The notes under the pieces: generated by a model | Told to the model about the DNA's origin: nothing | The model's input: only the letters and a program-made list of their open reading frames with translations | Databases searched by the model: none | In this document: positions 1 through 32,000 of the stretch, one piece after another | Layout: each line of letters opens with the position of its first letter | Position numbering within the stretch: the stretch's first letter is position 1 | Origin: an uncultured Nitrososphaeria archaeon | Lineage (GTDB): Archaea > Thermoproteota > Nitrososphaeria_A > Caldarchaeales > Wolframiiraptoraceae | Direction of reading: 5' to 3' | Length of the DNA stretch: 32,000 bases | Assembly (NCBI GenBank): GCA_964396455.1 | Contig: CAYNFG010000004.1 | Span: forward strand, 4,161 to 36,160 | Translations under genes and position numbers: made by a program

Positions 1-549
1 CTCCTTAAGCTTTTCGTTAAATTCTTTTGGGCTGGATGCTTTGAAGTATCCTGCCCCGCCCTTAGCTCCATGAAGCTTGACTATGACGAGGCGATCTATC
101 TCGGATGGATGCCGATACTGTCTGGGAGTTTTCACGCCAGCCTCCTCAAGCCACCTCCTCTGCCGGCTTCTATCGCCCTCCCAGTAAAGAGTTAATCGAT
201 TACCGAACATCGGAACCCGGAAATATTCCAGGATATTCTTCCCGCCGACATACTCCACGAAGGATCCATGCGGGATTATCAAAGCGTTCTCCGAGATCAG
301 CCTCTCCTGAAAATCCCTCTTCAAAATATCTTGATAGCTCTCAACCTCTAGGGTGATCTCCGGGCTCGCCTTCGGAAAACTCTCATAATATGGCTTATTC
401 CTCCTAAGAGATATCCCGATAGTCCCGAAGCCTTCGAGCCTCGCTCCGTGGAATATCTGTAGGGAGGAGTGGGAGCATATAGTCGCTATCCTAATATCCG
501 ATTCATCATACCTCGATAAGGCTTCTAGAATGGATTCTCTCGGAATCAT
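1..549 (-). CDS. purP: PurP paralogue (FAICAR synthetase, ATP-grasp), N-terminal 183 codons only. The C-terminus lies beyond the window edge.
   Basis: I translated the minus strand from the ATG at 549-547: MIPRESILEALSRYDESDIRIATICSHSSLQIFHGARLEGF...RVPMFGNRLTLYWEG...VKLHGAKGGAGYF. The frame stays open to position 1. It aligns without gaps to the N-terminus of the neighbouring PurP ORF. It is missing from the ORF track because it is truncated. Its ATG overlaps the upstream gene's TGA as ATGA. Confidence 0.8.
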   Translation of the reverse strand, partial: MIPRESILEALSRYDESDIRIATICSHSSLQIFHGARLEGFGTIGISLRRNKPYYESFPKASPEITLEVESYQDILKRDFQERLISENALIIPHGSFVEYVGGKNILEYFRVPMFGNRLTLYWEGDRSRQRRWLEEAGVKTPRQYRHPSEIDRLVIVKLHGAKGGAGYFKASSPKEFNEKLKE

Positions 550-1685
550 GTTACTAGATCCTCCAGCCTATCCTGCTTCACCGCCTCCTTAATCTCCAAG
601 GCTATCCTCCGGCCGACGCTCATCGAAAAGCCCCAAAGATTCTCAGAATAGGGGGTGAATTTTGTTCCAGGCGACCCCGGGACCCTCACGCTAACATCAT
701 ATACGACTATATCTTCATGCGGCGGACCTGGGACTATCATGCTCTGCAGGGCGAATGGCCCTATTACTCCGGGCGGATACTCTTCTCTAGCAACTTTCAC
801 GAATCTCTCCGCGAGCTCGAATGCCCGTTCGAGAAGCGATTCTCTTACGGTGCATGCTATATGGCCGCATTCGATCGTCCTAGGCTCGATATATCTTAAG
901 ACCTCCATCTGCTGGGGCGCCGGTATTCTGAGAATTCCCTCGAGGTTCGTCTGTCTGCGGGTATCGACCCCCAATAGCTCGATCTCGTCATCGAGCGGGG
1001 AGTAGAAGAAGTTGAAATTGAATGGTGTTCCGACGATAAACTCCTCTATAACCGCTTTCTCAAGCCCCTCTCTAGTTATCAGACCCTTTCGGATAAGCTC
1101 CTCAGCCTTCTCCTCGAACTCTTTCGGAGAAGATGCTAGGAAGAATGCTCGCTCAAACCCTCTCGCAGCCTCTGGTGCTTTAACCAAGACTAGACTATCG
1201 ATCTCGCTTGGATCATGGATCGTTTTAGGATAGGGTATCCCAGCCTTCTCCAAAAGATAATACTGGTTTCTCTCAACATCCCTCTCCTCGACCTTCAGGA
1301 GGAATCTATTACCGAACATGGGGACCCTAAACTCGTTCTCCAACCCCTCGTAGCCTACGTAAACGCATAGAGATCGATGGGGGATAAAGATCACGTTCTC
1401 GGATCTAAGCTTATCCTGGATATCGTTTCTCAAGATCTCTCGGAAACGCTCCAAAACTATTACCTCGTCAACTATTCCTACGTCTCGGCCGAGCTTCCTC
1501 CTACGCCTAAAATACTTTGCATAGGTCTTCTCCCTACCCCTCTGGCATACGACCACCGTCTCGAAACCCTCATCCTTAGCACCCCTACAAACCTCTAAGG
1601 CTGAGTGGCTTCCAAGAACGCCTATCCTAAGCTTCTCGGGAGAATAGCCCTCCAAGATCCTGAGAATCTCAGCTCTATCGATCAT
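546..1685 (-). CDS. purP: 5-formaminoimidazole-4-carboxamide ribonucleotide synthetase PurP (ATP-grasp, archaeal purine biosynthesis)
   Basis: PurP-type motifs: RIGVLGSHSALEVCRGAKDEGF, VPMFGNR, EEFIVGTPFNFNFFYSPL, GPFALQS. I moved the start to the internal ATG (MIDRAEILRILEGY) at 1685. That N-terminus matches the paralogue, and the longer track ORF (to 1871) would overlap nadK. Confidence 0.85.
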   Translation of the reverse strand: MIDRAEILRILEGYSPEKLRIGVLGSHSALEVCRGAKDEGFETVVVCQRGREKTYAKYFRRRRKLGRDVGIVDEVIVLERFREILRNDIQDKLRSENVIFIPHRSLCVYVGYEGLENEFRVPMFGNRFLLKVEERDVERNQYYLLEKAGIPYPKTIHDPSEIDSLVLVKAPEAARGFERAFFLASSPKEFEEKAEELIRKGLITREGLEKAVIEEFIVGTPFNFNFFYSPLDDEIELLGVDTRRQTNLEGILRIPAPQQMEVLRYIEPRTIECGHIACTVRESLLERAFELAERFVKVAREEYPPGVIGPFALQSMIVPGPPHEDIVVYDVSVRVPGSPGTKFTPYSENLWGFSMSVGRRIALEIKEAVKQDRLEDLVT

Positions 1686-1715
1686 TCCTACACGACGAAG
1701 AAGCCCCCTAGTTAT

Positions 1716-1727
1716 GAATATTATTTC
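1716..1727 (-). promoter_or_regulatory. Candidate TATA box for purP
   Basis: The minus strand reads GAAATAATATTC about 30-35 nt upstream of the ATG at 1685, which is typical archaeal TATA spacing. Confidence 0.3.
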
Positions 1728-1763
1728 TCCAGTCAGATCGATCGGGCTCGAGCCGGAATCGAA

Positions 1764-1776
1764 CATTAAATAAATT
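1764..1776 (+). promoter_or_regulatory. Candidate TATA box for the nadK operon
   Basis: CATTAAATAAATT lies about 30 nt upstream of the ATG at 1806, implying a leaderless or short-leader transcript. It is followed by the palindromes TTCTAGAA (1775-1782) and CTCTAGAG. Confidence 0.35.
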
Positions 1777-1805
1777 CTAGAAACGCTCTCTAGAGGGCGG
1801 TAGGG

Positions 1806-2615
1806 ATGGCCAGGACGTTCGCCGTCGTATATACGGAGAAGAGGCGGGACGCCTATGAGGCAGCCCAGCATGTAAAAAGAGTTCTCGAGAGCTGTGGGGT
1901 TGGCGTGCAGATATATGGTGCGAGCGAGATCGTGGGCGGAAGGCTTCCGGAGGAGATTAGCCTGGCGATAGCCTTGGGCGGCGATGGAACGATACTTAAG
2001 ACTATTGGAGCTATGCCGGATGCCGATATACCGATCCTAGGGGTTAATTTTGGTCGAGGTGGATTCTTGGCGGAGATCGAGGCAAAGAATCTCAACCATG
2101 CTCTCGAGAAGATTTTATCAGGCGAGTATATGGTCGAGCGAATTATGATGATCTCGATAAAGGCTGGATCGGAGATGCTCGGCAACTTCCTTAATGAAGC
2201 GTATATAGGATCGCAGATTATGGGTAAGACGCTTAGCTTCAGGATCTTTAGGGATGGTCTGGAGCTCGTCGAGGGGCTTGCAGACGCCCTAATAATCTCG
2301 ACCCCGACCGGGTCTACAGCCTACGCGTTCTCAGCCGGAGGACCGATAGTCGATGATGAGCTTGAAGCCGCTATCCTGACTCCGGTCTGCCCGATCTCGA
2401 ATCTTAGACCCATGGTTTTATCTCTTAGACATAAACTAGCGATAGAAGTCTCGGCCGATTATGGGATCGCCATCCTACTCGATGGATATGCCTTGAGGAA
2501 GATCGATGAGAAGAGGGTGATGATAGAGGTTGAGCAGTCGAGATGCTCCGCATCCTTTATCAGGCTTGGAGAGGATAGGGGGTTTGTGAGGAGGGTTAGG
2601 AAGAAGCTTGGCTAG
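1806..2615 (+). CDS. nadK: NAD kinase
   Basis: GGDGTIL motif, NEAYI, and STPTGSTAYAFSAGGPIV. Length of 269 aa is typical. Confidence 0.9.
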   Translation: MARTFAVVYTEKRRDAYEAAQHVKRVLESCGVGVQIYGASEIVGGRLPEEISLAIALGGDGTILKTIGAMPDADIPILGVNFGRGGFLAEIEAKNLNHALEKILSGEYMVERIMMISIKAGSEMLGNFLNEAYIGSQIMGKTLSFRIFRDGLELVEGLADALIISTPTGSTAYAFSAGGPIVDDELEAAILTPVCPISNLRPMVLSLRHKLAIEVSADYGIAILLDGYALRKIDEKRVMIEVEQSRCSASFIRLGEDRGFVRRVRKKLG

Positions 2616-3108
2616 GAAGGTGAAGGTTCTGGACTCAGCAGCATTCATCCTAGGCTTTACGGAGGCTTCGGGCGAGCTGGCGGTCACGTCAAGTAAGGTT
2701 TTGGAGGAGGCTAAATACGGTGGAGCGAGGTATAGGGCTTTAGCTAGCAAGGAGGGAGAGATGATAAAGATAATCGATCCTAAGCCAGAATACCTTAAGG
2801 AGGTTATGGAGCTTGCAAGGAGGATGGGCGAGCTAGAATTATCCGAGGCAGATCTAAGCATTCTAGCGCTCGCGCTCCAGCTTTCCCGAGAAGGCTTCGA
2901 GCCATGCCTCGTAACCTCAGACTACTCGATCCAGAATCTAGCATCCAAGCTCGGGATAGGAATACAGCCGATACTTCATGATGGGATAAAGAGGATGATA
3001 AGCTGGGAGACCTATTGTAGCGTCTGCAAATGGAGCGGGGAGGCCGCTCCAGGAGAGCCATGCCCAAGATGTGGGCATAGGCTGAAGAGGAGGCCGAGAA
3101 AGACGTGA
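2608..3108 (+). CDS. nob1: Nob1-like PIN-domain endonuclease with C-terminal zinc ribbon (pre-16S rRNA 3' end maturation)
   Basis: N-terminal PIN acidic residues (VLDSAAF, SEADLS, TSDYS). C-terminal CSVC...CPRCGHRLKRR zinc ribbon. The TTG start overlaps the nadK stop. Confidence 0.7.
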   Translation: MARKVKVLDSAAFILGFTEASGELAVTSSKVLEEAKYGGARYRALASKEGEMIKIIDPKPEYLKEVMELARRMGELELSEADLSILALALQLSREGFEPCLVTSDYSIQNLASKLGIGIQPILHDGIKRMISWETYCSVCKWSGEAAPGEPCPRCGHRLKRRPRKT

Positions 3109-3626
3109 GGATAAGAATACTCTCAGAGCTTAAAGATGAGGAGGTCCTAAGAAGGATTGCGGATGTTCTAAGAGAGATTTATGGGGAGGAGGTAGAATTG
3201 GAGCTTGCCGAAAGCCTGATCGATGAAAGATTTCTAAACCCCATCAGAAGGCAATATGATGCTTGGAGGATAGTCCAATACTATCAACATATTCCAGAAG
3301 CTGATGAATACGTGCTATTAGTAACGGATAGGGATTTATACGCCGCAGGACTTAACTTCGTATTCGGCCTAGCGTGGAGGAGGGTGGCGATAATCTCAAC
3401 CCATAGGCTTCATCCAGAATTCTATGGCCAACCAGCAGATCGAGAACTCTTCATCGAAAGAGCCTTGAAGGAGGCGGTTCATGAGATCGGCCATCTTCAC
3501 GGGCTATCGCACTGCAAGAATGAGAGGTGCGTGATGAGGTTCAGCAACTCGATCCTAGATACGGACTACAAATCCTATATGCCATGCGAAAAATGCTTGG
3601 CGAAGCTAAGACTCCTCAGATCCTAA
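3105..3626 (+). CDS. amzA: Archaemetzincin (AmzA family zinc metalloprotease)
   Basis: HEIGHLHGLSHC motif followed by CVM...C..C cysteines, which is the archaemetzincin signature. The GTG start overlaps the nob1 TGA as GTGA. Confidence 0.85.
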   Translation: MRIRILSELKDEEVLRRIADVLREIYGEEVELELAESLIDERFLNPIRRQYDAWRIVQYYQHIPEADEYVLLVTDRDLYAAGLNFVFGLAWRRVAIISTHRLHPEFYGQPADRELFIERALKEAVHEIGHLHGLSHCKNERCVMRFSNSILDTDYKSYMPCEKCLAKLRLLRS

Positions 3627-4025
3627 CTGCTTATTCTTCTCCTCAAGCTCCTTTAGAACCTGCTTTACATAGGATCTCGGTAGAGCGCCCGCCTCGATTA
3701 GATTGACTATGGAGTTCGGCGAGGCTTTGCCCGAGACCTTTCCGAGAGTCCCCTTAACCTGCCTCCAGATCAGGCTCGTATTCCCGCTCTTAGAATTATA
3801 GATTACTCCGAGAACCTCATACGCCTTAACAAATCGGATATCCCGAATCTCTCCTAAATCAAGCTTGGAAAGAGCCTCAACATAGATCCTACCAGGATTG
3901 ATATCTCTCTCCGGGAAGATGGTTGGATCTTTCAGATAGCCTTTTGGAATGAATGAGTAGCAGGTGTTCAGGATTACAAACCTTCTAAACTTTTCAAGCG
4001 TCGTCCTTATCTCGATCTCCACCAC
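3606..4025 (-). CDS. Hypothetical protein (139 aa), GTG start
   Basis: ORF with the local codon bias. I recognise no family motif. Its 3' end overlaps the amzA 3' end convergently by 21 nt. Confidence 0.5.
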   Translation of the reverse strand: MVEIEIRTTLEKFRRFVILNTCYSFIPKGYLKDPTIFPERDINPGRIYVEALSKLDLGEIRDIRFVKAYEVLGVIYNSKSGNTSLIWRQVKGTLGKVSGKASPNSIVNLIEAGALPRSYVKQVLKELEEKNKQLGSEES

Positions 4026-4176
4026 TTTGGCGCCACCGTCCGCAGCCTATCGTCTGCCATCTAGGTATGTCTCCATACATCCTAAATAACCTTTTTATCT
4101 GATCGCAGAAGCCTCCCGAGCCGGCTGCAAGACCTAAAAATCTCACGGTATTTCCACGAGCTATGCCGTGGAGCAT
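3994..4176 (-). CDS. Small ORF (60 aa). Either a separate overlapping gene or the detached N-terminus of the downstream ORF.
   Basis: ATG start, preceded by a divergent promoter region. It overlaps the next ORF by 32 nt in a +1 relationship. See findings. Confidence 0.25.
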   Translation of the reverse strand: MLHGIARGNTVRFLGLAAGSGGFCDQIKRLFRMYGDIPRWQTIGCGRWRQSGGDRDKDDA

Positions 4177-4227
4177 GCTAGAGAATATTCCTTAATAATT
4201 TGAGGAGCCTTACCCGGCAGGGAGGAG

Positions 4228-5985
4228 ATGACTTCGAAGGAGAGGGCTGCAAGCTCGCTGAAAGAATCCGCGAAGCCTACTGGCACCTATATTCGAGAGG
4301 TTATCCTCGAGAATTTCATGAGCCACGAGTATTCTAGAATCCCGCTTAAGCCTGGAATGAACTTGATAACTGGGCCTAATGGCGCTGGAAAATCCTCCAT
4401 ACTCCTCGGGATAGCCGTCGCCCTAGGCCAAACCTATACAGATAGAGCTGAGAGGCTTAGCGATCTAATCAGGAGGGGGGAGAAGGCTGCTAGAGTAACG
4501 GTGGTCTTCGATAATAGGGAAGTGGATGGGAAGAGACCTATACCATGGCTGAACTCGGATCAACTAGTTATTACAAGATACTTGAAAAGAAGCGGCGAGT
4601 ACTGGCATTACGTTAATAATAGGCTTAAGACGAAGGCCGAGGTCGAGCACCTCCTCAAGAGGCTTGGCATAAACCCGAACAATATGCTGATAATAATGCA
4701 TCAGAATATGATAGAGGAATTCGCTGCAAGAAATAACGTCGAGAAGCTTAGAATGGTCGAGGACGCCGTCGGAGCATCCCAGTTCAGGCAGAGGATAATC
4801 GAGGCCGAGGCAAAATTAAAAGATATCCAAACGCAGGAGAAAAGCCTGAAAAGAGCATTAGAGGAGGCGAAGGCAGCAGTAGACTACTGGAAGGAGCAAT
4901 ATGAGAAGCTTCTAATGAAGAAGAGGCTGGAAGAGGAAAAGCGGAGGCTCGAGTTAGAATATGCTTGGGCTATAGTAGCCGAAGCAGAGGCGTCAATAAA
5001 CAGGATTAGAGAAAAGATCGAAGCCCTAATGCTTGAGGAGAGAAAGCTCCTCGGAGAGATAGAATATCATGAAGCAGAGGTCGATAGAATCAAGAAGAGT
5101 CTAATAGACCTGATAGAAGCCATCAAGCGAGGAGAACTCGTAAACCTAGAAGGCTTCGAAAAAGATCTGGATATCCTATTGGAGGAGAAGGGCGCGGCCG
5201 AGGTCTCGAAGTATAAGCTTCAGCTAAACAAGTCTGAGCAAAAGAGGCTCGGCTACGAGCTTAGGAGGCTTGAAAAAGAGCTTGCAGAAAAGACTAGGAA
5301 CGCATCTGCTCTCGGCGAGAGAATTAAGACTAGTAGAAAGCCTGCCGAAGTCCTCGAAGAGCTGAAATCGATCTCGCTTAAGATCGCATCCCTAGGAGAG
5401 GTCTTAGAGGAGGCTGAGGATATGTATCTAATAGCCGACTCTAGATATCGGGAAACCGAGCAGAAGTCCATGGAGGTGGAGGAGAATCTCAAAAGAGCCT
5501 TGGAGGAGGTCGAGTATAGGAAGGAGGTTTGGAGGAAATTCCTCAGAAATCTCGTAAATGAGGTTGAGCCTCAGTTTAACGCGATCCTCTCCCATGTCGG
5601 CGGCAAGGGCAGGATAGTCCTTAGAAATCTGGAGAATCCTGAGAAAGCCAGTATAGAGCTCCACGTAGGCTTTAGGGGGGCAGATCCCGTGCTGCTCGAC
5701 GCCCAGACGCATAGCGGGGGAGAGAGGATAGTCGGGACGCTAGCCTTCCTACTAGCCTTGCAGAAATATGTTAAATCACCGTTCAGGGCGGTCGATGAGT
5801 TCGACGTCCACCTCGATCCGCTAAATAGAGAACGCATGATAGAACTCCTCCTAAGCGTAGCTGGGGGGGAGGAGAGAACCCAATATATCATAATAACGCC
5901 TGGAAAGATACCGGTTACCGAGGAGATGAACATAATCATAGTCCAGAATATAGGCGGAAAATCCGTGATCGGGAAAGCGGGATAG
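4228..5985 (+). CDS. SMC5/6-like ABC ATPase with very short coiled coil and no hinge ('mini-SMC')
   Basis: Walker A GPNGAGKSS preceded by ENFMSH. Q-loop MHQN. Signature motif HSGGER. Walker B/D-loop SPFRAVDEFDVHLDPLNRER. C-terminal QYIIITPGK, with TP in place of the canonical SMC TH. Residues ~180-455 are heptad-rich. The protein contains no cysteine. Confidence 0.8.
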   Translation: MTSKERAASSLKESAKPTGTYIREVILENFMSHEYSRIPLKPGMNLITGPNGAGKSSILLGIAVALGQTYTDRAERLSDLIRRGEKAARVTVVFDNREVDGKRPIPWLNSDQLVITRYLKRSGEYWHYVNNRLKTKAEVEHLLKRLGINPNNMLIIMHQNMIEEFAARNNVEKLRMVEDAVGASQFRQRIIEAEAKLKDIQTQEKSLKRALEEAKAAVDYWKEQYEKLLMKKRLEEEKRRLELEYAWAIVAEAEASINRIREKIEALMLEERKLLGEIEYHEAEVDRIKKSLIDLIEAIKRGELVNLEGFEKDLDILLEEKGAAEVSKYKLQLNKSEQKRLGYELRRLEKELAEKTRNASALGERIKTSRKPAEVLEELKSISLKIASLGEVLEEAEDMYLIADSRYRETEQKSMEVEENLKRALEEVEYRKEVWRKFLRNLVNEVEPQFNAILSHVGGKGRIVLRNLENPEKASIELHVGFRGADPVLLDAQTHSGGERIVGTLAFLLALQKYVKSPFRAVDEFDVHLDPLNRERMIELLLSVAGGEERTQYIIITPGKIPVTEEMNIIIVQNIGGKSVIGKAG

Positions 5986-6004
5986 GATCCGGAGGCTAAA
6001 CCCT

Positions 6005-6766
6005 ATGATCGAGAAGAGGTTTAGGGTTTCGAGAGAGGAGCTTGAGAAGATTATTCAGATATGTGAGAATATCGAGAAGCGTGGGCTGAACCCCTTCACG
6101 ATCAACGTTCGAGATATCCTCTCAAAGCTTAGGAGGATGCTTGAGGAGAACCTCGACCTAGATTATTATGTTCTCGATGCCGAGACCATGTATAAGATCA
6201 CAACCCTGATAGCTCTCCAGCATAGATGGCTTAGGGAGAAGGCTCAGGCGCTCTTCGTAGATGCTCAGATGATCGAGACGAGGCTACTCGCCCTAGACAA
6301 GAAATCGATCGTGAGAGCATTTCTCAAAGCATGGAGACCTATAATCTCTCTCGAGCATATCACCCTACAGAGGCTGAGGCAGGGGGCGGAACATTTCCTA
6401 AGCCTACCTCCGAGAGGAGAGGAGAGATCATGGGGCTGGAAGGTCTCCCAGAAGGATGTCGAATTTCTTAAGACGAGCCTAGAATCCGAAGAAGAATTAT
6501 CCCAGAAGGTTAAAAGCCTGCACGAGGAGCTTCTCAGAGAATACGAGGCAGGAGGAGAAGTAGATTACTGGAGCTTCATAAATAGGGGCGGGTTCGAGAA
6601 AAACTTTGAGCGAGCATATCTACTAAGCTTCCTCATAACCGAAGGATATGTCGATGTAAAGCGGAATCCGCTCAAGGGCGAGATAAAGCTCATCCCCAGA
6701 AGGGAGAAGGCTGAAAGAAAACAGCCGGTCTCCCTAGTCATAGTTATGAGAGGTGAGGATAAGTGA
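6005..6766 (+). CDS. scpA: ScpA-like kleisin
   Basis: N-terminal RGLNPFTINVRDIL resembles the archaeal ScpA motif (G-x-INPWDIDV). The C-terminal block ERAYLLSFLITEGYVDVKRNP..GEIKLIP is winged-helix-like. It starts 19 nt after the SMC-like gene. Confidence 0.6.
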   Translation: MIEKRFRVSREELEKIIQICENIEKRGLNPFTINVRDILSKLRRMLEENLDLDYYVLDAETMYKITTLIALQHRWLREKAQALFVDAQMIETRLLALDKKSIVRAFLKAWRPIISLEHITLQRLRQGAEHFLSLPPRGEERSWGWKVSQKDVEFLKTSLESEEELSQKVKSLHEELLREYEAGGEVDYWSFINRGGFEKNFERAYLLSFLITEGYVDVKRNPLKGEIKLIPRREKAERKQPVSLVIVMRGEDK

Positions 6767-7326
6767 GCAACGAGGATACGTTCTCCAGAAAGCTCATGAC
6801 CGCAGCGGCCATGCTCCTATTCAAAAGCCATCGAAAACCGGGCGTGAAGGGATGGGAACTGAAGCATAGGCTGGGGAAGAATTACATGAAGATCATAGAC
6901 GCCCTAAACTCTTATCTCAAGAGGATAGGCTTGGAGGTGAAGACGGTCTTCGAGGAGGGCGAAGACCTCGATAAAGCCCGATTCTATGTAACCTTCGCCC
7001 ATCCGCTAACCCTATCAGATCTAGTAACAGCCGGATGGAGTATAGATGAGGTCGCCGTGCTCGCCGTAACCCTCTCGATACTTGCAAGTAGAGGAGGAAA
7101 GGCGCCCGCTAAAGAGGTGCTCGAAATACTCCAAACAAAGCTGCCGAGATGGAGGGCTGAAGCCCATCTAGAAAGAGCCATCAGAAGAGGATACATCGAG
7201 AAAACGGAGGAAGACATGCTCGTAATAGGCTGGAGGACGAAAGTCGAGATAGATCAGAAGGAACTTCTAAAATCTCTGCTTGAGATGAAGCCTGAAGAAG
7301 CTGCTGAAGAGGATTCTAAAGAGTAG
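6763..7326 (+). CDS. scpB: ScpB-like / KITE-family tandem winged-helix protein
   Basis: Two WH-like halves (AAMLLFKSHRKPGVKGWELKHRL...; VLAVTLSILASRGGKAPAKEVLEIL...RRGYIEK) and an acidic tail. The GTG start overlaps the kleisin TGA as GTGA. An alternative ATG lies at 6796. Confidence 0.5.
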   Translation: MSNEDTFSRKLMTAAAMLLFKSHRKPGVKGWELKHRLGKNYMKIIDALNSYLKRIGLEVKTVFEEGEDLDKARFYVTFAHPLTLSDLVTAGWSIDEVAVLAVTLSILASRGGKAPAKEVLEILQTKLPRWRAEAHLERAIRRGYIEKTEEDMLVIGWRTKVEIDQKELLKSLLEMKPEEAAEEDSKE

Positions 7327-7353
7327 CATAGCTTCTCGAGCCAAGCTGATAAG

Positions 7354-7405
7354 ATTCTAGAATTACTAGAAGATCCTCCAGATATCGATCGAGGAATTCT
7401 AGAAT
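7354..7405. repeat. Two copies of the perfect 10-bp palindrome ATTCTAGAAT, 42 bp apart
   Basis: Copies at 7354-7363 and 7396-7405. TCGATCGA and GATATC palindromes lie between them. Confidence 0.6.
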
Positions 7406-7456
7406 AGAAACCGTTAAACCATTATGGAAAGAATTACTTCATGTGGAGTTGGAGAA

Positions 7457-7492
7457 GGGATCGACTGGATCCCAGCTTAAGATCATGATCTT
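7457..7492. repeat. Hairpin GGGATC-N5-GATCCC (7457-7473) followed by the 14-bp perfect palindrome AAGATCATGATCTT (7479-7492)
   Basis: Read directly from the sequence, in the 265-nt spacer between the SMC operon and the satP-like gene. Confidence 0.6.
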
Positions 7493-7555
7493 GCTAGCGC
7501 TTAACCTAGCCTTGGTTATCGGACTGCTCATTTTAGGATTTATCTAGCCCCGGGT

Positions 7556-7569
7556 TTAAGATTTATAAG
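7556..7569 (+). promoter_or_regulatory. Candidate TATA box for the satP-like gene
   Basis: TTAAGATTTATAAG is centred about 28 nt upstream of the ATG at 7592. Confidence 0.4.
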
Positions 7570-7591
7570 AAGTCTGGAAAGATCCATCAAC

Positions 7592-8161
7592 ATGTCTGAG
7601 AAAAGCGAGTGGGCCTCGCCGGCAGCATTAGGTCTCGCCGGCTTCGGCCTTACGACAGTTCTCCTGAATATCCATAATGCCGGATTATTCGCCATACCTA
7701 CGATCACCTTCTGCCTAGGCTTCTTCTATGGTGGAGCGGTGCAGTTTACAGCAGGGCTTATCGAAGGAAGGAGAGGCGATATCTTCGGACTAACCGCCTT
7801 TACATCCTATGGCGCATTCTGGATAGCATTATCCCTAGCGATAGTATTGGATGCGCTGAACATCCTTAAGATCACGCCGGTTGAGCTGGGCTATACGATG
7901 CTGCTCTGGGGTCTCTTCACCCTATATATGACCGTCGGCTCGTTTAAGGTCTCGAGATTCGCCATACCGCTAGTATTCATTACCTTAACGATACTCTTCT
8001 TCCTGCTGGCGGCCGGAAACTTCATCGTCGCGGCAACCGGCTCGCCGATAATTATTAGAATCGCCGGCATAGAAGGAATATTCTGCGGATTATCAGCGCT
8101 TTATGCTTCAGCGGCGATCCTGATTAATAGCCAGCTCGGCAGAACAGTTCTACCCCTTTAA
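7592..8161 (+). CDS. satP: GPR1/FUN34/YaaH (AceTr/SatP) family acetate/succinate transporter
   Basis: N-terminal (N)PAALGLAGFG family signature and the SYGAFW motif. About 6 TM segments, 189 aa. Confidence 0.8.
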   Translation: MSEKSEWASPAALGLAGFGLTTVLLNIHNAGLFAIPTITFCLGFFYGGAVQFTAGLIEGRRGDIFGLTAFTSYGAFWIALSLAIVLDALNILKITPVELGYTMLLWGLFTLYMTVGSFKVSRFAIPLVFITLTILFFLLAAGNFIVAATGSPIIIRIAGIEGIFCGLSALYASAAILINSQLGRTVLPL

Positions 8162-8170
8162 TAGCGTCCT

Positions 8171-8187
8171 CTTTTTATCCCCTTTTC
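8171..8187 (+). terminator. Oligo-T tract terminator candidate
   Basis: CTTTTTATCCCCTTTTC begins about 10 nt after the satP-like stop codon. Archaeal termination commonly uses T-runs. Confidence 0.35.
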
Positions 8188-8245
8188 CTCAGATAAGGTT
8201 TTCTACAAGCCGGTAGAAGATAGATTTTGAGGTGAGCCTCTTAGC

Positions 8246-9463
8246 TTGGTGGAGGTTCGGATAGGGCTTATAGGCAAGACCAATACCGGGAAGACCACCT
8301 TCTTTAACGCAGCCACTCTTGGAGCTGCCGAGGTCTCCACCTACCCCTTTACGACCAAGGAGCCGAACTATGGAATAGCCCACGTCGTTACCCTATGCGT
8401 TTGCAAGGAGTTCGGCGTCAAGGATAATCCTAGGAACTCGAAGTGTATTGATGGATGGCGGCATATACCCATCGAGCTTATAGACTTGCCAGGATTGATT
8501 AAGGGAGCTTGGGCTGGTAAGGGTCTTGGGAATCAATTCCTCTCGGTGGCGTCGCAATCCGACGCCCTACTCCACGTAGTTGATGCTAGCGGAAGCGTCG
8601 ATGAGGAAGGTAGATTGACCGAGCCGGGAACCGGAGACCCGCTTGCAGACTACTACGATATAGAGGAGGAGCTGATAATGTGGTTCATAAAGCTGTTAGA
8701 CCGATCCGAGGATAGGATAATCAGGGGGTTGAGAAAAGGGCTTGATCTGCCCGAGGCAATGGAGGAAGTCTTTAAGGGGATAAAGGTTTCAGCTCAGGAT
8801 ATTAGGAAGGCGTTAGAGGTAACAGGTCTCGAAAGAAAAGATTTCGAAAACTGGACCCCGTCGGATGATAGGAAATTCGCCACCGCCTTAAGGGAGATCT
8901 CGAAGCCGACGATAATAGTTGCGAATAAAATGGATTTGGATACCGCTCCAGAGAACTTCAAGAGGCTTAGAGACCAGCTTGTGGATAAGATCGTAATTCC
9001 ATGTAGTGCTGAGGCCGAGCTGATACTTAGAAGAGCGGAGCAGAAAGGACTGATAAAATATGTTCCAGGCGAGGAGAAGTTTGAGATAATAAACGAGTCA
9101 GCTCTAACCGATAGACAGAAATGGGCTTTAGACATAATTAGACATAAGATACTCGACGAATACATGAGGACAGGCGTCCAGTTCGCCTTAAACGTAGCTG
9201 TATTCAAGCTCCTGAAAATGAACACCGTCTACCCAGTTTACGACGTTCAGAAACTCTCAGACCATAAAGGGAACGTCCTCCCGGACGCGTATCTAATGCC
9301 GGACGGGGCCACGGTCGAGGATTTAGCAAGAGAAATTCATAGCGATCTCGCTAAGGGGCTCTTATACGCCATCGATGCTAGGACGGGATTAAGATTACCA
9401 GCAAGCTATAAGATAAAAGATAGGGATGTCCTCTCCATAGTCTCAAGCTCTAGAAGGGGTTGA
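8246..9463 (+). CDS. Obg-like GTPase with C-terminal TGS domain (Ygr210/PH0525-like)
   Basis: G1 GKTNTGKTT, G3 DLPGL, and G4 NKMD (GTP-specific). The C-terminal TGS-like region ends in KDRDVLSIV. TTG start, with GAGGTGA upstream. Confidence 0.8.
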   Translation: MVEVRIGLIGKTNTGKTTFFNAATLGAAEVSTYPFTTKEPNYGIAHVVTLCVCKEFGVKDNPRNSKCIDGWRHIPIELIDLPGLIKGAWAGKGLGNQFLSVASQSDALLHVVDASGSVDEEGRLTEPGTGDPLADYYDIEEELIMWFIKLLDRSEDRIIRGLRKGLDLPEAMEEVFKGIKVSAQDIRKALEVTGLERKDFENWTPSDDRKFATALREISKPTIIVANKMDLDTAPENFKRLRDQLVDKIVIPCSAEAELILRRAEQKGLIKYVPGEEKFEIINESALTDRQKWALDIIRHKILDEYMRTGVQFALNVAVFKLLKMNTVYPVYDVQKLSDHKGNVLPDAYLMPDGATVEDLAREIHSDLAKGLLYAIDARTGLRLPASYKIKDRDVLSIVSSSRRG

Positions 9464-9467
9464 AGGC

Positions 9468-9956
9468 CTATTCTAAGGGAGCTAGATAATAGCTGGTTAA
9501 TCCATCCTCCCTCTTCGAGAAAATCAATTTCACCGGCATTCCACGCCGAAGCTTATTCGGCTCATCGGATTTTATCCATGCGAGAACCCTAAATCCATCC
9601 TCCATCTCGGCAATCCCAACAATATAATCTCCGAATTTCTGATAGCTTTCAGGCTTAACATTCACGATGGTGTATGCCAGCAGCCTACCCTTCTCAGCCA
9701 CCCGAATCCACTCAACCTCCCCAGACCCGCATCTAGAGCATTCGAGCCTCGGAGGAAAATACCTCGATCCGCATTTAGAACAACGCGTCCCATATAGCTC
9801 GCCCTTGCTCAATCCCTCGAGGAATTTCTTAAGCCTAGAAACCGGAATTAAGTATTCCAGCTTCAGGGATCTAGGATCCTTCCAGAGGAGGGCTCCGGTT
9901 TTCTCATCGAGGATTATCGGAAAATGTTTCTGGAGATCTGTTGGAGAGCTCATCAT
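9468..9956 (-). CDS. DUF35-family Zn-ribbon plus OB-fold protein (scaffold-type partner of thiolase/HMG-CoA synthase)
   Basis: CSKCGSRYFPPRLECSRCGS rubredoxin-like ribbon followed by an OB-fold-like C-terminal half. 162 aa. Confidence 0.7.
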   Translation of the reverse strand: MMSSPTDLQKHFPIILDEKTGALLWKDPRSLKLEYLIPVSRLKKFLEGLSKGELYGTRCSKCGSRYFPPRLECSRCGSGEVEWIRVAEKGRLLAYTIVNVKPESYQKFGDYIVGIAEMEDGFRVLAWIKSDEPNKLRRGMPVKLIFSKREDGLTSYYLAPLE

Positions 9957-10048
9957 TCTAAGGCAACTAGGATGCTATGCTAAAAAGGTTATCTAGCTAA
10001 ATCGGGTAACTATTAAAAGGATGCAGGAGGAGAAAGGTTTGAAAATTT

Positions 10049-10297
10049 ATGGTGAGGGAGCCGAAGCATATCATTAAGGTTCAGAAGGCTGAGAAGCCCT
10101 TACGAATTCCGAAAGAGATTTCTGAAGCCCTTAAGGGAGCGCTTGGCGGAAGACTATTAAATCGAAGAGAGTATGTTGAATGCCCGGTTAAGGGCGAGCA
10201 GGTTCCCTTTCCCCAATGCTTTCTCTGCAAGTCCTTCATAAGGAGAGTAAGGGGGTATGTCTATTGTTCTGGGGAGGGTTATGAGCTAAAGGCTTAG
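10049..10297 (+). CDS. Hypothetical small basic protein with four Cys (82 aa)
   Basis: ORF with GGAGGAG about 20 nt upstream and a candidate TATA (CTATTAAAAGG). Cys residues at 45, 57, 60 and 73. No family recognised. Confidence 0.45.
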   Translation: MVREPKHIIKVQKAEKPLRIPKEISEALKGALGGRLLNRREYVECPVKGEQVPFPQCFLCKSFIRRVRGYVYCSGEGYELKA

Positions 10298-10361
10298 CCG
10301 ATAGCCTTTCTTCCCCGGAAAATGCATAGATTAAAATATGGTCGTGTGAGGCAAAAGTTCG

Positions 10362-12434
10362 ATGAGTAAGCCGATGGGCGGAAGGCTTTTGACAAGCATT
10401 CGAAGGCTCTTTCAAGACAGGATCGGGCTTGTTGAAGCTCTCCTGCTTGTCTCAATACTCCTCCTCGGATTTCTGATCAGAATTCTTCCATCGAGATGGG
10501 GAGTCTATCTGATGGAGTTCGACCCCTGGATGCAGTATAAGGAGATGAACTATATCGTCGAGCGGGGTTGGAGGGGGTTCATAGACTTTTTCAGCTGGCA
10601 TGACCCTACCTCCTGGTATCCATACGGGAGGAATGTTGGTAAGACAGCTTTTCCCGGATTGCCCTTCATGGCCGCCTTCATCTATCATCTACTACATGGA
10701 ATCGGTATAGAGGTGAATGCCCTCGAGCTGGCGGCGATGATTCCGCCAATAATGTCTCTAATAGCGATCCTATTCGCATATCTTCTCGGAAGAGAGCTCG
10801 GCGGGAAGCCTGCCGGATTACTTTCTGCATTCCTTCTCGCGATAAGCACGGGCCATATCGAGAGGAGCTTATTCGGATGGTTTGATGACGAGTGCATCGG
10901 GATACCGTTAATGCTTATCGGCATATGGTCATATGTAAAGGCTATACAGGAAGAGAGGTCCCCGCGCGGAGTCATGGCATACTCCCTTCTCTCAGGGCTA
11001 TCGATAGGATACATGGCGGCGAGCTGGGGGGCTGCGAAGTTCCCTCTAGCATTCATCCCGATAATCACGGTTATCCTCGCATTAATTGGAAGATATAGGA
11101 GGCAGCTCCTAGTAGCATTCTCGACAACCTTCTCAACCTATACGCTGATAGCCATAATGGTTCCAAAGCTTGGGATCGGATATCTTAGAGAAGCAACGAT
11201 CCTAGTAGGATTCGCGGCATTCATAATACTACTATCCTTCGAAGTTCCAAACCTACTACCTAGAGGGGAGCGTTTTAGAAGACTGCCATACTACGTATTC
11301 GCGGCAGGGGTTGTAGGGATAGCCATTACAAGCGTTCTCGGGAGTATAGGATTACCTGGATTGAAATTCCTAAGCGTCGCGCTCCCCTGGCTTAGATATA
11401 GGCTTCCGATAATAATCTCGGTAGCTGAGAATCAGCTCTCCACCTGGAGCATAATGTTTAGAGATCTAAGCTTCCAGATAATACTGCTAGTTCTCGGACT
11501 CTATTATGCTCTTACGAGGAAGAGGGATGAGGATATAGTTTTGGCGGCATTCGCGATCTTCACAATATACTTCTCATCGACTATGGTTAGATTATCAACG
11601 CTTGCAGCTCCGGCGGTCGCGATCCTAGCGGGATTCGGACTCTCAGAGCTTGTGAGGGGGTTCGCTAGAAGCATCAAGCCCCTTCCGACCAAGACTAGGA
11701 TTCGGAGCGTCGGAATAGAATACTATCTCCTCACCCCAGCCCTGCTAGTAATGCTATTCATCTTCGCTATGACCCCCACAGCATACGGAATCAGGTATAC
11801 GCTCTCGGGAATAGATGCGGCCTATAATCCTCCAACCGTAGTATCCTCATCGATAGGAGCTAGATCTGAGATACCTGCATGGCTTAAGGCCCTCTCATGG
11901 ATGAGGGAGAATCTGCCCGATGACGCGATCGTCGCATGCTGGTGGGATTATGGATACTGGGTAACGATCCTAGGTAATAAGACGAGCATAGTGGATAACG
12001 CTACCCTAAACTCGACGCAGATAGGGGAGGTAGGCTATGCATTCATGTCCGACGAGGAGACGGCATATAGGATCTTCAAGAGCCTTGGAGCGACCCACGT
12101 CCTAATCTTCGTAACCCATTGGCCTTATGGTCAGGGCGGCCAGCTTCTAGGCTATGGCGATGAGGGTAAGTGGATCTGGATGCTTAGGATAGCCGTGCAG
12201 GAAGGCCATAAGCTGAACGAGAGCGAATATATCGATGAGCGGGGAAACCCGACCGAGAAATTCTGGGAGGAGACCACGCTTGGAAAGCTTATCCCCTTCA
12301 AGCCTACAAGGATAGGGATGCAGACGAGCTACGTATACCAGCCGGCCCAGCTTAAACACTTTAGGCTAGTCTATGAATCCGACCGACCGTATACCAGCAT
12401 AGCATACGTCTATATCTATGAGCTCGTCGACTAG
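10362..12434 (+). CDS. aglB: Archaeal oligosaccharyltransferase AglB (STT3 family)
   Basis: WWDYGYW catalytic motif, multi-TM N-terminal region with the first-loop D-x-D-type region (MEFDPWMQY), and a soluble C-terminal domain. 690 aa. Confidence 0.9.
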   Translation: MSKPMGGRLLTSIRRLFQDRIGLVEALLLVSILLLGFLIRILPSRWGVYLMEFDPWMQYKEMNYIVERGWRGFIDFFSWHDPTSWYPYGRNVGKTAFPGLPFMAAFIYHLLHGIGIEVNALELAAMIPPIMSLIAILFAYLLGRELGGKPAGLLSAFLLAISTGHIERSLFGWFDDECIGIPLMLIGIWSYVKAIQEERSPRGVMAYSLLSGLSIGYMAASWGAAKFPLAFIPIITVILALIGRYRRQLLVAFSTTFSTYTLIAIMVPKLGIGYLREATILVGFAAFIILLSFEVPNLLPRGERFRRLPYYVFAAGVVGIAITSVLGSIGLPGLKFLSVALPWLRYRLPIIISVAENQLSTWSIMFRDLSFQIILLVLGLYYALTRKRDEDIVLAAFAIFTIYFSSTMVRLSTLAAPAVAILAGFGLSELVRGFARSIKPLPTKTRIRSVGIEYYLLTPALLVMLFIFAMTPTAYGIRYTLSGIDAAYNPPTVVSSSIGARSEIPAWLKALSWMRENLPDDAIVACWWDYGYWVTILGNKTSIVDNATLNSTQIGEVGYAFMSDEETAYRIFKSLGATHVLIFVTHWPYGQGGQLLGYGDEGKWIWMLRIAVQEGHKLNESEYIDERGNPTEKFWEETTLGKLIPFKPTRIGMQTSYVYQPAQLKHFRLVYESDRPYTSIAYVYIYELVD

Positions 12435-13213
12435 CCGATATAGAGCGGCCGCCTATCCCCCCTAATCCTCTCCTGAAGCATCCTCTCATAATCCTTTCTA
12501 AACTCATCCATTAAGGCTTCCTGCTTCTCGATCTCCTCCTCAAGCTTCTCGAGATCTATCTCGAATTCCAAAGCCCTTGATAATACTCGGAGCAAGTCCC
12601 TCGCCGCAGCAGGGTCTGGGAAATACGGCATAACCTCGGCGATCAGCAGCCAAGCCTTTCCAGTCATCCTAGAGTAGAAGTACATGAGATAGGCTGAGAG
12701 CTTATCGGCCGGAATCTCGTCAAGCCTTCTTAAAAGCTTCGCACCGGACTTGAGGAAGATCTCGGCATCATTAGGATCTGAGGACGCGATATAGACTCCA
12801 CGCTCGCCCGTCAGCCTCATCCCAGATAGAAGGTAATAGCTTAACGCTCCCCTCTCAACCAGAAACCGGTATAGGGTTCTCGCGATCTCGTAACACGCCT
12901 CATTATCCTCGACTACGAAATTTCGTGAAACTAGGATTAATTTGATCTTGGGAGTTTGGTGGAGATAAAGCTCTATCCTTGGCTGGGAGGCAACCCCGTT
13001 GGAGACGAGGCTGACATGCGGGAAGTATCTCGATCTAAGCTCTCCAAGCTTGATAGGCTTCAGATTCTCGATAAGATAATTCATCGCTATCGAGGGCGCT
13101 ACACCAGCCGAGGGAGTAGCATCTATAACCCTACCACCCTCTAAGCTTGCTAAGCGCCCCTCCTCGGTTAGGATAAGCTTTACCTCCTGCGACCTATCCC
13201 CTGATTCGGGCAT
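12431..13213 (-). CDS. PAC2-family (PbaA/PbaB-like, COG1938) proteasome assembly chaperone-like protein
   Basis: GVAPSIAMNYLIENL-type N-terminal motif and a C-terminal coiled-coil tail. It occupies the conserved position downstream of nop10. I moved the start to the ATG at 13213 (MPESGD...), because the longer track ORF overlaps nop10. Confidence 0.55.
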   Translation of the reverse strand: MPESGDRSQEVKLILTEEGRLASLEGGRVIDATPSAGVAPSIAMNYLIENLKPIKLGELRSRYFPHVSLVSNGVASQPRIELYLHQTPKIKLILVSRNFVVEDNEACYEIARTLYRFLVERGALSYYLLSGMRLTGERGVYIASSDPNDAEIFLKSGAKLLRRLDEIPADKLSAYLMYFYSRMTGKAWLLIAEVMPYFPDPAAARDLLRVLSRALEFEIDLEKLEEEIEKQEALMDEFRKDYERMLQERIRGDRRPLYIG

Positions 13214-13229
13214 CGTCCAACCATCCAGC

Positions 13230-13430
13230 CTACGTAGATTTAAGTCCTTTGCCAATTCCCTCAGAATCCTTCTCCTTCTTCCTAGCCTCAACTATAAGAT
13301 CCAGATATCTATGCTTGAGAGAGATTGCCGGCGGATGCGCGGATCTTACCGGGCTTCCACATACCGGGCATGAATCCCTTCTAAGCGTATATCTACCGCA
13401 TCTAGTGCATTTATTAAGGAGGCCTGGCAT
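13230..13430 (-). CDS. nop10: H/ACA RNP subunit Nop10
   Basis: CTRCGRYTLRRDSCPVCGSPVRSAHPP zinc ribbon plus linker. It lies immediately downstream of aIF2-alpha, as in many archaea. Confidence 0.85.
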   Translation of the reverse strand: MPGLLNKCTRCGRYTLRRDSCPVCGSPVRSAHPPAISLKHRYLDLIVEARKKEKDSEGIGKGLKST

Positions 13431-13436
13431 CCTAGA

Positions 13437-14225
13437 TCACTTTAGCTGGAGTTCTCCTCTTCCACCAGCCTCTCTTATAACCGAGAGACATGCTTCCGCA
13501 ACCCTTCTAATAAGCTCCCTACCCTTCTCCTGATCCTCGGCCTCAACCCTGATGAGGTATTTAGGCGGACCTATCGAGGTTATGGATATCCTCTCGCCTT
13601 TCCCAGCCTGTTTCAAGCCTTGTGTAACGGCTTTTCGTATATATTCGACTCCATCCCCCCGTGGAACCATCATTATTAGGGTTCCTCGAACGACCGCCTG
13701 TTTAAGCCTTATCTCCTGCTTTATCAGCTCTAGAAGCTGTTTTGCAAGAGTTTTGTCAAGCTTTAGCCAGGAGGGAAGCCTCTCCTCCTCAACCGCATCT
13801 AGGAAGACATCATATAGGCTTAGCCCCCTCCTCATAGCCGGCTCCACTATAAGCTTCCTAAGCTCCTCCCTAGACCTGCCAGTTCTCTCAGCAAGAAGGT
13901 TTAGAATCCTAACGAGCTTCTGCTTCCGCTTCCATTCGAGAATCTTCCACTCCCGCTCTTTCTGAGAAACCCTTCGAAGGGATACATCCGCCTGCTTTGC
14001 GCGAGTATCAACTCTCAAGACCTTGAAGACTTCACGCTGATTCTCCCTTAGATAATCCCGAATATTCCTAATCCATTTAAGCGATATCTCCGAGATATGG
14101 ACAAGACCCTCCCAGCCCGGATACTCGAGCAAGTCTAGGTAAGCACCATATCTCTCTATCCTCTTAACAAGCCCGATCACCAGATCTCCCGGCTTCGGAG
14201 CCTCTACCTCAACGAACTCGGACAT
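13437..14225 (-). CDS. eif2a: Translation initiation factor aIF2 alpha subunit
   Basis: N-terminal S1 domain (PGDLVIGLVKRIERYGAYLDLLEYPGWEGLVHISEIS) followed by helical and alpha-beta domains. 262 aa. Confidence 0.9.
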   Translation of the reverse strand: MSEFVEVEAPKPGDLVIGLVKRIERYGAYLDLLEYPGWEGLVHISEISLKWIRNIRDYLRENQREVFKVLRVDTRAKQADVSLRRVSQKEREWKILEWKRKQKLVRILNLLAERTGRSREELRKLIVEPAMRRGLSLYDVFLDAVEEERLPSWLKLDKTLAKQLLELIKQEIRLKQAVVRGTLIMMVPRGDGVEYIRKAVTQGLKQAGKGERISITSIGPPKYLIRVEAEDQEKGRELIRRVAEACLSVIREAGGRGELQLK

Positions 14226-14279
14226 CCCGGAATATCTTCTAGATATCGCTGAATTTAAATTAGAATAGGAGATCGGGCT

Positions 14280-14480
14280 CTAGGTTAAGCCTTCCAAGAC
14301 TCTTCCAAGAATCTTCGCCTTCCCACCCTTTGGTATCGCTAGGGTCGCTCCGCAGACCTGGCACTTAACCTCGATCTTCGCATGATCGAATACGACCTGC
14401 CTATGACCGCATTCATTACACTGGACTAGGAGGAACTTTGATCGAGGCTTTGGTATAAGCTTCTCCCAGTCGAGCTCCAT
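14280..14480 (-). CDS. rps27e: Ribosomal protein eS27 (S27e)
   Basis: C4 zinc ribbon: VQCNECGHRQVVFDHAKIEVKCQVCGATL. GGAGG lies 5 nt upstream of the ATG. Confidence 0.9.
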   Translation of the reverse strand: MELDWEKLIPKPRSKFLLVQCNECGHRQVVFDHAKIEVKCQVCGATLAIPKGGKAKILGRVLEGLT

Positions 14481-14562
14481 GCCGCCTCCTAGCTCCTAAG
14501 AAATGTTCTCGATTTAACTCTTTATCTAGGTTCAGCTCCCTTCTACGGCATCTTAAGGAAGG

Positions 14563-14570
14563 CTTAAATA
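14563..14570 (+). promoter_or_regulatory. Candidate TATA box for rpl44e in the divergent rps27e/rpl44e spacer
   Basis: CTTAAATA lies about 30 nt upstream of the TTG start at 14597. Confidence 0.35.
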
Positions 14571-14596
14571 CGGGATAGAGATAAGCGAGAGTCGAA

Positions 14597-14875
14597 TTGA
14601 AGATTCCAGCAACCATAAACACGTATTGTCCTAGATGCCGGAAATATACCCCACACAAGGTTACTCTATATAAGAAGGGTAAGGATAGGGCTCTCGCGAA
14701 GGGTGCGAGGCATCACGAGCGTGAGCTTCACGGTTATGGTGGTCAAAAGTATCCGATCCAGCGGAAGAAGGCTAAGACGACCCAGAAGCAGACTCTTAAG
14801 CTGATCTGTAATGAATGCGGATATACGATCCATAAGGAGGGTATTAGGCTTAGGAAGCTTGAGATAGTCGGATAA
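14597..14875 (+). CDS. rpl44e: Ribosomal protein eL42 (L44e)
   Basis: YCPRCRKYTPHKV...GYGGQ...LICNECGY zinc-ribbon pattern. 92 aa, TTG start. Confidence 0.9.
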   Translation: MKIPATINTYCPRCRKYTPHKVTLYKKGKDRALAKGARHHERELHGYGGQKYPIQRKKAKTTQKQTLKLICNECGYTIHKEGIRLRKLEIVG

Positions 14876-16184
14876 ATTCTCTAAGCTTCTCCTCGAGGAT
14901 GCTTAGCCCCTTCTCGAGGATCTCTTCCTCAATATTTAATGGCGGGGTTAGTAGGAGGAGCGAGTCGATCCGCCTAACCAATACACCTACCCTAAAAAGC
15001 TCATCGACGATCTTTTGAGCGATGAGCTTGGATCTAGCCTCGGTCTCGCCTACGATCCCCATTCCGATAAGCATGCCAAGCCCCCCAACCCTCCAAGAAA
15101 CATCCATATCCGCGATTAGATCTTTAAGCCTTCCAAGAATTCTTCTGCCAAGCCTCTCGCTCCTCTCGACAAGCCCCTCCTCCCGGATCACCCTCAAAGT
15201 AGCTAAGGCTGAAGCTATCGAGAGCTGGCATCCACCCGTGAGAGATTCATACATTCCAGGCTCCAAGTCCATCAGATCCTCTCTAGCTATGAGAACCCCC
15301 AGCGGAATACCCGCCGAGAGCTGTGCTCCCAAGCATACGATGTCGGCTTTAGCATTCCAGTAGTCGAGGATGAACCATCTACCAGTTCTAGCGGGCGCTG
15401 TGATGGATTCATTAACGAGTAGGAGGCTTCCAAGATCCTTTGAGAGGCTTAGCAGCCGATTTACATAGCTCTCCGATGGAAAGGATAGAAACCTGCTCAC
15501 GCGTACCGGGTTAAAGATTATCGCCGCGAGATCGCCCGGAGCTATGGAGTCGATGAAACTGCGAAATATCTCTAAGCACTTGACATTACATTTATCAGGC
15601 GTTAATTCGAGGAGGCAGTCCTCGCAGCCATGATCCATGAAATATACCATGTCTAGTATTCTCGTCGAGATCCTCCTCTCGCGGACATCCGTCGATGCCA
15701 TTAGCGAGTATCCCACGACCCCGTGATATTCTCCGAAGAAGCTTGCCACCGTGCTTTTGCCAGAATGCCATTTGGCAGACCTTATTCCGGCATCAACAGC
15801 CTCATCCACGCTATTACAGAAGATGAGTCTAACATCGCCTCTTATCGGAACTATTTTAGATAGCTCTTCGGCAAGCTCAACCGCCTCCTCGGAATACGCC
15901 GCAACCAAGCTATATGAAGAAGCTTTATCCAGCTGCTCCCTAACTGCTTTCACAACTTCTGGATGGCTTCCGCCGATCGGCAGGAGTCCGAAGCCTGCCG
16001 TAAAATCGATATACAGATTACCATTAACATCCTCTACGATCGAGCCATCAACGCGTTTTACGACCATCGGGAAGAGCCGCTTATAGGATCTAGCCATAAG
16101 ATCGACATCCCTAGAGATGAGTTCTCCAGCTTTACCGCTAGTCGATGGCTTCAATATTCTGGGTATATCCTTCCCGCTCTTCAA
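14850..16184 (-). CDS. Class-III (acetylornithine/GABA-type) aminotransferase homologue lacking the catalytic lysine, probably non-catalytic or repurposed
   Basis: Fold-type I class III pattern: DFTAGFG, FGEYHGVV, ARTG. In a 52-residue ungapped alignment to the E. coli GabT active-site block as I remember it, DEV becomes NES and the Schiff-base K becomes A (CLGAQLSAGIPLG). Confidence 0.75.
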   Translation of the reverse strand: MKSGKDIPRILKPSTSGKAGELISRDVDLMARSYKRLFPMVVKRVDGSIVEDVNGNLYIDFTAGFGLLPIGGSHPEVVKAVREQLDKASSYSLVAAYSEEAVELAEELSKIVPIRGDVRLIFCNSVDEAVDAGIRSAKWHSGKSTVASFFGEYHGVVGYSLMASTDVRERRISTRILDMVYFMDHGCEDCLLELTPDKCNVKCLEIFRSFIDSIAPGDLAAIIFNPVRVSRFLSFPSESYVNRLLSLSKDLGSLLLVNESITAPARTGRWFILDYWNAKADIVCLGAQLSAGIPLGVLIAREDLMDLEPGMYESLTGGCQLSIASALATLRVIREEGLVERSERLGRRILGRLKDLIADMDVSWRVGGLGMLIGMGIVGETEARSKLIAQKIVDELFRVGVLVRRIDSLLLLTPPLNIEEEILEKGLSILEEKLREFIRLSQAS

Positions 16185-16215
16185 AACCTTCTCCTAGAAA
16201 GGGTCTTTTGAGAGG

Positions 16216-16485
16216 TTATAAGGTTATCACAGCTTTTAAGACCCCAACGTATCTGACTTTCCCATCGTCTTTTTGGAGTTCATCGCTTTCGAGGTTTATC
16301 TCCTTGATCTTGAGACTGGAGTAGAATCCTTGCTTTAACAGCATGATTGTTCGGATGCAGTTCTCGATGTTTCTACCCCTAGCCCTCAGGACTATCTCCC
16401 TCTCCCCACGATTGAATAGGGTGATGCAGGCTGTAACATATCTCATCGCATCCTTTCTCCCAACTATAACCAAGGGTCTTCTCAT
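16216..16485 (-). CDS. albA: Chromatin / RNA-binding protein Alba
   Basis: VIVGRKDAMRYVTACITLFNRGEREIVLRARGRNIENCIRTIMLLK matches the Alba core. I placed the start at the ATG at 16485; the track uses an upstream TTG at 16506. Confidence 0.85.
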   Translation of the reverse strand: MRRPLVIVGRKDAMRYVTACITLFNRGEREIVLRARGRNIENCIRTIMLLKQGFYSSLKIKEINLESDELQKDDGKVRYVGVLKAVITL

Positions 16486-16535
16486 CCGCCAGCTAAGATA
16501 AGTCAAAACGGAGTAGTTATGTTTTTCTAAGAAGC

Positions 16536-18254
16536 CTAGATTGCGGCGGCTAGGATGGCTGTGAGGAGGAGCGTGGAGAAGAATGTTAGAAGACCCATAC
16601 GAGTCTTTTTCGCAGCCTCCCCCAAAAAGCTCGGAGCCATAACTTTCACCCCCATAAACCTTAGCCTGGCCCAGGCCACCTCCATAGGCTTGGCGGACTC
16701 CATCGCGCGTCTAACGGCCTCGACGGCTTTTTCGGCAAGCTCCTCTGCCGGGATGACCTCGCCCAAGGGGTGATATCCCATTCCGCCGAATCTCAGCCCA
16801 TTCACTATATGCGTATCGGTCGTAAGGACCTCAACTACCCCGAATCCAAGCGATTTAACCTTCTCGATTATAAGCTGTCTGACCTCAGGAAGGCAGTTGT
16901 TCCCATCCAAGCTTATAATCGCTATCGGAGAGCTTTCAAGCATTATAGTTATGGCCGATATTCCGAGGTCGCCGATTCCATCAACCCTCGAGTAACCTTC
17001 GAGCATAGACCTAGCATAGCCGAGGATTAGAGGAGAGCTCCTATCAGGATCCAGCATCTCCGCCTTCTTCAAGATTCTGGAAGCGCTTTCAAGACTATCC
17101 TCATCAAGATCTTTAACGAGCCTAGAAAAGCTGTTATGGCAATCCACAGCTATTATCGACTCATCCGCTAGATCTCTCGCGATAGATCTAGGTATATCCT
17201 CCATTCCATCTGGATGGGTTGTTAGGAAGACGAGCTTCGCCTCGCCAAGCCGTAATACAAGCCCCTTTACCCTACCATCTCTAAGCCTAGCGGGATCTCC
17301 AACATGCGAATAATAGGAGAGGTTACTCGAGTTATCCGCAAATAGTCTTTTAAGCTCCCTTATTATAAGCTGGCAATCATCCTCTGAAATCAGATTATTC
17401 TCATGATTAGATAGACCTTTAAAGAAGATCGTTTCGACCCCGAGCCTACTAAGCTCGTCGTATATCCTATACTGCAGGCCGCTGCTACCAAAGTCCTTGA
17501 AGGGCCCTGGATGGAATGTTGGTATTATTATTGCTGCCTCGGGGTTTCCATTCCTCTCCCTGAAGACTAATACATCCAGCTGGACGTCGGATTCGTCGTC
17601 AAGATTCTCCGCTATCTCGCTGATCCAGTCCCGCCTATCATCTAGGAGATATGCTAGGATTCCAGAGACATAGTCGAGCGCTGGAAGCCTTCTGATGTCG
17701 ATGAACCTCTTTAGGATGAAAATCATCGCCGCCGCTAGACATCCGCCGATGAGATAGCTTTTCGCTAAAGCTGAGCCGTAGGAAGCCTGCTGGAGTATGT
17801 AGAGCGGCGCGGCTTCCAGAAGCATGCTTGCGAGCAATAATGGTGTCGCTCTTAGAATCCTCTTTCCTGAAAGGGTGAGATATACCGTAACTCGTAGGAA
17901 GGCTCCTATAGATGCGAGGATCGTAAATCCCATAACCCCTATCGGGGTTAGGGAGAGTATCGATCCAAGGATTATGAATGCTGCGTTTATTATTGATAGC
18001 TGATTCATCCTCCTGAAGTTTATTAATCCTAGGTCGCCAAGCCCCCATTCAGACAGCCTATTAACGAGTATGCTTAGTAGGAAGCCTACTGGGATTAGGA
18101 TCGAGTATGGGCTAAAGCCTATCAAGAAGGCTAAAGTTAAGGACGCTGCCAGGTAAGCAGCTATCGCTAAGCTTAGAAGCCGCCCCCTTATCGGAATCCC
18201 CCAAAGTAGTCGATAGAGGGATGAGATCTGCGAGGTAGCGCTTTTTCCTCCCAA
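16536..18254 (-). CDS. Conserved archaeal membrane protein of unknown function (DUF2070/COG3356-like architecture)
   Basis: About 6 N-terminal TM helices, a ~330-aa soluble domain with His/Asp motifs (TFHPGP, THPDG, VDCHNS, TTDTHIVNG), and one C-terminal TM helix. The family name is from memory and was not searched. Confidence 0.55.
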   Translation of the reverse strand: MGGKSATSQISSLYRLLWGIPIRGRLLSLAIAAYLAASLTLAFLIGFSPYSILIPVGFLLSILVNRLSEWGLGDLGLINFRRMNQLSIINAAFIILGSILSLTPIGVMGFTILASIGAFLRVTVYLTLSGKRILRATPLLLASMLLEAAPLYILQQASYGSALAKSYLIGGCLAAAMIFILKRFIDIRRLPALDYVSGILAYLLDDRRDWISEIAENLDDESDVQLDVLVFRERNGNPEAAIIIPTFHPGPFKDFGSSGLQYRIYDELSRLGVETIFFKGLSNHENNLISEDDCQLIIRELKRLFADNSSNLSYYSHVGDPARLRDGRVKGLVLRLGEAKLVFLTTHPDGMEDIPRSIARDLADESIIAVDCHNSFSRLVKDLDEDSLESASRILKKAEMLDPDRSSPLILGYARSMLEGYSRVDGIGDLGISAITIMLESSPIAIISLDGNNCLPEVRQLIIEKVKSLGFGVVEVLTTDTHIVNGLRFGGMGYHPLGEVIPAEELAEKAVEAVRRAMESAKPMEVAWARLRFMGVKVMAPSFLGEAAKKTRMGLLTFFSTLLLTAILAAAI

Positions 18255-18360
18255 TTCTCATTTGGAGAAAGAAGCCAAGCTTATAAACTATAACGCCGCA
18301 AGCAAGCCTGAAAGATTTTAGTTTCATGACCGAATACCTTCTAGGGCAGGAAGAGGCTCG

Positions 18361-19308
18361 ATGAAGATCGGGAGGGATAGGGGGCTCTTCGTAAAAGCGG
18401 GAGACTCGGTCTTCTGGCTCGACTCTGGCTCAGAAGGCTATGGTTTCAGCCTAATTACCCATGCTCACTGGGATCATCTACCGAATAATTCTTCAAGAGT
18501 TATCGCAACCCCGGAGACGGCGAGCATACTAAAGCTTTTCAGAAATAGAATCTTGGAGAAGACTCTAGGCTATGGGGAGCGGCTAAAGCTGGGAGATATC
18601 GAGATCTCCAGCCAGCCTTCGGGGCATGTAGTGGGATCAAGCCAGTTTATAATCGAGGAAGATGGCGTTAGACTGGTTTATACGGGCGATATAAACACCT
18701 ACGATAGCCTGATTTTAAGAGGGGCGAAGCCTATAGAAGCAGACATATTGGTTATTGAGGCAACCTACGGCTCGCCAAGATACGTATTTCCGAGGAGGGA
18801 GGAGATATATGCGAGGATAGTTAGATGGATAATCGAGGTCATTAAGTCCGGGGAGATACCAGCCTTCAAGGTTTATGCTCTTGGGAAAGCTCAGGAGATA
18901 ATCGGGATGATAAACGCTTACCTAGATGTTCCCGTGATCACGAGCTGGACGATATCGAGGATAAATGAGAAGCTCTCCGAACATGGCTTAAAGCTAGACT
19001 ATCTTCCCATAAACTCTCCAGAGGGGCTAGAAGCCTTCCGAGGAGGGGAATGCGTATACGTCTCAAGCAGGAGGAGTAATCCCCCCTCGAAGCATAGGAT
19101 TAGATGGAGCGTGGCGACAGGCTGGGCGCTACGCTACCGGATAAACGGCTATGATAAAGCATTCCCATTAAGCGGTCATGCAGACTTCCCAGGCCTAGTA
19201 AGCTATATCCAAGAAAGCTGCGCAAAGAAGATATACCTCGTTCATGGATTTGTAAAAGAATTCTCGAAGCATCTCAAGAGAATGGGGTTTGATGCTAGGA
19301 TCCTATGA
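18361..19308 (+). CDS. Metallo-beta-lactamase / beta-CASP family nuclease (small COG1236-like)
   Basis: HxHxDH motif (THAHWDH), YTGD, the beta-CASP motif A region EATYG, SGHAD, and terminal VHG. Confidence 0.7.
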   Translation: MKIGRDRGLFVKAGDSVFWLDSGSEGYGFSLITHAHWDHLPNNSSRVIATPETASILKLFRNRILEKTLGYGERLKLGDIEISSQPSGHVVGSSQFIIEEDGVRLVYTGDINTYDSLILRGAKPIEADILVIEATYGSPRYVFPRREEIYARIVRWIIEVIKSGEIPAFKVYALGKAQEIIGMINAYLDVPVITSWTISRINEKLSEHGLKLDYLPINSPEGLEAFRGGECVYVSSRRSNPPSKHRIRWSVATGWALRYRINGYDKAFPLSGHADFPGLVSYIQESCAKKIYLVHGFVKEFSKHLKRMGFDARIL

Positions 19309-19363
19309 TGCCGAATGCCTAATATATGGCGAGGTTAAAGCCTATTCGAGGAGGTGTTCGAAG

Positions 19364-19534
19364 ATGGCTGCGCGAAGGAGGAGAAGGGAGGCGCCGATGC
19401 CTGCCTCAGCCGCCGGTCTACTAAGGTTCTTTGAAGAAGAGACCAAGGGGATAAAGGTTAGACCTGAGGTAATTTTGATAATCGCCGGATTACTGATAGC
19501 GCTCACGATAATAATGAATAAGTTCCTAGCATAA
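19364..19534 (+). CDS. secG: Preprotein translocase subunit Sec61-beta (SecG)
   Basis: MAARRRRREAPMPASAAGLLRFFEE...single C-terminal TM (ILIIAGLLIALTIIM). GGAGGTG lies 6 nt upstream of the ATG at 19364. The track ORF's longer N-terminus was rejected. Confidence 0.8.
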   Translation: MAARRRRREAPMPASAAGLLRFFEEETKGIKVRPEVILIIAGLLIALTIIMNKFLA

Positions 19535-19546
19535 AGCTTCGGGAGA

Positions 19547-19837
19547 TCAGCTTAACGCCTCATCGAGATCGAGCTGGCCAGCCTCCCCAAGCTTCCACAA
19601 GATCCGACCCTTATACCTAACCTTTTCCACGATACCCTCAAGAAGCATCCTATTCAAATGCCTTCGAATAGATGATTTGCTTAGACCAAGCTCCTCGGAA
19701 ATCTGTGAAAGGGTGCAAGCCTTCTCCGAGATCACCGCTATTATCCTTGACCTCGTGATCACTCCGCGTCGAACATTCTTCACACTTCTTAAGAATGCTT
19801 TACTACGTATCGGCTGCGTCTCTCGGCTTGACAACAC
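19547..19837 (-). CDS. Winged helix-turn-helix transcriptional regulator (ArsR/MarR-like)
   Basis: wHTH segment CTLSQISEELGLSKSSIRRHLNRMLLEGIVEKV. A TATA-like TTTTTATGAG lies about 25-30 nt upstream, suggesting a leaderless transcript. Confidence 0.65.
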   Translation of the reverse strand: MLSSRETQPIRSKAFLRSVKNVRRGVITRSRIIAVISEKACTLSQISEELGLSKSSIRRHLNRMLLEGIVEKVRYKGRILWKLGEAGQLDLDEALS

Positions 19838-19983
19838 TATAAAGCCTCTCTATTTCTCATAAAAATCTAATTAGGGTTATCCGCCATCGATTAATGTCGC
19901 GGTCTTCTCAGGATGGCAGCTTGGCCATAGATCGCATGGAATCATGTTAAAATCTAGGCGCTGGAGAAATATTGTGGAGGATT

Positions 19984-20361
19984 ATGGAGGAGGATCTCGA
20001 GCTTAGAGCATTAAAGCTGAAGAAGCTTATGAGGCTTACAGCCCTTAAAGCAGGAAAGGCCGCCCAGACGAGGAGGGAGGAGCTAACCTTCGATGAAGCA
20101 TTAAGAATCGTTAAGCAGAATCTCATTAATCGTGGAGATGAGGTTCTTGAAGCAGCTTTAGAGCAATATCCTGAACAAGCGAGAAGGATAATAATGATTC
20201 TCGCTAAGAAGATTCTTGGAGGAGAGCTTACTAGAAGGATAAGCGGCGAGATGCTAATGAGCCTCTTCGATTATCTTGGGATGCCTGTCAAGCTTAAGAC
20301 GAGGATACTCTACTATAAGAAGGGCGAATACAAATCCATCGCCGATCTAATTAAGGAATAA
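19984..20361 (+). CDS. PDCD5/TFAR19-like DNA-binding protein (COG2118-like)
   Basis: Helical pattern: N-terminal lysine-rich helix, then YPEQARRIIMILAKKILGGEL..ISGEMLMSLF. I placed the start at the ATG at 19984, preceded by GGAGG. The assignment is moderate. Confidence 0.45.
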   Translation: MEEDLELRALKLKKLMRLTALKAGKAAQTRREELTFDEALRIVKQNLINRGDEVLEAALEQYPEQARRIIMILAKKILGGELTRRISGEMLMSLFDYLGMPVKLKTRILYYKKGEYKSIADLIKE

Positions 20362-20412
20362 GATGCAAAGATTTATAGAATGGAATGATTCTGCCTAAAG
20401 GCGGGGTTAGGA

Positions 20413-20820
20413 TTGGCGGCAGAGTATAATATTCCTTCTGGGTATTACTATACGAGGGATCACCTCTGGATAAAGTCTGAAGATAATACGGTCGTGATAG
20501 GGATTACGGATTATGGTCAGAGGAAGCTTAGGGATATCGTGCATATAGAGCTTCCTAGCATAGGTCAGACGGTCGAGGAGGGAGAGGTTTTAGCAGTAGT
20601 AGAATCGATAAAGGCGTCTGTCGAGATCCATTCGCCGGTTACCGGAAAAGTCGTTGAGATCAATACGAAGCTAGCCGATACCCCGGAGTTGATAAATGAG
20701 GAGCCATATGAGGCAGGATGGATAGCGAAGATAGAGCTTACCGAAGAGAAGAATTTCGAAGATTTTATGGAGGCCGACGAGTATAGCAAATATATAGAGG
20801 ATCTGGAGGAATCCGTCTAG
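20413..20820 (+). CDS. gcvH: Glycine cleavage system H protein / lipoyl carrier
   Basis: YTRDHLWIK, the lipoyl-lysine motif VESIKASVEIHSPVTG, and EPYEAGWI. TTG start, with TATA-like AGATTTATAGA about 35 nt upstream. Confidence 0.85.
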   Translation: MAAEYNIPSGYYYTRDHLWIKSEDNTVVIGITDYGQRKLRDIVHIELPSIGQTVEEGEVLAVVESIKASVEIHSPVTGKVVEINTKLADTPELINEEPYEAGWIAKIELTEEKNFEDFMEADEYSKYIEDLEESV

Positions 20821-20832
20821 GCACGTGGAAGG

Positions 20833-21171
20833 ATGGTGTTAGTAAGGGTTCATAGGGTATCGAGCATCAAAGATCCGGAGACCGGAAGATATGGTAAGAT
20901 GATAGAGCTTGTTGAGGAGACGAGGATACAGCCTGCGGTAAAGCTCGCCGGAGTTCCCCAAGAGTCTATAATGATCCAGTCGATGATCCAAGACTTAACG
21001 AGGTATCTCCAGTCTATGGGCTTTACCATGGGATCTCTTATGAAGCCTAAGATGACGCTATTCCTGACCGAGGAAGAGTATGAGATGCTTGGCGTCAAGC
21101 TTGAGGTAAATGAGGTTTATGAGCTAGAGTTCAAGAACGGCTCGATAATATTCAAGAAGGCATATGACTAG
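20833..21171 (+). CDS. Hypothetical protein (112 aa)
   Basis: ORF with matching codon bias, 12 nt downstream of gcvH. No family recognised. Confidence 0.5.
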   Translation: MVLVRVHRVSSIKDPETGRYGKMIELVEETRIQPAVKLAGVPQESIMIQSMIQDLTRYLQSMGFTMGSLMKPKMTLFLTEEEYEMLGVKLEVNEVYELEFKNGSIIFKKAYD

Positions 21172-21173
21172 AC

Positions 21174-21788
21174 CTATTTTCTAAAGCTTTGGATCGCATA
21201 GATCATTCGCCATACAACGGTTATCAACGCGAATACGGCTATCAGGATTATCGTTATCTCTAGAGCCGTCTCTACGAAGGGCGTTAGGATCGAGGCAGCG
21301 ATTAGGAATATTATACGCTCGGCTCTCTCCATAAATCCTACGCCCTTTAGGTTGATTTTGAGAGGCTCAGCCCTATGCCTAACATAGCTTACCATGATCG
21401 ATGCGGCAAGAGCCAGCGAGCCCCAAAAGCTGCTAACAGCCCCAGATACGATTATCGCGATATAGACCGCGCATTCGCTAAGCTTATCCAGAACCGAGTC
21501 GAGGAATGCTCCAATCTCGCTTACCATCCCAAGCCTCCTAGCCACAGCGCCGTCTATAGCATCTAGAAATCCTGAGATTCCGAGGAATAATGCAGCCAGA
21601 AAATAGTAGAAACGGTTTAGGGCAGCGATATAGTAGAAGAATGCCGAGATAAGGGCTGCGATAAAAGCTGAAACGGTTATGAATAGAGGCTTCACCTTAT
21701 AAGCCGCCAGCCCATCGACGAGCTTGATCGAGAGCCTCTCAAAAATCTCCTCCTCGATCCTACGCCTCCTAGCCCCCATTACCCCCAA
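21174..21788 (-). CDS. CDP-alcohol phosphatidyltransferase family enzyme (archaetidyl-lipid head-group synthase)
   Basis: DG(x2)AR(x8)G(x3)D(x3)D motif: DAIDGAVARRLGMVSEIGAFLDSVLDK. Multi-TM protein. TTG at 21788, with an alternative ATG at 21779. Confidence 0.85.
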   Translation of the reverse strand: MGVMGARRRRIEEEIFERLSIKLVDGLAAYKVKPLFITVSAFIAALISAFFYYIAALNRFYYFLAALFLGISGFLDAIDGAVARRLGMVSEIGAFLDSVLDKLSECAVYIAIIVSGAVSSFWGSLALAASIMVSYVRHRAEPLKINLKGVGFMERAERIIFLIAASILTPFVETALEITIILIAVFALITVVWRMIYAIQSFRK

Positions 21789-21866
21789 TACGGGAGAAGG
21801 CTGGATATAATTTTAAGTTGCCAGCCTGAGACGCTTATATACGAGGACTTCTAAACCTCTGAGAAA

Positions 21867-22235
21867 ATGACTTCGGAGAAGGAGCTTAGGGATAGGATAA
21901 TCGAGGTGCTTAGAACGGTCTATGATCCGGAGATTCCGGTAAACGTCTATGATCTTGGCCTAATCTACGGTATCGAGATAGATGATGAGGGGAATGTTGA
22001 GATACGGATGACCTTAACGGCTGTTGGATGCCCGCTTGCGGGATTGATAGGGTATAGGGTTGAGGAGGCTGTAAGGGAGAGGCTTTCGGAGGTGAAGAAT
22101 GTTAAGGTTAAGATAGTCTGGGATCCACCTTGGAGTCCGGAGAGAATTACGCCGGAGGGTAGAGAGGCTCTAAAGAAGATCTTTGGATACGATGTCGTTG
22201 AGGAATGGCTTCAGAGGTATAGATCGCAGGGATAG
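21867..22235 (+). CDS. DUF59 / MIP18 (SufT-like) Fe-S cluster assembly protein
   Basis: VYDPEIPVNVYDLGLIY...TLTAVGCPLAG signature. Confidence 0.8.
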   Translation: MTSEKELRDRIIEVLRTVYDPEIPVNVYDLGLIYGIEIDDEGNVEIRMTLTAVGCPLAGLIGYRVEEAVRERLSEVKNVKVKIVWDPPWSPERITPEGREALKKIFGYDVVEEWLQRYRSQG

Positions 22236-22322
22236 CAGCCTTCCATATACTGGAGTATGACCGGCTTCTAGCTAGGCGAAGCCATCTAAATACCGGTCCA
22301 GCTAAAATCCTCTAGGACGATA

Positions 22323-25300
22323 ATGGAAGAGGATTATGCAAAGCTTATCGAGGAGAAGTTTAGAGAAGCGTATGAGGTTGCGGTCGAGGCTAGAAGGAGG
22401 ATAGGATCTCCAACACCCGAGGTGGAGATCCTTCTAGCGAGAGACCTTGCTGAGAGGGTTGAGCTTCTGGTCGGTCCAAGGGGCGTTGCCGAGAAGATTA
22501 GAAGATACTTTGGAAAGATCTCTCAGGAGGAGCTCGCCTTTAAACTCGCCGAGGAGCTCGTTCGAGAGCTTAGGGGGAGGATGGATGATGAGAAGCTTAT
22601 CCTTCAGGTTGTGAGAACCTGTCTCGCGGTCTTAACTCCGCCATGCATCACGGCGGCGCCGACCGAGGGCATAGTCGATGCCAAGATAAAGCAGAACCCG
22701 GATGGAAGCAGGTATCTGGCCATATACTTCGCCGGCCCTATTAGATCCGCCGGAGGAACCGAGCTCGCCTCAATAATACTGTTAGCAGATCATGTCCGGA
22801 GGCTTCTCGGCCTCGATAGATATAAGCCGACGGATGAGGAGGTTTTAAGATTCATAGAAGAGCTTAGAATCTATCAGAGGAAGGTTTCAAGATTTCAGTA
22901 TAACGTCCCCGAAGACCTCCTCGAATTCATCCTGAGAAGGCTTCCGGTCGAGGTTACCGGGATAGCGACCGATAAAATCCCGGTCTCATCCTTCAGAGAC
23001 CTGCCGCGCGTCGAGACGAATTATCTTAGGGGCGGGGCTTTAAGAGTCGTTAATGATGGAATAGCTGGAAGAGCTAAGAAGGTTCTGAAGCTCGTTGAAG
23101 CCCTCAAGCTCGAGGGGTGGGAGTGGATAAGAGAGGTCGCCGAACGCATGAAAAACCTCTCCAACAGCGATGAGCAAAGCTATCTCGAAGAGCTCGTCGG
23201 CGGAAGACCGTTCATATCCACGACAAGCAGATTCGGCGGGCTTCGAATAAGGTATGGAAGATCTTTCTCGACCGGAATGCAGGCCGTAGGCTTACATCCA
23301 TTAACCTTAAAGCTGCTGAACGGATATATCACGACCGGAACCCAGCTAAAGCTAGATTACCCCGGGAAGGGGGGCATAGTATCGCCCGTAGACTCGATAG
23401 AGCCTCCGATCGTCATGCTCGATGATGGAAGCGTCGTCAAGCTTAGATCCGAAGAAGATTACAAGCGAGTTGAGGGCAGGATATCGAAGGTATTATTCCT
23501 AGGGGATATACTAATCTCCATAGGAGACCTCATAGAGAACAACGTTGAAATCAAGAAGCCGGGCTACTGCGAGGAATGGTGGGCTGAAGAGCTTAGGAAA
23601 AAGCTTGAAGAGGCGAGCCTACCTCGAGAGCTTGAAGAATCCGTTAGACGCATTCTGGAAGATCCTCTTCGAAGAAAGCCGTCAATAGGAGAGGCTATCA
23701 GATTAAGCATCATCTTAAAACTCCCACTCCATCCAGAATACCTGCCCTTTTGGGGTAACGTATCGATTCAGGATCTCGAGAAGCTTAGATCTTGGATCAG
23801 AAACGGCCTTAGGGCGTCGAGGATATCGTCATCCGGGGCATCCCTCCCATACGATCCTGAAGTAAAGAATATTCTCACGCTACTTTTGATAGAGCATAGG
23901 ACAGCCGGAAGCGAGATAATCTTACCAATCTACTGGCTTAAGACCTTGATAGCATGCCTGAGACCGTTCAACAATGAGAGAATCGATGAAAGGATGAATG
24001 TCTTCTCGGCAGTCGAGAAGCTATCAGGGATACCGCAGAGGGATAAGGGCGGCTCGTTTATCGGGGCGAGGATGGGTAGACCTGAGAAGGCTGCTCAAAG
24101 GGAGATGAGCCCTCCGGTAAACGTCTTATTCCCGATAGGCGATGCCGGGGGGAGCGCGAGAGACATTATCGCGGCGGCAAAGAGTAGGAAGAGGATAATA
24201 GTGGAGCTAGCCGATAGAAGATGCCCGAAATGCGGTAAAGCGACGTGGAAGGATGTTTGCCCAGAGTGCGGTGAGCCGACGAAACTGATCGGGGTATGCG
24301 GAAGATGCGGATACGAGGTAGAATACTCGGAGGAGGGGAAGACTTGTCCGAGATGCGGCGGCAACATAAGCTACTCTAAAAAGCATGCTCTAGATATCGA
24401 GGAGGAGTTCTTCAAAGCCTTGAAGAAGCTCTCCGAGCAAGCTCCCGCAAAGCTCAAGGGGGTAAAGGGATTGAATAGCATTCCAAAAGTCCCAGAGCTT
24501 TTAGAGAAGGGGATATTGAGGGCGAAGCATGATCTATACATATACAAGGATGGGACGATACGCTTCGACGCGACGAATGCGCCCCTCACCCATTTCACGC
24601 CGAGGCAGATAGGGGTATCCGTTGAAAAGCTTAGGAAGCTCGGATATACCCACGATATATTCGGAAGGGAGCTATTCTCTCCAGACCAGATTCTGGAGCT
24701 CAAACTTCAGGATGTCGTGATCTCGAGGAGGGCTGCCGAACATCTTCTAAAAGTCTCCAAGTTCATAGACGAGCTATTGGTTAAGCTAGCTGGGATGCAG
24801 CCATTCTATAGGCTCAAGACTATAGACGATTTGATAGGAGAGCTTATCCTCGCTTTATCGCCTCACACCTACGCCGGGGTAGTAGGCAGGATAATAGGAT
24901 TCACGGACTCGCTCGTATGCTTCGCCCATCCAGTATTCCACGCAGCTAAGAGGAGAGACTGCGATGGAGATGAGGATAGCATAATGCTCCTCCTAGATCC
25001 GCTCATAAACTTCTCAAGACTATACCTACCGGGGAGGGTTGGAGGCAAAATGGACTCACCCCTACTACTAACTGTGATCGTAGATCCGAAGGAGGTGGAT
25101 GAGCAGGCTCATAACCTCGACACCCTAGACAGGATACCGTTAGAGTTCTATGAGGCGGCCGAGAAGGAGAAGCATATCTCGGAGCTGGCCGACATAATCC
25201 CGACTATAGGAAGCCTGCTTAAAGACGGCAAACCCCTCAGGATAGGATTCACCCATCCGCAGAAAGATCTCGTAGCCCACCCGGTCGAGTCCTCCTATAA

Positions 25301-25718
25301 GAGGTATGGAAGCATGCTGGAGAAGATCCTAGGCCAGCTCGAGCTAGCCGAGAAGATAGCCGCAGTAGATGAGAGCTACGTCGCGGAGAAGATGGTCGAA
25401 ACCCACCTCCTCTCAGATATCCTAGGAAATATGAGAGCATTCTTCCTCCAGAAATTCAGATGCAAGAAATGCGGCACAAGATATAGGAGGATACCATTAA
25501 CAGGAAGGTGCATAAACTGCGGCGGAGAGATCACGCAGACGGTCTTTAGGGGAGCAGTCGAGAAATACGTCGAGCTCGTCGATAAGGTTCTGCTCAAGAA
25601 GCTCAGAGACCCCTATCTCAAGGAGAGGGTCTCCCTAGCCCTCGAGAATATAAAATCGATATTCGAGGCTGAGGAGCAGGAGCAGGCATCTCTCGAGGAA
25701 TTCATGCTGGAGACCTAG
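22323..25718 (+). CDS. polC: DNA polymerase D (Pol II) large catalytic subunit DP2
   Basis: 1131 aa. Multiple Cys4 zinc modules (CPKCGK...CPECGE; CGRCGY...CPRCGG; CKKCGT...CINCGG). Conserved DP2 blocks such as HPVFHAAKRRDCDGDED. No intein interruption is evident. Confidence 0.9.
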   Translation: MEEDYAKLIEEKFREAYEVAVEARRRIGSPTPEVEILLARDLAERVELLVGPRGVAEKIRRYFGKISQEELAFKLAEELVRELRGRMDDEKLILQVVRTCLAVLTPPCITAAPTEGIVDAKIKQNPDGSRYLAIYFAGPIRSAGGTELASIILLADHVRRLLGLDRYKPTDEEVLRFIEELRIYQRKVSRFQYNVPEDLLEFILRRLPVEVTGIATDKIPVSSFRDLPRVETNYLRGGALRVVNDGIAGRAKKVLKLVEALKLEGWEWIREVAERMKNLSNSDEQSYLEELVGGRPFISTTSRFGGLRIRYGRSFSTGMQAVGLHPLTLKLLNGYITTGTQLKLDYPGKGGIVSPVDSIEPPIVMLDDGSVVKLRSEEDYKRVEGRISKVLFLGDILISIGDLIENNVEIKKPGYCEEWWAEELRKKLEEASLPRELEESVRRILEDPLRRKPSIGEAIRLSIILKLPLHPEYLPFWGNVSIQDLEKLRSWIRNGLRASRISSSGASLPYDPEVKNILTLLLIEHRTAGSEIILPIYWLKTLIACLRPFNNERIDERMNVFSAVEKLSGIPQRDKGGSFIGARMGRPEKAAQREMSPPVNVLFPIGDAGGSARDIIAAAKSRKRIIVELADRRCPKCGKATWKDVCPECGEPTKLIGVCGRCGYEVEYSEEGKTCPRCGGNISYSKKHALDIEEEFFKALKKLSEQAPAKLKGVKGLNSIPKVPELLEKGILRAKHDLYIYKDGTIRFDATNAPLTHFTPRQIGVSVEKLRKLGYTHDIFGRELFSPDQILELKLQDVVISRRAAEHLLKVSKFIDELLVKLAGMQPFYRLKTIDDLIGELILALSPHTYAGVVGRIIGFTDSLVCFAHPVFHAAKRRDCDGDEDSIMLLLDPLINFSRLYLPGRVGGKMDSPLLLTVIVDPKEVDEQAHNLDTLDRIPLEFYEAAEKEKHISELADIIPTIGSLLKDGKPLRIGFTHPQKDLVAHPVESSYKRYGSMLEKILGQLELAEKIAAVDESYVAEKMVETHLLSDILGNMRAFFLQKFRCKKCGTRYRRIPLTGRCINCGGEITQTVFRGAVEKYVELVDKVLLKKLRDPYLKERVSLALENIKSIFEAEEQEQASLEEFMLET

Positions 25719-25722
25719 TGGA

Positions 25723-27183
25723 TTATTCTGCTGGGCGGACGCCGAGCCTAACGCCCCTAACCCGTATATGTGGTCCGCCGAACCAGACCGGTATCCCCTG
25801 CATGGGATCTCCCTTACCGCAGTAGCCTGCGAAGAACTCTATATCCTTTCCAACGGCATCTATCGCTGAGTAGAGGCTTTTCGTGGTAAGCTCTATCACG
25901 GGATTCCTCACGGGTTCTCGAAGCTCTCCATCGACTATCCTATACGCCTCAACGCCTACATATCTCTGATTCCAGCGCTGGTCATCTATATTCCACTCTT
26001 GATAGCTTTTCACATAGACGCCCTCCCTAATATCCTCGACCAACTCTTGGAAGGAGTAGTCGCCCGGCTTCATATACGTATTCGACATCCTTATGATCGG
26101 CTCATAATCGTATCCAGCGGCCCTAGCAGCGCCATTACTTTCCACGCCGAAGATTGCCGCCGTCTCCCGATTATGTAGAAGCTCCTTGATCACTCCGGAG
26201 TCTATTAGCCTCCTCTCCCTCCCCTCGACGCCCTCATCGTCATAGGGCTGATAGCCGAAGGATCTGGGGATCGTCGGATCATCAACTATCGTAACCTTCT
26301 CCGATCCTATCCTAGCCCCGAGAAGCTCCGGCCTAATATAGCTCTCGCCGCCTTGCGCAGCCTCCCTCCCCAAAACCCTATCCGCCTCAGAAGGATGACC
26401 AGCGGATTCATGGCAGATTATGCCGACAAGCTCCGGGCCGAGAATAAGATCGACAGGATCTTTCGGCGGCGAGACGCCTTCCAACAAGACTCTCGATATC
26501 GAGGAGACCTCCTCCGGAATCTTCTCGACTAGTCTCCAAGACTCGACGGCCTCCCAACCCCTAGACTCTCCCAGATGCTCGAACCTCTGGATGGAGCCTG
26601 CTCCAGGAGAGCTTAGCGTTATAAAGTACTCGAACATCACTCTCGGAATCTTTAGATAGACATCCGCTCCATCGCTTGTCAATAGACGCTTCTCCATATC
26701 CCACCTCTTAAGCTCGAAGAACCTCGAGGTCGCTTTGACGCCCTTCCTCGTCCCAGCCTCGACCACGCTCCCATCTATATCCTTCAAGAACTCTATCTTC
26801 GCATCCAGATCCACGGCATCAAATCTTATCCTAGGCTTAACCTCCACCTTGGCTTGAGCCAGCCTCCCCTCCGCAAGCTTAATCTTATTCTTGAGGAGCT
26901 TGGTAGAAGCCCTAGCAATCGAGACCGCGGATCTAACGATAGATCTTATCGAGGAGCGCTTAAGCTCGCTAGTCGATGCGAATCCTAACCCGCCATCGAT
27001 AAGCACCCTAACCCCAATACCCTCATCGATAGATCTAGCTGAAATCTCTGGAACCCCGTTCTTTAGAAGAATTACCTCTTCAAGATCTTTCTGATACCTA
27101 GCCTCGGCATAGTCTGCGCCAAGCTTCAAAGCCTCATCGATGGCATACCTAAGTAAATCATCCATATCCGGCAATCGGATCAA
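25723..27183 (-). CDS. tldD: TldD-family metalloprotease
   Basis: HESAGHPSEAD (HExxxH-type TldD motif) and a C-terminal GYCGKG...VRGV block. TTG at 27183, with an alternative ATG at 27165. Confidence 0.85.
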   Translation of the reverse strand: MIRLPDMDDLLRYAIDEALKLGADYAEARYQKDLEEVILLKNGVPEISARSIDEGIGVRVLIDGGLGFASTSELKRSSIRSIVRSAVSIARASTKLLKNKIKLAEGRLAQAKVEVKPRIRFDAVDLDAKIEFLKDIDGSVVEAGTRKGVKATSRFFELKRWDMEKRLLTSDGADVYLKIPRVMFEYFITLSSPGAGSIQRFEHLGESRGWEAVESWRLVEKIPEEVSSISRVLLEGVSPPKDPVDLILGPELVGIICHESAGHPSEADRVLGREAAQGGESYIRPELLGARIGSEKVTIVDDPTIPRSFGYQPYDDEGVEGRERRLIDSGVIKELLHNRETAAIFGVESNGAARAAGYDYEPIIRMSNTYMKPGDYSFQELVEDIREGVYVKSYQEWNIDDQRWNQRYVGVEAYRIVDGELREPVRNPVIELTTKSLYSAIDAVGKDIEFFAGYCGKGDPMQGIPVWFGGPHIRVRGVRLGVRPAE

Positions 27184-27211
27184 CGATCGAGGATAAATAT
27201 AAAGGCTAAAA

Positions 27212-27272
27212 GCGGATCAGCCGGTCAATCCCATCATCATAAGCTCAGCCGATGCGGGCTATCATCACCAAG
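27212..27272 (-). ncRNA. C/D box sRNA (2'-O-methylation guide)
   Basis: The minus strand reads gTGATGA-tagcccgcatcgg-CTGA-gctta-TGATGA-tgggattgaccgg-CTGA. Consensus C (27267-27262), D' (27248-27245), C' (27239-27234) and D (27220-27217) boxes. Both guide spacers are 13 nt and the D'-C' linker is 5 nt. Located in the intergenic region between the metE-like stop and the tldD start, with TATA-like sequence about 20-30 nt upstream. Confidence 0.75.
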
Positions 27273-27395
27273 ATAAGGCTAGTCTATATGGTCTTAAATC
27301 CTTTTCCCGAGCCGAGGAGAATCTCAGCATCTCCGAGGAAGATATGGGCTACGACCATGATCGATTTCTACGAACAATCATGGAGAGGTTGCAGC

Positions 27396-28376
27396 CTATC
27401 CAAATCTCACCTCCGCCTCCGCCAAAACCCTGCCCAAGGCATCAAGTTTCCTGACAGCTTCAGGATACGGAATAAAATTGAGCCAAGAACTCGTGGAAAA
27501 GATTAGAAGATCCGTAGATATCTTATCGAGCAACTCGCTAACCCTATAGACTATTTCCCTCGGATCTATCGGAGATACGCTTCTAGAATCTATAACACCC
27601 AAGCTTAGAAGCTTTCCATCGAATCCGTATTCGGACAAGGCTTCTCTAGCAGAATATGCTCTAGATGTTAAATCGAGATGGAGACCTGCCTTTAGATCGA
27701 GTAGTAGCGAGTATTTCTCAGCGTCGAGGTTGAAGTATGTGGCGACGATAAGCTTCTCTCCCGAGATATTCACTCGAGTTAAAAGCTCATTCACGATATC
27801 TATCCCTCTAAGCCTATCGACCCGGCTAAGCTCCGGATCGACCAGCGAGGGCTCATCTATCTGGACGAAATCAGCGACTTCGCCGAGCATACTGATCTCG
27901 GATTTCAAAGCCTTGATAAGATCATCGATTAAGAGGTCATCCGAGTCGTAGAAAAGGCTCTCTGAAAGTTTTAGGAAGGTATATGGTCCGGGGACGATGG
28001 CCTTGATCAGCCTCGAGGTATACTGCCTCAATTCCTGAACCTCCCTAATGGTTATCGGCTTACTCCAAGTTATCCGGCCGACGATAATCGGGCGGCGATA
28101 ATAGATGTTGCTGTCGAAGAATCTCGAAAGCCCTCCAAGCTCGATCCCAGAAAATCCTACCGCAAATGGTCTTAGGGGGTCATGCCATGTAAGCAGCCCG
28201 CTCGTTAAGATGCTCATACCAGAATTCTCCTGCAATCTTATAATCTCTTGGAGAGAGCATTCCGCAATCCCCTTGAAAACGTCATGGCTAATCTTACCGA
28301 GCTCAAGAGCATCAAAGGCTTCATTCAATTCCCGCGGCCTTGGAAAGCCTCCACATATCCCGGCGAGAAGCCTCAT
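27396..28376 (-). CDS. MetE-family (cobalamin-independent methionine synthase-like, COG0620) protein lacking zinc ligands
   Basis: GGFPRPRELNEAFD and VQIDEPSLV motifs of the MetE/UROD-like barrel. The only two Cys (residues 8 and 40) are both N-terminal. The H-x-C and PDCG positions read ATYFN and TSSWL. Confidence 0.65.
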   Translation of the reverse strand: MRLLAGICGGFPRPRELNEAFDALELGKISHDVFKGIAECSLQEIIRLQENSGMSILTSGLLTWHDPLRPFAVGFSGIELGGLSRFFDSNIYYRRPIIVGRITWSKPITIREVQELRQYTSRLIKAIVPGPYTFLKLSESLFYDSDDLLIDDLIKALKSEISMLGEVADFVQIDEPSLVDPELSRVDRLRGIDIVNELLTRVNISGEKLIVATYFNLDAEKYSLLLDLKAGLHLDLTSRAYSAREALSEYGFDGKLLSLGVIDSRSVSPIDPREIVYRVSELLDKISTDLLIFSTSSWLNFIPYPEAVRKLDALGRVLAEAEVRFG

Positions 28377-28421
28377 TCCAGCCCGGCTACTAGATTTCCA
28401 GCACCGGAAGATAAACAGTTC

Positions 28422-29480
28422 TCAGAATAGGAGGTTGCGTCGAACCGCCTCCGGGAGAGGTTTTCCATAGATCGCGATAGGATATCCGCAGAATTTACAT
28501 CTATTCTTCTCATCGAGCCTCCATGAGAGTATGTCGAAGCCATATCTCTCTATCACCACTTCTCCGCATTCCGGGCATATCGTATTCTCGTATGGATGGC
28601 CTGGAACGTTGCCTAGATAAACATATCTCATCCCCTCCTGCCTTGCGACCTCGTAATGCTTTTCAAGGGTTTTAACAGGGGTTGGAGGGATATCCAATAG
28701 CTTGTAATCGGGATGAAATCTTAGGAAATGGATTGGGACGTCTGGGCCGAGGTTATCATATATCCATCTTACCAGCCTTCTAGCCTGATCTAGGTTATCG
28801 CCTATTCTGGGGACGACTAAATCGGTTATCTCTATATGTGTCCTCGTCTTATCCCTCAGCTCTAGGAGGGTTTCGTAGATCGGCTCGGGATCCGGGACGC
28901 TTGCAAATTTCCTTAGGAAGTTCGGATCTCCATTACCTTTGAAATCGACTGTAGCCGCGTCTAGGAAGTCCTTTGCTTCTTTTACGGAGTCGGGCGTCCA
29001 GTAGCCATTCGTCACGAATACGTTTATCATTCCCTCTCTTCTCGCTAATACTCCGATGTCGTGAGCGTATTCCATGAAGATCGTTGGCTCATTATAGGTG
29101 TAGGCTATTCCATCACTTCTATACTGCTTCGCCATCTTAACCACAAGCTCCGGCGAGGCATCCGCCCCCTCAACCTTCCTCCTCTGGCTAATATCATAAT
29201 TCTGACAATATTGACAAGCCCAATTACATCCGGTCGTCGCAATAGAGAATACTTTGGCGCCCGGGGAGAAGTGCATTACAGGCTTCTTCTCGATCGGATC
29301 GACGTGAGCGGCTATGATCTTGCCATAAACATAGAGATATAAGGTTCCGTCGACGTTCCCCCTCACCCCGCAGAATCCTGTCTGCCCAGGCTTAAGCCTA
29401 CAATATCTAGGACAAGCCCTACACATCACGATCTCATCGCCAAGCCTCTCATATAGTCTAGCAGGAGCGCCGGTAACCAT
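28422..29480 (-). CDS. AmmeMemoRadiSam-system-type radical SAM enzyme (PflA-like, COG1180)
   Basis: N-terminal CRACPRYC...GFCGVR cluster, radical [14 protein letters not shown], and a C-terminal CPECG...CKFCG ribbon. Confidence 0.8.
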
Positions 29481-29561
29481 TCCAGCATAGATATCCGAAT
29501 AGCTCGATAATAAGCATAGCCGGAGGATGATAGAGATAAATCTCGGCGGATTGGGGAAAGC

Positions 29562-29984
29562 TTGGTGAAGGGAGTCTATCTACTCTTCCTCAAGCTAAGT
29601 AAAAGAACGAGGATTAAAGTCGGAAGCCTCGGATACATCTCGTTCGACAAGGGGTTATACGTCTACGTCGGCTCAGCCCAGAATAATCTTGAGAAGAGGG
29701 TGATGAGACATATGTCTAAGGGGAAGAAGATCAAATGGCACATAGACTATCTAACCTCAAACAAGAACGCTAGGATAATCGCTACCTACGCCTATAAGCT
29801 TGAGAAGAGATACGAATGCATTATAGCAGACTACCTATCCAAGAACTGCCTCGAAGAAATACCTAGATTTGGAAGCTCGGATTGTAGATGCCGGAGCCAT
29901 TTATTCAGGCTCAAAGATGATGTTGAGGAGATATGCTCAAGGATTTCTAGAATGGTTGGAGTAAATCCCGTTAAAATAATCTAG
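29562..29984 (+). CDS. DUF123 / GIY-YIG (Uri) superfamily nuclease-like protein
   Basis: GVYLLF...[20 protein letters not shown]...KWHIDYL signature and a C-terminal [14 protein letters not shown] start. Confidence 0.7.
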
Positions 29985-30199
29985 ACCTTCTTCCTCTTAT
30001 GCGACCTCCTCCCACCCCCATCATTAATCTTCTGGATTATCATCTTGGAGGAGTTCACGTCAACCGAGATCAATAGCTCATCCCCCTCATTAAATGGGAA
30101 TTGGCTATCGTGAGCAAGCTTCGAGGGAATGTGTATGTAGTAGTATTCGTTCCCGCTGACATGTACCTTCTTCCTAAGATGGCTCTTAGCCCTCAGCAT
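29981..30199 (-). CDS. Small basic protein, possibly with an AbrB/SpoVT-like swapped-hairpin DNA-binding fold
   Basis: YIHIPSKLAHDSQFPFNEGDELLISVDVNSSKMIIQK resembles the AbrB/MazE pattern (IPk...gl.eGD.l.i). Basic tail [14 protein letters not shown] and TTTTTATATG lie upstream. Confidence 0.4.
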   Translation of the reverse strand: MLRAKSHLRKKVHVSGNEYYYIHIPSKLAHDSQFPFNEGDELLISVDVNSSKMIIQKINDGGGRRSHKRKKV

Positions 30200-30350
30200 G
30201 ATCTCAGCCTCCGGCAGTAATTTTGGAGGGAATTTTGCATATAAAAATTGTGGGTAAAAAGCGTTACCGCCCCCATTTAAAGCTTCATTAAAACCTTCCG
30301 CTCAAGCTTTTTATCCTCGAAGAAGCCTACCTAGATTTAAGCCTGAGAAC

Positions 30351-30572
30351 ATGGGACGGGTGAAAACTCGGAAGGTTAAGGTCTTGGCAAAGGAGATCAT
30401 GGAGAGGTTTCCGGATAGGGTATCCGCGGATTTCGAGCTTAATAAGCTATTGGTCGGCGAAGTCCTGACAGGACAGATCTCTAAAAAGCTTAGGAATCAG
30501 ATAGCGGGATATATAACGAGGCTGGTAAGGAAGAAGCTTGAAGAAGCCGAGGAGGCTGAGCAGGCGGTATAA
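30351..30572 (+). CDS. rps17e: Ribosomal protein eS17 (S17e)
   Basis: MGRVKTRKVKVLAKEIMERFPDRVSADFELNK...NQIAGYITRL matches the eS17 N-terminal domain. Confidence 0.9.
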   Translation: MGRVKTRKVKVLAKEIMERFPDRVSADFELNKLLVGEVLTGQISKKLRNQIAGYITRLVRKKLEEAEEAEQAV

Positions 30573-30573
30573 G

Positions 30574-30618
30574 AATCCTAAAAGGATTAAGCTAAATACT
30601 TGAATGAGGTAGGTTTTT
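30574..30618 (+). terminator. Hairpin (AATCCT-aaa-AGGATT, 30574-30588) followed by a T5 tract (30614-30618) after rps17e
   Basis: A perfect 6-bp inverted repeat starts 2 nt after the TAA. A T-run follows downstream. It could instead be a processing signal for the adjacent sRNA. Confidence 0.3.
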
Positions 30619-30620
30619 AT

Positions 30621-30681
30621 GTCCCGATGATGAAGATGACCTGCTCGGAGCCTGATGAGGAGCATGCACCTCTCTGAGGGG
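30621..30681 (+). ncRNA. Candidate C/D box sRNA
   Basis: aTGATGA (C, 30627-30633), 12 nt, cgGA (degenerate D', 30646-30649), gcc, TGATGA (C', 30653-30658), 15 nt, CTGA (D, 30674-30677). CCC/GGG flanks could form a terminal stem. The 3' 11 nt of the D guide (30663-30673) are complementary, with one G-U pair, to the conserved archaeal 16S segment GGAGGTGCATG as I recall it. Confidence 0.55.
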
Positions 30682-30699
30682 GTTCAGGAGAAGATTAGG

Positions 30700-30966
30700 G
30701 TGAGGGTTAAGATTTTAGGCCCTTTAAAGGAGGTTAGTGATAGGGATGTTTTCGAGTTCGATGTTAGGCGTGGCGAGAGCCTTTTATTGATATTAAGAAT
30801 GCTTCCTGAGAGGCTTAGGGATAGGGTTTTTGATGGAGATGAGCTTGCTCCAGATCTCTTGGTTTTGGTGAATGGCGTGGATGTTTCCTGTCTAGGGGCT
30901 ATCGAGGAGGTTAATGTGGAGGAGGATGGTGAGATAGTTATTATTCCTGTTATACATGGGGGATAG
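30700..30966 (+). CDS. MoaD/ThiS-family ubiquitin-like protein (SAMP-like) ending in Gly-Gly
   Basis: VRVKILGPLKE... beta-grasp pattern, then EDGEIVIIPVIHGG-stop. I prefer the in-frame GTG at 30700 (AGGAG 9 nt upstream) to the track ATG at 30655, which lies inside the C' box of the sRNA candidate. Confidence 0.7.
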   Translation: MRVKILGPLKEVSDRDVFEFDVRRGESLLLILRMLPERLRDRVFDGDELAPDLLVLVNGVDVSCLGAIEEVNVEEDGEIVIIPVIHGG

Positions 30967-30969
30967 GCT

Positions 30970-31539
30970 TTGAAGATAATCAGCATAGGGGATAAGTGGA
31001 TCGCTGCTGGCGTAAATAGAGATCCGAGGGTTACGTTGTTAGAAGATCCGATGCAGATGTTGGAGCGGTTGAGGAGTAGCTCAAGCGGGCTAATTATCCA
31101 GATCTTTGATGCTACCCCAGTCGTATCTGTTAGGCAGATTCACGCCGCAGCGGTCGCGACCTACCTCGCATTCAAGGCTGGGACGAACATCTCTAAAAAG
31201 TTTGAGATAGAGTTTCTTCTAAGGCTTGCTGCCGATACGCAGATAAACAGGGCGATTAAGAGGCTTGGGGTTAAGCCCGATAGCAGGGAGGTCGGATTCT
31301 GTATAATCGGCGATGATGAAAGAATCGTGTCAAAGACCGCAGATTATGCTTCGCAGATTATAGGTGGATCGGATATGAGCGATGAGGAGTTAAGGGCTGA
31401 GGAGAGATTGGAGAAGGCGGTAGAGTTTTATGGTATAAGTGAGGCGGAGATCGAGTCTGTCCAGGCTCCGAGCAAGGCGGACGCCATACTGCTTCTGATA
31501 CTGGAGCATATAGCAACCCTAGATCTGAAAAGAAGATGA
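30970..31539 (+). CDS. cgi121: KEOPS complex subunit Cgi121
   Basis: IQIFDATPVVSVRQIHAAAVATYLAFKAGTNISKKFEIEFLLRLAADTQINRAIKRLGV matches the Cgi121 core pattern. TTG start 3 nt after the SAMP-like stop. Confidence 0.65.
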   Translation: MKIISIGDKWIAAGVNRDPRVTLLEDPMQMLERLRSSSSGLIIQIFDATPVVSVRQIHAAAVATYLAFKAGTNISKKFEIEFLLRLAADTQINRAIKRLGVKPDSREVGFCIIGDDERIVSKTADYASQIIGGSDMSDEELRAEERLEKAVEFYGISEAEIESVQAPSKADAILLLILEHIATLDLKRR

Positions 31540-31546
31540 ATATGCT

Positions 31547-31954
31547 CTATTCTTCTCCTTGAGAGGCGGCGGCTTTAGCAAGCTTATCAGCATGCATGTT
31601 TTCGATTCTTCGGATATGCTCAATCCTAAACAGCCTGAACCTTGATGCTATAGTGCTGAGGAGCTTATGAAGCTGTTTAAGCCTAGGGTTGCGGACTCTA
31701 TACTCTCCTCTTAGTTGCTTGACTAGGAGCTTGCTATCCGAGTAAAGTTCGACCTCATCCGCATCTAGGCTGAGAGCCTCCTTCAGAGCCTCTATCGCCG
31801 CTATATACTCGGCCTCATTATTCGTTCTCACGCCTATGAACTTAGCCCTCTCAACGATTATGCGATTATCCATATCAAGTATGATGTATCCTATCCCGGC
31901 TAGACCCGGATTACCTCTAGAACAGCCATCCGAAAAGATTTTCAGCTTCCTCAA
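31547..31954 (-). CDS. rnhA: Ribonuclease HI (type 1 RNase H)
   Basis: DEDD residues in context: FSDGCSRGNPG, NNEAEYIA, YSDSKL, NMHADKLA. 135 aa, TTG start. Confidence 0.85.
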   Translation of the reverse strand: MRKLKIFSDGCSRGNPGLAGIGYIILDMDNRIIVERAKFIGVRTNNEAEYIAAIEALKEALSLDADEVELYSDSKLLVKQLRGEYRVRNPRLKQLHKLLSTIASRFRLFRIEHIRRIENMHADKLAKAAASQGEE

Positions 31955-32000
31955 GCCGCGGTCTTCGGCTCAAGCTTTCTTATTATTATGCGATAGCTCT

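Follow-up and report, generated by a model that had tools for sequence, protein, structure and literature searches.

A short-armed, hingeless ATPase in an archaeal SMC5/6-related operon from a Caldarchaeales genome

Relatives of the eukaryotic SMC5/6 complex have been recognised in archaea in the past years. The archaeal "SMC5/6-related aSMC" has already been catalogued (Yoshinaga & Inagaki 2021, PMC8665677; also PMC9389158), and van Hooff et al. (bioRxiv 10.1101/2024.01.07.573240) have reported that archaea, Caldarchaeales included, possess operons that combine Nse4-related kleisins with Nse1/3-like kites. Table S3 of that study credits Caldarchaeales genomes with an SMC5/6-related SMC plus a kite of the Nse1/3-related type, with no Nse4-related kleisin listed for Caldarchaeum subterraneum, and for some archaea, e.g. 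Conexivisphaera calida, the SMC5/6-related complex is the only SMC complex listed. While the family and the operon are therefore already known, short arms and an absent hinge are mentioned in neither the text nor the supplements of PMC8665677 and bioRxiv 10.1101/2024.01.07.573240, where the word 'hinge' is confined to introductions, legends to figures and reference lists.

The window analysed here, a stretch of 32,000 nucleotides from a Caldarchaeales ("Aigarchaeota") genome of a hot-spring archaeon, can be assigned with high confidence a chromosomal operon of this SMC5/6-related type. A preliminary description had taken the locus to encode a small SMC5/6-like ATPase and its own kleisin and KITE partners, a core reading borne out by head, profile and fold matches. 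The three open reading frames and their junctions are as that description gave them, all on the forward strand: an SMC-type ABC ATPase or 'mini-SMC' of 585 aa, of the archaeal SMC5/6-related family (4228–5985, ATG start), a putative kleisin of Nse4-related type of 253 aa (6005–6766, ATG start) and a putative KITE of Nse1/Nse3 (MAGE)-like type of 187 aa (6763–7326, GTG start). The 19-nt gap between the first two genes (5986–6004) holds a GGAGG Shine-Dalgarno-like motif (5991–5995), 9 nt upstream of the kleisin ATG, and the GTG of the KITE gene (6763) overlaps the kleisin TGA (6764–6766) as GTGA. An A/T-rich TTAATAATTT box (4192–4201), 27–36 nt upstream of the ATPase start, is a possible, if weak, candidate for an archaeal TATA element. 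That the three genes are real is indicated by the numbers of homologues retrieved: over 3000 for the ATPase, 88 for the kleisin and 1153 for the KITE.

The ATPase matches Pfam SMC_N (E=7.5e-35), and in a phmmer search of the PDB it scores best against SMC5 of yeast and human, human SMC6 and Pyrococcus Smc (~1e-30 to 1e-31). The best Foldseek matches of its AlphaFold2 model (pLDDT 84) are 5xei, a structure of the Pyrococcus yayanosii Smc head that includes coiled coil and joint (E=1e-22), and Smc5/6 heads. Judged from sequence, this is a true SMC head, and its motifs indicate that it is complete and catalytically intact. The N-terminal half (residues 21–183; 4288–4776), delimited by motif alignment and by conservation over 40 members, carries the Walker A motif GPNGAGKS (4372–4395) and the Q-loop Gln159 (4702–4704); N45, G49–S56 and Q159 are invariant in 40 diverse family members. 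The C-terminal half (residues 458–585; 5599–5982), delimited by conservation and by comparison with SMC6, SMC5 and canonical Smc, carries the signature SGGER (5713–5727) and the Walker B and D-loop stretch AVDEFDVHLD (5788–5817), with S496–E499, D523, E524, H528, D530 and P558 invariant in the same set and the Walker B glutamate retained. The SMC5/SMC6-like character ascribed earlier to these motifs holds when real sequences are aligned: ENFMSH, SPFRAVDEFDVHLDPLNRER and QYIIITPGK have NFMCH, SPFRCLDEFDVYMDMVNRR and LLTPQS as their counterparts in bird SMC6, whereas canonical archaeal Smc has GFKSF, F..FDEVDAHMD and ISLK, the last at the position of the SMC5/6-type ITPGK.

The two downstream proteins had been described as a ScpA-like kleisin and a tandem winged-helix protein of ScpB/KITE-like type. 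A kleisin profile and a tandem winged-helix fold are indeed found, and in both cases it is the Scp part of the assignment that does not stand. The window's kleisin scores 16.5 bits against Pfam Nse4_C (E=0.01), under the threshold of 26; Nse4_C is matched by 15 of 28 family members, with a best value of 9.9e-7, and Pfam SMC_ScpA by neither the window's protein nor its family members. Searched against the PDB, the family profile prefers yeast Nse4 (1.3e-4) to human EID3 (0.027), an NSE4 paralogue, and to the Pyrococcus ScpA C-domain (0.85). On these family-level matches the 253-aa protein appears to be an Nse4-like kleisin, with its C-terminal winged-helix region at roughly residues 175–240 (nt about 6527–6724), and in all loci examined its gene stands between those of the SMC and the KITE. 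As for the 187-aa protein, the model (pLDDT 82.6) shows tandem winged helices, WH-A at ~residues 3–78 and WH-B at ~94–162. The top Foldseek PDB matches are MAGE-G1/NSE1 (5hvq; 3.5e-6 and 8.3e-6), Nse1-Nse3-Nse4 (7dg2) and MAGE-A3/A4, followed by MukE, with ScpB absent from the best 50; Pfam ScpB is matched by neither this protein nor its family members. Pfam MAGE is matched by 10 and SMC_Nse1 by 3 of 28 family members, the window's protein itself reaching 15.6 bits against MAGE (threshold 25). The family-level matches and the predicted fold thus point to an Nse1/Nse3 (MAGE)-like KITE, whose sequence contains neither a RING domain nor a cysteine.

Between the head halves of the ATPase lie 274 residues (184–457; ~275 had been estimated) of long predicted helices with a turn at 301–306, modelled as a simple hairpin of antiparallel coiled coil with ~117 residues in each strand, roughly 17 nm long, so that the arms have about a third of the normal length. 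The ascending helix (residues 184–300; 4777–5127; pLDDT 85–94) leads to the tip RGELVN (residues 301–306; 5128–5145), at the place otherwise taken by a hinge or zinc hook, and the descending coiled coil (residues 307–457; 5146–5598) consists of helices 307–362, 372–388 and 396–457, with breaks at 363–371 and 389–395 that, in the model, probably correspond to the SMC 'joint'. As the preliminary description had held, hinge and zinc hook are both missing from the ATPase: there is no Pfam SMC_hinge match, no hinge-like segment in the model and no CxxC, the full sequence containing 0 cysteines. Among the 40 family members, the neck, which is the head-proximal part of the ascending helix, has invariant L197, W221 and W247, while the distal part of that helix is variable; in the descending coil W435 is invariant, and Y400, E427 and R431 reach 90% conservation or more.

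The SMC ATPase would form a homodimer and be joined by one Nse4-like kleisin and the Nse1/3-like KITE, presumably in a 2:1:2 stoichiometry after Smc-ScpAB and MukBEF. The ATPase has kept the head, the conserved neck and the joint, and its arms end in a simple, poorly conserved hairpin. In yeast Smc5/6, the DNA clamp is built of the heads, the necks and Nse1-3-4 (PMC9191643). These are exactly the parts kept here, and it is on this ground that an ATP-gated DNA clamp is proposed, with moderate confidence and by analogy. ATP would engage both SMC heads, the kleisin would link one SMC at its neck with the other at its cap, and a KITE dimer would shut above the duplex DNA resting on the heads. As no hinge is present, only kleisin/KITE and ATP would hold the two SMCs together, and DNA entrapment should therefore be reversible in each ATPase cycle; large-step loop extrusion seems unlikely. 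The likely role is in chromosome maintenance or repair rather than in defence. Taken as a whole, with an SMC5/6-related complex, an ATP-gated clamp, a maintenance or repair role and a derived short form, this is the explanation that we favour and regard as reasonably probable.

A less likely alternative is that the complex is the same but forms a small closed ring. Two ATPases could dimerise through their hairpin tips or their aligned arms, unseen by a monomer model and e.g. as a four-helix bundle resembling the coiled-coil interface of RecN, which would allow topological DNA entrapment and, possibly, translocation or loop extrusion at a small step size. Every kleisin-binding SMC known so far is stably dimerised at the arm end. 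Arms of 257–390 residues are kept in every family member compared, which suggests that they have a function, and in related forms from Bathyarchaeota a CxxC hook is present halfway along the arm, suggesting that arm-end dimerisation matters in some members of the clade. Against a closed ring speak the lack of any cysteine or hinge-like segment and the distribution of conservation in the 40 members, which clusters in the neck and not in the tip; within the protein, conservation is lowest at this tip, whose length varies among relatives through insertions of up to about 30 residues.

A defence module against plasmids or viruses, analogous to Wadjet (JetABC+D), Lamassu (LmuB) or restriction by human SMC5/6, is very unlikely, and with it the plasmid-restriction role suggested earlier. 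Short-armed SMC-like ATPases are typical of Lamassu, human SMC5/6 restricts viral DNA (PMC10586767), and the ATPase gives generic PADLOC matches (mad3 116 bits, LmuB 76 bits). However, kleisin and KITE match no PADLOC model, no KITE relatives were found on viral contigs (IMG/VR) or plasmids (PLSDB), and the Walker B glutamate is kept, unlike in LmuB, where it is generally substituted by Q (PMC10586767). The operon neighbours an archaemetzincin, an unknown 139-aa ORF, a YaaH-type transporter and an Obg-like GTPase, in a housekeeping context of PolD, AglB, eIF2-alpha and NAD kinase; synteny with the archaemetzincin is common to another Caldarchaeales genome. Neither a nuclease gene of Toprim/JetD or Mre11/SbcD type, as already noted, nor another effector gene adjoins it, and, as mentioned, such a complex is the sole SMC complex listed in some archaea. 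Less likely still is a hingeless repair ATPase of another family (Rad50/SbcC, RecN, ASRP/coalescin) with unrelated downstream genes. The ATPase does resemble RecN, ASRP and LmuB in its size and in having a short coiled coil, and NCBIfam gives 86.9 bits for ASRP and ~70 bits for Rad50. This reading is contradicted by the ASRP cutoff of 300 bits and the higher SMC_prok_A score (210.6 bits), by PDB sequence and fold matches to SMC many orders of magnitude above Rad50, with RecN also far weaker in sequence searches, by the missing zinc hook, which most ASRPs and Rad50 possess (PMC9389158), by the absence of an adjacent Mre11 gene and by the strict co-conservation of the kleisin- and KITE-like genes with the ATPase. 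A truncated or mis-assembled full-length smc gene, conceivable for a protein of half the usual length from a metagenome-assembled genome, is refuted by the intact frame with both head halves, the continuous modelled coiled coil, the length of the closest relatives (mostly about 540–690 aa in a search of 1.84 billion representative proteins, the homologues coming from many separate assemblies, at identities from 98% down to about 40%) and a metagenome survey of 80 loci, where all 48 complete ATPase homologues upstream of a kleisin-KITE pair are short (about 567–690 aa).

The three-gene module occurs in the same order in four TACK lineages, namely Caldarchaeales, Bathyarchaeia, Culexarchaeia and Thermofilales, and the short ATPase is also present in Korarchaeota. 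Beyond the archaeal family, 7 of 10 next-best matches checked among the 1.84 billion proteins are eukaryotic SMC6/SMC5, canonical-type Smc appearing too. An unrooted neighbour-joining tree of heads, built without SMC1-4 and Rad50, separates the short family plus eukaryotic SMC5/6 from archaeal and bacterial Smc in 200 of 200 bootstraps, which is consistent with an SMC5/6 clade without proving one; the distances from the window's head to archaeal Smc (1.53) and to eukaryotic SMC5/6 (1.59) are about the same. A hinge-bearing relative of 982 aa branches beside the short clade and, because its partner genes are homologous, the mini form appears to be derived and not ancestral, probably by secondary reduction of a hinge-bearing SMC5/6-related ancestor through loss of the hinge and distal arms. 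It is therefore probably not a primitive minimal SMC with a bearing on the origin of SMC5/6, a relevance that had been suggested as possible.

With regard to known systems, MukBEF and Wadjet JetABC(D) share the SMC, kleisin and KITE architecture, and MukE ranks second, behind Nse1/Nse3/MAGE, among the fold classes matched by the KITE. Nonetheless, MukB and JetC are long and hinged, JetC reaches only 26 bits, and JetA/JetB matches and a JetD/Toprim gene are lacking here. RecN, LmuB, ASRP/coalescin (ClsN) and Rad50 resemble the ATPase in joining an ABC head to a short antiparallel coil without a globular hinge, LmuB, RecN and ASRP also in size (about 550–650 aa), but their sequence scores are far under those to SMC, most of the group use a CxxC zinc hook, and none is known to bind kleisin or KITE (PMC10586767). 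Smc-ScpAB follows the same logic of SMC homodimer, kleisin and KITE dimer in a compact operon, with a head fold near that of Pyrococcus Smc. It differs in its head motifs and its SMC_ScpA/ScpB Pfam domains, and canonical Smc has about 1150–1200 aa with a hinge (e.g. P0427).

Eukaryotic SMC5/6 has in common with this locus SMC6-like head motifs, an Nse4_C-type kleisin C-domain and a MAGE/Nse1-type tandem winged-helix KITE, the parts shared being those of the DNA clamp. It uses an SMC5/SMC6 heterodimer and Nse1 plus Nse3, in contrast to one SMC gene, predicted to give a homodimer, and a single, RING-less KITE gene here, with no Nse2 or Nse5/6 gene found nearby; the hingeless arms of ~117 residues per strand contrast with yeast and human SMC5/6 proteins of about 1070–1160 aa. 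The operons of the archaeal SMC5/6-related aSMC come closest of all, this locus being one of them with no difference at the family level: their three components and type of operon recur here, the hosts are likewise TACK archaea, and the heads group with SMC5/6 against canonical Smc. In comparison with the C. subterraneum entry of van Hooff et al., the kleisin of this clade is here recognised at profile level.

The three open reading frames of the preliminary description were recovered by ORF calling, all on the forward strand, and encode an SMC ATPase of 585 aa (4228-5985), a kleisin of 253 aa (6005-6766) and a KITE protein of 187 aa (6763-7326, with a GTG start). A 19-nt gap with a GGAGG 9 nt before the kleisin ATG separates the first two genes, and the second junction is a 4-nt GTGA start/stop overlap. 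The operon is flanked on both sides by ordinary chromosomal genes. As annotated, those upstream encode a protein with DUF1246/DUF1297 domains that we take to be PurP-like, a NAD kinase, a PIN-domain ribonuclease, presumably Nob1-like, and an archaemetzincin, and those downstream a YaaH-type transporter, an Obg-like GTPase, AglB/STT3, PAC2 and eIF2-alpha. Inspection of the neighbours bears out the previously noticed absence of an adjacent Toprim or Mre11/SbcD gene, and no other DNA nuclease gene adjoins the operon in the window. No canonical smc is found within the 32-kb window, where the sole ORF of SMC-like length, farther downstream on the forward strand (22323-25718), was rejected as a candidate, being the PolD large subunit DP2 (1131 aa). 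Homologue names place the window in the Caldarchaeales ("Aigarchaeota"), near Candidatus Wolframiiraptor, at 81% identity. Directly upstream of the operon, on the opposite strand, lies a 139-aa ORF without a Pfam match (3606-4025, reverse strand), which shares 21 nt at its 3' end with the end of the archaemetzincin gene (3105-3626); another Caldarchaeales genome has an unannotated 145-aa gene at the same archaemetzincin-side spot (L086:9433-9870).

The ATPase has a complete split ABC head, in which the Walker A GPNGAGKS, the Q-loop Q159, the signature SGGER and the Walker B/D-loop DEFD/VHLD are invariant in an alignment of 40 diverse relatives. It matches Pfam SMC_N at 7.5e-35, and the best NCBIfam model is SMC_prok_A, with 210.6 bits, far under the full-length cutoff of that model. 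Against the sequences of solved structures, yeast SMC5 (2e-31), Pyrococcus Smc heads (~1e-30) and human SMC5 and SMC6 (~3-5e-30) come first, while SMC1-4 (1e-19 to 1e-10) and Rad50 (~1e-8) match more weakly. The SMC reading put forward earlier therefore stands, with SMC and SMC5/6 matches far above those of Rad50, RecN and ASRP in the profile and sequence searches. Membership of Rad50/SbcC is rejected by the lack of a cysteine/CxxC hook and of a nearby Mre11/SbcD gene, and by model scores of ~35-71 bits (Rad50 itself ~70) against cutoffs of 700-1087; RecN is rejected on a score much weaker than that of SMC_prok_A. The ASRP (coalescin/Sph) family, NF045487, is rejected at 86.9 bits against a cutoff of 300 and by the missing CxxC, as a zinc hook is present in most ASRP members (PMC9389158).

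The arm is where this protein departs from the usual SMC plan. The AlphaFold2 model (25 homologues, pLDDT 84.4) shows a normal split head, a helix (184-300), a six-residue turn (301-306) and a returning arm that folds back on the helix in three segments (307-362, 372-388 and 396-457). The two breaks are probably the SMC joint, since the top structural match of the model is the Pyrococcus yayanosii "Smc head with coiled coil and joint" (5xei, 1e-22), with Smc5/6 head regions next, the head fold matches spanning 1e-22 to 1e-18. Each strand of this simple hairpin has ~117 residues, which at 0.15 nm per residue gives an arm roughly 17 nm long, about one third of the usual length. The globular hinge and zinc hook held to be missing in the preliminary description are indeed absent: Pfam finds no SMC_hinge in the ATPase, the 274 residues between the head halves leave no space for one, the modelled tip is six residues long and there is no CxxC, the protein being devoid of cysteine, as had been noted. 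The neck residues L197, W221, W247 and W435 are invariant among the 40 diverse relatives.

With regard to the partners, the kleisin and winged-helix assignments made earlier hold and their ScpA/ScpB-like naming does not, profiles and fold pointing instead to Nse4-like and Nse1/3-like proteins. No SMC_ScpA or ScpB match was obtained for the window proteins or for any of the 28 kleisin and 28 KITE family members. The window kleisin alone reaches Nse4_C below threshold (Pfam E=0.01), and 15 of the 28 kleisin family members match it, the best at 9.9e-7. Against the PDB, the kleisin family profile finds yeast Nse4 (1.3e-4) and human EID3, an NSE4 paralogue (0.027), while the Pyrococcus ScpA C-domain scores just 0.85 and no ScpA does better. 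The gene adjoining the ATPase gene thus encodes an Nse4_C-like C-domain and is strictly co-conserved with the SMC gene, bridging of neck and cap being its predicted role. The KITE model has two winged helices (pLDDT 82.6), and its best PDB folds are MAGE-G1/NSE1 (5hvq), Nse1-Nse3-Nse4 (7dg2) and MAGE-A3/A4, then MukE, with ScpB absent from the best 50. Within the KITE family, Pfam MAGE is matched by 10 of 28 members and SMC_Nse1 by three, and some homologues carry the source name 'MAGE domain-containing protein'. The KITE assignment rests on the fold search and these family-level matches, since the family profile finds nothing significant among PDB sequences. The protein has no cysteine and so no RING. 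With an Nse4-related kleisin, an Nse1/3-like (MAGE-type) kite, three clustered genes and an SMC head that groups with eukaryotic SMC5/6 (see below), the operon shows the features of an archaeal SMC5/6-related complex.

The SMC6-like head motifs of the preliminary description hold when aligned with real sequences. The short family and eukaryotic SMC6 have in common NFM[SC]H before Walker A, SPFR..DEFDV.[ML]D..NR and ITP, the counterparts in canonical archaeal Smc being GFKSF, F..FDEVDAH[ML]D and ISLK. When 1.84 billion cluster representatives are searched, a mixture of long proteins comes next after the archaeal family. Seven of ten that were looked up are eukaryotic; the names are SMC6/RAD18 (five, RAD18 here being the yeast-type orthologue of SMC6) and SMC5 (one), with two unnamed, and the ten also include the proteins P0427 and P0436, which group with canonical Smc in neighbour-joining trees. 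Head columns separate the short family plus eukaryotic SMC5/6 from archaeal plus bacterial Smc in 200 of 200 bootstraps of a four-group neighbour-joining tree, which is unrooted, crude and leaves out SMC1-4 and Rad50. The distance of the window head to archaeal Smc (1.53) and to eukaryotic SMC5/6 (1.59) is about equal. This sequence-based tree is consistent with, and no substitute for, the published rooted sub-clade of SMC5, SMC6 and "SMC5/6-related" aSMC, with support of 100%/0.99 (PMC9389158).

Close relatives in several TACK lineages are predominantly of the short form. Nearly all homologues between 98% and 51% identity have 576-636 aa, and the closest clusters among the 1.84 billion representatives, to ~36% identity, are mostly ~540-690 aa. 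The same three-gene order, confirmed by BLASTP, occurs in Caldarchaeales (L086), Bathyarchaeia (L001 and L002, with a 657-aa SMC), Culexarchaeia (L087, 621 aa) and Thermofilales (L006, 639 aa), and Korarchaeota have a 555-aa member. Furthermore, among 80 metagenome loci retrieved with a KITE profile, 48 carry a complete SMC gene ahead of a kleisin-KITE pair, and the estimated products are without exception 567-690 aa (median 644). An assembly artefact or truncated smc is rejected, with equally short homologues at many levels of identity and every one of the 48 metagenome copies short; on the orthologue-length check proposed earlier, the close relatives are not full-length Smc. An ATPase-alignment scan of genome contigs used a Walker A pattern too generic for the short family, and among the matches listed 78 of 80 were ordinary bacterial or archaeal Smc and the only family members were L006 and L007.

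In many lineages the KITE gene has an Lhr-type SF2 helicase gene as its immediate downstream neighbour, usually convergent, and the two gene ends abut (-1 to +18 nt). This neighbour was found in 15 of the 61 metagenome loci whose downstream sequence reaches 1 kb or more (for example L107, L110, L111, L114, L116, L138 and L155), as well as in Thermofilales (L006:3951-6788, reverse strand), another Caldarchaeales genome (L086:13104-15932, reverse strand) and a locus with a hinge-bearing SMC (L088:10599-11962, forward strand); it is absent downstream of the KITE gene in the window. The adjacency may reflect either a functional connection with DNA repair or ancient synteny.

Longer relatives bear on the origin of the short form. 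The middle of P0383, a protein of 982 aa, is not coiled; this region has SMC_hinge as its best Pfam match, below threshold (E=0.0046), and finds no hinge among PDB sequences. The P0383 gene lies in the same module (L088:4014-8261), followed by clear homologues of the window kleisin (3e-34) and KITE (3e-29). In the 835-aa P0404 (L089:5001-8632) the hinge is unequivocal (4.6e-11), and two small genes come next in the locus, of which the latter encodes a distant KITE homologue; both loci keep the gene order of the window, SMC, then ~210-250 aa, then ~170-180 aa. P0383 branches beside the short clade, the joint clade having 84% bootstrap, in a first neighbour-joining tree that lacked the fourth group, is uninformative on SMC5/6 affinity and serves within-family relationships only. 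Since hinges occur in these relatives, in canonical Smc and in eukaryotic SMC5/6, the simplest reading of the sequences and of a crude tree is that the hinge and the distal parts of the arms were lost within the archaeal SMC5/6-related lineage, giving the short form. The preliminary description had allowed that a minimal complex of this kind might bear on the origin of SMC5/6; its polarity is corrected accordingly, as hinge-bearing relatives with the same partners point to a probable reduction.

Some Bathyarchaeota relatives end their arms differently. P0356 (L005:6001-9087), P0357 and P0375, of 1016-1047 aa, and P0392, of 795 aa, have heads ~40% identical to that of the window and, at the arm midpoint, a conserved I.C[DE][KR]CGS.L...QW, a Rad50-like CxxC zinc hook. 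The first three nest inside the short-form clade, with 97% bootstrap together with P0339, in the same within-family tree. No kleisin or KITE gene adjoins the P0356 gene, which stands by itself, and residues 341-676 in the centre of the protein match the middle of the ASRP model at 85 bits. Such proteins resemble an SMC5/6-related head placed on a hook-type arm. The arm end appears to be plastic within the clade: the 982-aa protein has a hinge, most members have a plain hairpin, and some Bathyarchaeota carry a Rad50/ASRP-like CxxC hook. Eight metagenome loci have a KITE gene, paired with a kleisin gene in seven, and no SMC gene upstream or downstream on either strand of the sequence available (L146, L147, L161, L164, L099, L121, L109 and L152). 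In such genomes the SMC may be encoded at another locus, possibly as the stand-alone hook-bearing form.

The family and its operon are already published, which corrects the novelty first attached to the operon's identity. Yoshinaga & Inagaki (2021) listed 80 "SMC5/6-related aSMC" homologues, 66 of them in TACK (PMC8665677), and van Hooff et al. (bioRxiv 10.1101/2024.01.07.573240, 2025 version) described TACK and Asgard operons with an SMC5/6-related SMC, an Nse4-related kleisin and an Nse1/3-like kite. For Caldarchaeum subterraneum, their Table S3 gives one SMC5/6-related SMC and one Nse1/3-related kite, with no Nse4-related kleisin and no canonical SMC detected, while two other Caldarchaeales genomes have a canonical-type SMC. 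The same table lists a ScpA-like kleisin and a ScpB-like kite for C. subterraneum, whose sole SMC there is the SMC5/6-related one; if it is right, both kleisin/kite sets might depend on a single (short?) SMC, unless a canonical smc was missed. Conexivisphaera calida is entered there with the SMC5/6-related set alone. Because Table S3 and the earlier surveys already cover such operons, Caldarchaeales included, the window operon is a member of a catalogued archaeal SMC5/6-related family. Both Yoshinaga & Inagaki and van Hooff et al., the latter including the supplements, are silent on hinge and arm length in their archaeal proteins. Literature searches on hingeless or short-armed archaeal SMC5/6-like complexes, in an incomplete library, turned up a general review and nothing on this architecture, and an earlier description elsewhere is possible; the architecture is probably under-reported. 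The observation in the preliminary description is confirmed as a whole and its interpretation supported, with partner names, evolutionary polarity and novelty corrected.

To our knowledge, every mechanistic model of SMC action (ring entrapment, segment capture, loop extrusion) presumes a stable dimer at the arm end. The most far-reaching interpretation, to which we give clearly less than an even chance, is that the short form is a widespread hingeless, kleisin/KITE-bound class in which the SMCs are joined only via ATP-engaged heads and the kleisin-KITE bridge, forming a reversible clamp and no ring or extruder. ATP would engage two SMC heads, the kleisin would run from one SMC's neck to its partner's cap, and the KITE dimer would close over DNA; without a hinge, the compartment would open upon every head disengagement. 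Such an ATP-gated clamp is proposed as the mechanism, with moderate confidence, because the window operon keeps the equivalents of the parts that build the DNA-encircling clamp of the yeast Smc5/6-DNA structure, namely engaged heads, necks and Nse1-3-4 (PMC9191643). Neither stable topological entrapment nor large-step loop extrusion would be expected of a hingeless complex. The main rival is that the hairpin tips or arms of two ATPases dimerise, restoring a small ring, against which the tip is unconserved, being the least conserved segment of the ATPase and varying in length through insertions in the family alignment; were the tips to dimerise, the finding would shrink to a short-armed variant of a known complex. 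A defence module, including the plasmid-restriction-type idea entertained at the outset, is unlikely, with no effector gene adjoining the operon, a housekeeping gene context and no relatives of the KITE among viral contigs (IMG/VR) or plasmids (PLSDB).

If the hingeless-clamp reading is true, most TACK complexes used to discuss SMC5/6 origin would be architecturally unlike SMC5/6, and the 585+253+187 aa system would be a minimal one for dissecting the need for arms and hinge. A natural kleisin/KITE-bound SMC without an arm-end dimer would test which activities need one. The complex is small and presumably thermostable, as most source lineages are from hot springs, which would make it attractive for structural and single-molecule work. 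Scenarios deriving SMC5/6 from archaea should also weigh that most TACK members are reduced, and that hinge-bearing relatives with the same partners exist.

Among known systems, Wadjet (JetABCD) and Lamassu (LmuABC) were rejected, since no PADLOC model matches the kleisin or the KITE, the ATPase gives generic matches only and the context is housekeeping. Smc-ScpAB has a ScpA (SMC_ScpA) kleisin and a ScpB kite, and the window operon matches neither. Eukaryotic SMC5/6 consists of an SMC5/SMC6 heterodimer with two KITEs (Nse1, with a RING, and Nse3), the Nse2 SUMO ligase and Nse5/6, whereas the window operon has one SMC gene, one KITE gene and no RING, with no further SMC5/6 subunit genes in its neighbourhood. 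Compared with SMC proteins proper, the window ATPase lacks the globular dimerising hinge and shares with them the head and the long antiparallel coiled-coil arm.
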